Part shown: piece after piece, positions 1 to 64,000 of the stretch
Position numbering within the stretch: position 1 is the first letter of the stretch
Layout: each line of letters starts with the position of its first letter
IMG/VR virus record: IMGVR_UViG_3300042544_003275
DNA from: an uncultured virus (IMG/VR IMGVR_UViG_3300042544_003275)
Taxonomy: Duplodnaviria > Heunggongvirae > Uroviricota > Caudoviricetes
Strand: one strand, 5' to 3'
DNA length: 64,000 nt
Made by a program: the position numbers and the translations under genes
Notes under the pieces: model-generated
Seen by the model: only the letters and a program-made list of their open reading frames with translations
Database searches by the model: none
Told to the model about the DNA's origin: nothing

Positions 1-84
1 TAATTGAACTATTGTTTCTGTGATTTCAATTGAGTTTATAGTTCTTGTTGTAACTATGTCTTTTGGTTGAACATTTACTTGCAT
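1..84 (-). CDS. partial ORF (5' end), hypothetical, downstream of fibre gene
   Basis: ATG at 84 after A-rich leader, reads MQVNVQPKDIVTTRTINSIEI.. off the window edge. Confidence 0.55.
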   Translation of the reverse strand, partial: MQVNVQPKDIVTTRTINSIEITETIVQL

Positions 85-101
85 TTTTTATTATTTATTT
101 T

Positions 102-2849
102 TTAAGCATAGAATGCTAATTTTCTTAAAGTACCGTTTATTCTCACACAAAGGTGTCCGGTATAAGCTCCTAAAGCTGTTGCTGCACATGCCAACGGATA
201 AGCGGAAGATCCTAAAGCTATCTCTCCACTAACTTGAGCTTGAGCACATGCTCCTAATGATATAGTACAAGATAGTCCAGATGTTGATGTACCTGACCAA
301 AGACCTAATGATGTGTTTGCTGTTCCGGTTGTGTTAAAACATCCTGAGCTCTTACCGATGAATGTATTACGAGTACCAGACGTATTTAAATTACCAGAAC
401 CGAATCCTATAAATACATTCTCCACACCGGTTGTATTAGCGGATCCATTAAAGTTACCCATAAATGTATTAAAAGAACCACTGGTATTGGAACAACCGCT
501 CCAAACTCCCATAAATATATTATCACTACCAGTTGTATTTAGATAACCAGCACCACCACCAATAAAGGTATTATTACCACCGGTTGTGTTATAGGATCCG
601 GCACAAGATCCAACAAATGTATTACAATCACCCTTAGTTGTAAGACTACCTGTACAGTTACCTATAAATGTATTATTAAATCCGGTAGTACTAGTACTTC
701 CTGATTTATTTCCAATAAAAGTATTATTATACCCTGTTGTATTATTAAATCCAGAACAAGATCCGATGAATGTATTATTTGTTCCAGTTGTATTACATAA
801 TCCGGAATAATATCCAATAAAGGTGTTACTACTACCATTTGTTGTATTATTACCTGCCGAACTACCAATAAATGTGTTAAAAACACCTGTATTAAATTGG
901 CCTGAGTAATTACCAATAAAAACATTACCAGTACCAGTTGTGTTACAGAATCCAGAATTTTGACCTATAAAAATATTATTAGCACCAGTTGTATTATTAA
1001 AACCTGAGACAGCACCAATAAATGTATTTGATGATCCAATTGTATTTGAGTATCCAGAACAATATCCTATAAAGGTATTACCAGTACCAGTTGTATTAGA
1101 ATAACCTGAGTCATTACCGATAAATGTATTTAATAATCCAGTTGTATTTAGATATCCAGCATTTTTTCCTACGAATGTATTATTACATCCTGTTGTGTTA
1201 AATCTACCCGCAAGAGAACCAACAAATGTGTTATTGATTCCGGTAGTTGTAAGAGCACCGGTGCAGTTACCAATAAATGTGTTATTGATTCCGGTAGTAT
1301 TATAATAACCAGAAGATTGTCCCAAAAATGTATTATAATTACCGATTGTATTAGAGAATCCAGAATCTTGTCCTATAAAGGTATTTCCTGTTCCAGTTGT
1401 ATTAGATACTCCCGAATATTTTCCAACAAATGTATTATAATTACCGATTGTATTAGATTGACCTGATCCAAGTCCTATAAAGGTATTAAATACTCCACTT
1501 GTATTAAAAAGACCTGCTTGAGCACCAATAAAAGTATTACTAGATCCTGTTGTATTATTAAATCCTGAGTTAAATCCTATAAATGTATTAGCGATTCCAG
1601 TTGTATTTAATTGTCCTGAATCAGCTCCTAAAAATGTATTACCAGTACCAGTTGTATTTAATTGTCCTGAACCAGCTCCTAAAAATGTATTACTATTACC
1701 AGATGTATTATTATATCCAGAATTTTGACCTATAAATGTATTACAAGAACCAAACGTATTTATATATCCTGAGGATACACCAATAAAAGTATTTTGAGAT
1801 CCTGTTGTATTACCCAAACCAGAGCTATAACCTATAAATGTATTATTAGACCCAGATGTATTAGTATATCCAGACAAAGCTCCCATAAATGTATTATTAC
1901 TAACCAATGTGTTTTGTCCTGATGCAACACCTATAAATGTGTTAGAACTTCCTGCTTGATTTGATTGTCCGGAATTATTTCCTAAAAATGTGTTATATAA
2001 ACCTGTTATATTAGAACATCCTGAATAATATCCAATAAATGTATTGTATCTACCAGTTGTATTCAAATATCCAGAACCTTGACCTATGAATGTATTACAA
2101 GAACCAAACGTATTTGTATATCCTGAGTTCATTCCAATGAAAACATTACATATTCCAGATGTATTAAAATTACCCGAGCCTTTACCAAAAAATGTGTTGA
2201 ATGAACCAGTTGTATTTATATTACCAGCACCTCTACCAACAAAAGTATTATCATTACCAGTTGTATTAGCATATCCAGAACAAAGACCAATAAATGTATT
2301 TGAACATCCAATTGTATTTGTATATCCTGATAAATTACCAATAAATGAATTTGCTGATCCAGATGTATTAAAGTATCCAGATTGTGGTCCTATAAAAGTA
2401 TTACAAGATCCTGATGTGTTAAAATAACCAGATTGTCCACCTATAAAGATATTTCTAGATCCTGTCGTATTGGAGAAACCTGATTGAAATCCTAAAAGTG
2501 AATTAAATATTCCAAGTGTGTTGGAATATCCAGATTCAAATCCTATAAAAGTATTACAAGATCCAGATGTATTAAGACCACCCGACTTATAACCAACAAA
2601 TGTATTACTTGATCCGGTTGTATTTTTACATCCAGATAAATTACCTATAAATACATTAGTCTCATTATTTACATTATTATTTATCATAAATACTCCTGCC
2701 GTAGCACCGATGATAATACTTTTACTTAAATTTAGATTACCACCTGCCGTTCCAACAATAAGTGCTCTATTTCCATTACCATCAACTACTGTTAATGATG
2801 GAGAATCAAAAGGACCGGTTACCAATAAACTAGAATTTATCTTAGACAT
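102..2849 (-). CDS. repeat-rich beta-helical fibre/adhesin-like virion protein
   Basis: 915 aa, dozens of tandem 14-aa repeats NTFIGxxSGxxNTTG; AATATATA motif just upstream. Confidence 0.7.
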   Translation of the reverse strand: MSKINSSLLVTGPFDSPSLTVVDGNGNRALIVGTAGGNLNLSKSIIIGATAGVFMINNNVNNETNVFIGNLSGCKNTTGSSNTFVGYKSGGLNTSGSCNTFIGFESGYSNTLGIFNSLLGFQSGFSNTTGSRNIFIGGQSGYFNTSGSCNTFIGPQSGYFNTSGSANSFIGNLSGYTNTIGCSNTFIGLCSGYANTTGNDNTFVGRGAGNINTTGSFNTFFGKGSGNFNTSGICNVFIGMNSGYTNTFGSCNTFIGQGSGYLNTTGRYNTFIGYYSGCSNITGLYNTFLGNNSGQSNQAGSSNTFIGVASGQNTLVSNNTFMGALSGYTNTSGSNNTFIGYSSGLGNTTGSQNTFIGVSSGYINTFGSCNTFIGQNSGYNNTSGNSNTFLGAGSGQLNTTGTGNTFLGADSGQLNTTGIANTFIGFNSGFNNTTGSSNTFIGAQAGLFNTSGVFNTFIGLGSGQSNTIGNYNTFVGKYSGVSNTTGTGNTFIGQDSGFSNTIGNYNTFLGQSSGYYNTTGINNTFIGNCTGALTTTGINNTFVGSLAGRFNTTGCNNTFVGKNAGYLNTTGLLNTFIGNDSGYSNTTGTGNTFIGYCSGYSNTIGSSNTFIGAVSGFNNTTGANNIFIGQNSGFCNTTGTGNVFIGNYSGQFNTGVFNTFIGSSAGNNTTNGSSNTFIGYYSGLCNTTGTNNTFIGSCSGFNNTTGYNNTFIGNKSGSTSTTGFNNTFIGNCTGSLTTKGDCNTFVGSCAGSYNTTGGNNTFIGGGAGYLNTTGSDNIFMGVWSGCSNTSGSFNTFMGNFNGSANTTGVENVFIGFGSGNLNTSGTRNTFIGKSSGCFNTTGTANTSLGLWSGTSTSGLSCTISLGACAQAQVSGEIALGSSAYPLACAATALGAYTGHLCVRINGTLRKLAFYA

Positions 2850-2865
2850 TATTTATATATTATTT

Positions 2866-5800
2866 TTAACTTATTATTACTACTCTTCCATTTATAATTG
2901 TAACAGATGATCTAACATCTATTGCATTTACACTTGTTTTTTTAACTTCTGGTACTATTAATTCACCAGTTGTCTCATCCCACATATTAAATAAAATTGC
3001 TTGTGTGTTTAACATGTGAGATATTGAATATGTAACACCACCAGTAAATGATTGTGTTGCTGTATATTTTCCTATTCCTGTTCCAGATGTACCACTTGTT
3101 CCGGTTCCAGATGTTCCATTAGTACCATTTAATCCTGAGGTTCCGGAAGTACCAGTTAGTCCAGAAGTACCAGATGTTCCTCTTGTTCCTGAAGTACCAC
3201 TTGTACCATTAACACCACTTGTACCACTTGTTCCATCTAATCCAGAAGTACCAGATGTTCCATCTATTCCTGAACTACCACTTGTGCCGGTTAATCCAGA
3301 GGTTCCAGAGCTACCGGTCAACCCACTAGTCCCGGAAGTTCCGGTCAACCCACTTGTTCCGGATGTTCCAGTTCTACCGGAAGTACCAGCAGTACCAGTA
3401 GATCCAGAGGTTCCAGAGGTTCCAGATGTTCCAGCTAATCCGGATGTTCCTGATGTTCCAGTTAATCCAGAAGTACCACTTGTACCAGTTAGACCGGAAG
3501 TACCAGAAGTACCTGTTAGACCTGATGTACCACTTGTACCAGTTAGTCCGGATGTTCCGGATGTTCCAGTCAGTCCACTAGTACCATTTGTACCAGTCAG
3601 TCCACTAGTACCATTTGTGCCAGTTAGACCACTAGTTCCTGATGTTCCGGTTAATCCACTAGTTCCGGATGTTCCATTAATACCCGAAGTTCCGGATGTT
3701 CCATTAATACCCGAACTTCCGGATGTTCCGGTTAATCCACTAGTTCCGGATGTTCCGGTTAATCCACTAGTTCCGGATGTTCCATTATTACCTTGAATCC
3801 CTTGTGGACCTTGAAGTTCACCCATGTCAACCCACCCCTCAGAGTTTGATGCTAAAGATGATGGATTGTATATCCAAAAGTGTGATGTATCTTGTAATAT
3901 ATAAGCATCTAAATTATTAGGAGGTACTACAGAATATGAGGTACCATGACTTTGTGTCATTGATGAATAGTTTAATTCAACACCTAGTGCTGTTAGTGAC
4001 TCTCCTGGATCTCCTTTAGCACCTGATGTTCCTGATGTTCCAGTTAATCCACTGGTTCCTGAACTACCCGATGTTCCATTTGTTCCATTAAAACCTGATG
4101 TGCCGGAAGTACCATTAATACCAGAAGTACCACTTGTCCCAGTTAATCCACTTGTACCACTTGTTCCAGTTAATCCACTAGTTCCTGATGTTCCTTCTAA
4201 ACCTGAAGTTCCTGATGTACCTTCTAAACCCGAAGTTCCGCTTGTTCCTTCTAAACCAGAAGTTCCGCTTGTTCCGGTTCCAGATGTACCTGATGTACCA
4301 GTTAATCCACTTGTACCTGATGTACCAACTGCTGAAGTACCTGAAGTTCCGGATGTACCAGTTGCTGATGTACCGTTTGTACCATTTAATCCTGAGGTTC
4401 CAGAGGTTCCAGTACCAGAGGTTCCAGCTGTTCCATTTAATCCTGATGTACCAGAGGTTCCAGTTAATCCTGAAGTGCCACTTGTGCCATTTAATCCTGA
4501 CGTACCAGAGGTTCCATTTAATCCTGATGTGCCAGCGGTTCCATTTAATCCTGACGTACCAGCGGTTCCATTTAATCCTGACGTACCAGCGGTTCCATTT
4601 AATCCTGACGTACCAGCGGTTCCATTTAATCCTGACGTACCAGCGGTTCCAGTTATTCCAGATGTGCCACTTGTACCGGTTAATCCTGAGGTACCAGCGG
4701 TTCCATTTGTGCCTGATATTCCACTTGTACCGGTTAATCCTGAGGTACCAGCGGTTCCATTTGTGCCTGATATTCCACTTGTTCCGTTTGTTCCATTAAC
4801 ACCTGGTAAACCTTGAGGTCCTTGTATCTCACCCATATCAACCCAACCTTCATAGTTAGAGACACTAGATGTTGGATTGTATATCCAAAAGTGTGATGTA
4901 TCTTGTAATATGTAAGCATCTAAATTATTAGGTGGTATAACTGAATATGAAGTACCATAACTTTGTGTCATTGAAGAGTAGTTTAGTTCGATACCAAGAG
5001 CTGTTATAGATTCTCCTGGATTTCCTTGAGCACCAGAAGTACCAGATGTTCCTGTTCCACTAGAACCGGAAGTACCGGAACTACCTGAAGTACCATATAT
5101 TGAACCTTGTACATCCCATGCTGCTCCATTCCAGATATAAAAATCTCCGGTGGTTTCGTCTAAATAGATATCACCCTGATTTACACCGGTCGTTATAGGT
5201 ACTCCTGTTCCAAGTGTCCATGTATTACCTGAATCACCACTTGATCCTGAGGTTCCATCTATTCCTGAACTACCACTTGTGCCTGTTAATCCAGAGGTTC
5301 CAGAGCTACCGGAGGTTCCAGAGCTACCACTTGTGCCTGTTAATCCAGAACTTCCAGATGTTCCATCTATTCCTGAAGTACCAGAGGTTCCAGTTAATCC
5401 AGAAGTGCCAGATGTTCCAGTTAATCCAGAAGTACCAGCGGTTCCACTTAATCCAGAGGTTCCAGCGGTTCCACTTAATCCAGAAGTACCAGATGTTCCA
5501 TCAAATCCTGAAGTACCAGATGTTCCATCTATCCCAGAACTTCCAGAGGTTCCGGTTAATCCTGAAGTACCACTTGTTCCATCTATTCCAGAACTTCCAG
5601 ATGTTCCCTCAATTCCACTAGTTCCTGATGTTCCCTCAATTCCACTAGTTCCTGATGTTCCCTCAATTCCACTAGTTCCTGATGTTCCCTCTACACCATT
5701 TACTACCCATGATATAGAGTATTCGGTACCATTTGTAATTAATCCGGTACCATGTAACTTAGTTCCTAAAATAATATCAGTATAATTAGATGACCAAGTA

Positions 5801-7761
5801 ACATCAATTGGATCGACAATATAAATACCACTAATTGAACTATTACCAACTTCTGATATTTTAAATAAAATATTAGATGAATAGTTTGTTATCTCATTTA
5901 ACCAATCTGAATATGAGTTACTATCACTTGATACTGAAGAGATTGAAAGTAATGAAATATTATCTAAATCAGAATCATCTACAAGAAAATATGTAGAACC
6001 TGGATCATTTGGGGATGAAGATGAATTATTAAATATCCATCTAGCTGAATTTGATGCATCATTTCCTGATACACCTGATGTTCCTGACGATCCATTTGTT
6101 CCTGATAAACCTTGTGGTCCTTGTATAGGTCCCATGTCAACCCATCCTTCATAGTTTGCAGCTCCAGATGATGTATCATATATCCATAAATGACTTGTAT
6201 CTTGTACAATATACACATCTAATAGATTTGGAGTTGGAATAGAATAAGATGTTCCTCTACTTTGTGTCATTGAAGAGTAATCGGCTTCAACTCCTAATGG
6301 TGATAATGTTTCACCTGGTATACCTTGTCCTCCTGATGTTCCACTTGTACCATTAACTCCTGATGTTCCACTTGTACCACTGATTCCAGAGGTTCCACTT
6401 GTACCATCTATTCCAGATGTTCCACTTGTACCATCAAATCCACTGGTTCCTGATGTTCCATCATATCCTGATGTTCCACTTGTTCCATTTGACACAGAAT
6501 CAACATATCCTTTAGTAACTAAAGAGTGAGTAGTAAAGTTACCAGTATAATCACCATAATAGATAAGACCCTTTTGATTCTCATCATCCATCACAATCAT
6601 TCTGTTGTTATCAGAACCATCTCCAGATACTTCATTATACGAATAGATATTAAAGTAATTTGACTGAGTAAATCCATTATCCAATGCAAATGATATTCCA
6701 GCAGAATTGGCTTGAATGTTGAATGTATTACTATTTGTTACACTTTGGTAATACATATTAACATAATCACCAGCTGATTGTATTTCTGTGTATCCATCGT
6801 TATTATATGATTGTATAGTTGAGTACGATGCTTGTATAAAAACTGATCCAGTTCCTATTATATTGAGATTAAATCCATTTCCATCAATTGTAGTGTCTTG
6901 ACTTAAAGTCCCGCCTAATATAACTTCATTACTTACTACTTGTAAACCATTACTAGCCGATGTTGTAGTATCAACCCAATAAACATTACCAGAACCATCT
7001 GTTTGTAATACTTGGTTTATAGAACCATCTGTATTTGGTAATGTATAAACATTATTAATATTAACATTATTTCCTAAATAAACCGTATTATTTTGAGATG
7101 CTGTTAGATATTCACCACCAATTATAACTGAACCTTCTACTCCAATATTTGTTAATGATGACTTTGAGTTTATATGAACGTAAGCTTTGTTTTGACTACC
7201 TGAATCATATGATGAACCTGCTTCTATTATTTTAACATCATCATATAATAAAGTTGAGTCTACAAGTGATATTGAATAATTAAGAGAATCTTGATTAACT
7301 AATGTATATTTTGCATTCTCACCAGAGAATAAATTAATAAATGGTAAATTTGATGCAGTACCAGGATTTATCTCAATAACAGAATATGATCCTGTTAAAG
7401 TATTTTCAGTGTAAAATCTTGAGTTTGCATTTGGTCTTAGTAATAAATTAGAGCTTATATATCCAGATGTATTTGCCAATGATGTAGCGGTTGAATTAAA
7501 TACCAAAGATCCTGACTCAGATGATATACCAGAACCATCAGTCATTTCTATTGAGTAAGTACCAGCATCATTACCAACAGTTAATACTTCAGATAACGAT
7601 GGTGTAGCACCGCCAGAACCAGCACCAATTTGAGTAATTACTCCGAATTCATCTTTTTGCTTTAAAACACCATCTATATCATAAGCCACCGTCCAAGCTC
7701 CTGTTGAAGGAGTTGCAGCGTCAACCAATGACATAGTATTACCAAAATATATAAAACTCAT
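2866..7761 (-). CDS. collagen-like (Gly-Thr-Ser repeat) fibre protein
   Basis: 1631 aa, long G-X-Y runs (GTSGTSG), three copies of a ~65-aa domain ending GWVDMGxxQGPQG. Confidence 0.75.
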
Positions 7762-7835
7762 TAAATAATTTATTTATTAGAGTATATATTATTTTACAAA
7801 TGGGCTTTTCTTTTTATCTTTGTAAAAAAATATAA

Positions 7836-7991
7836 ATGGGACATTGTATATCAATATATGTAATAAAAAAATCTGAACTTAGAGAAGATAAAATAAATAA
7901 AGTTCTAAGTGATAAAAATACCAATCAAGAAATAGTCTGGACTGAACTTAAAGAAGGAATTTTAGCAACAACTTATATTCCAAATTGGTAG
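7836..7991 (+). CDS. short ORF, possibly truncated (51 aa, contains LREDKINKVL)
   Basis: ATG after TATCTTTG promoter; ends where the endonuclease fragment begins. Confidence 0.4.
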   Translation: MGHCISIYVIKKSELREDKINKVLSDKNTNQEIVWTELKEGILATTYIPNW

Positions 7992-8163
7992 ACAACATTT
8001 TGAGCCTGTTTCAATTTTTGGTGGTGATAAGGCTTTAAAAATTACACAAAATAATGATAAAATAAAAAATGAATATTGTAAAAAAAATATGATACCCTTA
8101 TTAAGGGTATCATATTTAGAAGATATTTATCTAAAACTTGAAAACTTTATGAATTATACTTAA
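7987..8163 (+). pseudogene. C-terminal remnant of Vsr/DUF559-like endonuclease
   Basis: Startless frame GRQHFEPVSIFGG..NDKIKNEYCKKNMIPLLRVSY. Confidence 0.55.
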
Positions 8164-9217
8164 AATTATGATTCTCTTCAATATTTAAAAGAGTTTGGTA
8201 AATTAACTTAATAATACTTTTAACATCTTCTTTATGACAAGTTTCTACACATGTGTGCATGTATTTCAATGGAAGTGAAATTAGTACAGATGGTACACCA
8301 CCATTAGAATAAGCAAAAGCATCTGTATCAGTTCCTGTTGAAGTTGATGAAGCCGCTAACTGATAAGAGATATTCTTTTTATCAGCAGAATCCATAACCA
8401 ACTTTCTCAATTTATTATGAACAGCAGGAGCTCTTGTAATAACACCACCTTGACCAGCAATATGTTCACCTTCTTTAGATGCAGTATAACAAGGAGAAGA
8501 AGTTTCGTGACAAACATCTGTAATGATAGCAACATTTGGTTTAATACTTTGAGTAATCATTTGAGCTCCTCTTAAACCGATTTCTTCTTGTACTGAATTA
8601 ACAATGTATAACTTGAATGGTAATTCTTTACCCTTTTCTTTTAATCTTCTTGCTACTTCAGCAATCATAAATCCACCTACTCTATTATCTAATGCTCTAC
8701 CAGTATAGTAGTCAGTTCCTAATTTCATAAATTGGTCTTTGAAAGTAACAACGGTTCCTACTTTAATTCCCATTTTATCAACATCTTCTTTTGAAGAAGC
8801 TCCAACATCAATAAAGATAGAATCTAAATCAGATTCTTTTTTACGATAATGAATGTGAATTGCTGGATGTCCAAAAATACCATCAACTGGTCCTTCTTCA
8901 CCCCAAAGAGTAACTCTCATTGAAGGAGCGATAGTAGCATCAGAACCACCATTTTTAATCACTTTGATATAACCTTTTGAATCGATGTAGTTTACAAACC
9001 AACTGATCTCATCAGCGTGTGCTTCAATAACAACCTTAAAATCAGATTCAAGATTTCCTGTTATTCCATAAGCGGTTCCGTAGTTATCGATTTCTACTTT
9101 ATCGACATATTGAGATATGTAATCCATCCACACTTTCTGACCACCCAATTCATACTCAAATCCAGTTGGTGAGTTACTGTTTAGATAATTTTCTAAAAAT
9201 TCTTCGTTTATTTTCAT
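8147..9217 (-). CDS. M42 family aminopeptidase
   Basis: AHADEI, ALDNR, QEEIGLRGA, GTDTD, YMHT motifs. Confidence 0.9.
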   Translation of the reverse strand: MKINEEFLENYLNSNSPTGFEYELGGQKVWMDYISQYVDKVEIDNYGTAYGITGNLESDFKVVIEAHADEISWFVNYIDSKGYIKVIKNGGSDATIAPSMRVTLWGEEGPVDGIFGHPAIHIHYRKKESDLDSIFIDVGASSKEDVDKMGIKVGTVVTFKDQFMKLGTDYYTGRALDNRVGGFMIAEVARRLKEKGKELPFKLYIVNSVQEEIGLRGAQMITQSIKPNVAIITDVCHETSSPCYTASKEGEHIAGQGGVITRAPAVHNKLRKLVMDSADKKNISYQLAASSTSTGTDTDAFAYSNGGVPSVLISLPLKYMHTCVETCHKEDVKSIIKLIYQTLLNIEENHNFKYNS

Positions 9218-9249
9218 ATATTTTACATTTATAGTAAAACTTATATGAC

Positions 9250-9615
9250 TTAATATCTTGGAAGTTTCATATCTGAAGTGATTTCAATCTTGAAACCAAA
9301 TCCAGTATCATCATCAGAAGCATATTTAACTTCAGAATCATATCCATTTCTACCATCAAATGTAGTTGGACGAGGTCCGTTCATTTGTTGGTTTCTTCTC
9401 ATTTGTTCGTTTCTTCTTTTAGCCTCTTCTTGTGCTAACATTTCTTCAAAAGTTAATCCTGGTTGTTCAATTTGTGGTTGTTCAGTTGTAAATGTTGAAA
9501 ATTGTTCTGGTTGATGTCCGTACTTACGCATCAATTGTTCTGCTTCCCAACCTGTTATTTCTCTTTCTGATTCAACATGTTGTGCATCTATTACTCTTGC
9601 TACTGGTCTTTCCAT
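9250..9615 (-). CDS. hypothetical protein
   Basis: 121-aa ORF co-directional with neighbours. Confidence 0.7.
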   Translation of the reverse strand: MERPVARVIDAQHVESEREITGWEAEQLMRKYGHQPEQFSTFTTEQPQIEQPGLTFEEMLAQEEAKRRNEQMRRNQQMNGPRPTTFDGRNGYDSEVKYASDDDTGFGFKIEITSDMKLPRY

Positions 9616-9618
9616 AAT

Positions 9619-10053
9619 TTATATATTAATTTTATTTAAGTATATTTCATTACTATATCTATCTATTTCCCAACCATCTATTGGATTGTTTTGTAAATAT
9701 CTATAATAAACTTTTGTTCTTTGAGTTATCTCATCAGTTTCACTTTCTTTACCTAAACCTTTAATAGTTATTTCAGAACACCAATCATTCTTACTAATAA
9801 AGTCTGGTAAAATACCACTAAATATTGTTTTTAATAAACTAAATATATTTGTCTGTACTAATTCAAAAGACCATTCATTATCAGTTTTAACTCTATAAAC
9901 AAGTTCTACTTCACCTTGAGGTTTTCTATCTATTTCAACTCTAAAATCATTCTTACCATCCGAGAAATAATAATAGTAAGTAGCACCTTTTAAACCACCA
10001 TATTCAAATGGATAAAATTCAATAGATTCAAATATAGATTTAAGATGTTTCAT
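9619..10053 (-). CDS. hypothetical protein with MKHLKSIFE N-terminus
   Basis: Start re-assigned to 10053: AATATATA upstream, and the longer ORF overlaps a tRNA. Confidence 0.7.
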   Translation of the reverse strand: MKHLKSIFESIEFYPFEYGGLKGATYYYYFSDGKNDFRVEIDRKPQGEVELVYRVKTDNEWSFELVQTNIFSLLKTIFSGILPDFISKNDWCSEITIKGLGKESETDEITQRTKVYYRYLQNNPIDGWEIDRYSNEIYLNKINI

Positions 10054-10089
10054 AATGTATATATTATTTATTATTTTTGTGAAAAATAT

Positions 10090-10119
10090 CAAAAGGAAGA
10101 AAACTTTTTTAATATATAC
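10090..10119 (+). promoter_or_regulatory. putative phage-type promoter AAAAGGAAGAA..TTTAATATATA
   Basis: Same motif recurs at ~25557 and ~37121 upstream of tRNA units. Confidence 0.5.
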
Positions 10120-10135
10120 ACATACAATAAAACAT

Positions 10136-10208
10136 TGTGGGATGGAGCAGTTGGTAGCTCGCAAGGCTCATAACCTTGAGGTCGTCCGTTCGAGTCGGGC
10201 TCCCGCTA
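10136..10208 (+). tRNA. tRNA-Met(CAT), initiator-like
   Basis: Cloverleaf, loop CTCATAA, 1:72 mismatch. Confidence 0.85.
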
Positions 10209-10218
10209 CAAAAGAAAG

Positions 10219-10270
10219 ACAGGATTTAAATCTGGACAGTTTGTAAAAACAGGATTAAAATCTAGACAGT
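10219..10270 (+). repeat. two imperfect 22-bp direct repeats
   Basis: ACAGGATTTAAATCTGGACAGT / ACAGGATTAAAATCTAGACAGT, 30-bp period. Confidence 0.7.
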
Positions 10271-10294
10271 CTTTCGGAGAATTATTAAAATAAA

Positions 10295-10326
10295 TTTGGT
10301 AGATTGAAAAAGTCTACTTATATTTG
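10295..10326 (+). promoter_or_regulatory. Bacteroidota-type sigma70 promoter for leader 1
   Basis: TTTG...TATATTTG (-33/-7 consensus). Confidence 0.7.
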
Positions 10327-10362
10327 TAAAAGAATTAAAAACAATTAAAAAATAAAAAGACA

Positions 10363-10437
10363 ATGACAACAATTTCTACATATTATTATGAGGTCGAGAG
10401 CAAAAGCTCCGTCAGACGAGTAGTGATTATGTCGTAA
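10363..10437 (+). CDS. attenuator leader peptide 1 (MTTISTYYYEVESKSSVRRVVIMS)
   Basis: 24-aa ORF with TAT-TAT-TAT-GAG-GTC-GAG ahead of terminator and Tyr/Glu tRNAs. Confidence 0.8.
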   Translation: MTTISTYYYEVESKSSVRRVVIMS

Positions 10438-10462
10438 TTGAAAAATATTATATAAACACTTC

Positions 10463-10494
10463 AACCCAGTCTGACTTATCAGACTGGGTTTTTT
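10463..10494 (+). terminator. attenuator terminator 1
   Basis: AACCCAGTCTGA-ctta-TCAGACTGGGTT + T tract; 5' arm complementary to GTCAGAC in leader. Confidence 0.85.
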
Positions 10495-10505
10495 GTTTTA
10501 AATTT

Positions 10506-10573
10506 GGGATGGGTTATGGTGACGGCCGGATCTGTAAAATCCTAGCAGGTGAGTTCGAGTCTCACACATCCCA
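10506..10573 (+). tRNA. atypical tRNA-Tyr(GTA), short D arm, no long variable arm
   Basis: Loop CTGTAAA; T arm GTGAG-TTCGAGT-CTCAC. Confidence 0.6.
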
Positions 10574-10579
10574 CAAAAT

Positions 10580-10651
10580 GTTCCGTTCGTCTAGCGGTAG
10601 GACATCTTCCTTTCAAGAAGAAGGTCACGGGTTCGAATCCCGTACGGAATA
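10580..10651 (+). tRNA. tRNA-Glu(TTC)
   Basis: Cloverleaf, loop CTTTCAA. Confidence 0.9.
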
Positions 10652-10656
10652 CAAAT

Positions 10657-10728
10657 GGTCCTGTCGACTAATGGTCAGGTCAACACCCTTTCAAGGTGCA
10701 GATGCGGGTTCGATCCCCGTCAGGACTA
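10657..10728 (+). tRNA. tRNA-Glu(TTC)
   Basis: Cloverleaf, loop CTTTCAA. Confidence 0.85.
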
Positions 10729-10748
10729 CAAAAAATAAAATGAAAAGA

Positions 10749-10780
10749 TTAGGTGGAAATGAAAAACTTCCTTATCTTTG
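10749..10780 (+). promoter_or_regulatory. internal Bacteroidota-type promoter in tRNA cluster 1
   Basis: TTAGGT...TATCTTTG. Confidence 0.55.
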
Positions 10781-10835
10781 TAAAACAAAAGAGGTAAATA
10801 TAAATCCAAGTAACCCCTTGGTTTTTTACTAACTT

Positions 10836-10907
10836 GGTCCCATCGTCTAACGGTTAGGACGTTAGGTTTTCATCCTAGAAATCGGAGTTCGATTCTCCGT
10901 GGGACTA
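10836..10907 (+). tRNA. tRNA-Glu(TTC)
   Basis: Cloverleaf, loop TTTTCAT. Confidence 0.9.
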
Positions 10908-11003
10908 CAAATATCGGAGTAATTAACCGATACTAACAAGAAGATGTATCATATATCGCAGTGAGATTTGGTACCAGTAATTTCTGATATGTCTACTTGA
11001 ATA

Positions 11004-11079
11004 ACTGCTTATGGTGTAAATTGGTTTGCACATCGGTCATTAGGCCGAAGGGCTATAGGTTCGAGTCCTATGGGTAGTT
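11004..11079 (+). tRNA. tRNA-like element, anticodon not assignable
   Basis: D, anticodon and T arms present but loop is 6 nt (TCGGT-CATTAG-GCCGA). Confidence 0.5.
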
Positions 11080-11084
11080 CATAT

Positions 11085-11167
11085 TGGAAGGTGGCAGAGT
11101 GGTTAAATGCGTTTGACTGTAAATCAAATCTCTTACGAGTACGGGGGTCCGAATCCCTCCCTTCCAA
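11085..11167 (+). tRNA. tRNA-Tyr(GTA)
   Basis: Loop CTGTAAA, long variable arm. Confidence 0.9.
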
Positions 11168-11169
11168 CA

Positions 11170-11200
11170 AAAAAACCTCTGATTTCTCAGAGGTTTTTTT
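11170..11200. terminator. bidirectional intrinsic terminator
   Basis: AAAAAACCTCTGA-tttc-TCAGAGGTTTTTTT between convergent units. Confidence 0.8.
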
Positions 11201-11202
11201 AT

Positions 11203-11547
11203 TTATTCAACAACATTTGATTCGGTCATTCCGTCTTCTTCGTCAACTTTCTGTATTAACATTTTATCTCTGTCTTCAGAATTAAACCAATAATCTACAA
11301 CTTTATTTAAGTTACCAACGAAAGCACCTAATAAAATTAATAACATTTCTTTCCAATCTTCGTTTATTGAAGCACCAAGAAAAACACCAGCATTAATTCC
11401 TAAAACTATAAGTACAAATATACCTAATACAATAGCGGTAATTCTCCATCTATTAGCTTGCATTTGTTGAAGCATATAGTAGAATCTGTTTTTATCTTCT
11501 ACTTTTACATAGTCAGTTTTACTACTAAAGAAATTTCTTATTCTCAT
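11203..11547 (-). CDS. small two-TM membrane protein (possibly holin-like)
   Basis: Two hydrophobic segments, charged C-terminus. Confidence 0.6.
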   Translation of the reverse strand: MRIRNFFSSKTDYVKVEDKNRFYYMLQQMQANRWRITAIVLGIFVLIVLGINAGVFLGASINEDWKEMLLILLGAFVGNLNKVVDYWFNSEDRDKMLIQKVDEEDGMTESNVVE

Positions 11548-11641
11548 ATATTTTTTTATTTTTATATATTAGAAAAATATTTTAATTTTTTTATTAGGGG
11601 GAATGAAACTTTTTATATATATTTGTATAAAATTAAACGAA

Positions 11642-11722
11642 ATGAAAAATTTAAATAACATATCAACAGCAATAATCGGAGGCGGCGCGGGAGCGAGAGT
11701 CACTGGCTGGATTATGTTGTAA
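11642..11722 (+). CDS. attenuator leader peptide 2 (MKNLNNISTAIIGGGAGARVTGWIML)
   Basis: 26-aa ORF with GCA-ATA-ATC-GGA-GGC-GGC-GCG-GGA-GCG ahead of terminator and Ile/Gly/Ala tRNAs. Confidence 0.8.
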   Translation: MKNLNNISTAIIGGGAGARVTGWIML

Positions 11723-11745
11723 TTTTTTATTAAAAGAATTAAACG

Positions 11746-11777
11746 AAACCCAGTCAATTATTTGACTGGGTTTTTTT
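11746..11777 (+). terminator. attenuator terminator 2
   Basis: AAACCCAGTCAA-ttat-TTGACTGGGTTT + T tract; CCAGTCA can pair with leader TGGCTGG. Confidence 0.85.
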
Positions 11778-11786
11778 GTTTTATAT

Positions 11787-11860
11787 TGGTGAGTAGCTTA
11801 GATGGTAAAAGCATGTGTCTTATACACACAAGATAGTGGGATCGTTACCCACCTCACCAA
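11787..11860 (+). tRNA. tRNA-Ile(TAT)
   Basis: TGTGT-CTTATAC-ACACA; T loop ATCGTTA. Confidence 0.8.
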
Positions 11861-11867
11861 CAAAATT

Positions 11868-11939
11868 GCGGGTATCGTATAATGGTTATTACACCGGCCT
11901 TCCAAGTCGGTGATGTCAGTTCGATTCTGGTTACCCGCA
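11868..11939 (+). tRNA. tRNA-Gly(TCC)
   Basis: Loop CTTCCAA. Confidence 0.9.
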
Positions 11940-11983
11940 CAACCTGCAGGATGATCCACCGTTGAATCACGGTGCCTGCTCCA

Positions 11984-12057
11984 GGGGGATTAGCTCAGCT
12001 GGCTAGAGCGCCGTGGTAGCACCGCGGATGTCAACGGTTCGAATCCGTTATCCTCCA
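11984..12057 (+). tRNA. tRNA-Ala(AGC)
   Basis: CCGTG-GTAGCAC-CGCGG, G3:U70 pair. Confidence 0.8.
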
Positions 12058-12066
12058 CTAATTTTA

Positions 12067-12139
12067 GGGGCTATCGTATAATAGGCTATTACAATGGGTT
12101 TGCAACTCATAGAACACGGTTCGATCCCGTGTAGCTCCA
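12067..12139 (+). tRNA. tRNA-Ala(TGC)
   Basis: Loop TTTGCAA, G3:U70 pair. Confidence 0.9.
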
Positions 12140-12282
12140 CTAAAAAATAACTAAATATATAGGAGAACAAGGGCTGTGGACGCAATTTAAAAAGTAAAGT
12201 AGAAAGAATCGAAGAAAGAAAAAAAGTAATCGGTTCTAAACATAGAAGAAAACTAAAAAGATATTCTGAGAGTTTTAACAGA

Positions 12283-12675
12283 ATGATTACATTTTTCTTC
12301 TTAATACAAAAAGGAGGTGTAATTACATTTTGTGGTTCACATACTGTTGTAGAATATGATCCGAATGGACCAGACTGTAAAGAATGTTTTAGACTACATG
12401 AAGATGGATATTATAGAGGTGGTAAACCAATTATAACTAGACATCCAAATATTCTGAAATCTGTCTTAATAGGAAAGAAAGGATGGGGATTGTGGGTTGA
12501 CCAATGGACTGAGGGTATTGTTGATTGGACATTCACTAAAGAAGAAATATTAAATGAATTTGAAAAGGTAAATGTAGAAATACCGGAACCATTTTTAATT
12601 GAGTTTAATAATACAATAGATAGGAAAAAGAAGAAGAGAAACTTGACTTATCTAGAACAGATAAAAAAGAAATGA
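12283..12675 (+). CDS. hypothetical protein inside tRNA cluster
   Basis: 130-aa ORF; start uncertain. Confidence 0.6.
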   Translation: MITFFFLIQKGGVITFCGSHTVVEYDPNGPDCKECFRLHEDGYYRGGKPIITRHPNILKSVLIGKKGWGLWVDQWTEGIVDWTFTKEEILNEFEKVNVEIPEPFLIEFNNTIDRKKKKRNLTYLEQIKKK

Positions 12676-12998
12676 CAATATTTAAGAACATAAACGATAA
12701 TCTACTCTATATTCTTTATAGGAATGTAAATGGTAGTTATGTTGCGATACCATATGAACATAAAGGAAAGTCAATAACGAATTGTAATCCAAAAGAATTT
12801 ATTCCTGTTAAAACAGGAAATAAGTTAGATGGATTTTTATAAAAAATAAAAAGAAATATGAAGAAAATAATATTAACGGGAGAATTTGAATCAAGTAAGG
12901 TTAAATTAAGAGGTAGTAGTGTAAAAATTGTTAAAGTAGCAAGAAAAAGTGCCCTAAGTAGATTAATAAAGAAACTTAAAAGTAGTAAATAAGTTCAA

Positions 12999-13071
<73 letters not shown>

Positions 13072-13125
13072 CAAATGGTAGATAAACTTTTATAATAAAG
13101 TTGATATAATTAAAAAGTAAAAACC

Positions 13126-13722
13126 ATGAAAGAAAAAATATTAAATCTTACACCATTATCAATTTTAGATAAGATTAATAGTGATTTTTTTATAGAAATT
13201 GACCAAGAGGAACATAAATCATATATTAAATCAGGAAACTATTATGAAAACTATTATGCTTTAGCAAGCTATTATCAACCAAAAAGTATTTTAGAAATAG
13301 GAGTTAGATATGGATATAGTTTAGGAACTATGATATCAGCATCTAATATTATTAAAAAAGTTACAGGTATTGATAATGATGAATACTCTTTAGGATCTTT
13401 AGAAGTTGCAAAAAATAATATTAAAAAATATATAAATTCTAATATTGAATTAAATTTTTCACTACAAGATTCACATAAAATAGAAAAATTAGAATATCAT
13501 GATATGATACATATTGATGGTGATCACTCATATGATGGTAAATTACAAGATCTTAAACTAACAATTGGTGCTTGTAAGGTTGTTATAATTGATGATTATT
13601 TACAGTTTAGTGAGGTTAATAGATCAACTAATACTTTTATATCTTATAATAAAGATATAATAGAAAATACTTATGTGTTAGATAATCATATAAGAGGAAC
13701 TATGATAATAGAATATAAATAA
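13126..13722 (+). CDS. class I SAM-dependent methyltransferase
   Basis: ILEIGVRYGYS and IHIDGDHSY motifs. Confidence 0.8.
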   Translation: MKEKILNLTPLSILDKINSDFFIEIDQEEHKSYIKSGNYYENYYALASYYQPKSILEIGVRYGYSLGTMISASNIIKKVTGIDNDEYSLGSLEVAKNNIKKYINSNIELNFSLQDSHKIEKLEYHDMIHIDGDHSYDGKLQDLKLTIGACKVVIIDDYLQFSEVNRSTNTFISYNKDIIENTYVLDNHIRGTMIIEYK

Positions 13723-13726
13723 TAAT

Positions 13727-14347
13727 ATGATAGATAACTATAGAAAACACAAAAATGGTGTTATTGAACAAATTGTAAAAGAACCATTTGATTATAATTT
13801 TGATTACTCTGATAACTATAATAGACTTGGTGAAATTGGCACAAGAATGGCTTATCTTAGACTGGGACATTTAATTGGAACCTTAGGTTTTGTACCTGAG
13901 TCAGTTATGGATATTGGTTATGGTAATGGTGACTTTTTAAAGGCATGTCAAAACATCATACCAAAATGTTACGCTAGTGATGTATCTGTTTATCCTTCAC
14001 CAGAAGGATGTGAATTTATTAAAGATCCAAACTCAATTAAGGTTGAGGTTGCTACTTTTTATGATGTTTTAGAACATTATAACAATATCTACGACATTAA
14101 AGACTTACAAGCTAATTATGTAGTTATATCTTTACCAAATTGTCATGACTTCAATGATGAATGGTTTGAAAATTGGAAACATAGAAAACCAAATGAACAT
14201 CTTTGGCATTTCAACTCTGAATCATTAATAAATTTTATGTCTGAAATTAATTATGAGGTAATTAATATTACAAATTTAGAAGATACAATTAGAAAAAATA
14301 ATTTAGAATATTCTAATATTTTAACTGGTGTTTTTAGAAGAAAATGA
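13727..14347 (+). CDS. SAM-dependent methyltransferase-like protein
   Basis: VMDIGYGNG, FYDVLEH, EHLWHF. Confidence 0.75.
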   Translation: MIDNYRKHKNGVIEQIVKEPFDYNFDYSDNYNRLGEIGTRMAYLRLGHLIGTLGFVPESVMDIGYGNGDFLKACQNIIPKCYASDVSVYPSPEGCEFIKDPNSIKVEVATFYDVLEHYNNIYDIKDLQANYVVISLPNCHDFNDEWFENWKHRKPNEHLWHFNSESLINFMSEINYEVINITNLEDTIRKNNLEYSNILTGVFRRK

Positions 14348-15009
14348 AGAAAAGAATAATAATAGAACAACCTTGGGGTGGATTGGGAGACAATATGCAG
14401 TTTAGTACCCTACCAGAAATCGGATCTCGACTTGGTTATGATGTTTACGTTTCAAATCACAATAAATATAGAAATTTAGATATTAAAAGATTAGTTTGGG
14501 ATATAAATCCTTTTATATCTGGTTATACTGATGAGAGAGGAAATTTGAATGAGTTATTTAGTCCAAATCCTATAAATAAGAATTTCCCTATTTTAGATAG
14601 ATGGAATGATAATCTTAACATAATACAGAATATAGAGTTTCAAATATTTGATAGATATTATAGTGAAAACCCAATACTTTATTATAGACCAAATTTAGAT
14701 AATAGCCTGTCTGATAAAATATTAATTGATCCAAATTCAATATCAACAAATGTCAATCTTGATTCAATAATAGATGAAATGAATAAAGAAGACTTAGTAT
14801 TATTGAATCAAGAAAGAGATGGATTTAATAGTATTAAATCTAATAGTATATTTGAATGGGTCGATATGATAACATCTTCAAAAAAATTTATATGTCAATT
14901 ATCCGGAGGAACTGTTGTTATGGCTGCTTATAATAAAAGTTGTACTGTTTATACTACGGGTAATAGTAGTATTTTTAATTTTAAAATTCACAATTATATA
15001 AATATATAA
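14344..15009 (+). CDS. putative glycosyltransferase-like protein
   Basis: N-terminal GGLGD motif; neighbours are methyltransferases. Confidence 0.45.
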   Translation: MKKRIIIEQPWGGLGDNMQFSTLPEIGSRLGYDVYVSNHNKYRNLDIKRLVWDINPFISGYTDERGNLNELFSPNPINKNFPILDRWNDNLNIIQNIEFQIFDRYYSENPILYYRPNLDNSLSDKILIDPNSISTNVNLDSIIDEMNKEDLVLLNQERDGFNSIKSNSIFEWVDMITSSKKFICQLSGGTVVMAAYNKSCTVYTTGNSSIFNFKIHNYINI

Positions 15010-15085
15010 ACTAAATTTAGAAAACTATCATTATATTTGTAAGTCCAGTTATTTAACTGGACTTTTTTATTAAACTAATCTACAT

Positions 15086-15655
15086 TTATAAAATTTGTTT
15101 TTTTAATAAGTCAATAAAGTCTATTGAGTTTAATCTACTAATATCATTTGTCATCATTTGATAAACCATATTACCAGCTCCTTCATTTCCTCTTAATCTC
15201 ATTTCCTCCATATTCATTTCTCTTTCAAAACCAATTGCTCTCATTGAATTAATAGCAAAGTCATTAGCATCTTTTTCTAATTCTCTATAAGATTGTAAAA
15301 ATGAATCTTTATCTCCATTTACAACTGTATCATAATAACCAGGCATTAATATACCCTCAGCATGTTGGTCACAATGTCTAGACTCATGAAGAGCTAAAAA
15401 CAACTTAACATGTGGAGGCATCGGAAGTCTTGAGTTGATAGCGATAACATCAGTTCCTAAAAATACTCCAGCAATTGGTTGTGGTGAACTAAATTGAAAA
15501 TAGTAAATTTTAATATTACTTCTATTTTGATTCCACCATTCAACTATTTGTTGTTTATTTGTTCTTATCCCTATATTATCTAAGAATTGGTCTATTGTTA
15601 CTTGATTATCTGGTGTAAGAGATTCAAACAACTTATAACTTTTTATATGTTTCAT
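15086..15655 (-). CDS. HExxH metallopeptidase-like protein with MKHIKSYKLFE N-terminus
   Basis: LHESRH ... EKDANDFA. Confidence 0.55.
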   Translation of the reverse strand: MKHIKSYKLFESLTPDNQVTIDQFLDNIGIRTNKQQIVEWWNQNRSNIKIYYFQFSSPQPIAGVFLGTDVIAINSRLPMPPHVKLFLALHESRHCDQHAEGILMPGYYDTVVNGDKDSFLQSYRELEKDANDFAINSMRAIGFEREMNMEEMRLRGNEGAGNMVYQMMTNDISRLNSIDFIDLLKKQIL

Positions 15656-15704
15656 ATTGTATATATTAATTTAATTAATTATATTAGCAAGGTAAAATAT
15701 TAAA

Positions 15705-16292
15705 ATGATTAAAGTTCTAAATGGTGTTCCAAAAGGTGAGTTTGGTCTTGCTTGTTCTGGTGGTGTAGATTCTATGGCTATTCTTGACTTTTTAATCAAT
15801 GGTAGATATAATCCACATGTTCTTTATTTTAATCATAATACTGAACACGGACACGAAGCTGAAAAATTTATTACAGATTATTGTAAAGAAAAAAATCTTA
15901 AACTAACTATTGGTAGAACTGAATTAAAACCAACATCTAATAAAGAAAAGATTTGGTCTGATTTAAGATATGAATTCTTTTCTCAGTTTGATTTTCCTAT
16001 TATGACTTGTCACCACTTAGATGATTGTGTTGAAACTTATTTATTCTCTTGTTTAAGAGGATTTCAATCTGTTATTCCTTATTCAAGAGGAAATGTAATT
16101 AGACCTTTTTTACTAAATGAGAAATCAGTATTTGAAAAATGGTGTAAACAAAAAGGTGTTCCGTTTATACAAGATCAATCTAACGATTGTTTAGACTATT
16201 CGAGAAATAGAATTAGAAATAAAATTGTTCCGGAAGCTCTTAAAGTAAATCCAGGACTTAAAACGGTTGTTAAAAAAATGATTAAATTATGA
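15705..16292 (+). CDS. tilS: tRNA(Ile)-lysidine synthetase, catalytic domain only
   Basis: SGGVDS PP-loop, HHLDD, IRPFL, DQSN, RNRIR. Confidence 0.85.
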   Translation: MIKVLNGVPKGEFGLACSGGVDSMAILDFLINGRYNPHVLYFNHNTEHGHEAEKFITDYCKEKNLKLTIGRTELKPTSNKEKIWSDLRYEFFSQFDFPIMTCHHLDDCVETYLFSCLRGFQSVIPYSRGNVIRPFLLNEKSVFEKWCKQKGVPFIQDQSNDCLDYSRNRIRNKIVPEALKVNPGLKTVVKKMIKL

Positions 16293-16597
16293 TATTAACG
16301 GAAGATAATTTCTATTTAGTAAAAGAAGAAATTAAAAAATTATTACTACTAAATAATTGGACAGAATCACAAATAGAAGAAGATTATGGATATGATACTG
16401 TATCCGATCTCAGCGGCATAATATGTGATTCGGTTAGTTACAAAAACAAGAAACATAAAGATTCATATGTTTACTATACATATGAATTTAATTTAAGTAA
16501 TACTACAAAATTAATAACTGAAACATTTGCTTATATCTCAGATGGAAGTGAATCACATTCACATGAATTTAATTTTGTTGAATACATAAAAGATTAA
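16289..16597 (+). CDS. hypothetical protein
   Basis: ORF coupled to tilS (ATGA overlap). Confidence 0.6.
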   Translation: MILTEDNFYLVKEEIKKLLLLNNWTESQIEEDYGYDTVSDLSGIICDSVSYKNKKHKDSYVYYTYEFNLSNTTKLITETFAYISDGSESHSHEFNFVEYIKD

Positions 16598-16603
16598 ATA
16601 AAT

Positions 16604-17266
16604 ATGGAATTATTTTTTTTCGACATAGAGACCGCGGGTCAATATAAAGACTATGATACTTTTTTAGACTCTGATGAAAGAGGTGCTAGACTTTTCTTAG
16701 GTAAGTACGAGAAAATGAACTGGTCAGAGAAATACGCTGATATCAACGAGGCTTACATTGAAAACGCTGGTATAATATCTACTTATGGTAGAATCGTTTG
16801 TATCTCATTTGGATTTATTGATAATGAGGGAAAGAGTAAAATATCATCTTATTATGGAGATAATGAAGAAGATATTGTTAATTCATTTAATAACTTATTG
16901 AAGAAGATAGAAACTAAGAATTTTAATCTTAGTGGATTTCGCATATTACACTTTGACATTGTTTGGATTTTAAGAAAATTAAGTAAATACAGAATAGAAC
17001 CAGCAAATATTATTTACACATATGATAAAAAACCATGGGATATGAGAATAACAGATATGTCTGATGATTGGAAAGGAAAGTTTGCTTGGTCAAATAGTTT
17101 TGATGAGTTATCTTATGAGTTAGGAGTACCATCCCCAAAATCTAACATTAACGGATCTGATGTTCATAAGTATTACTGGTCTGGTAGAGTTGAAGATGTT
17201 AAGACATATTGTGAAAAAGATGTTGAGGCTTGTATTGAAATATCCAAAATAATTTACAAAAAATGA
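16604..17266 (+). CDS. PolB-type 3'-5' exonuclease
   Basis: FFDIET, FDI, YCEKDV (DEDDy). Confidence 0.8.
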   Translation: MELFFFDIETAGQYKDYDTFLDSDERGARLFLGKYEKMNWSEKYADINEAYIENAGIISTYGRIVCISFGFIDNEGKSKISSYYGDNEEDIVNSFNNLLKKIETKNFNLSGFRILHFDIVWILRKLSKYRIEPANIIYTYDKKPWDMRITDMSDDWKGKFAWSNSFDELSYELGVPSPKSNINGSDVHKYYWSGRVEDVKTYCEKDVEACIEISKIIYKK

Positions 17267-17457
17267 TAGACATATATTTTATAGAATTTTATATTCAAAG
17301 AAAATACTCACAAAGATTAGAAGAGTATTTTGAAGTTAATAAATCAGTTGCCTCAAATTGGAGAAAAAATTCATTTCCGGAAAGAAGATTAAAAGAATTT
17401 TCATATAGAGAAGGAACATTAGATACTAAAGAACTATTTAGTAGAATATATTCATAG
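17263..17457 (+). CDS. small hypothetical, possible HTH protein
   Basis: 64 aa, VNKSVASNWRK. Confidence 0.5.
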   Translation: MIDIYFIEFYIQRKYSQRLEEYFEVNKSVASNWRKNSFPERRLKEFSYREGTLDTKELFSRIYS

Positions 17458-17499
17458 GTAGATAGAACTTTTTTATATATACTATAAATAAGTTTATAA

Positions 17500-18240
17500 A
17501 TGAAAAGGTGTTCTAAGTGTAATATAGAGAAAGAATTGGATGAATTTTATAAAAGAAAAGATTCAAAAGACGGATATAGAACTGATTGTAAAGAATGTAG
17601 AGATAACATTGTAAAAATATATCAAGAAAAGAATTATGATAAAGTTAGTGAGATAAAAAGAAAATACTATCTAAATAATAAAAATGATGTTATAGAAAGA
17701 ACCAAAATCTGGCAAAATGAAAATAAAGATAAATATAAAGAAATATCTAAAAAGTATAGAGAAAAACCTGAAGTTAAAGAAAGGCTAAAAAGTTATCATT
17801 TAGAAAACAACAAAAACAACGAAAACTACAAACTAAAAAGAAAAGAATACAGCAAAAATAATAATGATAAAATAAATGAAAGGCATAGAGAAAGATATAA
17901 AAATGATAACCTATATAAAATAAAATTTATGGTTCGTGGTATTATATGGAAATCATTAAATAGAAAAAAATATAAAAAAGGTTCAAAATCAGAAATAATA
18001 TTAGGATGTTCTTTTGAGGAATTTAAAATTTATTTAGAATCTAAATTTGAAAACTGGATGTTTTGGGAAAATTATGGTTTATACAATGGAGAACTAAATT
18101 ATGGGTGGGATGTTGACCATATTATACCTCTATCATCAGCAGAATCTGAAGAGGGGGTAATTAAACTAAATCATTACACTAACCTACAACCTCTTTGTAG
18201 TAAAGTAAATAGAGATATAAAAAAAGATTTATATGAATAA
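17500..18240 (+). CDS. HNH homing-endonuclease-like protein
   Basis: N-terminal CxxC..CxxC; C-terminal WDVDHIIP..HYTNLQPL..N. Confidence 0.8.
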   Translation: MKRCSKCNIEKELDEFYKRKDSKDGYRTDCKECRDNIVKIYQEKNYDKVSEIKRKYYLNNKNDVIERTKIWQNENKDKYKEISKKYREKPEVKERLKSYHLENNKNNENYKLKRKEYSKNNNDKINERHRERYKNDNLYKIKFMVRGIIWKSLNRKKYKKGSKSEIILGCSFEEFKIYLESKFENWMFWENYGLYNGELNYGWDVDHIIPLSSAESEEGVIKLNHYTNLQPLCSKVNRDIKKDLYE

Positions 18241-18496
18241 AAATAAAATGAAAAGGTCAACTATTTTAATTGGATTAGGGTCATTAAATTTGATTCATGG
18301 TATTCTACATATCTTACAATTTATTCAATCTTTATTATTGGTTAGTTCTTCACTGAAGGAAGATAATCATACTGGATTAGATGCTGTTTTACATAGTCCA
18401 ATTTTATCTATTGTTTGGGCTGTTATTGGACTAATAACTCTTTATATAGGTATTAAGGATTTCAGACATCATAAGAAATGTCATAATCATGAGTAA
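18233..18496 (+). CDS. small membrane protein
   Basis: Two hydrophobic helices, His-rich. Confidence 0.6.
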   Translation: MNKNKMKRSTILIGLGSLNLIHGILHILQFIQSLLLVSSSLKEDNHTGLDAVLHSPILSIVWAVIGLITLYIGIKDFRHHKKCHNHE

Positions 18497-18517
18497 AAAT
18501 AAAATATACAAATAATA

Positions 18518-20116
18518 TTGGCTGAGATAAAAGTAAATAGAACTAAGAAAAAACAATTGGGTCAGTTCATGACTCCTATTGATAAATGCCAAGAAATACT
18601 ATCCGGATATACATTTACTATCAATGATAAAGTTTTAGAACCATCTTTTGGTTGTGGTAATTTTATTGTTACTCTTATAGATAAGTTCATTCATTTATAT
18701 GAAGGTACAATAGAAGAAAGAATAACTAAAATTCTGAATAATAATATCTATGGTGTAGAGTTCGACGAAGAAAAGTATCAAGAGTGTATTGAAAATATTC
18801 GATATGAATATGGATTTGTACCTGATGAACATAATCTTGTTTTAGGAGACTACTTTCTTTACAAACCATCTATTAACTTTGATTATATAATTGGTAATCC
18901 TCCTTTTGGTGGAACAATCGATCCTACTTATCAAGATGAATTAGATAAAAAGTATGGTATAAGAAATGGTGAGAAAATAAAAAAAGAAACATATTCTTTC
19001 TTTATGATTAAATCTGTTGAGTCACTTAAAGAAAATGGTAAGTTAATTTTTATTAGTTCTGATACATTCTTAACAATCAAAAGTATGAAAGGTTTAAGAA
19101 TGTTCTTATTTGAAAATGGATATAATCAGATTGAAACTATACAATACTTTTCTGAAGAGACTGATTATCCAATGGTTGTTTTAACACATCATAAATCAAA
19201 TAAACAAAATCACATACTTTTAGATGAAGTTGAGATTCCTTATAATAATATGATTCTCACAAGTAATTTCTCTTGGTATATTCAAAGTGAGTATGTTAAA
19301 TACTTTAAGGGTAATAAATTAGGTGATTATATTCTTGGATCTGGTGGAATCACACTTGGTAAAAACGAATTATTTTTAAGAGAGATTAGAGAAGATAATA
19401 CAATACTTGAAGAATATGATTTCACATTTTTTGATGATACTATTACTTTAGAGAAAGAAATATCAAAAGCCAGAAATAATAAACTATCTTTTAATAAGAT
19501 AAAAGAAATTCAAGAATTAGAAAGAAAAGGTGTTACTAAAAGAAATGTAAAAATAACTAAGTTAGTTGAACCTATTGTTATTCAGCTACCTAATGATGAT
19601 TATTGTTTTTATAACAAATCATCGAATGAATCTTTATTTAGTAAACCAAACACCGTTGTTTATTGGAAAAATGATGGAGATGCTGTTATTACATTTAAGA
19701 AGAATGGTAACTGGTATTTACATGGAGTAGGTGGTAAATCTTTTTTTAAGAGAGAAGGAATAACTTGGCAATTGATATCATCTTCAATTAAAGCTAGATA
19801 TTTACCATCTGGTTATATTTTAGATGCTGGGTCACCGATAGTAGTTTTAAGAGACAATATAGAAAAACAAGAACTGTTTTTTATTATTGGTTGGTTATTA
19901 ACATCTAAATGTAATGAGATACTAAAGAGTGTTATCAATCATACAAAGAATATACAAAGTAAAGATATTGAAAGACTTCCTTATCCTTTCTGGGTTAATG
20001 AAGATAATAAAGAAAAAGTAATAAATTTGGTTAAGAATAATATCAACCGTAAAAAATCCACTGATCAATCTTCTGATAATTTATTTTTTCAATTAGAGGA
20101 ATTCTTTGATATATAA
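18518..20116 (+). CDS. N6-adenine DNA methyltransferase (Eco57I/TaqI-like)
   Basis: GQFMTP, LEPSFGCGNF, IGNPPF; TTG start. Confidence 0.85.
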   Translation: MAEIKVNRTKKKQLGQFMTPIDKCQEILSGYTFTINDKVLEPSFGCGNFIVTLIDKFIHLYEGTIEERITKILNNNIYGVEFDEEKYQECIENIRYEYGFVPDEHNLVLGDYFLYKPSINFDYIIGNPPFGGTIDPTYQDELDKKYGIRNGEKIKKETYSFFMIKSVESLKENGKLIFISSDTFLTIKSMKGLRMFLFENGYNQIETIQYFSEETDYPMVVLTHHKSNKQNHILLDEVEIPYNNMILTSNFSWYIQSEYVKYFKGNKLGDYILGSGGITLGKNELFLREIREDNTILEEYDFTFFDDTITLEKEISKARNNKLSFNKIKEIQELERKGVTKRNVKITKLVEPIVIQLPNDDYCFYNKSSNESLFSKPNTVVYWKNDGDAVITFKKNGNWYLHGVGGKSFFKREGITWQLISSSIKARYLPSGYILDAGSPIVVLRDNIEKQELFFIIGWLLTSKCNEILKSVINHTKNIQSKDIERLPYPFWVNEDNKEKVINLVKNNINRKKSTDQSSDNLFFQLEEFFDI

Positions 20117-20161
20117 AATATTTTTTATATCTTTGTATTCAATCAATTAAAAATAATCACT

Positions 20162-20287
20162 ATGGCGAGAATCAAAGAAATTTACATGGAAATTTTAGAA
20201 AAGTACGGAGAGGATGTTGAAGTAACAGAAGAACTTTTCGGAAAATATCTTGATGAAAAACAAAAAGAAGAAGAATCAAAATAATTA
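20162..20287 (+). CDS. small acidic hypothetical protein (41 aa)
   Basis: MARIKEIYMEILEK.., own TATCTTTG promoter and terminator. Confidence 0.55.
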
Positions 20288-20331
20288 AAACCCATCTAAT
20301 TTTTTAGATGGGTTTTTTTATATATACTTCA

Positions 20332-20880
20332 ATGAGATACTTAAAACTATACGAAGATTATAAAAAGAATCAATGGGAACTTTTACTTTCTAATCCTAAT
20401 AAAGTACAAGAAGGTGAGAAGCTAGTAGACTTAGTTTCTAATGCTTATAAAAATACCACAATGGGTTCATTCGTTAATACAGTTAAAGATGTTGTTAAAA
20501 GTAATTGGGCGGTTATTGATTGTGATGATGTTCCTGGGATTGATGCTTGTATTTTTTTCAGAGAACCTAGGTCAAATGAAAACTGGATTGGTAGAAAATT
20601 ACAAGGAATAGGACACGATGGCCAAAAACAATCTAAAAGTCACATCATCGATAAAATGGTTAATATGTTAAAAGAATCAGGAACTTGGATTGAAGCATCT
20701 GAAAAAATGGAAGAAGTTCTTTTAGGTAAAGGTTCTACTAAAGTAACTGATATAGAATTACTTAAAAAATTATTTCCAGAATCTGAATTCAAAATGTTAG
20801 ATAATGGTCAATATCAAAGAAGTCTTGAAAGTGGTGAATTTGTAACTGAGTCGGTATTTGGTAGTCCAAAAATAAAATAG
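20332..20880 (+). CDS. hypothetical protein with MRYLKLYE N-terminus
   Basis: Start re-assigned after TATATA motif. Confidence 0.7.
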   Translation: MRYLKLYEDYKKNQWELLLSNPNKVQEGEKLVDLVSNAYKNTTMGSFVNTVKDVVKSNWAVIDCDDVPGIDACIFFREPRSNENWIGRKLQGIGHDGQKQSKSHIIDKMVNMLKESGTWIEASEKMEEVLLGKGSTKVTDIELLKKLFPESEFKMLDNGQYQRSLESGEFVTESVFGSPKIK

Positions 20881-20892
20881 TATATTTACAAA

Positions 20893-21348
20893 ATGAAAGT
20901 AGCATTTTTCCACGGATTAGATTCTCCAGCATTAAGTGAAAAGAGTTTTGCTTTAAGAGAAAAGTTTGATAAAGTTTATGATCCTGCTATGGATTATAAA
21001 GATCCTGAAATATTTAATAGAGTTCTTAAACATCTTCAGGAGAACCCAGTTGATTTATTAATTGGCTCATCAATGGGTGGATATTTTGCTTATTGTTTAT
21101 CTACAATTTTAGGAACAAGAACTTTGTTATTTAATCCAGCGGTTCACTCAAGACCTTTAGAACCTATCGTTCAATTAGGTGGTAAAGAATCGAACCATTT
21201 AATTGTATTAGGAAATACTGATACAATTATCACACCTAAAGAAACAGAACTATTTTTTAATGATGTTAGTGGTGTTAATATTATTAGAGAGGATATTGGA
21301 CACACTGTTCCAATTGAGGTTTTTAAGAAATATATTAGATTATATTAA
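20893..21348 (+). CDS. alpha/beta hydrolase (YqiA-like esterase)
   Basis: FFHG, GSSMGG, NPA, D and GH triad. Confidence 0.8.
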   Translation: MKVAFFHGLDSPALSEKSFALREKFDKVYDPAMDYKDPEIFNRVLKHLQENPVDLLIGSSMGGYFAYCLSTILGTRTLLFNPAVHSRPLEPIVQLGGKESNHLIVLGNTDTIITPKETELFFNDVSGVNIIREDIGHTVPIEVFKKYIRLY

Positions 21349-22229
21349 TTTCTTACCGAAACACCATTCATATAAACTAATTCTGTTCTGTAATTTCTAT
21401 CAGAAAGCCATTTCAATAATTTACTTCTTTTTTCTTCTAAGAAATTAACATGTTCAAAAACAATTATATCGGGTAGATTATTATCATCTAAAGAATATAT
21501 TAGTTCATCATCATATCCTTCAACGTCAACATGTAACCACCATTTACCGGATATATTATATTTTTCAGTTAAATCAGAAATTGTAATTGAATCGTATTTC
21601 TTTTCAACAACACTATCTCCACTATAATCAACAGAATGTTCTTTTATAATTGAGTTACAGACACTTACATCTCCTTCCCAAAATGTGACTTCTCCTCCAA
21701 ATCTTGTAACAACTTTCTCTTCTATATTAACCCATTTCATCCAGTTAAACCTATCTCTTAAAACACTACAGGTTTTATTTGTTGGTTCAACTAACACTGC
21801 AGATAATCTACCTGAAATTACCGAATCTATCCATTCACCAGCGGATCCGTCATTTACACCAATAGCCATTCCTTTAGCTCCTTGATTATTATGTGCCCAG
21901 TTTTCAAAAACTTGATAGCATATATCACCGTCTCTATAAATATCCCATTTCCAGTTTATTAACTCTCTACCCTTAGATGTTACAAGTTTAACATCTTTAT
22001 GATAACTATCTAGATATTTACTCCAACTATTTGGATATAAACTATCAAAGGAATAACTTAAATTTCCCCAGATATCAAAGAATAATAAACTAAATGGAAA
22101 TTCATCTTCTGAAAAATAAACTGAACACTCTGGTTCAATTTTTAAAAAAAGTTCACCTTCTCTTAGGCAAATAACACCATCTATACTAGGCTCGTTTGAT
22201 TTTGAATACTTAAATTGGAATAAACTCAT
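21345..22229 (-). CDS. FkbM-like methyltransferase
   Basis: IGVNDG, VEP, HVDVEGYD. Confidence 0.7.
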   Translation of the reverse strand: MSLFQFKYSKSNEPSIDGVICLREGELFLKIEPECSVYFSEDEFPFSLLFFDIWGNLSYSFDSLYPNSWSKYLDSYHKDVKLVTSKGRELINWKWDIYRDGDICYQVFENWAHNNQGAKGMAIGVNDGSAGEWIDSVISGRLSAVLVEPTNKTCSVLRDRFNWMKWVNIEEKVVTRFGGEVTFWEGDVSVCNSIIKEHSVDYSGDSVVEKKYDSITISDLTEKYNISGKWWLHVDVEGYDDELIYSLDDNNLPDIIVFEHVNFLEEKRSKLLKWLSDRNYRTELVYMNGVSVRN

Positions 22230-22259
22230 ATTTATTTATATTAAAAAAATAAAATATGT

Positions 22260-22622
22260 TTATAATCTTGTAATTAACATTCTAAAACTAAACTGAGTTA
22301 TACCATCACCTATAGTAAAGTCTTCTTCTTTTTTACATCCTGTCAGAAATTCTCTACCATCACCCCAGAATCTAACACTCCAACCATTTTCATAACAATA
22401 TTCAGTTAGTCTAATAACAGTATCTTTTATTTCAGACCACTCTATCAAACCTGTCATAAGTCCTGGTTTTGAAATAATGTTTATTGCATATTCATTGCCT
22501 AATCTATTTACATCAACAAGCATTCCTTCATCTTTTAATTCTAAAGTAATATCTTCTAAATCGGATACAAAGTTATTCTCAGAATTCCAATCAGTAGACT
22601 CAAATCGTTTTAAGTATTTCAT
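22260..22622 (-). CDS. hypothetical protein with MKYLKRFE N-terminus
   Basis: ORF with AATATATA upstream. Confidence 0.7.
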   Translation of the reverse strand: MKYLKRFESTDWNSENNFVSDLEDITLELKDEGMLVDVNRLGNEYAINIISKPGLMTGLIEWSEIKDTVIRLTEYCYENGWSVRFWGDGREFLTGCKKEEDFTIGDGITQFSFRMLITRL

Positions 22623-22696
22623 TAAAGTATATATTAAATAGAATATTTAAAATAGGGTGTATATACATTTATATATAAGTAAAATTAGAATTAATT

Positions 22697-22879
22697 ATGC
22701 CGTCTAAAGATAAAATGTTCTCACTACGAATATCCGAAAAATTACTTGAAGAATATAGAGAGTTTTGTGAAGAAAATTCGATTAACATTTCTAAGAGATT
22801 AAGAAAGTTTATTGAAAGAGATTTAGAACATTGGAGAGCTAGAAAGTTACAACAACAGAAAATAAAAAAACCCGAATAA
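22697..22879 (+). CDS. ribbon-helix-helix DNA-binding protein
   Basis: FSLRISEKLLEEYREFC..NISKRLRKFI pattern. Confidence 0.65.
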   Translation: MPSKDKMFSLRISEKLLEEYREFCEENSINISKRLRKFIERDLEHWRARKLQQQKIKKPE

Positions 22880-22912
22880 ATCCGGGTTTTTTATTTTAAT
22901 TTATATTATAAT

Positions 22913-23266
22913 TTATGATCCTGTAGTAACGTCTACACCACCTTTAAAAATTCTACTAAAGTCTTTTTCTAAAACAGTTCTTATTTGACTAAAAGCATAG
23001 TCTTTAGCTTCCATTTTATTTTTATTAGCCCATTGAGAACCTAATAATGTTATTTGCTTCATAATATTAGTGTCGATTTTAATCGGTGTTTTCTCATCTG
23101 GTTTCATTTTTTTGAAAAGTTCTTTAACCTTTTTAGCTTCTTCAGAATCACCATTTAAGAAGTCAGCAGTAAGTTTATAAGCTTTCTCATCTGCACTTTT
23201 ACCAATTCCAAAAATTTCTTCATTGATACCTTGATTATAATTTTCAAATGTTTTTAGATATTTCAT
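22913..23266 (-). CDS. hypothetical protein with MKYLKTFE N-terminus
   Basis: ORF; start chosen at the motif. Confidence 0.65.
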   Translation of the reverse strand: MKYLKTFENYNQGINEEIFGIGKSADEKAYKLTADFLNGDSEEAKKVKELFKKMKPDEKTPIKIDTNIMKQITLLGSQWANKNKMEAKDYAFSQIRTVLEKDFSRIFKGGVDVTTGS

Positions 23267-23356
23267 AGTCATATTTTTTTTTCTATACATATATATTATT
23301 ATCTAAAATTCATTTTTTAACATTTTAGATAAAAAATAACCACCTAAATTAAGTGG

Positions 23357-23818
23357 TTATTTGTATTTGACTGATTCTTCTAAAATTATTTTATCATGTT
23401 TACCTAATGAATTAATTCCATTTTCAATTATTTTATCAAGTACTGTATCTGCGTTATTTGAGTTGTAGTAAAAATTTAAGACTACATTGCTTAAAGAGTT
23501 GTAAAGATTTACCAAATCTGCATATTTGTCAATATTTTTGAATACTTCATCAGTAACATCTTTGATATCATCAACAATAACACCATAATAGATATCATCA
23601 ACATCATCTGTTTTTACATCATCAACAATTTTCATAATGATAGAAGTCATTTTATCTTGGTCTTCTTTTTCAGCGATAAAGAAAAAACTGTATTCTGAAT
23701 AAGCGTGAACTTGTAAAGATAACTTAGTTTCAGTAAATTCATTTTCAAGTGATTCCTTAATAAGGAACGCAATATCTGGATGAACTTCTGTGTTAAATTT
23801 ATAATTAAAAATTCTCAT
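23357..23818 (-). CDS. hypothetical protein with DUF6576-like C-terminus
   Basis: DTVLDKIIENGINSL. Confidence 0.6.
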   Translation of the reverse strand: MRIFNYKFNTEVHPDIAFLIKESLENEFTETKLSLQVHAYSEYSFFFIAEKEDQDKMTSIIMKIVDDVKTDDVDDIYYGVIVDDIKDVTDEVFKNIDKYADLVNLYNSLSNVVLNFYYNSNNADTVLDKIIENGINSLGKHDKIILEESVKYK

Positions 23819-23952
23819 TTTGTAGTGATTTATTTATAAAAACAAATATATAAATTTTATTTCAAATAAACAAGATAATTAAAATATCTTTCTGTGTAAA
23901 ATATACATAGTTTATATTTAATATATATAATAATCAAAAATTAATCTAATAG

Positions 23953-24030
23953 ATGAAATATTTAAAAAGATATGAAAAGTTAATAAATGACTCTTTTAAT
24001 AATGTCAATATAAATATTATTAGTATATGA
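23953..24030 (+). CDS. 25-aa micro-ORF MKYLKRYEKLINDSFNNVNINIISI
   Basis: AATATATA upstream; stop overlaps next ATG. Confidence 0.4.
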   Translation: MKYLKRYEKLINDSFNNVNINIISI

Positions 24031-25382
24031 AACATGTAAGAAATTACAAATCTTTTGTTAAAGAGATACACAAACAAGTTCCAATTATAGAAAAACAAAT
24101 ATTCTCAGATTTTTCTAATTCAATTTGGGATATGAGTCTAAGATCATCAATCTTTACAAATGATGAAAAAGAATTCATTAAAGAAAATTTAATAAGTTAT
24201 AAAATTGATTTATTAAAAGAAGAATTTGGTATTAAAGATTTCTTTCAAACGGTATATGATAATGGTAAGAAAGTTGGTGGTAAATTATTCTCTACTATAA
24301 AAGAAAAACTTCTTAAAATAAAAGAAGGAATGAAATCTTTGATTTCTGGTGTTGTTAAATTCTTTGAGTCTATTATTAAAAATCTTTTTAATATAAGTGA
24401 AAGAAATGTTAAAAATATAACTACTCAATTTAAATCACCAATTGATAAAAAAATAGTTGAATTAATAACTCAAAAGAAAATTGATAAAGAAGATTTGAAA
24501 TCGGATTTAGGTAATGTAAAACAAACTACAGAATTCTTAAAAGAAAAATTTGTGTCTTCTTTCAATAAACAGGTTGAAACAGTTGATGATAAAGTTATTT
24601 CAGATGCAGAAAAAGAAGTTGCTAATATAGAAGATGAATTAAAGTTAGAATCATTTGATATACTTAAAACTTTCTACTCAGTTAATGAAGATTTTAAAGT
24701 TGGTGATATGGTTTCTTACACAAGAGATAATGGTGAGAAAGCTCAAAAAGAGATTGTTAAAATTGATGGTGAAACAATAACTTTCAAAGATAAAGAAGGT
24801 AATGAGTTTACTAAAAAATCTGATGAAGTTAAAGCTGTTGATAAAGTATCTACTAAAATATTAGATGCTAAAGATTGGTTTATGAAATGGTTTTTAGATA
24901 TGAAACAAACTTCACCACCAGAAGAAGGTAAAACTAAATGGTGGATGAAACTAATTTTAAAAGTAATTATGTTATTACTTTCTCCTATGAAAATGTTGTT
25001 AAAAACTACAATTAATTTTATTTCTAAAAATGCGTTAAAAGGATTGTCCAACTTTGTTAAATCATTAAATGGACCCGGATTATTTGAGTTTACTACTTTA
25101 GGTGCAATTTTAATAGGAATTCCTAATTTGATAGATGCTCCTGCAAAAATTATATTTACTCAATTTGGAGCATCTCAATTAGAAGAACCTTGGGACTTAG
25201 TATTCAAATTACTATCTAAATTAATTTTAGATATATCTGGGATGGATATGGTTATTAAAGTATTTGGTGTGATATGTTTAATACTTGCATTAGAAGGAAT
25301 TATTAGTTCATACCTATCAAAGTCCGGTGAAAAGGTAGAAGATACTAAACAAAATGTTCAACCAGCAGCACCAGTTTCTTAA
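24027..25382 (+). CDS. hypothetical protein with C-terminal TM segments (candidate virion internal protein)
   Basis: MKHVRNYKSFVKE N-terminus, helical, hydrophobic C-terminal third. Confidence 0.65.
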   Translation: MKHVRNYKSFVKEIHKQVPIIEKQIFSDFSNSIWDMSLRSSIFTNDEKEFIKENLISYKIDLLKEEFGIKDFFQTVYDNGKKVGGKLFSTIKEKLLKIKEGMKSLISGVVKFFESIIKNLFNISERNVKNITTQFKSPIDKKIVELITQKKIDKEDLKSDLGNVKQTTEFLKEKFVSSFNKQVETVDDKVISDAEKEVANIEDELKLESFDILKTFYSVNEDFKVGDMVSYTRDNGEKAQKEIVKIDGETITFKDKEGNEFTKKSDEVKAVDKVSTKILDAKDWFMKWFLDMKQTSPPEEGKTKWWMKLILKVIMLLLSPMKMLLKTTINFISKNALKGLSNFVKSLNGPGLFEFTTLGAILIGIPNLIDAPAKIIFTQFGASQLEEPWDLVFKLLSKLILDISGMDMVIKVFGVICLILALEGIISSYLSKSGEKVEDTKQNVQPAAPVS

Positions 25383-25400
25383 AAGATAATATAAAATAAA

Positions 25401-25585
25401 TTTGGTGAAATGTAAATAACACCGTATATTTGTAGAACAATTGAGAGAGGCAACGATTCAGATACAACTCTTGATTGTTTTTACATTTTATTTTATAAAA
25501 AATTAGGTAGAATTAAAACTTTTTACTAATTTTGTATAAAATAAGAACAAAACAACAAAAGGAAGAATAACTTTTTAATATATAC
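25401..25585 (+). promoter_or_regulatory. tandem promoters upstream of leader 3
   Basis: TTTG..TATATTTG, TTAGG..TAATTTTG, and GGAAGAA..TAATATATA. Confidence 0.6.
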
Positions 25586-25589
25586 AACA

Positions 25590-25700
25590 ATGAGAACAAT
25601 GAATTTAAATATGAACATTAATACACTGACAGTGGTGAATAATACGTTATGTATTAGACCATCTGAGGGTTTTGTCATATCTAAACGATTTGTTAGTTAA
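25590..25700 (+). CDS. attenuator leader peptide 3 (MRTMNLNMNINTLTVVNNTLCIRPSEGFVISKRFVS)
   Basis: First 23 residues use only M,R,T,N,L,I,V,C, the amino acids of the downstream tRNA array. Confidence 0.85.
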   Translation: MRTMNLNMNINTLTVVNNTLCIRPSEGFVISKRFVS

Positions 25701-25735
25701 CATGGAATAATAACAAATTAAATAAAGGATAATCG

Positions 25736-25767
25736 AAACCCTCAGTCTAAAAACTGAGGGTTTTTTT
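25736..25767 (+). terminator. attenuator terminator 3
   Basis: AAACCCTCAGT-ctaaaa-ACTGAGGGTTT + T tract; leader contains CTGAGGGTTTTG. Confidence 0.9.
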
Positions 25768-25782
25768 ATGTCTAAAAAATTT

Positions 25783-25856
25783 GGGATAGTAGCTACAATG
25801 GTCAGAGCAATCGCCTGTTAAGCGAAAGGTTGAAGGTTCGAGTCCTTCCTATCCCG
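25783..25856 (+). tRNA. tRNA-Asn(GTT)
   Basis: Loop CTGTTAA, G73. Confidence 0.9.
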
Positions 25857-25863
25857 CAAACAA

Positions 25864-25949
25864 CGGTAGGTACCCGAGCGGTCTTCAGGGACTAGTCTGA
25901 TACACTAGGTGACGTAATCACAACGTGGGTTCAAATCCCACCCTACCGA
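25864..25949 (+). tRNA. tRNA-Ile(GAT) with long variable arm
   Basis: CTAGT-CTGATAC-ACTAG then GTGA-cgtaa-TCAC arm. Confidence 0.7.
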
Positions 25950-25955
25950 CTAAAT

Positions 25956-26027
25956 GGCCCCTTCGTCCAATGGACAGGACGTCGCTCTTCTAAAGCGAAG
26001 ATACTGGTTCGAATCCAGTAGGGGTTA
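25956..26027 (+). tRNA. tRNA-Arg(TCT)
   Basis: Loop CTTCTAA. Confidence 0.9.
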
Positions 26028-26042
26028 CTAAAAAATAAATAT

Positions 26043-26116
26043 TCTCCTGTAGCTCAGTTGGTTAGAGCATCTGACTGTTAATCAGAGGGTCGCTGGTTCG
26101 AGTCCAGCCGGGAGAG
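26043..26116 (+). tRNA. tRNA-Asn(GTT)
   Basis: Canonical cloverleaf. Confidence 0.95.
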
Positions 26117-26121
26117 CAAAT

Positions 26122-26202
26122 GTCGAAGTGGTGGAATGGTAGACACGCTAACCTTAGGAGTTAGTACCAAACGGTGTGTGGGTTCGAGCCCCACCTTCGA
26201 TA
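26122..26202 (+). tRNA. tRNA-Leu(TAG)
   Basis: Loop CTTAGGA, variable arm. Confidence 0.9.
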
Positions 26203-26208
26203 CAAAAA

Positions 26209-26283
26209 GGGTCTGTAGTACTAAATGAGCAAAACTTCTGCCTGTTAAGCAGAGAGATGTCGGTTCGAATCCGACTGGACCCG
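26209..26283 (+). tRNA. tRNA-Asn(GTT), irregular D arm
   Basis: TCTGC-CTGTTAA-GCAGA. Confidence 0.75.
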
Positions 26284-26292
26284 CAAAAAAAT

Positions 26293-26365
26293 AGTCTTGT
26301 AGCTCAATCGGGGGAGCGCCACTGTTACATAGTGGAGGGAGTCGGATCGTAACCGACCAGGACTA
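26293..26365 (+). tRNA. tRNA-Val(TAC)
   Basis: CCACT-GTTACAT-AGTGG; T loop ATCGTAA. Confidence 0.8.
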
Positions 26366-26371
26366 CAAAAC

Positions 26372-26444
26372 TGTCGATTAGCTCATTTGGTAGAGCACTT
26401 GTCTGATACACAAGAGGTGGTGGGATCGTAACCCGCATCGACAA
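26372..26444 (+). tRNA. tRNA-Ile(GAT)
   Basis: CTTGT-CTGATAC-ACAAG; T loop ATCGTAA. Confidence 0.85.
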
Positions 26445-26452
26445 CTAAAAAT

Positions 26453-26535
26453 GGTCCCGTGGCCGAGTGGTGTAGAAATACGGGAGGTAGTGGATTGCAA
26501 ACTCACTCACGCTGGTTCGAATCCAGCCGGGACCT
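26453..26535 (+). tRNA. tRNA-Cys(GCA), enlarged D loop
   Basis: Loop TTGCAAA, U73. Confidence 0.75.
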
Positions 26536-26541
26536 CAAAAT

Positions 26542-26613
26542 TGTCTTGTAGCTCAATGGGAGAGCACTTCCTTGACATGGAAGAGGTAGTGGGATCGTTA
26601 CCCACCAGGACAA
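26542..26613 (+). tRNA. tRNA-Val(GAC)
   Basis: CTTCC-TTGACAT-GGAAG; T loop ATCGTTA. Confidence 0.85.
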
Positions 26614-26619
26614 CAACAA

Positions 26620-26692
26620 GCCTTTGTAGCTCAGCAGGTAGAGCAACTCCCTTGTAAGGAGAAGGTCGCAGGTTCGATTCCTGTCAAAGGCT
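26620..26692 (+). tRNA. tRNA-Thr(TGT)
   Basis: Loop CTTGTAA. Confidence 0.9.
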
Positions 26693-26696
26693 CAAT

Positions 26697-26811
26697 AATG
26701 GATGGTGATTAAGAGTGTTACTTCGTGAAATGGTATACACATTTGTCTTAAAAACAAACTTTTGAAGGTTCAAGTCCTTCAGTAAAATCACTCTTTAGAC
26801 TTTCCTCCATT
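26697..26811 (+). ncRNA. tRNA-Leu(TAA)-like core embedded in an extended stem
   Basis: D, anticodon (CTTAAAA) and T arms closed by AAGAGTG-TTACT / AGTAA-aat-CACTCTT. Confidence 0.55.
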
Positions 26812-26815
26812 ATAT

Positions 26816-26905
26816 GCTCCAGTGGCGAAACTGGTTGAAACGCGTGAGATTTAAAATCTCATACCCTCGTGGAAAACGTTGTGGGTTCAAATCCCACCTG
26901 GAGTA
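26816..26905 (+). tRNA. tRNA-Leu(TAA)
   Basis: TGAGA-TTTAAAA-TCTCA, variable arm. Confidence 0.9.
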
Positions 26906-26915
26906 CTAAATATAA

Positions 26916-26988
26916 GCAGTTATCGTATAGTCGGTGATTACACGTCCTTGGTACGGACGAGACCCCGGTTCGATTCCGGGTATCTGCT
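26916..26988 (+). tRNA. tRNA-Thr(GGT)
   Basis: CGTCC-TTGGTAC-GGACG. Confidence 0.9.
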
Positions 26989-26997
26989 CAAATAAAT

Positions 26998-27078
26998 GCC
27001 TAAATGGTGGAATGGTAGACACGATCGTTTAAGGGGCGATTGCTGAAAGGTGTGAGAGTTCGAGTCTCTCTTTAGGTA
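26998..27078 (+). tRNA. tRNA-Leu(AAG)
   Basis: ATCGT-TTAAGGG-GCGAT, Leu-type D and variable arms. Confidence 0.8.
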
Positions 27079-27110
27079 CTGAAGTGAAACGAAAGTTCAC
27101 TACAAAATAT

Positions 27111-27180
27111 GCCGCGGCTTAGTGGAAAAGGACATTGGCTCATATCCGATGTTAAGTGAGTTCGAACCTCATACGCGGTA
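27111..27180 (+). tRNA. tRNA with CAT anticodon (Met or Ile2), degenerate D arm
   Basis: ATTGG-CTCATAT-CCGAT, T arm present. Confidence 0.55.
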
Positions 27181-27185
27181 CAAAT

Positions 27186-27266
27186 GTCAGAATGGTGGAA
27201 TGGTATACACACTGGTTTCAAAAGCCAGCGCCTAACGGTATGAGAGTTCAAGTCTCTCTTCTGATA
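27186..27266 (+). tRNA. tRNA-Leu(CAA)
   Basis: CTGGT-TTCAAAA-GCCAG. Confidence 0.9.
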
Positions 27267-27288
27267 CTCGATAAAAAAACCAATAAAA

Positions 27289-27498
27289 ATGGAAAAGAAT
27301 GAAGTAAAAAAATCGTTGTACAAACAAAATCCAAAAGCAACATTTAAGTTTATCAGAAAAGGTGTAGCTTATTACACTACTGAAATTCGCGAAGGTCAAA
27401 CATTTCAAATATTTTTTGAAATTCCAGTAATTGATATGGGAGATGCCGACTTTGAAAGTACAATGGATGCTAAACTATTAATTAGATGGATAGTCTAA
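27289..27498 (+). CDS. hypothetical protein
   Basis: 69-aa ORF ending the tRNA unit before a bidirectional terminator. Confidence 0.65.
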   Translation: MEKNEVKKSLYKQNPKATFKFIRKGVAYYTTEIREGQTFQIFFEIPVIDMGDADFESTMDAKLLIRWIV

Positions 27499-27529
27499 TT
27501 AAAAAACCCATCAAATAATTTGATGGGTT

Positions 27530-28075
27530 TTATTGTTTATTATAATCATCATACTTATCTAAAAACTTAAAATCGGTTACATCTAATTTCATACCATTAA
27601 ATTTATTTAGAAAGTCTACAAATTGTTTTAACGATTCATCTGTAAATGCAAATATTTCAGAAGTATTGAATTTAGATCTATAAGTTGTGTTTTGTATAAC
27701 ATTAACCAAATTAGGAGACTCAATATTAAATTCAGAAACCATTAAATCACCAACCGTTATATCAATATCTAATCGAATTTTATTATTTGAATTATCTTTA
27801 ACCGTATAAATATCAAATTCTAATGTGTCTGGATATCCCCATTCTTTTTTAACATTATCATATGTTATCTGAAACATATCTGAGTTTATCATAATGTTTC
27901 CTTTTTTAAAAGTATGTTCTTCACCATTTACTATTGAGAATGTTTCAGGTAGATAATTTTCCCATTTATTGTTATAAATAATATTATCGTCATTTATTTC
28001 ATTTGGTATTATATTCCCATTACTAATAGTTGCTTCAATGCCAATATTCTCATTAAATCTTTTAAGATATTTCAT
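27530..28075 (-). CDS. hypothetical protein with MKYLKRFNE N-terminus; paralogue of the N-domain of 35468..36679
   Basis: Shared PDxLEFDI, DITxGDxMVSEFxIExPN, FxFTDE motifs. Confidence 0.75.
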   Translation of the reverse strand: MKYLKRFNENIGIEATISNGNIIPNEINDDNIIYNNKWENYLPETFSIVNGEEHTFKKGNIMINSDMFQITYDNVKKEWGYPDTLEFDIYTVKDNSNNKIRLDIDITVGDLMVSEFNIESPNLVNVIQNTTYRSKFNTSEIFAFTDESLKQFVDFLNKFNGMKLDVTDFKFLDKYDDYNKQ

Positions 28076-28127
28076 AGTCTATATATTAAATATTTTGATT
28101 ATATTTGTAACCTAAATTAAGATAATT

Positions 28128-28268
28128 ATGTTTTTAGGAGTTTGTCGTAGATTAGAATATTCAACGAGTCTTCCCGCCTTTTTATTTCGTATTCTTTTTG
28201 TACTTTGGTTTTTAGGAAGTGCCTGGGGATTAATTTGGTATTTTATTGTTTATTTTCTCCTAGATTAG
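28128..28268 (+). CDS. PspC-like small membrane protein (46 aa)
   Basis: MFLGVCRRLEYSTSLPAFLFRILFVLWF.., TATATTTG promoter upstream. Confidence 0.55.
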   Translation: MFLGVCRRLEYSTSLPAFLFRILFVLWFLGSAWGLIWYFIVYFLLD

Positions 28269-28291
28269 AAAAATTTTTATAAATTTGTAGT

Positions 28292-29764
28292 ATGAAAAAT
28301 ATTGTAACAAGAATCGCACCTTCACCCACTGCTCCATTTTCTCATCTTGGAAATTTGAGAACATTATTATATAACTACTTCCTTGCTAAAAGACACGGTG
28401 GTAAATTCATTGTTCGTTTAGAAGATACGGATCGTGATCGTTATACACCATCTTTCTTAACATATTTTAAGGATATGTGTGACTGGCTTGGTATAGTACC
28501 AGATGCTTCTTATTGGAATCCAGATCCAACTATTGGTTCTTTTGTACAATCAGAAAGAGATTATTCTGATAAAGTTAATTACCTAATTGACGCTGGGTTG
28601 GCTTATTATGCTTTTGATACTAAAGATGATTTAGATGCTCTTAAATCAAAGGGTCTTAAATATGACGCAACTACAAGAATGAGTATGAACAACTCTTTAG
28701 TTATGTCTAAAGATGATTTTGACTCAACGATGAAAAATGGTACTCCATATGTTATTCGTTTTGCGGTAAATCCTGATGTTGATATCACTTTTGATGATGC
28801 TATTTTAGGTACAATTACTATTAGTACAAATACTCTTGATGATAAAGTTTTAATTAAGTCAAATGGTATTGGTTCTTATCATCTTTGTAATGTTTGTGAC
28901 GACCATGATATGGGTGTCTCTCATGTTCTTAGAGGTAACGAGTGGGTAAACTCAACACCTTTTCACATCTTAATGTATAAGGCTTTTGGTTGGGATGTTC
29001 CAACATTCTCTCACTTACCATTGATTATGAATCCAGATGGTAAAGGAAAGTTATCTAAAAGAACTGCTGCTAAATATGGTATTCCAATTGCACCAATTGG
29101 TTACTTTGATGATAATGGTGATTATAACAAAGGTTGGAAAGACCTTGGATATGACCCTAAGGCTTTTATGAACGCACTTGCTTTAATTGGATGGAATCCT
29201 GGTGGTGATGTTGAAATGATGTCTATGAAAGATATGATTGATTCTTTCTCTTTAGATAGAGTTCATAAATCAGGAGCTCGTTTTGATATGGATAAAGCAA
29301 AGTGGATTAACGCTCATCATTTGAGAACAACTCCTAATTCTTGTTTGAGACCATTTATCAATATTAAAGACGATAGATATTCTGATGATAAATTAGATAT
29401 GATTATCGATTTGGCGAAAGAAAGATCTGAATTCAAATCTGACCTGAACACTGTTGTTGATTTATTCTTTGATAACCCTGTTATTACAGATAGAAAGAAG
29501 TTAGATGATAACTATACTTCTGTTATGAGTGACTTTGGTAACAACATTGATAATATTGATTTCACATCAACAGACACGATTAAATCGTCTATCGTAGATA
29601 TCTGTGATAGATTAGGTGTTAAGATTGGTAAAGTGATGCCAGGATTGAGAATGGCACTTGTGGGTGGTATTTCTGGACCAGATTTAATGACCACAATGTT
29701 AATCTTGGATAAGAAAGAAACTAAGAAAAGAATATCACTATCGACAAGTTTACTACATATTTAA
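28292..29764 (+). CDS. gltX: glutamyl-tRNA synthetase
   Basis: TRIAPSPT, HLGN, RLEDTD, LRGNEW, KLSKR. Confidence 0.95.
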   Translation: MKNIVTRIAPSPTAPFSHLGNLRTLLYNYFLAKRHGGKFIVRLEDTDRDRYTPSFLTYFKDMCDWLGIVPDASYWNPDPTIGSFVQSERDYSDKVNYLIDAGLAYYAFDTKDDLDALKSKGLKYDATTRMSMNNSLVMSKDDFDSTMKNGTPYVIRFAVNPDVDITFDDAILGTITISTNTLDDKVLIKSNGIGSYHLCNVCDDHDMGVSHVLRGNEWVNSTPFHILMYKAFGWDVPTFSHLPLIMNPDGKGKLSKRTAAKYGIPIAPIGYFDDNGDYNKGWKDLGYDPKAFMNALALIGWNPGGDVEMMSMKDMIDSFSLDRVHKSGARFDMDKAKWINAHHLRTTPNSCLRPFINIKDDRYSDDKLDMIIDLAKERSEFKSDLNTVVDLFFDNPVITDRKKLDDNYTSVMSDFGNNIDNIDFTSTDTIKSSIVDICDRLGVKIGKVMPGLRMALVGGISGPDLMTTMLILDKKETKKRISLSTSLLHI

Positions 29765-29803
29765 TAAAAGTCCTCAATTGAGGACTTTTTTACTATATAG
29801 ATT

Positions 29804-30136
29804 ATGAAACATATAAATTGGGTTGACCCAGATAACATCATACTTGCTAATTCATCATCTGATTTTTCATATAAAAAAATGACGTTTGATGTTCAGAAAA
29901 ACGGAGTTACTCAAATTAGACACCTAAGAGTTAAAGTATCAAAAAATATTTATAAAAGTTATTTCAGATATGTTGTTGATAAAGAAGTTAATTGGTTCTA
30001 TATAAGTAATGATGAAACTAAAAACAGAACATATTACACTTTTATCTATCCAACAATAGGTGATGAAGTAAATGAACTCAATAGTTCATATAAATTATTT
30101 GATAGAGAGGATAAATTAAACCAATTACTCAAATGA
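29804..30136 (+). CDS. hypothetical protein (C-terminal REDKLNQLL)
   Basis: 110-aa ORF. Confidence 0.65.
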   Translation: MKHINWVDPDNIILANSSSDFSYKKMTFDVQKNGVTQIRHLRVKVSKNIYKSYFRYVVDKEVNWFYISNDETKNRTYYTFIYPTIGDEVNELNSSYKLFDREDKLNQLLK

Positions 30137-30205
30137 TTTCTTATAAACCCATATGTATCCTTTGTGTGATTTTCTTTTACCCTTACAAACATTAATAACA
30201 TTGAA
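30125..30205 (-). pseudogene. NUMOD1-like homing endonuclease DNA-binding remnant
   Basis: Startless frame FNVINVCKGKRKSHKGYIWVYKK. Confidence 0.5.
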
Positions 30206-30215
30206 TTATCCAATT

Positions 30216-32447
30216 TTATTCAAATAGTGGGAAACGCGGGAGATATAGACGAGTCGTTGCGTTGTCAGCAAAAATAAGATATTTAGAATCGTCTCTAATA
30301 ATGTATTGATTAAGTATCTTATTATGTTCTTTCTCTGGTATAGTGTCCAAGAATAATCTAATATTAGTTGCTTTCATATCAGAACCTAATAACTCATAGT
30401 TAAATCCTTCTGCCTCAAATTCAAATCTTTCGATATCTTGTTCGTTAGAGTAAAGTTTTCTCAAGAATGTGTTTGGTAAATCAACAGCATCTTCTTCATC
30501 ATCTACATTTCTCTTATAAATAAACTGTGACATTTTCTTATTTCTTTGATCAATATTCAAGATGTAACAATGCCATACTTCTTCTTGTAAGGCCAGTGTA
30601 TCATTTGTTTGAGTTCCTGTTAAATCATAAGTATAAGTTGTAGCATTCATTGTTACTGATATTCTATCATTAACTAATTCTACTTTAAATCCTTTCAATG
30701 TTCCTGCATTATAATAGTTAAATAAACTATACTGTTCATCTACAACATAATTATTAATATTAAACCAAATTTGGAATCCAAGATTATTGGTTTCTTTTAG
30801 AATAGGATAAGCATTTTTATATCTAACTGCTGGAGTTCCAAATGCGACAGAAGATAAATCATAATGTGACTTAGATATAATAGTTGATGAATTTTCTATT
30901 AACTCTTTATCTATTTGAGCCGTATATTCTAATCTGATTGGTTCTCTTGTTAAAGGTTGGAACTGATCCTTATTAGCAATTGAAGCTTTATCATTATTAT
31001 TTTCAAGACCAAATAGTTCATCAATTGTCGTGTTCTTTGTAAGCATATCAAGCTTGTTCTGAATTTGAGTAGTTGCAGCTTTGACATTTGCTTTCTGAGT
31101 GTATTTTTTCAGAATCAATTTATAATAAATTGCAGAATTATTAAAATTTCTGAATTGTTGAGCGTGATCAACTTGATACATTCTATTTAAATCACAGAAG
31201 AATAAAAAGTCTTCTTTAGCTGGTCTTCTTTGTACACCAAACATTTCTTTAAAGTTTTGTTTAGTTATATGAGCCTCCATTGTTTCGAAAAGGTTCAGGT
31301 CAAATTGGTTCATTACAATTTGAGAATCTGGAAAATTATTACCTTCAATTGAAACTTTAATCTCTGCCTCACAAACAACATTATATAATTGATATTCATG
31401 TAAAGTATGGTCTTGTCCTTTTTTATCAGGGTCAGTCGCAAAATAAATAACTTTATGCCCAAACAATTGTTGAGCATCAGAACTTAATTTATTCAATAAA
31501 TTCATTGCTGTGTTTTGTTGATATGGATTATAAAGTTGTGCTTTTTCATCAGTTGACATTTGAGGTAAACTTGATGTACTATCACAACCACCATTACTAC
31601 CAGTTTGATTTAAGTTAGTATTTGGTACAAAGTTTCCGTTTGCGTCATAAGTACCAACCATATTAGATTGACAACATTCTCTTATTCCATATAAATTAGC
31701 TTTCTTAGAGTCATTTGTTACATTCTGAAAATCACCAATTAAATTTATGTCTTGTATTGTTATTGTTTGATTAGAATTATTTTCTACTGAATATTCGATT
31801 TGAAAAAATCTAATCGGATTTATATTTGTAGTTGTTATGTTACCAGTTGTTAATAATTCCCAGTTAGACCAAGTTCTACTATTATCTTGTGAATATCTAT
31901 ATTTTATTGTTGATCCTGTTATTCCAGTTGGTGATATTATTTCAACATCACTAATACCAAACACTTTAAATATATATGGTGGTTTTATTATTTTTGTACC
32001 ACCAGCAGGTATAGAAACTAAATCACCTTCTTCTTCAGTCGGTCTTTCTAATTCACCAATTATACCATATGATAACAATCTTATAGCTCCTACTTCGCTT
32101 GTTCCACTTCTTACCCATTTGATTTCTAAGTACAATGGATCTAATGGATCAACAATCGGGAAATTTATTATTTCTCTGTCTAAAGTTAACCAGTCAGTCC
32201 AGTTGTTACTATCTCTTGATATTCTATAATATGTTAGTAAATATCTAGCAGGTGTTAGTCCTATAGCTTCGTAAACAAATCTGTAAAACTTTTTAACATT
32301 TTGTAAATCTGGAAAACTTAAAACATATTCATCTCCATTATTTGGGAAATAAGGTGTAAAATCAGGAGAGTTTACGGTAGCATTTATATCAAAGACATCC
32401 TTGATAGTAATTGTCCCGTCTAAAATATTTGAATCTTCGCTATACAT
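30216..32447 (-). CDS. large virion structural protein (central region neck/head-closure-like, C-terminal LamG-like)
   Basis: 743 aa, AATATATA upstream; FGHKVIYF..RPAKEDFLFF..MYQV recalls T4 gp14-type neck proteins. Confidence 0.45.
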   Translation of the reverse strand: MYSEDSNILDGTITIKDVFDINATVNSPDFTPYFPNNGDEYVLSFPDLQNVKKFYRFVYEAIGLTPARYLLTYYRISRDSNNWTDWLTLDREIINFPIVDPLDPLYLEIKWVRSGTSEVGAIRLLSYGIIGELERPTEEEGDLVSIPAGGTKIIKPPYIFKVFGISDVEIISPTGITGSTIKYRYSQDNSRTWSNWELLTTGNITTTNINPIRFFQIEYSVENNSNQTITIQDINLIGDFQNVTNDSKKANLYGIRECCQSNMVGTYDANGNFVPNTNLNQTGSNGGCDSTSSLPQMSTDEKAQLYNPYQQNTAMNLLNKLSSDAQQLFGHKVIYFATDPDKKGQDHTLHEYQLYNVVCEAEIKVSIEGNNFPDSQIVMNQFDLNLFETMEAHITKQNFKEMFGVQRRPAKEDFLFFCDLNRMYQVDHAQQFRNFNNSAIYYKLILKKYTQKANVKAATTQIQNKLDMLTKNTTIDELFGLENNNDKASIANKDQFQPLTREPIRLEYTAQIDKELIENSSTIISKSHYDLSSVAFGTPAVRYKNAYPILKETNNLGFQIWFNINNYVVDEQYSLFNYYNAGTLKGFKVELVNDRISVTMNATTYTYDLTGTQTNDTLALQEEVWHCYILNIDQRNKKMSQFIYKRNVDDEEDAVDLPNTFLRKLYSNEQDIERFEFEAEGFNYELLGSDMKATNIRLFLDTIPEKEHNKILNQYIIRDDSKYLIFADNATTRLYLPRFPLFE

Positions 32448-32571
32448 ATAATTTATATATTAAAAATCAAAATCTATATAAACTTTTTAACAAAATATTT
32501 GGTAGATAATAACTTTACCCGTATATTTGTATAATTATCATAGGATAGTTATCATTAAACAAAGAGAAATT

Positions 32572-33825
32572 ATGAACATTAAAGAAAAGTTCTTACAACT
32601 AACAAGTCGAACTTATCCTCACGGAACAGAACAGGATGTATTTCCTTTCTTATGTGATGGTCTTCAAGTAGACGAGTTCGGAAACTTGTTCATCAAAATA
32701 GGTGAGAGTGATGTTATGTTTACATCACACTTAGATACCGCGACTTCAGCACTTACCGAAGTAAATCACGTTTTTGACGGAAATATAATTAAGACAGATG
32801 GTAAATCAATCTTAGGAGCAGACGACAAAGCAGGTGTTGTTATTATGTTGAATATGATTGAAAACAATATCCCTGGACTTTATTACTTTTTCTTAGGTGA
32901 AGAAGTTGGATGTATTGGTTCTAAGAAAGTAGCAGCAAAACAAAAAGAAGAAAAAATCGAAGGAATCAATAAAGTAATCTCATTTGACCGTAAGAAAACA
33001 ACTTCTATCATTACTTATCAAAGTGGTCAACGATGTGCTTCTGATAAATTCGGACAAGCATTGGCTGGAGCTTTGAACAAAGCAGATGATTCATTTGAAT
33101 ATATTATTGACCCAACTGGAGTATTAACTGACTCTGTTCAATTTATTAAAATCTACTCTGAGTGTACCAATATCTCTGTAGGTTATCAAAGCGAACACAC
33201 TTTTTCAGAATTACAAGATATTGACCACTTAACTAAATTGGCTGAAGCTTGTTTGAAAGTTGATTGGAATGGTTTACCAGTTGAAAGAGATTTCACTAAA
33301 ACTGAATACAAATCATACGGTTCATCTTATGGATGGGATGATTGGGATGATGATTACTACGGTGGTAGTTCACGATGGGGTAGTGGTTGGAACAAAACAA
33401 ACGCTTACTCTTCTGGATGGAAAGGTAAAGCTAGTTACGAACCAGCAAAACCTAAAACAGATAACATTTGGTTCCACGATGAAACTTACAACTATGTTTC
33501 TAAAATAGAAGTTGAGTCTTATACTAATAAAGTTATCTCTGTTGATTTGTGTAAAGAAAGAATCACTGATGAAAAAGTCTTAATTGATAAATTGTTAGTG
33601 GCTATCGATTTAGATTACACTCGTTCTGAATGGGATGGATTTAAATTGAAAGTATATTATGATTACGGACACAACACCGAGTGTAATAGAAATGACTTGT
33701 TAGGTTATTTACCAGAAATGGACTACACAAAAGTTGACACTTTAGGTAAATTCGATGATGTCTTAGAGTACGATAGACAAAAATTGTTAGAAGCTGAGGA
33801 CGGTGACTATGAATTATACGATTAA
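32572..33825 (+). CDS. M20/M28-like zinc peptidase with acidic C-terminal extension
   Basis: SHLDT, LGADDKAG, GEEVG, SFDR, NISVGY..EH. Confidence 0.8.
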   Translation: MNIKEKFLQLTSRTYPHGTEQDVFPFLCDGLQVDEFGNLFIKIGESDVMFTSHLDTATSALTEVNHVFDGNIIKTDGKSILGADDKAGVVIMLNMIENNIPGLYYFFLGEEVGCIGSKKVAAKQKEEKIEGINKVISFDRKKTTSIITYQSGQRCASDKFGQALAGALNKADDSFEYIIDPTGVLTDSVQFIKIYSECTNISVGYQSEHTFSELQDIDHLTKLAEACLKVDWNGLPVERDFTKTEYKSYGSSYGWDDWDDDYYGGSSRWGSGWNKTNAYSSGWKGKASYEPAKPKTDNIWFHDETYNYVSKIEVESYTNKVISVDLCKERITDEKVLIDKLLVAIDLDYTRSEWDGFKLKVYYDYGHNTECNRNDLLGYLPEMDYTKVDTLGKFDDVLEYDRQKLLEAEDGDYELYD

Positions 33826-33878
33826 AATAAAGTCGGATTTATTCCGACTTTATTGATTTAAATACTTAAATTTGTATT

Positions 33879-34028
33879 ATGATATTTGGTTTTATTAGAA
33901 AAAATAAATTAAAAAAAGAAATCTACAAAGACTTCTTAAAAGCGATAGAGAATAACGATTGGATAAAAATTGATATTCTAAGTAAGAGATATATTAGAGT
34001 TTGTGATGTTAAAACTAAAATTTATTAA
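33879..34028 (+). CDS. small hypothetical protein (49 aa)
   Basis: MIFGFIRKNKLKK.. directly upstream of coaD. Confidence 0.45.
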   Translation: MIFGFIRKNKLKKEIYKDFLKAIENNDWIKIDILSKRYIRVCDVKTKIY

Positions 34029-34502
34029 GTGATGAAAACGATTGCTATTTACCCTGGGTCATTTAACCCATTCCATATTGGACACTTAAATATTGTCGAA
34101 AAAACTGAACGTATCTTTGGAAAAGGAAATGTTGTTATTGCTATGGGTATAAACCCTGATAAAATGGATGTTCATAAGTCTGAACAATTCCATCTGAAAA
34201 ATGAACAATCTAAAGAGTTATCTCATAAAATTGGTAGAGAGGTTATTGTTTACTCTGACTTTCTACATCAAGTTATTGAACACTATGAAGAATTAGGTTA
34301 CACTGTTGTTATTGTTAAAGGTCTTAGAAACGGACACGATCTTGATTATGAAGTCAATCAAATGAGGTTTGTGAATGACTTTAAGAAAGATGTTAATGTT
34401 GTTTACATTACTTGTGATAAAGACTTTGAACATATCAGTTCCTCTGCTATTCGTAAATTACAGTCTTTCAGTCCTGGTTCCGGTGACCGATATTTAGTAT
34501 GA
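34029..34502 (+). CDS. coaD: phosphopantetheine adenylyltransferase-like
   Basis: YPGSFNPFHIGH, KGLRN..D..YE, HISSSAIR. Confidence 0.8.
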   Translation: MMKTIAIYPGSFNPFHIGHLNIVEKTERIFGKGNVVIAMGINPDKMDVHKSEQFHLKNEQSKELSHKIGREVIVYSDFLHQVIEHYEELGYTVVIVKGLRNGHDLDYEVNQMRFVNDFKKDVNVVYITCDKDFEHISSSAIRKLQSFSPGSGDRYLV

Positions 34503-34744
34503 GAGATATAGAAGGTAGATACTTATCATCTGATGTAAGAGAAGCTATAAACTCTTTTCTTTTAGAAAAAGGTTGGTGCGTAATGACGGACAACCGGGTG
34601 ATAACAAACATACATTTAAGAGAAGGATTTTATAAAACAGAATTTTCAGAACCAAATAAATCAGATATAGGATATATTGAAATACCAGAATACTGGATTA
34701 AGTCATTCATAAGAAATAAAAAAATAAATCAAATCATTGAATAA
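34499..34744 (+). CDS. hypothetical protein (C-terminal RNKKINQII)
   Basis: Coupled ORF. Confidence 0.6.
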   Translation: MRDIEGRYLSSDVREAINSFLLEKGWCVMTDNRVITNIHLREGFYKTEFSEPNKSDIGYIEIPEYWIKSFIRNKKINQIIE

Positions 34745-35165
34745 AGAAGTTGAAATATTAAAATTAGGTTCTATAATACCGCATGTTATTTCTAAATGGG
34801 AAAGTTTAGAAGGTAAGAAAGAAGGAAAAGATACTATTATGGTTGTTTATAATGGTGGTCCTATTTTCGATCACTATGTTGCAATTCTAAAAGAAAAATG
34901 TGGTGATGAATACAAGTTTTTAAAAACTGATAAAAATATCATAGGTGGTCCTTATAGTTATAGACCTGGTAATAACGATCCTCGATTATTTGGCGAATTA
35001 GATGGTGAATTAGTAATTGGAATGTCATTCACAGTTGGAAATTGGCATAGTTCTATTGTTGAAAAAATTATAAATAATAATATAGTTATTACAAAGAATT
35101 CTGTTTATGCTATACACAGTGTTTCTGAGTTTAGAGATAAGAAACTAAAAGATTTAGGAATATAA
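34737..35165 (+). CDS. hypothetical protein (C-terminal RDKKLKDLGI)
   Basis: Coupled ORF, TTG start. Confidence 0.6.
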   Translation: MNKEVEILKLGSIIPHVISKWESLEGKKEGKDTIMVVYNGGPIFDHYVAILKEKCGDEYKFLKTDKNIIGGPYSYRPGNNDPRLFGELDGELVIGMSFTVGNWHSSIVEKIINNNIVITKNSVYAIHSVSEFRDKKLKDLGI

Positions 35166-35192
35166 ACATATCCAATACTAAATATATAGATA

Positions 35193-35432
35193 ATGTTGAA
35201 GAAGTTATTTATAAGATTTAGAATTTGGAGACTATACAGAGAGATAAGAAATATCAGATTAGAAATGGATATTTATTATGTAAATCTTAACTCAAGAAAT
35301 CTTAGATTCTTTTCTGGTAAATTAAACATTGATGAAAAATTCAATGATTATCTTAAAATACAAAGAGAAGAAATAAAACGTCTAATCAGAAAAATAGAAT
35401 TATTAAAAAATAAGTTAAAGTCTCTACATTGA
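35193..35432 (+). CDS. small basic hypothetical protein
   Basis: 79 aa, AATATATA upstream. Confidence 0.55.
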   Translation: MLKKLFIRFRIWRLYREIRNIRLEMDIYYVNLNSRNLRFFSGKLNIDEKFNDYLKIQREEIKRLIRKIELLKNKLKSLH

Positions 35433-35467
35433 GACTTTTTTTATTGAATAAAATAATATATACATTA

Positions 35468-36679
35468 ATGAGATATATCAAGAAGTACAACGAAAGTGAG
35501 AACGTTTCAATATTTAGTCAAGAAGTTAAAAATTTCTTTCCTGATAAGATTTATCTTGCTACAACTCAAGGTGATTGGGAGTTTGATAAAAAAGATTTAA
35601 TGTTAAATGGTGATTTAATTCAGATGGCTTACTATCATTGTCCATCAGAACATTCTAATGATGTTTTAAGTGATGGTGAACCTGATTTTTTAGAATTTGA
35701 CATACACACAGCTAAGAACGAAAGAGGAATAAAACTACTTGTTGATATTACATATGGTGATTCAATGGTTTCTGAGTTCTCAATAGAAGCTCCCAATAAG
35801 ATAAATGTGATACACTATACAGGTTCGAGTTCAAAATATGAACCTGAAACATATTTTGGATTTACAGATGAAACTATAAATGATTTGGTTAATTTATTTA
35901 ATTCATTTAATCATGGATTAGAACTAACACCTGATGATTTTAAGTTTATAGATAAAGATCCTGATAGTTATAAACATGATATACATAACTCTGACCATTT
36001 ATACAATGATACATCTGATTTAATTGAATTTGGTAATTCAATGAAAGAATCAACATTAAATGATATTATATTAGTTATTAATAACTCTAAACCACCTGAG
36101 AATAAATATTTATATAAGGTATTAAAATATTTAGATGTTAGAGGTATTGAGTATAAAGTTGCTTCTTCACCAGAGGATATTACTAAATACAATCAAGATT
36201 ATAATATAACTGGTGCTTTATCAACCGGATCTGATTATAGAGTAAAAGATGGTGATGAAGTTAGTTCAACTGCTTTATCTGAATTGGAATGTCCTATTTT
36301 GGCGATGTGTTTTGGATATCAATCAATGGCTAAATTCTATGGTGTTAATATAGATAGTGGTGAAGAGAACTGTGGATTATTTAATTTAAGTGATTATGAT
36401 GATTCACACTTTTTATTCAAAGGTATAGATTTATCTCAACAAAAGGTAAGTTTTTGTTTTCATGATTATCCAAATAGTGTTCCTCAGGGATTTGAAGTAA
36501 TTGCTATGTTAGGTGATGTAATATCTGGAATATCTTCTAAGAATAGATATGGTTTGTTATTTCATCCTGAAGAGTTAGAATCTACATATACTATATTGGA
36601 TAACTTTATAAATAGTTGTAAAGTAAATAAAGGTTCTGAAATGAAATATTTACAAACTTTTGAAAGATTTAGAAAATAA
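35468..36679 (+). CDS. phage domain fused to class I glutamine amidotransferase domain
   Basis: PILAMCFGYQ and LFHPE motifs; MRYIKKYNE start. Confidence 0.75.
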   Translation: MRYIKKYNESENVSIFSQEVKNFFPDKIYLATTQGDWEFDKKDLMLNGDLIQMAYYHCPSEHSNDVLSDGEPDFLEFDIHTAKNERGIKLLVDITYGDSMVSEFSIEAPNKINVIHYTGSSSKYEPETYFGFTDETINDLVNLFNSFNHGLELTPDDFKFIDKDPDSYKHDIHNSDHLYNDTSDLIEFGNSMKESTLNDIILVINNSKPPENKYLYKVLKYLDVRGIEYKVASSPEDITKYNQDYNITGALSTGSDYRVKDGDEVSSTALSELECPILAMCFGYQSMAKFYGVNIDSGEENCGLFNLSDYDDSHFLFKGIDLSQQKVSFCFHDYPNSVPQGFEVIAMLGDVISGISSKNRYGLLFHPEELESTYTILDNFINSCKVNKGSEMKYLQTFERFRK

Positions 36680-36714
36680 ATCATATCTTTGTACTTAAAT
36701 TAAAAATATTAAAA

Positions 36715-36933
36715 ATGTCAAATATTAAAAATTGGGGTGAGTTCCTAAAAGACGTACCAACAGATGCTTTATTATCTGAGGTAGAAAAGAGAAAAATTAA
36801 ACAATCTACTTCAGTAAGTGAATCAGCAAATGAAATCATGAGTCAAATCGATAAAGCGATTGAAATGTTTGGTAGTTATAGTTTTGATGATAAAGGACCA
36901 TTCCTTGAGGAACTCCAGCAAGATTTTAGATAA
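36715..36933 (+). CDS. hypothetical protein; may continue by frameshift into 36860..37051
   Basis: Overlapping acidic ORFs in two frames. Confidence 0.5.
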   Translation: MSNIKNWGEFLKDVPTDALLSEVEKRKIKQSTSVSESANEIMSQIDKAIEMFGSYSFDDKGPFLEELQQDFR

Positions 36934-37066
36934 CTATTCAAATTATGAAAGAGCATTTAGTGTTGTTGGTTGTATCATTGGTGAGTTTGATAGTCTACCA
37001 GAAGATGAATTTGACGAACTTTTAGATTCTGATGAAAGATTTGAATATTAAAAAAACCAAAATAAA

Positions 37067-37150
37067 TTTGGTAGATTAAAAACAAATACATATCTTTGTA
37101 CTATACTATTAAGAAATAGTAAAAAGGAAGAATAATATTTTAATATATAA
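37067..37150 (+). promoter_or_regulatory. tandem promoters upstream of leader 4
   Basis: TTTG..TATCTTTG and AAAAGGAAGAA..TAATATATA. Confidence 0.6.
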
Positions 37151-37156
37151 GAAATA

Positions 37157-37252
37157 ATGAAAACAATTAACGTAAATATCGCACAAGTTAACCCGCAACC
37201 TCAGGATCAGGATTCTAAGGAAGTGACTAACTATGTCTTTACAATAAGTTAA
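37157..37252 (+). CDS. attenuator leader peptide 4 (MKTINVNIAQVNPQPQDQDSKEVTNYVFTIS)
   Basis: PQPQDQD run ahead of terminator and Pro/Asp/Gln tRNAs. Confidence 0.85.
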   Translation: MKTINVNIAQVNPQPQDQDSKEVTNYVFTIS

Positions 37253-37275
37253 TAAAAACATTAAACGATTTGTAT

Positions 37276-37315
37276 AAACCCAGTTAGTCTTTGATTAACT
37301 GGGTTTTTTTTTTTT
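37276..37315 (+). terminator. attenuator terminator 4
   Basis: AAACCCAGTTAGTC-ttt-GATTAACTGGGTTT + T tract; leader GACTAACT complements AGTTAGTC. Confidence 0.9.
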
Positions 37316-37324
37316 AGTAAAAAA

Positions 37325-37398
37325 CGGGTAGTGACTAAGGTTTTAAGCACGGGGGCTCTGGAAGCTTCAGTTAGTCGGTTCGATTCCGACCTACCCGA
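37325..37398 (+). tRNA. tRNA-Pro(TGG), atypical
   Basis: C1:G72, A73; loop TCTGGAA (C33), weak D arm. Confidence 0.6.
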
Positions 37399-37404
37399 CA
37401 AAAT

Positions 37405-37477
37405 GGTCTATTGGTGAAATGGCTTATCATCCCACCCTGTCACGGTGGAGTAGACGGATCGTAACCGTCATAGACCG
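37405..37477 (+). tRNA. tRNA-Asp(GTC)
   Basis: CCACC-CTGTCAC-GGTGG; T loop ATCGTAA. Confidence 0.85.
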
Positions 37478-37539
37478 CACGAAGTATAATTGGACAGAAA
37501 CGTACTCTTTAGGGGATAGAGTAAAAGAATTCTCAAAAC

Positions 37540-37612
37540 GGATGTGAGGTCAAACGGTTAAGATGTCTGCCTGTCACGCAGTTCGGAGCGGGTTCAACTC
37601 CCGTCACGTCCG
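37540..37612 (+). tRNA. tRNA-Asp(GTC)
   Basis: Loop CTGTCAC, G73. Confidence 0.85.
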
Positions 37613-37624
37613 CAAAAATAATAA

Positions 37625-37696
37625 GGTCCTGTCGTCCAATGGTAGGATAACCCGTTGTCTGCGGGATGGTTGCGGGTTCGAGTCCCGTCAGGACCG
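37625..37696 (+). tRNA. tRNA-Asp(GTC)
   Basis: CCCG-TTGTCTG-CGGG, G73. Confidence 0.75.
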
Positions 37697-37707
37697 CTAA
37701 AATATTT

Positions 37708-37783
37708 CGGAGAGTAGAGGAGTCTGGTTTATCTCGGGCCGTTTGGGGCGGTCAGCACGTGGGTTCAAATCCCGCCTCTCCGA
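37708..37783 (+). tRNA. tRNA-Pro(TGG)
   Basis: GGCCG-TTTGGGG-CGGTC, C1:G72. Confidence 0.9.
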
Positions 37784-37803
37784 CAAAAAAATTAAAATTA
37801 AAA

Positions 37804-38049
37804 ATGTTTGTATTCAGAAGAAGTATAACAAATGAAGAATGTGAAGTAGTCGAATTAAAAGGTTCATTAGAAGGTCTTAACTATCGTTTGGATAGTTTAA
37901 TTAATATAAGTAACAGACCTGATAATAGAAGTGACTTAACTGATGAAATAAACCGTGTTAAAAACGAAATTGAAATAAAAGAAATAAAACTAAAAGAAAT
38001 GAGAACATTAGTACAATTCCAGCAACAACAAATTAATCGAACAGATTGA
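37804..38049 (+). CDS. 81-aa coiled-coil ORF whose last 16 codons form leader 5
   Basis: MFVFRRS.. in frame with MRTLVQFQQQQINRTD. Confidence 0.5.
   Translation: MFVFRRSITNEECEVVELKGSLEGLNYRLDSLINISNRPDNRSDLTDEINRVKNEIEIKEIKLKEMRTLVQFQQQQINRTD
37999..38049 (+). CDS. attenuator leader peptide 5 (MRTLVQFQQQQINRTD)
   Basis: Five Gln codons, followed by terminator and two tRNA-Gln. Confidence 0.75.
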   Translation: MRTLVQFQQQQINRTD

Positions 38050-38077
38050 TAATGGAATAATATTGTGTAAACTTTAT

Positions 38078-38111
38078 AAACCCTATTCAATCTTTTGGAT
38101 AGGGTTTTTTT
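38078..38111 (+). terminator. attenuator terminator 5
   Basis: AAACCCTATTCAA-tctt-TTGGATAGGGTTT + T tract. Confidence 0.85.
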
Positions 38112-38113
38112 AT

Positions 38114-38184
38114 TGTTGAGTCGTCTAATGGCAGGACACATGATTTTGGCTCATGTAATGGTGGTTCGAGTCCACCCCCGACAA
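38114..38184 (+). tRNA. tRNA-Gln(TTG)
   Basis: CATGA-TTTTGGC-TCATG, U1:A72. Confidence 0.85.
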
Positions 38185-38191
38185 CAAACAT

Positions 38192-38263
38192 TGAGAAGTC
38201 GTCTAATGGCAGGATACCTGACTTTGAATCAGGAAGATGTAGGTTCGACCCCTACCTTCTCAA
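38192..38263 (+). tRNA. tRNA-Gln(TTG)
   Basis: CCTGA-CTTTGAA-TCAGG, U1:A72. Confidence 0.9.
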
Positions 38264-38297
38264 CAAAAAATTAATATTGCTTTTAATATATAATCGT

Positions 38298-38996
38298 ATG
38301 AAAGCAATATTATTTACATTAATGACATTACTAATTAGTTGTAGTGTTATAGGTCAAAAAAATAGAGAGTTATATGAACAATCTATGATTAATTCTATCA
38401 GACCTGATAGTTCTAAAATCTATACTAACTTAGTTCAGATTAATGATAGTAACAAAACACTTATCAGAAAAAATATTAATGGTGAAGAGTATATCTTAGT
38501 TTGTACTTGGAAACAAAACGTTTCTTTTTATCAAAAAGATACAGTATTTAATACTGGTAGTTATCCAATCTGGGTAACAACTGCTCCTGAATTAAAAAAT
38601 AGAATTCAGAAAGAATCACCTAAAGATACAAATTTAAGATTAGTTCAATTGTTGGGTTTGCCACCGAGTGCTAAGTATAGTTACTTTGTTGAATTTTGGG
38701 TTAGACCAGTTGATTTATTTAGACCGTGTCCAGATAGTGAGATAAATGATGGTACTTGTGATTTATGTTTTCCAGAAGGAACTTCACAAGAACATATTGA
38801 TTGGATTAATGAGAATCGAATTTCAAGATACTATCAATGTGATTTATATTATCAGTATCCTTGGGGTCAATTAGGATATACTTATGATTGGAATCCTAAA
38901 AACAAATCTCATGTTGGTTTAAGTGAATTTATTATTAAAACCAATACTATTATTTATGTAAATAGAATAGTAACTACTTCAGAGTATTTAAGATAA
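38298..38996 (+). CDS. secreted/lipoprotein-like hypothetical protein
   Basis: Signal peptide MKAILFTLMTLLISC; RLVQLLGLPP, YPWGQLGYTYDW. Confidence 0.65.
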   Translation: MKAILFTLMTLLISCSVIGQKNRELYEQSMINSIRPDSSKIYTNLVQINDSNKTLIRKNINGEEYILVCTWKQNVSFYQKDTVFNTGSYPIWVTTAPELKNRIQKESPKDTNLRLVQLLGLPPSAKYSYFVEFWVRPVDLFRPCPDSEINDGTCDLCFPEGTSQEHIDWINENRISRYYQCDLYYQYPWGQLGYTYDWNPKNKSHVGLSEFIIKTNTIIYVNRIVTTSEYLR

Positions 38997-39368
38997 CTCC
39001 CATCTTCCATCAGATAGAAATTTATAAGATCCAATAAACTCAAATTTTTTCCATTGTTCCGGAGATATTAAAGAAAGGAATTCTTCACCGGATTCCTTTT
39101 TATATAAGTGATAAATTTCACCAGAGGTTGGTTCAAAATTATGAGAAGCCATATAAAGTCTTTCATTCATTTGAATTTCTGACATTAATTTTTCATACTC
39201 CCTCGTCATCTCTTCAAATTTTGACGAATAGTATTTTTTTATTTTAGAAGTTTTTTCAATTTTAAAAAGACTGATATTATCAGGTTCAAATTTTGGAGCA
39301 CCTACTTCAGTTGGATATCTTTTAGATAATCTATTCTCTACAAAACTATCAGGCATTTTCTTTTCCAT
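38988..39368 (-). CDS. DUF2452-like protein
   Basis: YPTEVGAPKFEP..GEIYHLY..FLSLISPEQW. Confidence 0.65.
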   Translation of the reverse strand: MEKKMPDSFVENRLSKRYPTEVGAPKFEPDNISLFKIEKTSKIKKYYSSKFEEMTREYEKLMSEIQMNERLYMASHNFEPTSGEIYHLYKKESGEEFLSLISPEQWKKFEFIGSYKFLSDGRWELS

Positions 39369-39483
39369 ACAAATTATATAAATAAGATAATAATAGTTTA
39401 TAGTTTGTATCATGATATTACATGATTCCGTTTTTTTAAGGTTATAAACTTTTTAATAAAAAATCAAATAATATATAATAGAC

Positions 39484-39942
39484 ATGGATAATAATGGTGT
39501 ATATAAAATGAAATTTGAGAAGTCTTCGTTTGATATTAATGAAGACTATGATAGGCTTTCTGATTATGAAAAGGAAAGAATATCCGAATTAGACGCGGAG
39601 ACTTATTTTGATTATGAAGATAACGGCAGTTACATTTGTTTTATAATTACTTCTCCAATTGAAATGAAAAAATACACATCTATATTAAGTAAGAATTTAA
39701 TAAAATTTGAGTTCTCTGATTTAACAAAAGATGTAATATCTTCTAAAATTAATTTAGAATTAGAATTAAAACCACAATTGAGTACAACTAATTCTATAAA
39801 ATATAGTTTCTTTATTGATGATGTTAATGAGTGGGTTTATAATAACTTAGAAATAGATATGATATTAGATAGAATTTCTGAAGTAGGAATGAATTCTCTT
39901 AGTCAAATTGAAAAAGATTTTCTTAAAAACTACCATTCTTAA
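39484..39942 (+). CDS. hypothetical protein with DUF6576-like C-terminus
   Basis: IDMILDRISEVGMNSLSQIEKDFL. Confidence 0.65.
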   Translation: MDNNGVYKMKFEKSSFDINEDYDRLSDYEKERISELDAETYFDYEDNGSYICFIITSPIEMKKYTSILSKNLIKFEFSDLTKDVISSKINLELELKPQLSTTNSIKYSFFIDDVNEWVYNNLEIDMILDRISEVGMNSLSQIEKDFLKNYHS

Positions 39943-39978
39943 TAATTTATCACTATATTTGTATTTAAATATAATAAT

Positions 39979-40158
39979 ATGCGAAAGATAAAAGAATTCA
40001 AGACAAGAGTTATTACAAAATATGCTCAAATGTATGCTGACTTTCTAATCGAAAGACTAAAAGAATCAAAAGACTCATACGAATTTGAGATTTGGTTTAC
40101 ACAAGCTTTACACTTAGATTTATGGTGTGAACAAAATCACGGAATTTACTTAAACTAA
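39979..40158 (+). CDS. small hypothetical protein
   Basis: MRKIKEFKTR.. after TATATTTG promoter. Confidence 0.55.
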   Translation: MRKIKEFKTRVITKYAQMYADFLIERLKESKDSYEFEIWFTQALHLDLWCEQNHGIYLN

Positions 40159-40163
40159 AAGAA

Positions 40164-40577
40164 ATGAATTTATTTTTAGATGATATCAGAACCCCAGATA
40201 TGGCTCACCATTCTGGTAAGGGACTGGGACCTGCTTATTCTTCTGAGGATAAATGGGTAATCACTCGTGACTATTTTGACTTTGTTGATATAGTTAATAA
40301 ACACTTCGATGAAATTGAATTAGTTTCATTCGATCACGATTTGGCTTGTTACAAAGATGGTGTAGAATACACTGGTAAAACAGCTGTTGATTACTTGGTG
40401 AATTATTGTTTAGATAATGATAAGAAATTTCCAAGTTGGTATGCACACACTGACAATACATCAGGACGTCAAAATATTATAGGAACAATTATAGGATATT
40501 TGAAAACGGTAGAAGGATTAGATACTTCTAAATTCAGATATTATCACAACGGAATTTTAAATGGACTAGCAGTATGA
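40164..40577 (+). CDS. cyclic-phosphate-processing receiver-like domain protein
   Basis: LFLDDIR, SFDHDL, TG, HTDN motifs. Confidence 0.7.
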   Translation: MNLFLDDIRTPDMAHHSGKGLGPAYSSEDKWVITRDYFDFVDIVNKHFDEIELVSFDHDLACYKDGVEYTGKTAVDYLVNYCLDNDKKFPSWYAHTDNTSGRQNIIGTIIGYLKTVEGLDTSKFRYYHNGILNGLAV

Positions 40578-40876
40578 GTTTAAATTTTATTACAAAACAC
40601 TTAGTATCAAAGATACAAGATGAAGTCAAGATTAAAGAAAAGATCCTCAAACACGATGGATTTTTAATGCTTGATGAACCTATTCAAGATACAAAACTAA
40701 TTAATCGATTAAATAGATATTCTCCTTATCCAAAAGAAGAATTAATTCCGATTAGTTGGTATTTTCTAAAGGGAAAAACAATTTTAGAAATTTATTCTAA
40801 AGTAAAAAGAAACGAGTTCTTTATCTACAAGTTGTTAGATGGAAAGAATCATAAAATGAGAATTAAGAAAAAATGA
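40574..40876 (+). CDS. hypothetical protein
   Basis: Coupled ORF. Confidence 0.6.
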   Translation: MSLNFITKHLVSKIQDEVKIKEKILKHDGFLMLDEPIQDTKLINRLNRYSPYPKEELIPISWYFLKGKTILEIYSKVKRNEFFIYKLLDGKNHKMRIKKK

Positions 40877-41640
40877 GTGGGAATGTTTTAGGGGTCGATT
40901 TCACATACGATCTTAGATATGATTATCACAACTATACCAGTTGTTCAGAAAGCGGGTGTGACGAAGAAGGAATTTGTCGTTGCTCTACTATTGAGGATGC
41001 TCGTGTGACTTCTGTTAACATACCAAGTATGGTTAATCATATTTATGCTAATTACTTTGATGATTCGATTTCTACAAAAAGAAACTCAACTATTAACTCT
41101 ATTTTAGGTGGTGTATCAAAAGAAATTGATATTTATACTATCGATAGAATTTTAAGAATCAACAAAGTTTATGAGCCAACAAATTGGGATGTTCAAGTTT
41201 GTGGTGGATATTATGGTGAAGAAATTGATGATGTTATCTTAGAAGATGTTGTTGCTAAAAAAATTGAAAACCAATTAGAAGATGCTTTCAACATCATTGA
41301 CTTAACTGAAAGAATTGAATTCCTTTTAATGTTGGAGTATGATAAGATTTTACCTGAATTAAAAGGACTTAGTTATAAGATAACCGAAGTAGAAAGAGAT
41401 AGTATTATTTTTGGTAGTGATGCACATTATAAAAATGTTTTAAATGAAGACTTAGAACATTATTCAGATAAAAATTATTGTAGTATCAGAGGTATTGTAA
41501 TTAGTAAAGGTGATAAATATCGTTTGATAGATGGTTATCATAGATGTTCTAAAAGTGAGAATAGATTGATTAAGGTTTTAATGGTAAATTACTATCACGA
41601 TACTGATCCTACTTCGGAGAATAAACACCTTATGTGGTAA
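40873..41640 (+). CDS. protein with Cys cluster and C-terminal ParB/Srx-like motif
   Basis: CSESGCDEEGICRC; YRLIDGYHR. Confidence 0.55.
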   Translation: MSGNVLGVDFTYDLRYDYHNYTSCSESGCDEEGICRCSTIEDARVTSVNIPSMVNHIYANYFDDSISTKRNSTINSILGGVSKEIDIYTIDRILRINKVYEPTNWDVQVCGGYYGEEIDDVILEDVVAKKIENQLEDAFNIIDLTERIEFLLMLEYDKILPELKGLSYKITEVERDSIIFGSDAHYKNVLNEDLEHYSDKNYCSIRGIVISKGDKYRLIDGYHRCSKSENRLIKVLMVNYYHDTDPTSENKHLMW

Positions 41641-41643
41641 ATT

Positions 41644-42099
41644 ATGATAGATTTTTTTCATCACGGTAGTAACATCGGATTCTCTTTAAGTGGAGTTTCC
41701 GGTTTTCTTTTACTTATTTATATACTTATTGAGATATTCTTTTTGATAATTACTAAGACTTTTCTTATTCATAAGTTTTTTCTCGGACTTAGAGTTTGTT
41801 ATCAGATTAAAAAGATGTTACCGGATTGGTGGTATATTGAAAAGATATCTTATTATACTATAAACAAAGTCCAATCTCCGTTTGATAAAAGACAAGGTGA
41901 ATATCAAATTTATGTTAAAGTAAGAAGTAAAATACCAACTGTCGATAATAATACTTGTACTGATTGGATTGAAGTAAATTGGTTAGGTACAATTAAAAGA
42001 AAAAGTTTAATGGTGAGTATCTTTGTTAAAGATAATTTACATCAATCACAGATTAAACAATGGTCTAGAGAAAAAACTTTAGAAAAACTTGGAATTTAA
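41644..42099 (+). CDS. membrane-anchored hypothetical protein (C-terminal REKTLEKLGI)
   Basis: N-terminal TM helix. Confidence 0.6.
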   Translation: MIDFFHHGSNIGFSLSGVSGFLLLIYILIEIFFLIITKTFLIHKFFLGLRVCYQIKKMLPDWWYIEKISYYTINKVQSPFDKRQGEYQIYVKVRSKIPTVDNNTCTDWIEVNWLGTIKRKSLMVSIFVKDNLHQSQIKQWSREKTLEKLGI

Positions 42100-44039
42100 T
42101 AAATCCAAGTATCATTTTCAATATCTTCTAATCGAGATTCAAGTTTATTTAATATTGATTTGATTTTTGATTTATACTCTTCTTCCTCTTCTTTTCCAAA
42201 ACTCATTCTTAATTGACCTTCGTTATCAAGAATATCTTTATACTTTTGAATTTTTATTTCTAATTTTTCTCCGATAATTACAATTAGATCTTCGATAGAA
42301 TCATTATATTCAATATAATCAATAATTCTTTTTTCATCATCCATTACGTCATAACCTAATGCTAAAGCATCTACTGGATGTAAATACTCATATCCAGTTA
42401 TATCAAATGGATTTTCTTCATCTTGTTTTGGTTGAGAAATTTTAAATATTTCAGTTTTAATGACTTTAGGAATCCACTCACCTCTATAGTTTTTAATCAT
42501 TTCATCTTTCAGTACATATTCAAAATTTCTCCAATACCTAAATTCATCAGAGAATTTATCATACCACACGGAATCAGTATCTATTTTAATAATATCATCA
42601 TCATTTTTATGGTGCCAGTTATCATCATTATCTACATCTCCATCTGACTCAATATTCATAGCTACTCTAACTGCGTTATCATCATAAAGACTATATCCAT
42701 AAGCTTCAGAATAAACAGAATCATCAACATAGATATATTCATCTATCCACTCATCAAATACAACATCATCATCATCTTGGTGATACCAACCTCTCCTTCT
42801 TGAATTTCCAAGATTTACTCTAACTGCATAATCTCTTAATATGTGATCACTATAAGGTTCAGAATAAACAGCATCGTCTTCTGCAATCATTCTATCATGC
42901 CATTCAGACCAAACACCACCTTCAACTTCTGTGTATCCACCACCAGTAGAGTCTAAGATGTAACAACCTTCTTCATCAGAGCCCTGCTCATCATCATTAT
43001 AAAGTTTACCTATTCTTATATCATATCTTCTAAAAGTGTCCATATAAGGATATCTACTATAATCATAGTCTCCTCCAAATCTAGCAACTTGAACAACCAT
43101 GTCAACATTAATTTCACTACCATTGTAAGTAATATTAGTAAAACTATGATGATTATTATTTGTTTTATAAATCCAACCTTGTTCTTTTGCAAAGTTTCTA
43201 AATTTATTTACATCAGAATCTTTAATAGTGTATTGTCTATCCATAAAATATTCAACACCTTCAAATTTTTCACCAATTCCACTACGGATAGATACAAATT
43301 TCCATACTAAAGCTCTACCTAAAATTTTATCATCTTCTCTAAGAATTACTAATCTACAAACATCAGGATTTTTAATATAGATATTAAAGATGTTTCTTTT
43401 TTCAGCCATACAAGAGTTACCTAAAGTTCCACCTCTTTCTTTATAATTATCAGATTTATACCAAAATTCAATATCATCTCCAGATACTAACTCAAAGTGT
43501 TCTCCAGATTTTTCTACAGCTGCCTTAAATGAGTTTACAAATTCCTCGACTTGTTTAGAATTATATTTACCTGGAAATACTTTATTAACTAATCTACCTA
43601 TAGCAATTTGATTTCTTCCTTTAACATATGGATCTAGTCCATCATTAAAATTACCCGCTCCTCTAAGAGGACTACTAGGTTTTATATTATCATATTGTTG
43701 GTCGTGAATATACCAAATATCATCAGCTAAATCTTTATTAGGTTTTTGGTCTAAGTCAAGACCATTAATGTATAAATCTTTAAGATCCGGAAACTTTTCA
43801 TCTAAAAGTTTCTTAACATTTCTCATTGTAGAGAATGAAAGAAATCCTTCTTTATCTAAATCAATAAAAGTAATATCTGGTTTTATATCAGTTGATTCTA
43901 TATCTAATAAATCAGTACTAATATCATCAGAAACTTTATTTAATTGTTTTCTTAAAGCAGGTGAGAAATAAATCATTGATTCATTTATAGCCTTTTCTAA
44001 TAACAAATCTAGGCTGAAACTATTATATCTTGAAATCAT
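42096..44039 (-). CDS. large phage protein of unknown function
   Basis: 647 aa; LGNSCM, GRALVW, MDRQY, YPYMDTF, acidic repeats; AATATATA upstream. Confidence 0.7.
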   Translation of the reverse strand: MISRYNSFSLDLLLEKAINESMIYFSPALRKQLNKVSDDISTDLLDIESTDIKPDITFIDLDKEGFLSFSTMRNVKKLLDEKFPDLKDLYINGLDLDQKPNKDLADDIWYIHDQQYDNIKPSSPLRGAGNFNDGLDPYVKGRNQIAIGRLVNKVFPGKYNSKQVEEFVNSFKAAVEKSGEHFELVSGDDIEFWYKSDNYKERGGTLGNSCMAEKRNIFNIYIKNPDVCRLVILREDDKILGRALVWKFVSIRSGIGEKFEGVEYFMDRQYTIKDSDVNKFRNFAKEQGWIYKTNNNHHSFTNITYNGSEINVDMVVQVARFGGDYDYSRYPYMDTFRRYDIRIGKLYNDDEQGSDEEGCYILDSTGGGYTEVEGGVWSEWHDRMIAEDDAVYSEPYSDHILRDYAVRVNLGNSRRRGWYHQDDDDVVFDEWIDEYIYVDDSVYSEAYGYSLYDDNAVRVAMNIESDGDVDNDDNWHHKNDDDIIKIDTDSVWYDKFSDEFRYWRNFEYVLKDEMIKNYRGEWIPKVIKTEIFKISQPKQDEENPFDITGYEYLHPVDALALGYDVMDDEKRIIDYIEYNDSIEDLIVIIGEKLEIKIQKYKDILDNEGQLRMSFGKEEEEEYKSKIKSILNKLESRLEDIENDTWIY

Positions 44040-44126
44040 ATAAGGTATATATTAATTTATACTTTTTATTTTTCACATTTAAGAAATAATTAGTATATTT
44101 GTAGTTGTAAAAATAATTTACTAAAA

Positions 44127-44759
44127 ATGATGATAAAAAAATTCAATCAATTTAATACATCTGAGTGGGTAGGACCCTTGAAGGTTCTTGATATTAAAGA
44201 GAATACAGTTTATACCAACTTTGGTAACTTCTCTAATAAATCAGAAAACAAATTAACTGTAGGATACTCTTATATTTTAAGAGTTATTGATAATGAAATT
44301 GTTGATACAGGAATGTCTTGTGTTGACTTAGTGGTGCTTGTTGATACTGGAACAAATTATAAAGTTCTTTCAATTAAAAGAGGTCGACCACCATTTGTTG
44401 GTATGTGGGCTAATCCAGGTGGTAACATCGATGAAGGAGAACATCCAATAGATGCAGCAATCCGTGAGTTAGAAGAAGAAACAGGTATTGTTTTAAAAGG
44501 TTCAAATTTCACATCAACTAATAAAAGTGGATATTTGACTCCGGTTGGAGTATTTGATAAACCTTATCGTGATCCAAGAAATAAAAATTGTGTTAGTTAT
44601 GCTTTTGCTACTATTCTTGATGAAATGCCTGAAGCTATAGCTGGTGATGATGCTACAGAGTGTACTTGGAACGATGTAAGTTATGATGGTGATGTAACTG
44701 TTGATATGGCATTTGACCACGCAGAGATAATTAAAAAATCAATTAATACTATTAAGTAA
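44127..44759 (+). CDS. Nudix hydrolase
   Basis: Nudix box GGNIDEGEHPIDAAIRELEEETG; RDPR, AGDDA, AFDH. Confidence 0.9.
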   Translation: MMIKKFNQFNTSEWVGPLKVLDIKENTVYTNFGNFSNKSENKLTVGYSYILRVIDNEIVDTGMSCVDLVVLVDTGTNYKVLSIKRGRPPFVGMWANPGGNIDEGEHPIDAAIRELEEETGIVLKGSNFTSTNKSGYLTPVGVFDKPYRDPRNKNCVSYAFATILDEMPEAIAGDDATECTWNDVSYDGDVTVDMAFDHAEIIKKSINTIK

Positions 44760-45244
44760 TGGATTTAAGAAATATAAAAGAACCTTTTGTTATTATACTT
44801 ATCGGACCACCATTGTCTGGTAAATCAACTTGGATTAGAGAAAACTTCCCTGATACTACCATTATTTGTCGTGATGAAATTCTAATGGATGTTTATGGTT
44901 CTAGAAACTATACTGAGGCATTTAAAAATGTAGACCAAAAAGAAGTTGATAGAGTTTTAAACCAATCATTAGTTGATGCGAGTAAAGAAAAGAAAAATGT
45001 GATTGTTGATATGACTCACATGGGTTCTAAACGCAGAAAACAAAATCTAAACTATTTCACTAACGACTATTATAAGTTGGGTGTTATCTTCCCTATTCTT
45101 TCAGATGAAGAGTATGTTATAAGAAACCAAAAAAGAATTGACGAAGAAAATAAAAATATCCCTATGAGTGTTATTAAAAGTATGATATCATCATATCAAA
45201 CAATTTCACCACAAGAAGGATTTAACAAAGTAATTTCACTTTAA
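44759..45244 (+). CDS. P-loop kinase (AAA_33, polynucleotide-kinase-like)
   Basis: GPPLSGKST, RD, VIVDMTH..RR. Confidence 0.8.
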   Translation: MDLRNIKEPFVIILIGPPLSGKSTWIRENFPDTTIICRDEILMDVYGSRNYTEAFKNVDQKEVDRVLNQSLVDASKEKKNVIVDMTHMGSKRRKQNLNYFTNDYYKLGVIFPILSDEEYVIRNQKRIDEENKNIPMSVIKSMISSYQTISPQEGFNKVISL

Positions 45245-45254
45245 AATAAAATAT

Positions 45255-45551
45255 ATGAAAAATTATGTAACACAGTTGGTAGACGCTATCACTGCATCCG
45301 GTAAAAAGTTCGCTGAGGTTAGCAAGGATTCTATCTTTGCATTTCTAGACAGAGAAGGAGTTTCTAAGAAAAGTTGGGAATCTATTTATGAAGAATTAAA
45401 ACAAATTTATCATCCATCATCAACATCTAAAAAAGAAGATAGAAAACATCTTTCAGCAGTTGTTGATTATACAGACTCTTCTCATAATGATGTGAAAGTT
45501 AGACAACCTAGAAAATCTGTTTTCTCTGAGATAACAAAAATTGCAGGATGA
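45255..45551 (+). CDS. hypothetical protein
   Basis: 98-aa ORF in operon. Confidence 0.6.
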   Translation: MKNYVTQLVDAITASGKKFAEVSKDSIFAFLDREGVSKKSWESIYEELKQIYHPSSTSKKEDRKHLSAVVDYTDSSHNDVKVRQPRKSVFSEITKIAG

Positions 45552-46420
45552 AAAGTTTAGTAACTGGTGGGTTAGGATTTGTTGGATCTAATTTGGTTGA
45601 TATGTTAATTGAATTAGGTGATGAAGTTTGGGTATTAGATGATTTATCATCAGAGTCTGCTTCAATGAAAAATGAAAATAAGAAATCCAATCTTATTGTT
45701 GGTAAAGTAGAAGACATAAAAAAACTATATGCTTTTCAAGAAGATGGATTCGATAGAATATTCCACTTAGGAGCGAAAGCAAGAATACAACCTTCTTTTG
45801 AAACACCCACCGATTATTTTAATTCAAACGCACTCGGAACATCAGAGGTAATGGATTTTGCTAGATTGACAAAATCTGGAATTGTAGTTTATGCTACAAC
45901 ATCATCTAAAAATCACGGGTCTCCTTACATAACACCTTATACATATTCTAAAGTAATTGGTGAAGGTATACTTAAAACATACTCACATTGTTTTGATGTT
46001 AATTGTGCTATGGCTACATTTTATAATGTATATGGACCAAGAGAACCAAGAGTTGGAGAATGGGCTACTGTTGTTGCGAAGTTTGGAAGACAATGGAAAG
46101 ATGGTGAAAATCTAACGGTTGTTGGTGATGGAAAACAAACAAGAGACTTCACACACGTTGAAGATATTTGTAAAGGACTTATTAAAATAAGTGAGGGTAA
46201 TTGGAAGGCTGATAACTTCGATTTAGGTCGAGGAGTTCCATATTCTATTTTAGATATTGCTAAATTGTGGGTAGGTGATGATGAATCGAGAATATCATAT
46301 ACACCTTTAAGAAAAAATGAAGGATTACACACAGAGTCTGATTGGAAATCAACCGAAGAAAAAATAGGATGGAAAGCAGAAAAGAATATTTCTGACTATA
46401 TAATGTCGTCAAAATTTTGA
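45548..46420 (+). CDS. NAD-dependent epimerase/dehydratase
   Basis: TGGLGFVG, YTYSK, NVYGP, RDFTHV. Confidence 0.9.
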   Translation: MKSLVTGGLGFVGSNLVDMLIELGDEVWVLDDLSSESASMKNENKKSNLIVGKVEDIKKLYAFQEDGFDRIFHLGAKARIQPSFETPTDYFNSNALGTSEVMDFARLTKSGIVVYATTSSKNHGSPYITPYTYSKVIGEGILKTYSHCFDVNCAMATFYNVYGPREPRVGEWATVVAKFGRQWKDGENLTVVGDGKQTRDFTHVEDICKGLIKISEGNWKADNFDLGRGVPYSILDIAKLWVGDDESRISYTPLRKNEGLHTESDWKSTEEKIGWKAEKNISDYIMSSKF

Positions 46421-46468
46421 TTTTTGAGTATTTTATCTTATATTTGTATAACAAATAAGGATATATAT

Positions 46469-46819
46469 ATGACGACATACTCAATCAATCTTAACAATCT
46501 TAAATTAAAAGATAAAGAAATATCTGATAATGAAACGTTAATTGATTTATTATGTGAGAATGAAGGATCTTTCACTACAAGTGACCAATGTATGACATTT
46601 GATTGTGATGGAATTGAAGTAATGGTTAATTTTACATTAGATGTAGATGGTAGAATAGAGTACGATCCTGGAGACTACTGGACACCACCATCTGGAGATG
46701 CTGAGATTACTGATACTGATGTTAATATTACTGACGTTTACATTGACGAGTATGATGTTGAACTTACGAGAGAGATGCGTAGAGCGTTAGAAAAAGAAGT
46801 AAAAAAATATTTAGATTAA
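46469..46819 (+). CDS. acidic hypothetical protein
   Basis: GDYWTPP motif; TATATTTG promoter. Confidence 0.65.
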   Translation: MTTYSINLNNLKLKDKEISDNETLIDLLCENEGSFTTSDQCMTFDCDGIEVMVNFTLDVDGRIEYDPGDYWTPPSGDAEITDTDVNITDVYIDEYDVELTREMRRALEKEVKKYLD

Positions 46820-47152
46820 ATGGATAAAGTTTATTTTAATAAAGATTATTATGGATGTTGGTGGTTGAAAGAACTTATCGACATTTATAGTTTTAAAGCA
46901 GTTCATTTCCAAACAAATGAAGAAGTTGAAACAATTTTAACTTGGACAAGAAATGTTGATTTATCTGAGTATGATGATAAAATAGTTAGAATGTATGATG
47001 TTGAAATTGAAGGAGAGAAGTTTTATTTTTTAGCATCATTAGAAAAAGAAGGATACCTTTTAGAACCAAAAGATAGATACTCTTTAGAAAAACTACTAAA
47101 TGATAAAAACCTATTCTTTACCGGAGAAACATTAGAAAACCCAGATTTATAG
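46820..47152 (+). CDS. hypothetical protein
   Basis: 110-aa ORF. Confidence 0.6.
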   Translation: MDKVYFNKDYYGCWWLKELIDIYSFKAVHFQTNEEVETILTWTRNVDLSEYDDKIVRMYDVEIEGEKFYFLASLEKEGYLLEPKDRYSLEKLLNDKNLFFTGETLENPDL

Positions 47153-47178
47153 TCTGGGTTTTTTTATATATACTATCT

Positions 47179-48036
47179 ATGATAGTTAGAAAATTAGGAG
47201 ATAAAAAACCAAAAGTATTAATTTTTCAAGGTTCACCAAGAGATAAAGATAGTTGTGCTGGTATGATATCTAAAACTCATAAGATAGTAGAACACATGAC
47301 TTCTAAGTGGTCACCATTTATTAACTTTCAAATTATTGACTTAGCTGTTAATCAATCAAAACAACCAATTATACAACCGTGTAAAGGATGTATTTCTACA
47401 GCTGGTGGATATCACTGTCATTTTGATTGTTCTTGTTATTTCAAAGGAGACAATAAAAAACCGGATTTATTAAAAGAGTTAGATGTTTATAAACTTTTAC
47501 AAGAGTGTGATGCTTTTATTATTGTTTCTCCAATTCACTGGCATTCACTAACATCACAAGTTAAATTATTATTTGATAGATTGGTTTGTGTTAATCAGAC
47601 TTTAACTATTGAAGATGCTAAGAAACTAATGGGTGATGATAATATTAAGAACTCTGAAATTACTGGTAAGTTTGCTCGTTCCGGTAAACACGATGAAATG
47701 TTAAGAAATCACTTAGAAGGAAAAGTCGCTGGTTTTTATGTTCACGGAGACGATGGTGCTGATGATTATGAAGGTAAAGAATTACCAGAATCATATGATG
47801 TTATGGATGATGGATTTTCCAATAACCCAAAAAATGTAGTAATGCCTTTTATAATGCAATTAAAGTATTCAGGTATTTATGTTCCGGATGAATTAGTAGA
47901 AGCATTTTATACTAATAAAGGAGTTGATTATAACACAGCAAATAAAACATTTAATAAGAATAAAGAATTTTTTGATAGAGCTGATAATCTTATGGATAAT
48001 TTATTAAATTATTTAGATAGTAAAAGTAATATATAG
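47179..48036 (+). CDS. flavodoxin-fold iron-sulfur flavoprotein / FMN reductase family
   Basis: GSPR, CKGC..CHFDCSC, SPIHW, KLLFDR. Confidence 0.8.
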   Translation: MIVRKLGDKKPKVLIFQGSPRDKDSCAGMISKTHKIVEHMTSKWSPFINFQIIDLAVNQSKQPIIQPCKGCISTAGGYHCHFDCSCYFKGDNKKPDLLKELDVYKLLQECDAFIIVSPIHWHSLTSQVKLLFDRLVCVNQTLTIEDAKKLMGDDNIKNSEITGKFARSGKHDEMLRNHLEGKVAGFYVHGDDGADDYEGKELPESYDVMDDGFSNNPKNVVMPFIMQLKYSGIYVPDELVEAFYTNKGVDYNTANKTFNKNKEFFDRADNLMDNLLNYLDSKSNI

Positions 48037-48039
48037 TAT

Positions 48040-48534
48040 ATGATTAAGAAGTTCAATGAAATGTTCGATGATGAAGAATTAAAAAATAAATTTGAGATTC
48101 CTTACTTACAAGGTGAATTCACACCTGGTAATCCTAATTTAAAACCTTACTCTAAAAGAACTGATAAAGTAACTGAACAAACAGAATTAAAAAAGTTAAT
48201 TTTTAAGTTTCCTATATTAGATTCTTTTCATAAAGTCACTAGAAAAATTGGAGACATAAATGTTTATTCTTTTTATGCTACAAGTTTAGAATCAGTTGAA
48301 GGTGATGAATACTATACTCAATTATCAGTCGCTTATAAAGATGGTGAGTATCATATGAATAGTTTATTTAGACTATTAGAAGAATATGATAGTCCAGAAA
48401 ATTGGATGGTACATGATTTTATATTTGATAATGTAGAAGACGCATATGAAGTATCAAGAGAGTTCTTAAAAGCTTGTATTTCTGTAAATGTTATAACACC
48501 GGAGGATTTAGGTAATCCAACATTTAACAATTAA
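48040..48534 (+). CDS. hypothetical protein with MIKKFNE N-terminus
   Basis: AATATATA upstream. Confidence 0.65.
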   Translation: MIKKFNEMFDDEELKNKFEIPYLQGEFTPGNPNLKPYSKRTDKVTEQTELKKLIFKFPILDSFHKVTRKIGDINVYSFYATSLESVEGDEYYTQLSVAYKDGEYHMNSLFRLLEEYDSPENWMVHDFIFDNVEDAYEVSREFLKACISVNVITPEDLGNPTFNN

Positions 48535-48557
48535 TTTTCATTTTATTTATTAAAAAA

Positions 48558-48815
48558 TTTGGCAGATTGAAATAGTCTCCATATCTTTGTATTCACAATA
48601 AAAGATTAAAAATATACTTGGATTGAAAAATTCCAGTGGTTGGAAAACCTACTCGCAAAGTAAAGACTAATTGTTGGTATATTTTTTATAAAAGATTTGG
48701 TAGATTAAAATAAAATACTTATCTTTGTAAAACAAATCAGAAACGTCTGATATAAGTTAAACAAAAAATCTTTACAAAAGATTTGGTAGATTGAAAAAGT
48801 TTACTTATCTTTGTA
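48558..48815 (+). promoter_or_regulatory. three tandem Bacteroidota-type promoters
   Basis: TTTGG(C/T)AGATT...TATCTTTGTA at ~48558, ~48696 and ~48782. Confidence 0.7.
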
Positions 48816-48849
48816 AAACAAAATTGAAATAAAGAGTATAAAAATATAT

Positions 48850-48922
48850 CGCGGAGTAGAGAAGTTGGAATCTCGTCAGGCTCATAACCTGAAGGTCACT
48901 GGTTCGAGTCCAGTCTCCGCTA
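48850..48922 (+). tRNA. tRNA-Met(CAT), initiator-like
   Basis: C1:U72 mismatch, loop CTCATAA. Confidence 0.9.
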
Positions 48923-48944
48923 CTAAACAGTTCTCAACGGAGAA

Positions 48945-49860
48945 CAACGTTCTTTGAAGTATTAAAAATTTTACTGAAACTCGACTTCGGTCTTAGTTCT
49001 TCGGAACAGAGTGTGTAAGTAAAGGGCGGCTTATAGTCCTTAAATAAACCTCGAAAGGGGGATAAAGTGGATACAAATGCTAATTGTATCTGCGTCTTGA
49101 GAGTTCTTCGGAACAATTGAGGTCGAGTAAGCAAGTGGGACACCACAAGTTCTGAGTAGTCGAGGGTAACACTGTAGACCAAATGAGTTTGTGACCGGGC
49201 AATTGTAGATTGTTTGGTTGACCTCGGAAGAGGAATAGGAATAACCCATAGGAATTATGTAAGAAATAAAGACTCACCGGTTTTTACTATTGCGAGTTCC
49301 AACTTAAAAGGTGTCTTAAAGTTGAAAGACAATCAGTTGTACAGGTGGTGCTGTTAATTGACACTAATCTCCCTACCAAGGGAGTAGATAAACCGAAAGG
49401 TGAGTCGTGGTGAAGATATCTTGAAGAGTTGTGATGGAGGCATCACACGGAGTAGTCCAGTATTCTTGAGACCAAAAGTCATGAGAGCTGAGAGGTGACC
49501 ACTACTTCGACATAATCTACTAGCACTAAATTTCTAACTGTTAATTGGAAACATTTAAAAATAAGAAATCAAAAGTGTTACCTAGTTACTGATGAAAGGT
49601 ACCTACTTAGTCGTGAGTGTTCACGGCCACTGAAGCTCGAAAGGCCGATGTGATTTCATCGAAAAACTTATAGAGGGTCGAACCTCGAATCAGCTCGCAA
49701 GGTTGAATAAGCGGATTAAATGGAGAGTAAACAGTAACTCAAGGAGTGGTTAGTCTAACTAACCGGTACTGACAGAATACTACTCAAAAGGTAGTGGATA
49801 AGTTTGGGAAATCATAATCCAACTAAAGATCTGTCGTATAGGATGTAATCTCAGTCCTTT
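48945..49860 (+). ncRNA. large structured non-coding RNA (GOLLD-like candidate)
   Basis: ~900 nt, raised GC, no credible ORF, many UUCG/GNRA hairpins, flanked by tRNAs. Confidence 0.6.
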
Positions 49861-49867
49861 TTTATAT

Positions 49868-49956
49868 GGCCTGTTCGTCTAGGGGAATACTTTCATAGAA
49901 AGTAGGATGGATATCTCTTCAGATATCAGACATTGGTTCGAATCCAATACAGGCTA
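49868..49956 (+). tRNA. tRNA-Glu-like with D-loop hairpin insertion and 8-nt anticodon loop
   Basis: GGCCTGT/ACAGGCT acceptor, GATAT-CTCTTCAG-ATATC. Confidence 0.55.
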
Positions 49957-50042
49957 CAAGTTTTCGTAGTGGTTAACTTTCCCTTTAATTAGGGGGTCTA
50001 CTGAAATAAGTAAGTAGGGTGGTTACCAAACACCACACAAAT

Positions 50043-50149
50043 GGCCCGTTCGTCTACAGGACTCGCAAGAGAAACTGAAACCTCGGTAGAAGTTTAGGAT
50101 ATCCAACTTTTCGGTTGGAAGATAGAGTGTTCGAATCCTCTACGGGCTA
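50043..50149 (+). tRNA. tRNA-Glu-like with ~40-nt D loop and 8-nt anticodon loop
   Basis: GGCCCGT/ACGGGCT acceptor, TCCAA-CTTTTCGG-TTGGA. Confidence 0.5.
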
Positions 50150-50176
50150 CAAAAAATTGACCCAAACGATGAAGGA

Positions 50177-50211
50177 AACCCATCAAGTTGAAAAATTTGA
50201 TGGGTTTTTTT
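50177..50211 (+). terminator. intrinsic terminator ending the RNA unit
   Basis: AAACCCATCAA..TTGATGGGTTTTTT. Confidence 0.8.
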
Positions 50212-50218
50212 AATATAT

Positions 50219-50707
50219 GTGAAAATGAATATAGAAATCGAGAGAAAATTCTTACTCAAATCAATGCCAGATTTAAAACCTACAGAGGTTATTAAAATTG
50301 AACAATGGTATTTTAAAAATCATGAAGGAATTTGGGAAAGAGCTCGATATTGTAACTCTAATATTAAAGGTAAGTATTATATACATACCATCAAAACAAC
50401 AATCTCAAAAGGTGTAAATATGGAAGATGAACATCCTCTAACAAAAGAGGAGTTTAATCTATTCGTTGAAAATTGTAAAAAAGAAGGAGTAGAATCTAGA
50501 AGTATATCTAAAAAAAGATGTATTTATCCACAAGATAAATTAAAATGGGAAGTCGATAAATTCGACGGTCACCTAATTATCGCTGAAATTGAAATTCCAG
50601 AACAAGACTATGAAGTTATAATTCCTGAGTATATCAAGAAAAGAGTTATAATTGAAGTTACTGGGATAAAACAATTCAGTAATAAAAACCTTTCTAATAA
50701 AATCTAA
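50219..50707 (+). CDS. CYTH domain protein
   Basis: EIERKFLL, KKR, WEVD, AEIE, SN. Confidence 0.85.
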   Translation: MKMNIEIERKFLLKSMPDLKPTEVIKIEQWYFKNHEGIWERARYCNSNIKGKYYIHTIKTTISKGVNMEDEHPLTKEEFNLFVENCKKEGVESRSISKKRCIYPQDKLKWEVDKFDGHLIIAEIEIPEQDYEVIIPEYIKKRVIIEVTGIKQFSNKNLSNKI

Positions 50708-50717
50708 TATAAATTCT

Positions 50718-51305
50718 ATGAAAAAATTAGAATTAAGAATGTATGGTTTAACCCCTTATCAATTAAGTGGAATACAAATTGGAATACAATTTGGACACGC
50801 TGTTGTTGAGTATGGTCAAAAAATGAAGTATCTCGGAGAACACAATCAATCACTAAATATTCAGTACAACGATTGGGCTGATAACTGGAAAACATTTATC
50901 ATACTAAATGGAGGTGTGTCAAATCACTCTGTAAATAGATATTCTGATACTGAAGACTTTTTCGGATCAATGGAAAAAAATCTAAAATTATTAGAAGATA
51001 ATGGTGTTGAGATTGGTACTTTCTATGAACCGGATTTAAATGACATGTTATCTGGTATTGTATTTATTGTTGATGAAAGAATATTCAATAAAAAAGATTA
51101 TCCTGATTTTTCAGATTGGTTAATGTCTAATTATGGTGAACTAATTAGAACAGAATTAGGAGCAACCGTACATACCATATCAGAGAATATCAAAAACTCA
51201 ACTAATAAACAAGATCAAAAAGTTTATAAAGAATGGGTAAGTCTTGTTGGTGGTGAGAAGAATGTCTTTTTAAGAGACTTTCTAAAAAACTTTCGATTAG
51301 CCTAA
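50718..51305 (+). CDS. peptidyl-tRNA hydrolase PTH2-like protein
   Basis: LSGIQIGIQFGHA..W..KTFIILNGG..FYEPDL pattern. Confidence 0.6.
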   Translation: MKKLELRMYGLTPYQLSGIQIGIQFGHAVVEYGQKMKYLGEHNQSLNIQYNDWADNWKTFIILNGGVSNHSVNRYSDTEDFFGSMEKNLKLLEDNGVEIGTFYEPDLNDMLSGIVFIVDERIFNKKDYPDFSDWLMSNYGELIRTELGATVHTISENIKNSTNKQDQKVYKEWVSLVGGEKNVFLRDFLKNFRLA

Positions 51306-51745
51306 TGAATAGTAAATGGATAAAAATAAAAGATAAAGAGTTTATCGCTAAAGAAATATCAGTACAATATACTACCGATTACAACCAACAGTATTATAAA
51401 CACACTAGAATTGCATCATCAAACCCAGGTAGAACATCTTGTGATATAACAATTGTATTAGATTTAATATTACAAACAGAATCATATAAATTTATAACAG
51501 ATTTATATGATAATCAATTTGGAAGTGGTGGTCGGTCTGGTTACGCTGCTGATTATAAATTCAATGTGGTTTGTAGTAGTTTTATGGCACAAGGTTCACT
51601 AATTAAAAGTATTGATTTAGATCCTAATGGATTAGTCACTTTAGGTATAACAAGTGATTATGTAACATTAGTACCATTAGATGAAAGAAGAGACCAAATA
51701 ATAGATGAAATATTAAATGAAACTTCTAATAATAAAAACATATAA
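51305..51745 (+). CDS. hypothetical protein (C-terminal RDQIIDEIL)
   Basis: Coupled ORF. Confidence 0.6.
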   Translation: MNSKWIKIKDKEFIAKEISVQYTTDYNQQYYKHTRIASSNPGRTSCDITIVLDLILQTESYKFITDLYDNQFGSGGRSGYAADYKFNVVCSSFMAQGSLIKSIDLDPNGLVTLGITSDYVTLVPLDERRDQIIDEILNETSNNKNI

Positions 51746-51769
51746 TAAAAACAGAAAATAATTAACACT

Positions 51770-53896
51770 ATGATGAATAACAAGCAAAATTTAGAAGGTA
51801 ATGACTATCAAGTTCCTGATATCAAAGCGGCGTTGGAAGATGATGAAGATGATGATAGAGGATTTGGTTCTTCTAAAAAGTCTGAGTCTAAATCTAGAAC
51901 TCCGGTATTAGATACTTACAGTCGTGACTTAACAAAAATGGCAGAAGAAGGTCGTCTTGACGCTATTGTAGGTAGAGAAAAAGAAATCGAAAGAGTTTCT
52001 CAAATACTTTCAAGAAGAAAGAAAAACAATCCAATTCTTATTGGTGAGCCAGGAGTTGGTAAATCTTCAATCGCTGAAGGATTAGCACTTAGAATCATCC
52101 AAAGAAAAGTAAGTAGATTACTTTTTAATAAAAGAGTTGTTATGTTAGACTTGGCTTCAATGGTTGCTGGTACTAAATACCGTGGTCAGTTTGAAGAAAG
52201 AATCAAAGCTCTTATGGCTGAAATGGAAAAAGAACCAGATGTGATTCTTTTCATTGATGAAATCCACACTATGATTGGTGCAGGTGGAGCTTCAGGTTCT
52301 ATGGACGCTTCTAATATGTTCAAACCGGCTTTAGCTCGTGGTGAAATCCAAATCATTGGTGCTACTACTTTAGATGAATATAGAAAACACATTGAAAAAG
52401 ATGGAGCTTTAGAAAGACGTTTTCAAAAAGTAGTTGTTGAACCAGCTACTCCAGAAGAAACCGTACAAATCTTAAATAACATTAAAGATAAGTACGAACA
52501 TCACCACAATGTTGAATACACACCAGATGCTATTAAAGCTTGTGTTGAGTTAACTACTCGTTATTTAACTGATAGACATTTACCAGATAAGGCTATCGAT
52601 GCTTTAGATGAAGTTGGTGCAAGAGTTCATATCTCTAACATTAAAGTTCCTAAAGAAGTAACTGATATTGAAAAGAAAATTGTTGATATCAAAGAAAAGA
52701 AAAATGGAGTTATTCGTTCTCAGAAATATGAAGAAGCTGCTAAACTAAGAGACGTTGAAAGACAATTAAATTCATCTTTAGAAGTTGCTAGAAAACAATG
52801 GGAAGAAGAATCATCTAACAATAAACAAATTGTAGATGAAGAAAGTGTTGCTGAAGTTGTTTCAATGATGTGTGGTATTCCATTACAAAAAGTAAATCAA
52901 AATGAAAACGAAAAGTTAGTTAAAATGCAAGAAAGTATTTCTGATAAAGTAGTTGGACAAGAAGATGCTGTTAGAAAAATCGTAAAAGCTATCCAAAGAG
53001 GTCGTGTTGGTTTGAAAGATCCAAACAAACCAATTGGTTCATTTATGTTCTTAGGACCTACAGGTGTTGGTAAAACACAATTGGCTAAGATTCTTGCTAA
53101 GTATTTATTTGATTCAGAAGATTCTTTAATTAGAATTGATATGTCTGAGTATATGGAGAAATTTGCAGTATCTAGATTAGTTGGAGCACCTCCAGGATAT
53201 GTTGGTCACGATGAAGGTGGACAGTTAACTGAGAAAGTAAGACGTAAGCCTTATTCAGTTATTCTTCTTGATGAGATTGAAAAAGCACACCCAGAAGTAT
53301 TTAACTTGTTACTTCAAGTTTTAGATGATGGTCAGTTAACAGATTCACTTGGTAGAAGAGTAAACTTTAAGAATACTATTATCATTATGACTTCTAATAC
53401 AGGTTCTCGTCAATTAAAAGAATTTGGAACAGGAGTTGGATTCTCTACTAAAAGTAGATCTGAAAACAAAATGGATGAAACAAATTCAGTTATCGATAAA
53501 GAATTAAAAAAGAAATTTGCACCTGAGTTCTTGAATCGTGTTGATGATGTAATTATGTTTAACTCTTTAGATAAAGAAGACATTAACAAAATTATCAAAA
53601 TTGAACTTGATGGTTTGATTAACCGTGTTGAGAAAATGGAATTCAATCTTGAAATTACGGAAGGAGCTGTTGAGTACATTGCTACTGAAGGATTTGACCA
53701 AGAGTATGGAGCTAGACCTCTTAAAAGAGCGATTCAAAAATATGTTGAGGATGTACTTACTGAGGAAATCATTCAACACAATCCTGAGAAAGGATCTAAA
53801 ATGATTTTAGATTATAATAAAGAGGATGATAAAATGGTTGTCAATTTTGAGAAAAAGAAAAAAGTCACTCGAAAAAAGAAGAGTGATGAAGAATAA
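51770..53896 (+). CDS. clpC: ClpC-type AAA+ ATPase lacking the N-terminal Clp repeat domain
   Basis: Two Walker A ([16 protein letters not shown]), UVR-like middle domain, GVGF ClpP-loop. Confidence 0.85.
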
Positions 53897-53943
53897 ATTA
53901 AAGAGAGAGAGTAACTTCTCTCTTTTTTTTTATATAATATCCT

Positions 53944-54198
53944 ATGATTGACTATAAAAAAATTTCAGATTTTAACGGTGATACTCCCGAAGGTAAACTA
54001 TTACTATCAGCAATTGCTATATTAACATCAATTAACCAAGAAGATATCAAATCTTGTAAATGGGGTGGTATGACAAGTCCAGATAAAGTAATGGAACAAA
54101 TAGTCGAACTTGCTAATAAAATATTCTATGAAGAAGAATGGAAATTAGAACAAGAAAGAATCAAAAGAGATAAAAAAATAAATCAAATATTAGAATGA
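53944..54198 (+). CDS. hypothetical protein (C-terminal [10 protein letters not shown])
   Basis: 84-aa ORF. Confidence 0.6.
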   Translation: MIDYKKISDFNGDTPEGKLLLSAIAILTSINQEDIKSCKWGGMTSPDKVMEQIVELANKIFYEEEWKLEQERIKRDKKINQILE

Positions 54199-55115
54199 AT
54201 TTAGATTCAAGAATTTATGTAGCTGGTCACAATGGAATGGTTGGTTCATCAATAGTTAGAAGATTAAAAGAATTAGGTTATACTAATATTATAACAGCTT
54301 CCAAAAAAGAATTAAATCTACTAAATCAGACAGACGTTCAATCATTTTTTTCTAATGAATTACCTGAATATGTTTTTCTTTGTGCCGCCAAAGTTGGTGG
54401 TATAAAAGCTAACAACGAGATGAAAGGTGATTTCATCTATGAAAATTTAATGATACAATCAAATATTATTAAATACTCAAAAGATTTTAATGTTAAAAAA
54501 TTACTATTCTTAGGTTCTTCTTGTATTTACCCTAAGATGTCACCTCAACCAATTAAAGAGGAATATTTACTAACTGGTTTATTAGAACCAACAAATGATG
54601 CTTATTCTATTGCTAAGATTGCTGGAATTAAAATGTGTCAATCATTTAACCAACAATATGGTACAAACTATATTTCAGTAATGCCAACAAATCTTTATGG
54701 ACCTAATGACAACTATGATTTGAATAACTCACATGTTTTACCTGCTATGATTCGTAAATTTCACGAAGCTAAATTAGAAGGTAAAGATGAAGTTGAAATC
54801 TGGGGAACTGGTACACCTAAAAGAGAATTTCTTTATGTTGATGATTTAGCTGATGCTTGTCATCATCTTATGTTGAATTATAATGGTTCAGAAATAGTTA
54901 ATATTGGAACAGGACAAGATGTTACAATTGCTGAACTTGCAGTTGGTATTAAAAATATAGTTGGGTTTGAAGGTGAGATATATTTCAATCCTAAAATGCC
55001 TGATGGCACACCAAGAAAACTTTTAGATGTTTCTAAATTAGAGTCTCTTGGTTGGACTTATAAAACATCCCTTAAAGAGGGAATACAAAAAACTTATGCA
55101 GATTATGTCAAATAA
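54195..55115 (+). CDS. fcl: GDP-L-fucose synthase
   Basis: [37 protein letters not shown]. Confidence 0.95.
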
Positions 55116-56151
55116 AATCGCATTAATTACCGGTATTACCGGAATGGATGGATCACACTTAGCTGAATTATTATTAGAAAAAGGATATGAAGTACATGGT
55201 ATAATTAGAAGAACTTCTACATTTAATACAAGTAGAATAGATCATATCTTTAGTCAGTTAAAATTACATTATGGTGATATGACTGATCCATTGGTTATTA
55301 CAAATCTAATCTCACAAATTAAACCTGATGAGATTTATAACTTAGCCGCTCAATCACACGTTAAAGTTTCTTTTGAAGAACCTTATTATACGGCTCAAGT
55401 TGATGGTGTTGGTACACTTTCTATTTTAGAGTCAGTTAGAAATCATTGTCCACAATGTAAAGTCTATCAAGCTTCAACTTCTGAACTATATGGTGGTATT
55501 ATTGAAAATATGCCAGAAACTGGATATACCGAAGAAACTATTATGCACCCTAGAAGTCCTTATGGATGTGCTAAGATGTATGCTCTTTGGATATCAAAAA
55601 ATTATAGAGAATCTTATAATATGTTTGCTTGTAATGGTATTCTATTCAATCACGAAGGTGAGAGAAGAGGAGAAACCTTTGTTACAAGAAAAATTACTTT
55701 AGCTTTAGGTGCTATTAAAAATGCTTTAGATAATGGATTATTAGAAATTCCAAAATTAAAGTTAGGAAATCTTTACTCAAAGAGAGATTGGGGATATGCT
55801 AAAGATTATGTTTATGGAATGTGGTTAATGATGCAACAAGATACACCAGATGATTATGTTCTTTCTACAGGTGAAACACATACCATTAAAGAGTTCATTG
55901 AATTGGCTTGTAAAGAATGTGGTTGGAATATTAACTGGGTTGGTGAAGGATTAGATGAAAAAGGGGTATTAGATAATGGATTAACTATTGTTGAGATTGA
56001 TGAAAGATACTATAGACCAGCTGAAGTTGATGTTCTTTTAGGTGATTCTTCTAAGGCTAAGAATGTATTAGGATGGGAACCACAAGTTAAATTCAATGAA
56101 TTGGTAAAAATCATGATGGAACATGATATTAAAAAACAATCTATTATATGA
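55105..56151 (+). CDS. gmd: GDP-mannose 4,6-dehydratase
   Basis: [39 protein letters not shown]. Confidence 0.95.
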
Positions 56152-56852
56152 TACATATTTTATGGTGTACACTAAGACCTGAACAATTTAAGTCAGCTCA
56201 CACCGAATGGATTAAAAGATCTGATAATCCAGAAAACATACAAACTTATGTTGCTGTTAATTGGCAACAACACGCTGATGAATTAAAAGAATATCTTAAA
56301 AGTAATTTTTTAATCACACTTAATACTAATAGAATTGGGGTTTGTTACCCATCATACCAATTATCTTCTAACTTAGGAGTTAAGATGGGTCAATGTAAAG
56401 ATGACGATATAGTCGTTTTTGCTTCTGATGACTTTATGGCACCTCAAGGATGGGACACCTACCTAATTAATAAACTTAGTGGTAAGGGAGATGTTGGTTT
56501 GATGGTTAGAGATGGTTATCAATTACCAGACTCATCAAATATGTTACATGCAGCTATTACTATTCCAATTATGACTTATGGTTGTTTAGTAAAGATGAAC
56601 AGAACTATTTACCATCCTGCTTACAATCATATGTTTTCAGATTGTGAATTATACAATACACTAAAAGATATGGATATGTTGTATGATGATAGATTAAATG
56701 ATGAAACAACATTTGAGCATCACCATTATGCAGCTGGTAAAAGACAACCGGATCAAGCTGACCAAGCTTATAATAATAAATGGAAAGAAGATGAACTGAC
56801 TTGGAATAAAAGAAAACTAATGTCAGTAGAAGAAAGAATTATAGTTCAATGA
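56148..56852 (+). CDS. GT-A fold glycosyltransferase-like protein
   Basis: ASDD motif, YxHMFSDCE; cluster context. Confidence 0.55.
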
Positions 56853-57676
56853 AAAAGAAAATTAAAATAGACTTCTCAGATTTCTGGGGAGGATATAATA
56901 AAACAGATAATTACTTTTATAATTTACTGAAGGAAGAATTTGATGTTGAAATATCAAATAATCCAGATTATCTTTTCTTTTCACTATTTGGGAATCAACA
57001 TCAAAATTATAACTGTACAAAGATATTTTACACAGGTGAAAATGTAGCACCACCATTAGGATATTGTCAATACTCTTTTTCATTTGATTATTTAGATGAT
57101 AATAGAAATTACAGACTACCACATTATTTACTTTATGATGGATATTATGAATTGGTTAGACCTAAAATTATAGAAGAATCTATGGCTAATAGAAAGTTCT
57201 GTAATTTTGTTGCTTCTAACGGAGATTGTCAAGAAAGAAATCAATTTGTTCAACAGTTATCAAAATATAAAAAAGTAGATTGTGGTGGTCGATGGATGAA
57301 TAATATTGGAGGACCTGTTTCTGATAAAAAGAAATTCCAATCAGAATATAAGTTCTCTATTGCTTTTGAGAATAATGCTTACAGACCTCAACATCCTGGT
57401 TACACAACAGAAAAGATTATGGAACCAATGACAGTTAATTCTATTCCTATTTATTGGGGCAATCCACTAATCTATAAAGAATTTAATACAAAATCATTTG
57501 TTAACTTTTATGATTTTAAATCTGAAATTGATATGATTGAGTATATAATAGAGTTAGATAAGGATGATAATAAATACTTAGAAATGTTAAACCAATCTTG
57601 GTTTACAGACTATAATATACCAAATAATAATAAGATTGATAATATAAAATCATTCTTATATAAAATATTTAATTAA
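56849..57676 (+). CDS. GT10 alpha-1,3-fucosyltransferase
   Basis: FYTGEN, FCNFVASN, YKFSIAFEN, GYTTEKI, IPIYWG. Confidence 0.9.
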   Translation: MKKKIKIDFSDFWGGYNKTDNYFYNLLKEEFDVEISNNPDYLFFSLFGNQHQNYNCTKIFYTGENVAPPLGYCQYSFSFDYLDDNRNYRLPHYLLYDGYYELVRPKIIEESMANRKFCNFVASNGDCQERNQFVQQLSKYKKVDCGGRWMNNIGGPVSDKKKFQSEYKFSIAFENNAYRPQHPGYTTEKIMEPMTVNSIPIYWGNPLIYKEFNTKSFVNFYDFKSEIDMIEYIIELDKDDNKYLEMLNQSWFTDYNIPNNNKIDNIKSFLYKIFN

Positions 57677-57680
57677 TATA

Positions 57681-59063
57681 ATGACTAAGAAAAAATGTGC
57701 TTTAGTTTTAATAACTGGAGATAGAGTTGATTATATAGACAGTTCTATAAAATCTTGTCTTAATCTTATTAATAAATATAATAGTGAGATTGAGACAGAT
57801 ATATATTTAATATGTTTTGATGGTGTTAAAGTAGTATCAAATAATAATATTAAGACTTTATCTTTTGATAGACCAACTATTGAATCTGATATTGTTCTTA
57901 ATTTCCCAAGAAGTATCCAGCAAGTAAATAATTACTCAAATGATATTGAGTTAACTAAAAGAATATCATTAGGTCATTTAATTCTATTTGGATTAGTTCC
58001 AGATACAATATTTAAGAATATCAATATATTTAGTCAATATGATTATATTCTAAAGTCTAGAGCTGATTTAGTTTTTGATTTCAATGAAAATGATATAATT
58101 AACTTCAATCCAAGTAATCAACTATTAACATTTGAATGTTTTTGGGGTGGTTGTAGATATAATTCAAACTTTACTAATGATCATTTTGTTTTTGGTGAAA
58201 GTTCTGAGGTATTAAAACTAATATCATTTCCTATTAATGAATGTATTATTGATAAATTTTGGAATCCGGAACAGTACATGACATATATTTTTACAAAGTC
58301 TAGTAAAAGTAAAGTTCAAATAAGTACTGATAAATATTATCTTCTATCTAAAGATAGAGATAGTAGAAAGTGGATAGGATTTCCTTTAGAAAAAATAAAT
58401 AAAAATGATATTAACTTTTTAAAAAATATGGATATAGATATTACAAAAATTAAATTTACAAATGAATATGAAAATATAAATAGTTGTTCAATTGTTATAG
58501 CAAGATATAACGAAGATTTATCTTGGTCTTCATTATTAAATAAAAATTTAAAAATTTACTTATATAATAAAGGAAATGAAATAATTTCAAATTCTTTAAA
58601 TTTACCTAATATTGGTAGAGAATCAGATACCTTTTTACATCATATAATAGAAAATTATGATACAATTGATGATTTTACAATATTTCTACAAGGAAATCCA
58701 TTTTTTCATTATTATGGAATAATTGAATTTATAAATGGTGAACATTATAAAAAACAAGATATATTTTTTGTTTCAAATAGAATAGAAACTGATGATATTA
58801 ATGGTCTACCAAATCATGGAGGATTAAAAATATCTAATGTCTTAAATGATATGGGTATAAAATTTGACCAAGATATAAAATTTAAGTTTTCAGCAGGAGC
58901 TCAATATTGTGTACATAAAAAATTTATACATAATAAAAGTTTAGATTGGTGGAAAAAACTATATCAAGTACATAATAAATATTTAAATATACCTGGTATA
59001 AGCGGTTCTCCTTGGATATTTGAAAGAATTTGGCCACTAATATGGTCTATTGAAGAAAAATAA
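57681..59063 (+). CDS. two-domain glyco-related protein with C-terminal DUF3431-like domain
   Basis: IVIARYNEDLSW, PNIGRE, FLQGNPF, GAQY, FERIW. Confidence 0.65.
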   Translation: MTKKKCALVLITGDRVDYIDSSIKSCLNLINKYNSEIETDIYLICFDGVKVVSNNNIKTLSFDRPTIESDIVLNFPRSIQQVNNYSNDIELTKRISLGHLILFGLVPDTIFKNINIFSQYDYILKSRADLVFDFNENDIINFNPSNQLLTFECFWGGCRYNSNFTNDHFVFGESSEVLKLISFPINECIIDKFWNPEQYMTYIFTKSSKSKVQISTDKYYLLSKDRDSRKWIGFPLEKINKNDINFLKNMDIDITKIKFTNEYENINSCSIVIARYNEDLSWSSLLNKNLKIYLYNKGNEIISNSLNLPNIGRESDTFLHHIIENYDTIDDFTIFLQGNPFFHYYGIIEFINGEHYKKQDIFFVSNRIETDDINGLPNHGGLKISNVLNDMGIKFDQDIKFKFSAGAQYCVHKKFIHNKSLDWWKKLYQVHNKYLNIPGISGSPWIFERIWPLIWSIEEK

Positions 59064-59072
59064 ATAGATAAA

Positions 59073-59798
59073 ATGAAAAATATAATATCATATAGTTTAT
59101 GGGGCGATAAACCTATTTATTGGAAAGGAGCTCTTTCTAATATAGAACTCGCTAAAATATATTTTCCTGGATTTATTTGTAGATTCTATATAGACTCACA
59201 ATGTGATTCTAGTTTAATTGAAACTATAAAGGGTGATAATGTTGAGGTAGTTCTTGTTGGTAAAGATAAAGAGTATCAAGGAATGTATTGGAGATTTGAA
59301 GCAGGTCAGGATGAAGATGTTGATGTTTTTTTATCCAGAGACTGTGATTCCAGACTCTCTGAAAGAGAAAGTAAAGCCGTGAACGAATGGGTTTTGTCAA
59401 ATAAAGATTTTCATATAATGAGAGATCATCCATATCATACAGTTCCAATCTTAGGTGGAATGTGGGGATCTAAAAATGGATTAATGAGTAAAATAAACTT
59501 CTTAAAATTAGTTGAAGATTGGAGAGTAAAAAGAAATCAAGATATTGTTAGAGTATCAGGTCATCGACAACACTCAATTAACGCATATGGTGATGATCAA
59601 GACTTTTTAAGAGAATTTATATATCCATTAGTAATAAACAATACTATGGAACACTCTGAATTTAATTTAAGATTTGGGGGAGAAATTAGATACTTCCCGA
59701 CTATAAGAAATAATTACGAATTTGTTGGTGATGTATTTGATGAGAATGATATTAGAAATCCAGACTATTGGGTATTAATAAAAAATGTAATAGGATAA
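59073..59798 (+). CDS. putative glycosyltransferase-like protein
   Basis: SYSLWG, WRF, SRDCDSR, MRDHPYH, GGMWG, DQDFL. Confidence 0.55.
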   Translation: MKNIISYSLWGDKPIYWKGALSNIELAKIYFPGFICRFYIDSQCDSSLIETIKGDNVEVVLVGKDKEYQGMYWRFEAGQDEDVDVFLSRDCDSRLSERESKAVNEWVLSNKDFHIMRDHPYHTVPILGGMWGSKNGLMSKINFLKLVEDWRVKRNQDIVRVSGHRQHSINAYGDDQDFLREFIYPLVINNTMEHSEFNLRFGGEIRYFPTIRNNYEFVGDVFDENDIRNPDYWVLIKNVIG

Positions 59799-60662
59799 AT
59801 GAAAATAGTTATTATACAAGAGGCTGGTCGACACGAGAAAAATAAAAATTTTAGAGAGTCTTTGTGTTTACAAAACGCTTTATCTAGAATTGAAGGAGTG
59901 GAATCTAAAGTTTGGGGATTAAATTATCCAGATTTTAATATTCACTTTTCGGAAATAGAAAAATGGGCAGATGTTATATTTTTGATTGAGAACTATACAT
60001 CCGAATGGTTACCCGTTAGTGAAATATCAAATAGTAAAAAATTAAAAATATTTTGGAGTATTGATAGTCACTGTGTTTTAGAACAACATAAACAACTTTG
60101 TAGACTTTTAAATATTGATATATTATTAAACTCAACAGAATCATATTTACCAAACTTTGATGGATTAGTAAAAAAATCATATTGGTTTCCCAATTCTTAT
60201 CCTGGTGAGTTAATTTTTCCAAAGAATATAGAAAAGACTGTAGATATTGGATTCTGTGGAAATGTTTTAAATAGAGGTCATGTGATAGATTCACTTGATA
60301 AATATGATATTAAAAAAGACATCTTTGTTATTGGTGATGATATGGTAGATGTAATAAATTCATATAAGATTCATCTAAATTGTAATATATCAAATGATAT
60401 TAATTACAGAACATTTGAGACTACAGGATGTGGAACATTTCTATTAACAAATTATACACCAGGTCTTGAAAAATTATTTGATATTGGTAAAGAAATAGTT
60501 GTTTATAATGACTTAAATGATTTAGATAATAAAGTAGAGTATTATTTAGAAAATGAAGAAGAAAGAGAAAAAATAGCAAAAGCCGGATATGAAAGATCTA
60601 AAAAAGACCATACTTATTATGAGCGTGCTAAAACCTTAGTAAATATAATAAAAAATAAATGA
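59799..60662 (+). CDS. GT-B glycosyltransferase (CgeB-like)
   Basis: INYRTFETTGCGTFLLT, HTY..R. Confidence 0.8.
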   Translation: MKIVIIQEAGRHEKNKNFRESLCLQNALSRIEGVESKVWGLNYPDFNIHFSEIEKWADVIFLIENYTSEWLPVSEISNSKKLKIFWSIDSHCVLEQHKQLCRLLNIDILLNSTESYLPNFDGLVKKSYWFPNSYPGELIFPKNIEKTVDIGFCGNVLNRGHVIDSLDKYDIKKDIFVIGDDMVDVINSYKIHLNCNISNDINYRTFETTGCGTFLLTNYTPGLEKLFDIGKEIVVYNDLNDLDNKVEYYLENEEEREKIAKAGYERSKKDHTYYERAKTLVNIIKNK

Positions 60663-61606
60663 GAGTTTTAGTAACAGGAGGAGCAGGATTCATTGGATCT
60701 AATATAGTAAAAAATCTTAACAATGATAATTCCATTAGAAGTATAGTAGTTCTTGATAACTTATCAAATGGTGATGTTAATAATATAATAAAATCAGATA
60801 AAATTTCTTTTATAAAAGGTGATATATGTGATTTTGAATTAGTAAATAACATATGTAAAGAAATTGATGTAATTTGTCATCAAGCTGCTTGGGGGTCGGT
60901 ACCAAGATCAATAGAACAACCAAAAGATTATATGAGTAATAATGTTTATGGATTCAGTTGTATTGTAGAGGCTGCTAAGAATAATGAAATTAAAAAAATT
61001 ATATATGCTAGTTCATCTTCCGTTTATGGAGACAATAATTCTTTTGAAAAAGAGGAAAATCAAATAGGAAAACAATTATCACCATATGCTTTGAGTAAAA
61101 GATTTGATGAGATGTTATCTGATAATTTTCATGATTTATATGGTATTGATTTTTATGGTCTTAGATACTTTAATGTTTTTGGTGAGAATCAAAGATGGGA
61201 CTCTGAATATTCAGCAGTTATTCCGAAGTTTATAAAGTCAGTAATAGAGAATGAACAACCTATTATATTTGGAGATGGAGATCAAAGTAGAGATTTTACA
61301 TATGTGAAAAATGTAGTTGATATGAATGTGAATCTTATAAAGAATATAAATATAAAAGGATCTCATGTATTTAATGTTGGTCTGGGTAAAAGTACATCTG
61401 TTAATGAATTATATAGATTAATAAAAGAAAAACTAAATTCGGATATAGTTCCAATTTATAAAGAAAAAAGAAAAGGTGAGATTTTAAATTCATTAGCGAA
61501 TATAAACTCATCTAAAAAAGTAGGATATAATCCAAAAATTGAAATAGAAGAAGGCTTAGAGAAAACAATACAATGGTTTAAACAAAGCTTCAATAAATCA
61601 ATATAA
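60659..61606 (+). CDS. UDP-GlcNAc 4-epimerase-like SDR (WbpP/TviC-like)
   Basis: TGGAGFIGS, HQAAWGSVPRS, SPYALSK, LRYFNVFG. Confidence 0.85.
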   Translation: MRVLVTGGAGFIGSNIVKNLNNDNSIRSIVVLDNLSNGDVNNIIKSDKISFIKGDICDFELVNNICKEIDVICHQAAWGSVPRSIEQPKDYMSNNVYGFSCIVEAAKNNEIKKIIYASSSSVYGDNNSFEKEENQIGKQLSPYALSKRFDEMLSDNFHDLYGIDFYGLRYFNVFGENQRWDSEYSAVIPKFIKSVIENEQPIIFGDGDQSRDFTYVKNVVDMNVNLIKNINIKGSHVFNVGLGKSTSVNELYRLIKEKLNSDIVPIYKEKRKGEILNSLANINSSKKVGYNPKIEIEEGLEKTIQWFKQSFNKSI

Positions 61607-61623
61607 AATAAAAAATAAAAAAT

Positions 61624-62295
61624 ATGGGTAGAATTTTAGTAGTATCTCCACATACTGATGATGAGTTATTTGGAGTAGGAGGAACTCTTCTAAAAAGAAA
61701 AAATAAAGGTGATGATATAAAAGTGGTTGTTATGTCTTGTTCAGAAAGATATTTACATCATTTAGGTAGATGCATCACTGAAGAAGAACAATGGATGGAA
61801 TTCAAAAAAGTTGCTAGTTTTATCTCAACAGAAGAACCTTTAAAGTTTGATACAGATGGATTAAGATTGGAAGAAGTTCCTCAGTATAAAATTGTTAGAT
61901 GGTTAGATGAATTAATAAGAACCTATCATCCAACTACAATTTATATACCAGAGCCTTCTTATCATCAAGAACATAAAGATGTTTATAATGCTTGTATTTC
62001 GGCTGTAAGACCAACCGGAGTTGGACTTATTTTAGAGATAATTTCATATGAAATACCTACTTCAACATGGTCAGATCCGTCAAATAAATTTCAGCCTAAT
62101 TTATATGAAGATATAGAAGAGACAATAGAAGAAAAAATAAAGATATTTAAAGATAATTATCTTCTTCAATATACAACGACTAAAAGAGATAAGTTAGGTG
62201 AAGTTGGAATAAGATCACACGCTAACTATCGTGGATTTGAATGTGGATTAAAAGTTGCAGAAGCTTTTAATATAATTAAAAGTGTGAGAATATGA
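61624..62295 (+). CDS. PIG-L/LmbE family deacetylase
   Basis: PHTDDE, HQEH, AEAF. Confidence 0.85.
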   Translation: MGRILVVSPHTDDELFGVGGTLLKRKNKGDDIKVVVMSCSERYLHHLGRCITEEEQWMEFKKVASFISTEEPLKFDTDGLRLEEVPQYKIVRWLDELIRTYHPTTIYIPEPSYHQEHKDVYNACISAVRPTGVGLILEIISYEIPTSTWSDPSNKFQPNLYEDIEETIEEKIKIFKDNYLLQYTTTKRDKLGEVGIRSHANYRGFECGLKVAEAFNIIKSVRI

Positions 62296-62963
62296 GAGTT
62301 AACTTTTTTGATTTAGGTTCGTTTGATGGAATGGAATCTAAAATAATTTTAGATGTATTTGAGGAATTAAATATTGATGATTTTAGAGTATATGCATTTG
62401 AACCTTGTTTAGATTCATTTAATAATATTAAAAATCTTATTGGTGAAAATAACAATGTTGTATTAGTAAATTCTGGAATATCTGACAAGAATGAAAAAAT
62501 AAAACTTTATCATTCATTTTCTGGAAATGAAGTAGGTCATTCTATTTTTTCAACAAAAAACAACGTATTTGAAAATGATTATGAAGAAATTGATGTTGTT
62601 AAATTTTCTGACTTCTGTATTAAAGAAAATATTTTAGTAAACGAATGTTTGAATATAATCAAATTCAATATTGAAGGTGCTGAATGGCATTTAATAAACG
62701 ATCTTATAGATTCAAATTTGATAGAACATATTCATATATTCTGTGGAGATGGTATAGATATTTACAAAATTACAGAACTAAATAAGTTTGTAGATGATTA
62801 TGAGTTAAAATTAAAAAAATTTAATATCAATATTATTCCATTTTCGGCACAGGGTTATGAAAATGAGATTCAAAGAGTCTATGATGAAAAAAGTATATTA
62901 AAAGACAAAATAAAAATTGAATATGAAAAATTGCAGAACAATAAATCAGGATTTACTAACTAA
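62292..62963 (+). CDS. FkbM family methyltransferase
   Basis: DLGSFDG, AFEP, KFNIEGAE. Confidence 0.75.
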   Translation: MRVNFFDLGSFDGMESKIILDVFEELNIDDFRVYAFEPCLDSFNNIKNLIGENNNVVLVNSGISDKNEKIKLYHSFSGNEVGHSIFSTKNNVFENDYEEIDVVKFSDFCIKENILVNECLNIIKFNIEGAEWHLINDLIDSNLIEHIHIFCGDGIDIYKITELNKFVDDYELKLKKFNINIIPFSAQGYENEIQRVYDEKSILKDKIKIEYEKLQNNKSGFTN

Positions 62964-63780
62964 TCCAATTGATAGAACTCTAAATAAGTTCATAGATTCC
63001 AATACAAAAGTTTTTACCATAGGAAGCTGTTTTGCTTTAGAGATAAAAGATTTTCTTATGAAAAACTCATATAATGTTTTGGTTTCTGAGGAGAATAGCG
63101 AAACACCTGAACCAAAATTGATATGGTATAATACTTATAACATACTTTATGAATTTGAAAGAATAACTGGTGAGTTCGTTCAGGATGAAGATGATGTTTG
63201 GAATTTAGGAAATAGATGGCAGGATCCATATAGAAGATGTGTGTTTGCGGATACAAAAGAAGAACTATGGAAAAAAATCGAAAAACTGAATAGAGATACC
63301 AGTTATGGTATTCTGAATGCTGAATGTTTGATAATAACATTAGGATTGACAGAAACCTTCTTTCAGAAAAATGGGAAAGCCATTTGTGCCTCTCCTGGTT
63401 ATGCTAGTGGTGGTGGTCAAGATTGTGAATTTGTTGCGACAAAATTCACAGATAATTACAACAATGTTAAGAAAATCATAGAAATAATAAAAAAGGTAAA
63501 TCCAAAATGTCAGCTTGTATTGACGGTTTCTCCAGTTCCTTTGGGTATGACATTTAGAAATCTCGATCACTTAGTGGCCAATACAGATAGCAAATGTATT
63601 CTAAGAACAGTTGCTGGTCAAATTCAAGAAGACTTTCCAGAAATGGTCAATTATTTTCATAGTTTTGAGATTTCAAATAATACCGACAAAAGATCTGTAT
63701 ATATTGATGATGCCCGACATGTCAAAAGAGACTTTGTTGATATTATCATGAAAGATTTTAAGAAATATTTTATCATATGA
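62917..63780 (+). CDS. GSCFA domain protein
   Basis: IGSCFA, ITLGLTE, TVSPVPL, SKCILR, RHV. Confidence 0.85.
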   Translation: MNMKNCRTINQDLLTNPIDRTLNKFIDSNTKVFTIGSCFALEIKDFLMKNSYNVLVSEENSETPEPKLIWYNTYNILYEFERITGEFVQDEDDVWNLGNRWQDPYRRCVFADTKEELWKKIEKLNRDTSYGILNAECLIITLGLTETFFQKNGKAICASPGYASGGGQDCEFVATKFTDNYNNVKKIIEIIKKVNPKCQLVLTVSPVPLGMTFRNLDHLVANTDSKCILRTVAGQIQEDFPEMVNYFHSFEISNNTDKRSVYIDDARHVKRDFVDIIMKDFKKYFII

Positions 63781-64000
63781 TAATTAGTATACATCAACCT
63801 AATTTTTTTCCATGGTATCCTCTTTTCCAAAAAATTGAAGGAGCTGATAAATTTGTCTTTTTAAATAATGCTCAGTTTCAAAAAAACAATCTACAGAATC
63901 GATTTAATTTAAATGATAAATGGTACACACTTTCTGTAAATAGTGGACTGGATCCTATAACGACAAAGAAATATCTCAATCCTAAAAAAGATTGGGATAA
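63777..64000 (+). CDS. WbqC-like protein (partial)
   Basis: MIISIHQPNFFPW..ADKFVFL..QFQK..QNR, runs off window. Confidence 0.75.
   Translation, partial: MIISIHQPNFFPWYPLFQKIEGADKFVFLNNAQFQKNNLQNRFNLNDKWYTLSVNSGLDPITTKKYLNPKKDWD

What the first reader, a model, noticed from the sequence alone, without database searches (positions are those of the whole stretch)
37804..38263. Attenuator 5: nested Gln gate whose leader is also the tail of a longer ORF
Seen: MRTLVQFQQQQINRTD (A-rich context before its ATG) is in frame with an 81-aa ORF, followed by a terminator and two tRNA-Gln(TTG). AGATTGA at the leader end complements TCAATCT in the hairpin; this anti-terminator is weaker than the other four. 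Inference: serial logic, in which Gln shortage opens gate 4 and gate 5 while Pro or Asp shortage opens only gate 4. This would explain the Gln codons in leader 4.
Basis: partly seen in the sequence, partly recalled or inferred. Interest (0 to 1): 0.85.

Follow-up and report, generated by a model that had tools for sequence, protein, structure and literature searches.

The report
Glutamine-sensing switch before phage tRNA genes
A tiny glutamine-rich test gene and a switchable transcription stop sit directly in front of a giant lake phage's two glutamine tRNA genes, so the phage probably makes more of this tRNA only when ribosomes read glutamine codons slowly; here the test gene is also the tail of a longer conserved gene.

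Summary
ORF 37804-38049 (81 aa) ends in a 16-codon leader (ATG 37999) with the only QQQQ run in the window's six-frame translation. An intrinsic terminator follows (38078-38107), and its T-run ends 2 nt before two tRNA-Gln(TTG) genes.

I found the same unit in 17 other loci of huge uncultured phages. It is usually a free-standing 15-26 codon ORF, often followed by tRNA-Gln genes and then GlnRS. In loci found through GlnRS alone, 10 of 11 with a tRNA-Gln array carry it. None of 2 without tRNA-Gln do, and 1 of 80 bacterial glnS loci does.

All 18 fold into the classical alternative structures. Region 2, which includes the stop codon, pairs either with region 1 or with the terminator's 5' arm. 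The window's antiterminator is the weakest (-9.6 vs -16.0 kcal/mol).

The long-ORF form is conserved: 25 of 27 protein homologues keep the Gln tail. In-frame fusion recurs with endonuclease ORFs in other lineages.

Nesting behind the Pro/Asp unit is supported, because no promoter motif lies between them. The claim that nesting explains the Gln codons in leader 4 is not specifically supported.

No experiment exists, and my searches found no published account. Earlier notes of this scan report the same kind of element in other phage DNA.

The parts
37067..37098 (+). Nearest upstream promoter-like motif (TTTG-N-TAnnTTTG, the type in front of the other tRNA units). It is presumed to drive both the Pro/Asp unit and, by read-through, the Gln unit.
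   Evidence: 16 such motifs in the window against 5.4 expected; no TAnnTTTG on the + strand between 37099 and 39630.
37157..37306 (+). Upstream gate: leader 4 ORF (37157-37252, with interleaved Pro, Gln and Asp codons) and its terminator (37276-37306).
   Evidence: Conserved in L001, L002, L009, L017, L019-L021, L026, L027 and L030.
37325..37784 (+). tRNA array between the two gates: an atypical tRNA-Pro-like gene (37325-37399), three tRNA-Asp genes and one tRNA-Pro(TGG).
   Evidence: ARAGORN at a relaxed threshold for the first gene.
37804..38049 (+). 81-aa ORF whose last 16 codons are the Gln leader. The 65-codon N-terminal extension is coiled-coil-like, matches no family and contains no Gln.
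   Evidence: 27 homologues of 53-92 aa (24 of them 77-83 aa) at 69-100% identity; 25 of 27 keep the Gln-run tail; no Pfam hit above cutoff.
37999..38049 (+). Leader ORF proper (16 codons), free-standing in most relatives.
38020..38031 (+). Regulatory run of four Gln codons (CAG CAA CAA CAA). A further CAA lies at 38014-38016.
38032..38038 (+). Region 1 (ATTAATC, the Ile-Asn codons), which pairs with region 2.
   Evidence: hairpin of -4.9 kcal/mol. An equivalent hairpin is predicted in 16 of 18 loci.
38043..38055 (+). Region 2: AGATTGA(T), which includes the Asp codon and the TGA stop, plus GG at 38054-38055. It pairs either with region 1 or with the terminator 5' arm.
38078..38111 (+). Intrinsic terminator: 5' arm 38078-38090, loop 38091-38094, 3' arm 38095-38107, T-run 38105-38111. 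Region 3 consists of CC at 38082-38083 and TCAATCT at 38087-38093.
   Evidence: (terminator -16.0 kcal/mol, antiterminator -9.6).
38114..38264 (+). The regulated genes: two tRNA-Gln(TTG), at 38114-38185 and 38192-38264.

Best explanation
This is a ribosome-mediated (leader-peptide) transcription attenuator that measures how fast ribosomes decode Gln codons and gates transcription into the phage's own tRNA-Gln genes.

Shown by sequence:
- A translatable leader carries a CAG/CAA run.
- Region 1 follows the run directly. Region 2 contains the leader's stop codon.
- An intrinsic terminator follows, and its 5' arm is complementary to region 2.
- The tRNA genes start 2 nt after the T-run, so they can only be reached by reading through the terminator.

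Inferred mechanism:
- With ample Gln-tRNA(Gln), the ribosome runs to the TGA and covers region 2. The terminator forms and RNA polymerase stops.
- With scarce Gln-tRNA(Gln), the ribosome stalls on the Gln run and covers region 1. Region 2 is freed to pair with the terminator's 5' arm, and polymerase reads into the tRNA-Gln genes. In most relatives it then reads on into GlnRS.
- With no ribosome, the window's leader prefers the region 1:2 fold, so the terminator forms.

In this window the unit has no recognisable promoter of its own. It sits behind the Pro/Asp attenuator and array, so it acts as a second gate in series.

Ribosomes can enter the Gln run from ATG 37999 or, in the same frame, from ATG 37804 of the conserved 81-aa ORF.
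For: Anatomy in the window.

Conservation:
- The unit (short ORF with 4-7 Gln codons, terminator, then 2-4 tRNA-Gln genes) occurs in 17 further loci. Two are phage records of 634 and 642 kb. Five of the 9 metagenome pattern hits are true homologues.
- Independently of the leader's sequence, it occurs in 10 of the 11 GlnRS-anchored IMG/VR loci that have a tRNA-Gln array.
- It is absent from the 2 loci where GlnRS has no tRNA-Gln in front of it.
- It appears in 1 of 80 bacterial glnS loci, and 0 of 80 have an upstream tRNA-Gln.

Translation-type constraint:
- ATG and an in-frame stop are kept in 18 of 18 loci.
- The number of Gln codons varies by whole codons, and CAA and CAG interchange.

Structure:
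- In 18 of 18 loci the minimum-energy fold of the RNA available to a stalled complex pairs region 2 with the terminator 5' arm (-9.6 to -18.2 kcal/mol).
- At most 5% of dinucleotide shuffles reach the observed energy in 17 of 18 loci.
- L022 and L031 achieve the same alternative pairings with unrelated sequences.
- The four variants of the region 3 heptamer differ only at the two positions where wobble keeps pairing with the invariant AGATTGA.
- In the window, the ribosome-free leader folds regions 1:2 (-12.3) rather than 2:3.

Placement: the T-run ends 2 nt before the tRNA in 15 of 18 loci.

Context: four other leader-terminator units in the window match the amino acids of their tRNA arrays. 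The true pairing scores best of 120 permutations.
Against: - There is no experimental evidence. Metatranscriptome contigs did not cover the leader.
- The window's antiterminator is weak: -9.6 against -16.0 kcal/mol for the terminator. It sequesters 6 of 13 arm bases, which 59% of shuffles also do.
- In most relatives the 2:3 pairing is already the minimum-energy fold without any ribosome. There the default state may be read-through rather than termination, unlike trp.
- I ran no shuffle control for the region 1:2 hairpin, which is weak or absent in L027 and L030.
- Promoter absence rests on one motif class and an assumed Bacteroidetes-type host.
- More tRNA-Gln helps only if tRNA, not glutamine or charging, is limiting. 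In this window no GlnRS follows the tRNAs.
- The 18 loci fall into about nine sequence types, so they are not 18 independent observations.
Confidence: 0.75

Rival explanations
1. The same switch exists, but the signal it evolved to read is loss of functional tRNA-Gln rather than glutamine starvation. Such loss could come from phage codon demand outrunning host supply, or from host nucleases that cut tRNAs. The chained leaders would then form a codon-by-codon tRNA top-up system.
For: - The output is tRNA genes, not biosynthetic genes.
- The leader co-occurs with tRNA-Gln arrays, not with GlnRS alone: 10 of 11 loci with an array against 0 of 2 without.
- 4 of the window's 5 Gln codons are CAA, read by the encoded TTG anticodon.
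- Every tRNA array examined in the window has a matching leader.
Against: - Sequence cannot tell which upstream cause slows decoding.
- No tRNA-targeting defence against tRNA-Gln was examined here.
- CAA dominance is expected anyway in AT-rich DNA.
Confidence: 0.3
2. The hairpin is just the terminator of the 81-aa gene or the upstream tRNA operon. The Gln run is a functional or incidental poly-Gln tail. tRNA-Gln is made by leaky read-through or from an unrecognised promoter.
For: - The 81-aa ORF is conserved as a whole.
- The window's antiterminator is weak.
- A sigma-70-like match lies at 38046-38073.
Against: - In most relatives the leader stands alone at 15-26 codons with no protein attached.
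- The alternative pairings are conserved, even with unrelated sequences.
- The T-run abuts the tRNA.
- Sigma-70-like matches are no more frequent than in shuffles: 16 against 19.4 expected.
- A start from that match would lie inside the terminator.
Confidence: 0.07
3. The switch is translation-independent. The CAA repeats or the folded leader bind tRNA-Gln or a protein directly, in the manner of T-box or TRAP control.
For: The repeated CAA could in principle pair with the UUG anticodon. The regulated genes are tRNAs.
Against: - No Rfam family other than tRNA and GOLLD reaches its gathering score in the window.
- ATG, reading frame and stop are conserved in 18 of 18 loci. The stop always lies in or just after region 2. 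Only a ribosome-based mechanism explains this.
Confidence: 0.03

Closest known systems
pheST attenuator of Escherichia coli (pheM leader). Recalled from textbook knowledge and named in earlier scan notes, not tested here.
   Same: A short leader with a run of cognate codons and a terminator controls a gene of the translation-supply chain. In relatives of this phage the same transcript runs on into GlnRS.
   Different: - The first and, in this window, only recognisable regulated products are tRNA genes.
- The amino acid is Gln.
- The element is phage-borne.
- It is chained behind another attenuator.
- The leader can be the tail of a longer ORF.
Leader-peptide attenuators of amino-acid operons (trp, his, leu, thr, ilv, pheA). 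The general mechanism is as in the abstract of PMC1183508 (search listing).
   Same: Both have regulatory codons, the region 1:2, 2:3 and 3:4 alternatives, a stop codon that places the ribosome on region 2, and about 80 nt from the codon run to the end of the terminator.
   Different: - The regulated product is RNA, not biosynthetic enzymes.
- No Rfam leader family matches.
- In many relatives 2:3 is favoured even without a ribosome.
His-codon leader peptides before hisS/hisZ in bacilli (PMC2965389, passages read).
   Same: A leader peptide controls an aminoacyl-tRNA synthetase outside Proteobacteria, and was found by comparative terminator analysis.
   Different: It is bacterial, controls protein-coding targets only and involves no tRNA genes. 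That paper's text has 0 occurrences of 'tRNA gene' or 'tRNA operon'.
T-box leaders.
   Same: They couple tRNA charging status to read-through of a terminator before translation-supply genes.
   Different: They bind tRNA directly without translation. No T-box match was found in the window. Here a conserved ORF does the sensing.
Leader-terminator units before phage tRNA arrays, noted earlier by this scan in other genomes. These are AI notes, not publications.
   Same: The design is the same: a shared promoter, a codon-matched leader, a switchable terminator and a tRNA array.
   Different: - This unit is single-amino-acid (Gln only).
- It is nested behind another unit.
- It is linked to GlnRS in relatives.
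- It is embedded in frame in longer ORFs.

Membership tests
Ribosome-mediated leader-peptide transcription attenuators | Short translatable ORF upstream of the regulated genes | tested here: met
   ATG 37999 to TGA 38049, 16 codons, with 15 A in the 20 nt upstream. ATG and stop are kept in 18 of 18 loci.
Ribosome-mediated leader-peptide transcription attenuators | Run of codons cognate to the regulated function | tested here: met
   5 Gln in 15 residues against 0.4 expected. It is the only QQQQ in six frames of 64 kb. All 18 loci have 4-7 Gln codons. The downstream genes are tRNA-Gln.
Ribosome-mediated leader-peptide transcription attenuators | Intrinsic terminator between the leader and the regulated genes | tested here: met
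   38078-38107 plus a T-run, -16.0 kcal/mol. The T-run ends 2 nt before the tRNA.
Ribosome-mediated leader-peptide transcription attenuators | An antiterminator that excludes the terminator, with its 5' strand covered by a ribosome at the stop codon | tested here: met
   Region 2 (38043-38055) contains the TGA and pairs with 38082-38083 and 38087-38093. It is predicted in 18 of 18 loci. In the window it is weak: -9.6 kcal/mol, reached by 2.7% of shuffles.
Ribosome-mediated leader-peptide transcription attenuators | Region 1:2 hairpin that holds region 2 when no ribosome stalls | tested here: inconclusive
   It is predicted at -4.9 kcal/mol in the window, where the ribosome-free fold is 1:2 (-12.3 with an outer stem). 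It is present in 16 of 18 loci. In most relatives 2:3 is the free-RNA minimum. I ran no shuffle control.
Ribosome-mediated leader-peptide transcription attenuators | Regulated genes encode amino-acid biosynthesis enzymes or an aminoacyl-tRNA synthetase | tested here: not met
   In the window the genes directly behind the terminator are two tRNA-Gln genes. No GlnRS lies nearby. In L001, L002, L009, L014, L017 and 10 IMG/VR loci, GlnRS follows the tRNAs.
Ribosome-mediated leader-peptide transcription attenuators | Codon-dependent read-through shown experimentally | not testable with these tools
   Only contigs of RNA libraries were available, and none covered the leader.
Rfam leader families (Trp, His, Leu, Thr and similar leaders) and T-box | Match to the family covariance model at its gathering score | tested here: not met
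   cmscan of the whole window gave 32 matches: 31 tRNA and 1 GOLLD, with no leader or T-box family.

The most novel reading that the evidence does not exclude
Huge phages run a modular, codon-by-codon tRNA supply controller. Each tRNA block is gated by its own decoding-speed sensor, the sensors can be chained in series, and this Gln module travels with its tRNAs and GlnRS as a unit.

The leader's reading frame is itself under selection. Genes that land between the preceding tRNA and the leader survive only if they run in frame into it. These include a 65-codon coiled-coil ORF here and HNH or DUF559 endonuclease ORFs elsewhere. In-frame fusion would let their ribosomes still read the Gln codons, so the leader doubles as a shared C-terminal tail. 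The sensed quantity may be tRNA loss inflicted by the host rather than amino-acid starvation.
Probability: 0.3. Interest if true: 0.88.

Novelty: new variant of a known kind. Interest (0 to 1): 0.8.

Why it matters
Leader-peptide attenuation is a textbook device for amino-acid operons and a few synthetase genes. Using it to gate tRNA genes would mean a virus measures the decoding speed of single codon families and tops up exactly the tRNAs that are short.

That gives a concrete, testable answer to a long-standing question: why large phages carry tRNA arrays and how they control them.

This unit is the cleanest case for a test. It senses one amino acid and has a small, conserved switch, and natural variants exist with and without their own promoter, GlnRS or an attached ORF. 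The recurrent in-frame embedding of the leader in longer ORFs suggests a previously unnoticed constraint on where mobile genes can settle.

Tried and rejected
- **IMG/VR scan with the post-stop motif.** 6 hits, 0 homologues; all lie in coding context of unrelated genes.
- **Metagenome pattern scan.** 4 of 9 hits (L010, L012, L013, L016) were chance matches and were dropped.
- **No whole genome held for the window.** A genome-wide survey was therefore not possible.
- **Search for the 81-aa ORF in IMG/VR.** 69 pattern matches, none confirmed.
- **Search for longer fused forms in the protein database.** 78 candidates, none scored. This is weak evidence.
- **ESM Atlas.** No usable hit.
- **Public RNA runs.** Only Logan contigs were available. 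The three metatranscriptome runs (X17, X18, X20) gave short contigs over tRNA genes and parts of the Pro/Asp unit, and none over 37804-38106. One contig of X15 spans 37787-38274 in a diverged relative, but that library is only guessed to be RNA. Nothing can be said about expression, ends or read-through.
- **Column-wise covariation on alignment A3.** Abandoned because MAFFT puts the different terminator types out of register. I used per-sequence folds with shuffles instead.
- **First antiterminator run with a fixed start 12 nt before the stop.** It missed region 2 in L022, L023, L024 and L031, where the stop lies further downstream. One search replaced it.
- **Sigma-70-type promoter scan.** 16 sites against 19.4 expected, so no signal.
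- **Link between CAG codons in the leader and a tRNA-Gln(CTG) downstream.** None apparent on reading.
- **Nascent-peptide arrest by the conserved C-terminus.** Rejected, because distant relatives share no peptide beyond the final Asp.
- **Inheritance of the leader from a host glnS.** Rejected on 1 of 80 and 0 of 80.

Full report
**What the window is.**
- It is AT-rich DNA with 33 tRNA genes and a GOLLD RNA.
- Its only long DNA relatives in the phage collection are uncultured phage records of 634,780 and 642,428 bp.
- Genomes of more than 634 kb were assigned to the Mahaphage clade with predicted Bacteroidetes hosts by Al-Shayeb et al. 2020 (PMC7162821, passages read). I infer the link from genome sizes only.
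- A bipartite motif, TTTG-N17-23-TAnnTTTG, occurs 16 times against 5.4 expected and stands in front of the tRNA units. I recall this as the Bacteroidetes promoter type. That attribution is not tested here.

**Observation.**
- The 81-aa ORF is at 37804-38049.
- An in-frame ATG at 37999 opens a 16-codon leader.
- The Gln run is at 38020-38031.
- AGATTGA is at 38043-38049 and includes the TGA stop.
- The terminator is at 38078-38107 with its T-run to 38111. TCAATCT is at 38087-38093.
- tRNA-Gln(TTG) genes are at 38114-38185 and 38192-38264.
- The QQQQ run is unique in the six-frame translation of the window.

**Relatives.**
- The two phage records carry free-standing 16- and 17-codon ORFs with 7 Gln codons each. 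A conserved post-stop motif, a terminator, 3-4 tRNA-Gln genes and a GlnRS gene follow.
- A metagenome scan with a motif spanning region 2 gave 9 loci. Five are homologues (L009, L011, L014, L015, L017) and 4 are chance matches. All eight loci, counting the window, have 2-4 tRNA-Gln genes directly behind the terminator.
- Those loci were found through the element itself, so I made a second, independent collection through the GlnRS protein. It gave 14 IMG/VR loci on contigs of up to 518 kb.
- Eleven of the 14 have a tRNA-Gln array before GlnRS with enough upstream sequence. Ten of these 11 carry a short ORF with 4-7 Gln codons and a terminator just before the first tRNA-Gln. L028 does not.
- One locus is cut off. 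The two loci without tRNA-Gln have no such leader. The leader therefore goes with the tRNA genes, not with GlnRS as such.
- Negative control: of the 80 bacterial glnS loci most similar to the phage enzyme (48-58% identity, mostly Bacteroidota), 1 has a Gln-rich short ORF within 450 nt upstream. None has a tRNA-Gln there.

**RNA architecture.** Folding shows the classical four regions.
- Region 1 (38032-38038, the two codons after the Gln run) pairs with region 2 (38044-38050, the Asp codon plus TGA). The hairpin scores -4.9 kcal/mol. In the window an outer stem (38016-38021 with 38053-38058) extends it to -12.3, and this is the minimum-energy fold of the ribosome-free leader.
- I then masked the RNA up to 7 nt past the Gln run and excluded the terminator's 3' arm. 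Region 2 plus GG 38054-38055 then pairs with the terminator's 5' arm (TCAATCT and CC).
- The same rearrangement is the minimum-energy fold in 18 of 18 loci, from -9.6 kcal/mol (window, the weakest) to -18.2. The terminators score -13.8 to -19.5.
- Dinucleotide shuffles of the upstream strand reach the observed energy in at most 5% of trials in 17 of 18 loci. L023 is the exception at 5.7%.

Caveats:
- The count of sequestered arm bases is not exceptional in several loci. In the window it is 6 of 13, and 59% of shuffles reach that.
- The 18 loci form roughly nine sequence types.
- In most relatives 2:3 is already favoured without a ribosome. Their default state may be read-through.

The strongest comparative points:
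- L022 and L031 build the same alternatives from unrelated sequences.
- The region 3 heptamer occurs in four variants that differ only where wobble keeps pairing with the invariant region 2.
- The stop codon lies in or just after region 2 in every locus.
- The T-run ends 2 nt before the tRNA in 15 of 18 loci. That leaves no room for a promoter behind the terminator.

**The longer ORF.**
- The 81-aa ORF has 27 database homologues at 69-100% identity: 24 of 77-83 aa, three fragments of 53-59 aa, and one of 92 aa with a divergent tail.
- 25 of 27 keep the Gln run and the C-terminal tail. Indels are whole codons, and the 65-residue extension contains no Gln in any of them.
- It matches no Pfam family above cutoff and nothing in the Atlas.
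- The look-up finds only called proteins, so broken copies would be missed. I could not obtain homologue DNA for a codon-position test.
- The extension is lineage-specific. In L026, a close relative, the leader is free-standing behind its own -7 box.

Embedding is not unique to this lineage.
- In L014 the leader is the in-frame end of a 189-aa HNH endonuclease ORF (PF13391, 24.9 bits against a cutoff of 21).
- In L027 and L030 it is the in-frame end of 309- and 308-aa DUF559 ORFs. These are 79% identical to each other.
- By eye, these endonuclease ORFs share an N-terminal domain, so they may be one mobile family.
- In all, 5 of 18 loci from at least two unrelated ORF families have the leader as an in-frame tail. 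These are exactly the loci where a gene lies between the preceding tRNA and the leader without a new promoter.
- Where a -7 box precedes the leader (L017, L024, L026), the upstream gene ends before it.
- I read this as a hint that out-of-frame translation across the leader is selected against. The numbers are small.

**Nesting.**
- In the window, no promoter motif of the local type lies on the + strand between 37099 and 39630. The nearest is at 37067-37098, before leader 4.
- In 7 relatives the leader starts 29-59 nt after a tRNA.
- The Gln unit is therefore most simply transcribed by polymerases that have already passed the Pro/Asp gate.
All 11 leader-4 homologues I read keep interleaved Gln codons whether or not the Gln unit is nested. 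In L026 a tRNA-Gln lies inside the Pro/Asp array.

**Mechanism and rivals.** These are given in the structured fields. The main open point within the favoured model is what slows decoding: glutamine, charging, or tRNA loss.

**Literature.**
- Six full-text searches returned no paper describing leader-peptide control of tRNA genes.
- PMC7162821 has no occurrence of 'attenuat' or 'leader'.
- PMC2965389 describes His leader peptides before hisS but has no 'tRNA gene' or 'tRNA operon'.
- Supplements were not consulted. Subscription journals are not covered.

**Earlier notes of this scan.**
- Earlier AI notes report the same kind of element before tRNA arrays of other phages, and Gln leaders before bacterial glnS. 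They are leads, not support.
- None overlaps this DNA.

**Verdict.** This is a real, conserved, well-formed attenuator of a known mechanistic kind applied to an undescribed target. It is nested in series and embedded in a longer ORF, and it is unproven experimentally.

Noticed in passing
window 49448-49857 (with 48558-48923): A GOLLD RNA (278.7 bits) lies directly before a tRNA-Ser gene (49868-49957). Three tandem copies of the promoter-like motif (48558, 48696, 48782) and a tRNA-Met (48850-48923) stand upstream of it.
   Followed up: no
window 37325-37399; L001 2763-2837 and 3335-3412; L002 2773-2846 and 3231-3306: A conserved atypical tRNA-Pro-like gene has C at position 33 and a weak D arm. 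It scores 29.5 bits in Rfam and ARAGORN calls it only at a relaxed threshold. L001 has two copies, with anticodons TGG and AGG.
   Followed up: partly
L001 3258-3331; L009 2721-2792; L014 (reverse orientation) 2013-2083; L015 339-409; L019 1744-1815: ARAGORN reports tRNAs with 4-letter (gtag) or 2-letter (gt, gg) anticodons inside the Pro/Asp arrays of relatives. They may have odd anticodon loops or be decayed copies.
   Followed up: no
window 28292-29764: A GluRS-type synthetase (tRNA-synt_1c at 237 bits plus Anticodon_2) lies about 1 kb after the large tRNA array. No GlnRS is in the window, unlike relatives where GlnRS follows the tRNA-Gln genes.
   Followed up: partly
window 10363-10437, 11642-11722, 25590-25700, 37157-37252: Four further leader-terminator units match the amino acids of the tRNA arrays behind them: Tyr/Glu; Ile/Gly/Ala; Asn/Ile/Arg/Leu/Val/Thr; and Pro/Asp with Gln. 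All leaders begin with ATGA-AAC-like codons, and most follow a near-identical promoter-like motif.
   Followed up: partly
L017 (reverse orientation) 850-960: A second promoter-like motif lies between the leader-4 terminator and the Asp/Pro tRNAs. It would bypass that gate in this relative.
   Followed up: no
L011 450-962: A 2OG-Fe(II) oxygenase (AlkB-like, PF13532, 84 bits) is inserted between the tRNA-Gln genes and the lipoprotein-like gene in a near-identical relative. It is absent from the window.
   Followed up: partly
window 38298-38996 and 35468-36679: The gene after the tRNA-Gln pair encodes a 232-aa protein with a signal-peptide/lipobox-like start and no family. No terminator lies between, so it may be co-transcribed. 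Upstream of the Pro/Asp unit lies a 403-aa protein with a class-I glutamine amidotransferase domain.
   Followed up: partly

Follow-up and report, generated by a model that had tools for sequence, protein, structure and literature searches.

What is the RNA encoded by the gene-free tract at positions 48,971–49,857, and how does the phage make it? The tract lies in a window of 64,000 nucleotides, the whole stretch of DNA analyzed here, from an uncultured Caudoviricetes virus (IMG/VR IMGVR_UViG_3300042544_003275). A preliminary description made from the sequence had called it an ORF-free, GC-richer tract with many hairpins, either GOLLD-like or a new giant RNA, expressed like an rRNA operon. The general features hold. 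The G+C content is 0.38–0.45, compared with 0.20–0.33 in 200-base windows of the neighboring 1.3 kb, and the sole plus-strand ORF of at least 40 residues is a 47-residue TTG frame. The 891-nt strand folds with a z score of −3.2, and none of 20 shuffles is equally low. All of the hairpins named earlier were found (48,983–48,992, 48,996–49,007, 49,049–49,060, 49,103–49,114, 49,392–49,401 and 49,431–49,446).

An Rfam scan, the check proposed in the preliminary description, identified the RNA. The GOLLD family (RF02032) covers 49,448–49,857 on the plus strand with a score of 278.7 bits (cut-off 150) and a match to model positions 1–416 of 416. The model spans only the 3' domain of GOLLD. No Rfam match was found for the 5' 500 nt of the RNA (48,500–50,250, E values up to 10), an absence that would favor a giant RNA of a new class, with no relation to GOLLD. 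We therefore turned to the 833-nt env-38 GOLLD sequence (Supplementary Table 4 of Kretsch et al., 2025, PMC12286853; this paper and the others cited here by PMC number were available in part). By eye, and with no computed alignment or identity, positions 49,022–49,857 (836 nt) are collinear with env-38, motif for motif, and therefore the 5' 500 nt read as an ordinary env-38-type 5' domain. Because the Rfam model describes the 3' domain only and the 5' part follows env-38, a new class is exceedingly improbable. The tract is almost certainly an ordinary full-length GOLLD of the env-38 type; the GOLLD-like claim stands and the family is already known. We divide the plus-strand RNA into a variable 5' hairpin domain (48,971–49,021), which lies 5' of where the published env-38 construct begins and is covered in part by RNA contigs from 48,982; the 5' domain beyond the Rfam model (49,022–49,447), supported by covariation; and the 3' domain (49,448–49,857).

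Other candidates found no match. ROOL, tmRNA, RNase P RNA and group I and II introns gave none at the gathering score in the whole window, and none to an E value of 10 within 48,500–50,250, where the only good Rfam matches besides GOLLD are tRNAs; ARAGORN also found no tmRNA in the window. Inside the 3' domain lies an A/U-rich linker (about 49,510–49,583, 24% G+C; 58–75 nt among relatives), in which neither ARAGORN nor Rfam detected an embedded tRNA. GOLLD was not found in the 151 Bacteroidota-phylum and 151 Bacilli-class genomes searched, and a plasmid search returned a single weak chance match.

Pattern scans of viral and metagenome contigs yielded 36 distinct loci of the window's clade, 29 of them full-length. 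Forty loci from the first pattern scan were unmatched by the profile and by any Rfam family, and were dropped as chance matches. For covariation analysis, which the preliminary description had also proposed, we aligned 22 relatives less than 95% identical to one another and 60–95% identical to the window. In the 5' domain, 71 of the 114 predicted pairs change on both sides. Paired letters fill 97.4% of the cells, a value reached by none of 500 shuffles and compared with 39–44% in slid controls; the structure was drawn from the same alignment and the relatives are not independent. The 5' half thus covaries. One pairing proposed by RNAalifold, alignment columns 8–13 with 112–117, shows no compensatory change and was rejected.

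The env-38 GOLLD forms a 14-mer RNA-only cage with an empty interior, as seen by cryo-EM (Kretsch et al., 2025). We mapped its ten inter-chain bridges by eye from the available parts of Supplementary Tables 2 and 4 onto the 22-row alignment. Nine of them, B2–B10, can be located in the window RNA; for B1 only the GAAA loop side is found. The B5 loops, GUGGUG and CUACCA, are invariant in all 22 relatives, and the loops of B2, B3, B6 and B10 are conserved. The kissing pair B7 is GA/UC in env-38 and UC/GA in 21 of 22 relatives, the remaining one (L111) having GC/GC. The self-pairing loop B8 reads CG in 22 of 22 relatives, compared with GC in env-38; B9 is GC in 21 and AU in one (L184). B4, the L8–L12 kissing interaction, is shortened in the window RNA and has 2–3 pairs in most relatives, compared with five in env-38; in L111 it is not shorter. 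Because the bridge loops are kept in the window RNA and its relatives, a cage of the env-38 kind is likely. The letter swaps in the kissing loops provide independent comparative support that the cage contacts observed in vitro are under selection.

The phage records closest to the window have very large genomes. Among 50,697 phage records, the best nucleotide matches, 78% identical, are LR745206 (634,780 bp) and LR756502 (642,428 bp), and the glutamyl-tRNA synthetase of the window (28,292–29,764) is 74–75% identical to those of these two records, which provide the genome-wide context. Genomes of 634 and 642 kb are among the largest described by Al-Shayeb et al. (2020; PMC7162821), a match in size by which the two records are linked to that study. 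Its available text gives, for genomes above 634 kb, a predicted Bacteroidetes host and predicted Mahaphage membership. The synthetase is accompanied in the window by three ordinary tRNA-Glu genes (10,580–10,908) as well as the odd Glu-like genes described below. Pfam matches elsewhere in the window include a 1631-residue collagen-repeat protein (2,866–7,761, minus strand), a ClpB/ClpC-type ATPase (51,770–53,896, plus strand) and a DNA methylase (18,518–20,116, plus strand).

Upstream of the RNA, the three tandem host-type promoters and the tRNA-Met of the preliminary description are both present. Near-identical plus-strand promoter-like repeats of the form TTTG-N20-TATCTTTG were located by pattern scan at 48,558–48,589, 48,696–48,727 and 48,782–48,813. 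The pattern TTTG-N17-23-TANNTTTG, which we take to be the Bacteroidota −33/−7 promoter consensus, occurs 16 times in the window compared with 5.4 ± 2.2 in shuffled sequences (0 of 100 as high), and a sigma-70 promoter scan of the window gave chance-level results (15 versus 17.9). A plus-strand tRNA-Met(CAT) gene at 48,850–48,923, called by both ARAGORN and Rfam, places this GOLLD, like others, beside tRNA genes. It is followed by a small predicted hairpin (48,930–48,945, plus strand), flagged by the terminator scan and boxB-like in position; similar hairpins are predicted in many, not all, relatives. Directly after it, at 48,949–48,958 on the plus strand, is a boxA-like element, GTTCTTTGAA, at the site (about 48,948) where one had been reported. 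Elsewhere in the window, frames resembling attenuators (a leader-peptide-like frame, then a hairpin and T run) were noticed by eye at about 10,360–10,505, 25,590–25,770 and 37,160–37,320; such leaders precede three tRNA clusters, and the GOLLD operon has none.

Within the window the boxA 9-mer occurs about as often as chance predicts (2 copies, with 1.0 expected), so its meaning rests on relatives. We counted GTTCTTTRA when it fell within 125 nt before the anchor of the RNA. In the window's clade, 34 of 36 loci have it ahead of GOLLD, compared with 12 of 1692 control windows; the loci are related, and such counts overstate independent events. The two loci that lack an exact match are L103, from the 642-kb record, and L161. 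In a second, distant clade of GOLLD-bearing phages the motif occurs in 16 of 17 loci (11 types at less than 95% identity) and in 1 of 902 control windows; the 17 are those with enough flanking sequence, four short loci being excluded. There the motif directly follows the last promoter, and ARAGORN found no tRNA within the available flanks. The second-clade GOLLD has no match among annotated phages, and its host group is assigned tentatively, from the look of the promoters alone. Since 2 of 36 and 1 of 17 loci lack the exact motif, it is, judged by these sequences, dispensable in some loci. The distance from motif to anchor varies from 50 to 112 nt with unrelated spacers, and what lies upstream differs between loci: tRNA-Met, a tRNA-like gene or a promoter. 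L102 carries the motif twice, after a promoter and after tRNA-Met. Three loci (L176, L155 and L122) share a structured insert of about 55 nt between boxA and GOLLD that other relatives lack. A further pairing suggested by RNAalifold, between boxA and 49,741–49,745, was rejected for lack of compensatory change.

The motif also stands before stable-RNA genes of Bacteroidota. An extended form, GTTCTTTRAMATATTG, has at least 121 matches in bacterial genomes. Among the 121 matches listed, 24 come after tRNA-Ile and/or tRNA-Ala and 3 stand ahead of a 16S start. Another 7 are located within or upstream of other tRNA genes, and 87 show no sign of rRNA or tRNA within the available flank. Where a title is given, the rRNA-type matches among those listed are all from Bacteroidota (18 of 18), and Rfam placed 23S rRNA downstream in 14, and 16S rRNA in 2, of 18 chosen bacterial loci. 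The extension ATATTG is common to GOLLD leaders and Bacteroidota rRNA spacers. The motif thus appears to be the rRNA boxA sequence of the host group, heading an untranslated RNA; its putative boxA role in Bacteroidota is read from position only. The motif also lies inside tRNA operons (for example Thr-Tyr-Gly-Thr) of Bacteroidota and Ignavibacterium (L209, L220, L236, L253, L225 and L258), a hint that host tRNA operons undergo antitermination.

E. coli can assemble its rRNA antitermination complex on boxA alone, with no need for the boxB that lies ahead of it, and this complex acts as a chaperone of folding; the boxA of Bacillus binds NusB (PMC13753749, PMC8632103, in the parts available). By analogy, we consider the phage motif probably a Nus-loading site, with good confidence. 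The claim of expression like an rRNA operon is supported, as the order of tRNA, hairpin, boxA and large RNA copies that of a 16S–23S spacer and the motif is kept in two phage clades. This arrangement suggests that the phage makes GOLLD the way the cell makes rRNA.

The 3' side departs in one respect from the preliminary description, which had the tract ending in a hairpin plus T run. This hairpin exists (49,841–49,863) and is weak (−3.7 kcal/mol, z −1.1) and unlisted by the terminator scan. It is the last stem of GOLLD itself, P27, and probably not the operon terminator; in env-38 the P27 loop makes tertiary contacts (PMC12286853). A strong plus-strand hairpin with a T run at 50,169–50,214 (z −6.6, also unlisted by the terminator scan) is the likely end of the transcription unit. 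The tRNA-like genes said to follow GOLLD are present, two of them, on the plus strand. At 49,868–49,957 is a tRNA-Glu-like gene with a D-loop hairpin insert and an 8-base anticodon loop, CUCUUCAG, identified by ARAGORN and alignment; the ARAGORN assignment, tRNA-Ser(AGA), is a misreading, as judged by alignment. The second, at 50,043–50,150, found by eye and alignment, has a long D-loop insert and the 8-base loop CUUUUCGG. By eye, the acceptor stem, D-stem and T arm of both resemble the tRNA-Glu genes of the window. Neither is a canonical tRNA-Glu, both having 8-base instead of 7-base loops and D-loop hairpin inserts. In the literature searched, part of which was available, an 8-base anticodon loop was found for yeast mitochondrial tRNA-Thr only (PMC7609411). 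Further tRNA-like genes with odd D arms or loops, uncalled by ARAGORN, lie at about 10,505–10,575, 11,000–11,080, 26,450–26,535, 27,110–27,180 and 37,325–37,398.

Across the 29 full-length loci there are 38 tRNA-Glu-like genes, of which 30 have an 8-base loop (CU-N-UUC-R-G in 29) on stems that change in compensating ways, and 8 have the 7-base CUUUUCA; their D-loop segments span 6–49 nt. A tRNA-like element lies within 13 nt of the GOLLD 3' end in 22 of 29 loci, whole in 13 and lacking the anticodon arm in 9; the armless element is 43 nt long, an acceptor stem with two short hairpins (L033:2119–2162 and eight other loci). The remaining 7 loci have no such element after GOLLD. This pattern fits end-trimming signals better than decoding, and that tRNA-like modules punctuate the GOLLD transcript is, on the sequences, an evenly balanced proposition. 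Similar 8-base-loop genes also occur with no GOLLD nearby, in 11 of 54 scanned loci (L326, L335, L338, L339, L361, L375 and others), and so may have a job of their own. A pairing of their UUUC loops with GAAA stretches of GOLLD was considered and is supported by no test.

Between the two tRNA-Glu-like genes is another RNA motif of about 80 nt (49,958–50,040, plus strand), recognized by covariation and with no Rfam match to an E value of 10. Besides an invariant 5' segment it has three hairpins that covary and a pseudoknot of 3 pairs, for which 4 of 18 rows show one compensatory change. The motif can occur in 2–3 tandem copies (among L314, L325, L307, L313, L321, L324 and the window set). In 19 scanned loci it lies within 1.5 kb of GOLLD in 9 and without GOLLD in that range in 6, and 4 are chance matches. 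Because those 6 carry the motif without GOLLD, we rejected it as part of GOLLD and treat it as separate.

The RNA is represented in environmental RNA libraries. Twenty-four runs from 20 studies are listed for 48,900–49,900, 22 of them on record as RNA, and they originate from freshwater, river and estuary samples. Contigs of four runs, from four studies, cover 48,982–49,840; they tell neither level, strand nor ends and, since RNA libraries may contain DNA, they mean presence in RNA libraries only, which falls short of the strong transcription claimed in the preliminary description. Pieces free of differences begin at 48,982 in two runs (X1 and X7), and contigs reach 49,840 in X1 and 49,836 in X4. 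The start at 48,982 hints at about 40 nt of GOLLD RNA upstream of where the published construct begins. No contig covers the protein genes on either side, or the tRNA-like genes downstream, of this strain, which is evidence of neither absence nor relative level. Joints within contigs were not taken as splicing, as their sides are short and the samples mixed.

Taken together, we propose, as a probable account, that the GOLLD gene of this freshwater Bacteroidota megaphage lies in a small stable-RNA operon that copies the host rRNA operon. Host RNA polymerase would start at the tandem promoters and read through tRNA-Met. The boxA would then load NusB–NusE and the remaining rRNA antitermination complex, which would protect the untranslated RNA, about 1.3 kb, against Rho and aid its co-transcriptional folding. 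The flanking tRNA and tRNA-like modules would serve as sites for host RNase P and trimming nucleases, releasing GOLLD, and the released RNA would assemble into an RNA-only cage of about 12–14 chains, like env-38. What the cage does is more speculative: with odds that we place well short of even, it may be a stable container in which phage tRNA-type RNAs are protected, or a sink for host defenses that attack RNA.

Parts of this account can be read otherwise. GTTCTTTRA might be a processing signal, the tail of a weak terminator or attenuator formed with the small hairpin before it, or a piece of the promoter's initial transcribed region, and not a site of Nus loading. Its position directly after the last promoter in the second clade would suit this, as would the terminator-scan flag on the 48,930–48,945 hairpin with its tail AACGTTCTTT and the RNAalifold pairing of the motif with the GOLLD 3' domain, which has no covariation behind it. 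However, relatives without a predicted hairpin (for example L019, L106, L156, L174 and L122) retain the motif, it follows promoters and tRNAs alike, as boxA does in rRNA leaders and spacers, twice over in L102, and it shares the ATATTG extension with Bacteroidota rRNA spacers. We consider a role other than Nus loading distinctly unlikely. The tRNA-Glu-like genes, likewise, might take part in decoding, for example by reading GAA-N with a +1 frameshift, or serve as decoys, instead of being processing signals for GOLLD. Their conserved 8-base loops on compensating stems, their occurrence away from GOLLD and the phage's own glutamyl-tRNA synthetase speak for such a function; the loss of the anticodon arm from the element after GOLLD in 9 of 29 loci, the eight CUUUUCA copies, which place C at position 37, and the variable D-loop segments speak against it. 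On balance we find decoding or decoy function doubtful.

GOLLD might also have host ribosomes as its target, which it would bind, store or redirect, with the rRNA-style leader coupling its assembly to ribosomal proteins. Ribosomes bind GOLLD in pull-downs cited by Kretsch et al. (PMC12286853), huge phages of this kind are rich in translation genes (PMC7162821), and the window has 33 ARAGORN tRNA calls in addition to the synthetase. The solved env-38 cage is nevertheless empty (PMC12286853), and we regard action on ribosomes as unlikely. Returning to the stable-RNA operon, its wider form, in which Bacteroidota-type phages of at least two clades hijack the rRNA pathway through a host-matched boxA and Nus factors and use non-decoding tRNA-Glu derivatives, with 8-base loops or without an anticodon arm, to punctuate and trim the GOLLD transcript, falls in our estimate just below an even chance. 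If it is true, GOLLD would be a 'third rRNA' of the phage, and one boxA mutation or the loss of NusB could switch off its production, giving a handle on GOLLD function.

The fresh point in these results is the boxA-like rRNA signal ahead of GOLLD, the RNA family itself being known. To that family, with its solved structure, the window adds a megaphage member found in freshwater RNA libraries. A conserved boxA would offer a specific explanation for how a long untranslated phage RNA escapes Rho and folds. Antitermination of the rRNA type is reported for rRNA, suhB and CRISPR arrays (in the available text of PMC13753749 and PMC8632103), and a boxA before GOLLD would extend it to a phage RNA. We found no boxA–GOLLD link in the literature searched, nor a mention of boxA in the available portions of PMC5737381, PMC6582537, PMC5643018 and the searched supplements of Kretsch et al. 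(PMC12286853); coverage of the GOLLD papers is partial, so the novelty is not secure.

Comparison with known systems, from the parts of each source available, places the window RNA closest in form to env-38. Both lie downstream of tRNA-Met, both have an A/U-rich linker and bridge loops, and by eye the motif order is the same from the first to the last stem (836 and 833 nt). Unlike env-38, the window RNA comes from a Bacteroidota-type megaphage, has extra tip hairpins, swapped letters in B7 and B8 and a shorter B4, and is followed by odd tRNA-Glu-like genes. Ahead of the stretch that corresponds to the published construct it also has a boxA-like leader and a variable domain of hairpins, 50 nt long. 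The GOLLD of Streptococcus agalactiae, a 700-nt RNA that forms a 12-mer (review, PMC12990946), shares the conserved 3' domain and the cage-forming loops; it lacks P9, P11a–c and P21b, whereas in the window RNA the two P21 hairpins are present and a hairpin capped by GAAA occupies the P11a position. ROOL is likewise a large cage-forming phage RNA near tRNAs (PMC5737381, PMC12286853), but the window RNA is unrelated to it in sequence and fold. The leader, finally, resembles a bacterial rRNA leader or 16S–23S spacer (PMC8632103, PMC13753749) in its succession of tandem promoters, tRNA, hairpin, boxA and large structured RNA. It differs from the rRNA operon in that it is encoded by a phage and drives GOLLD instead of rRNA, a predicted function.
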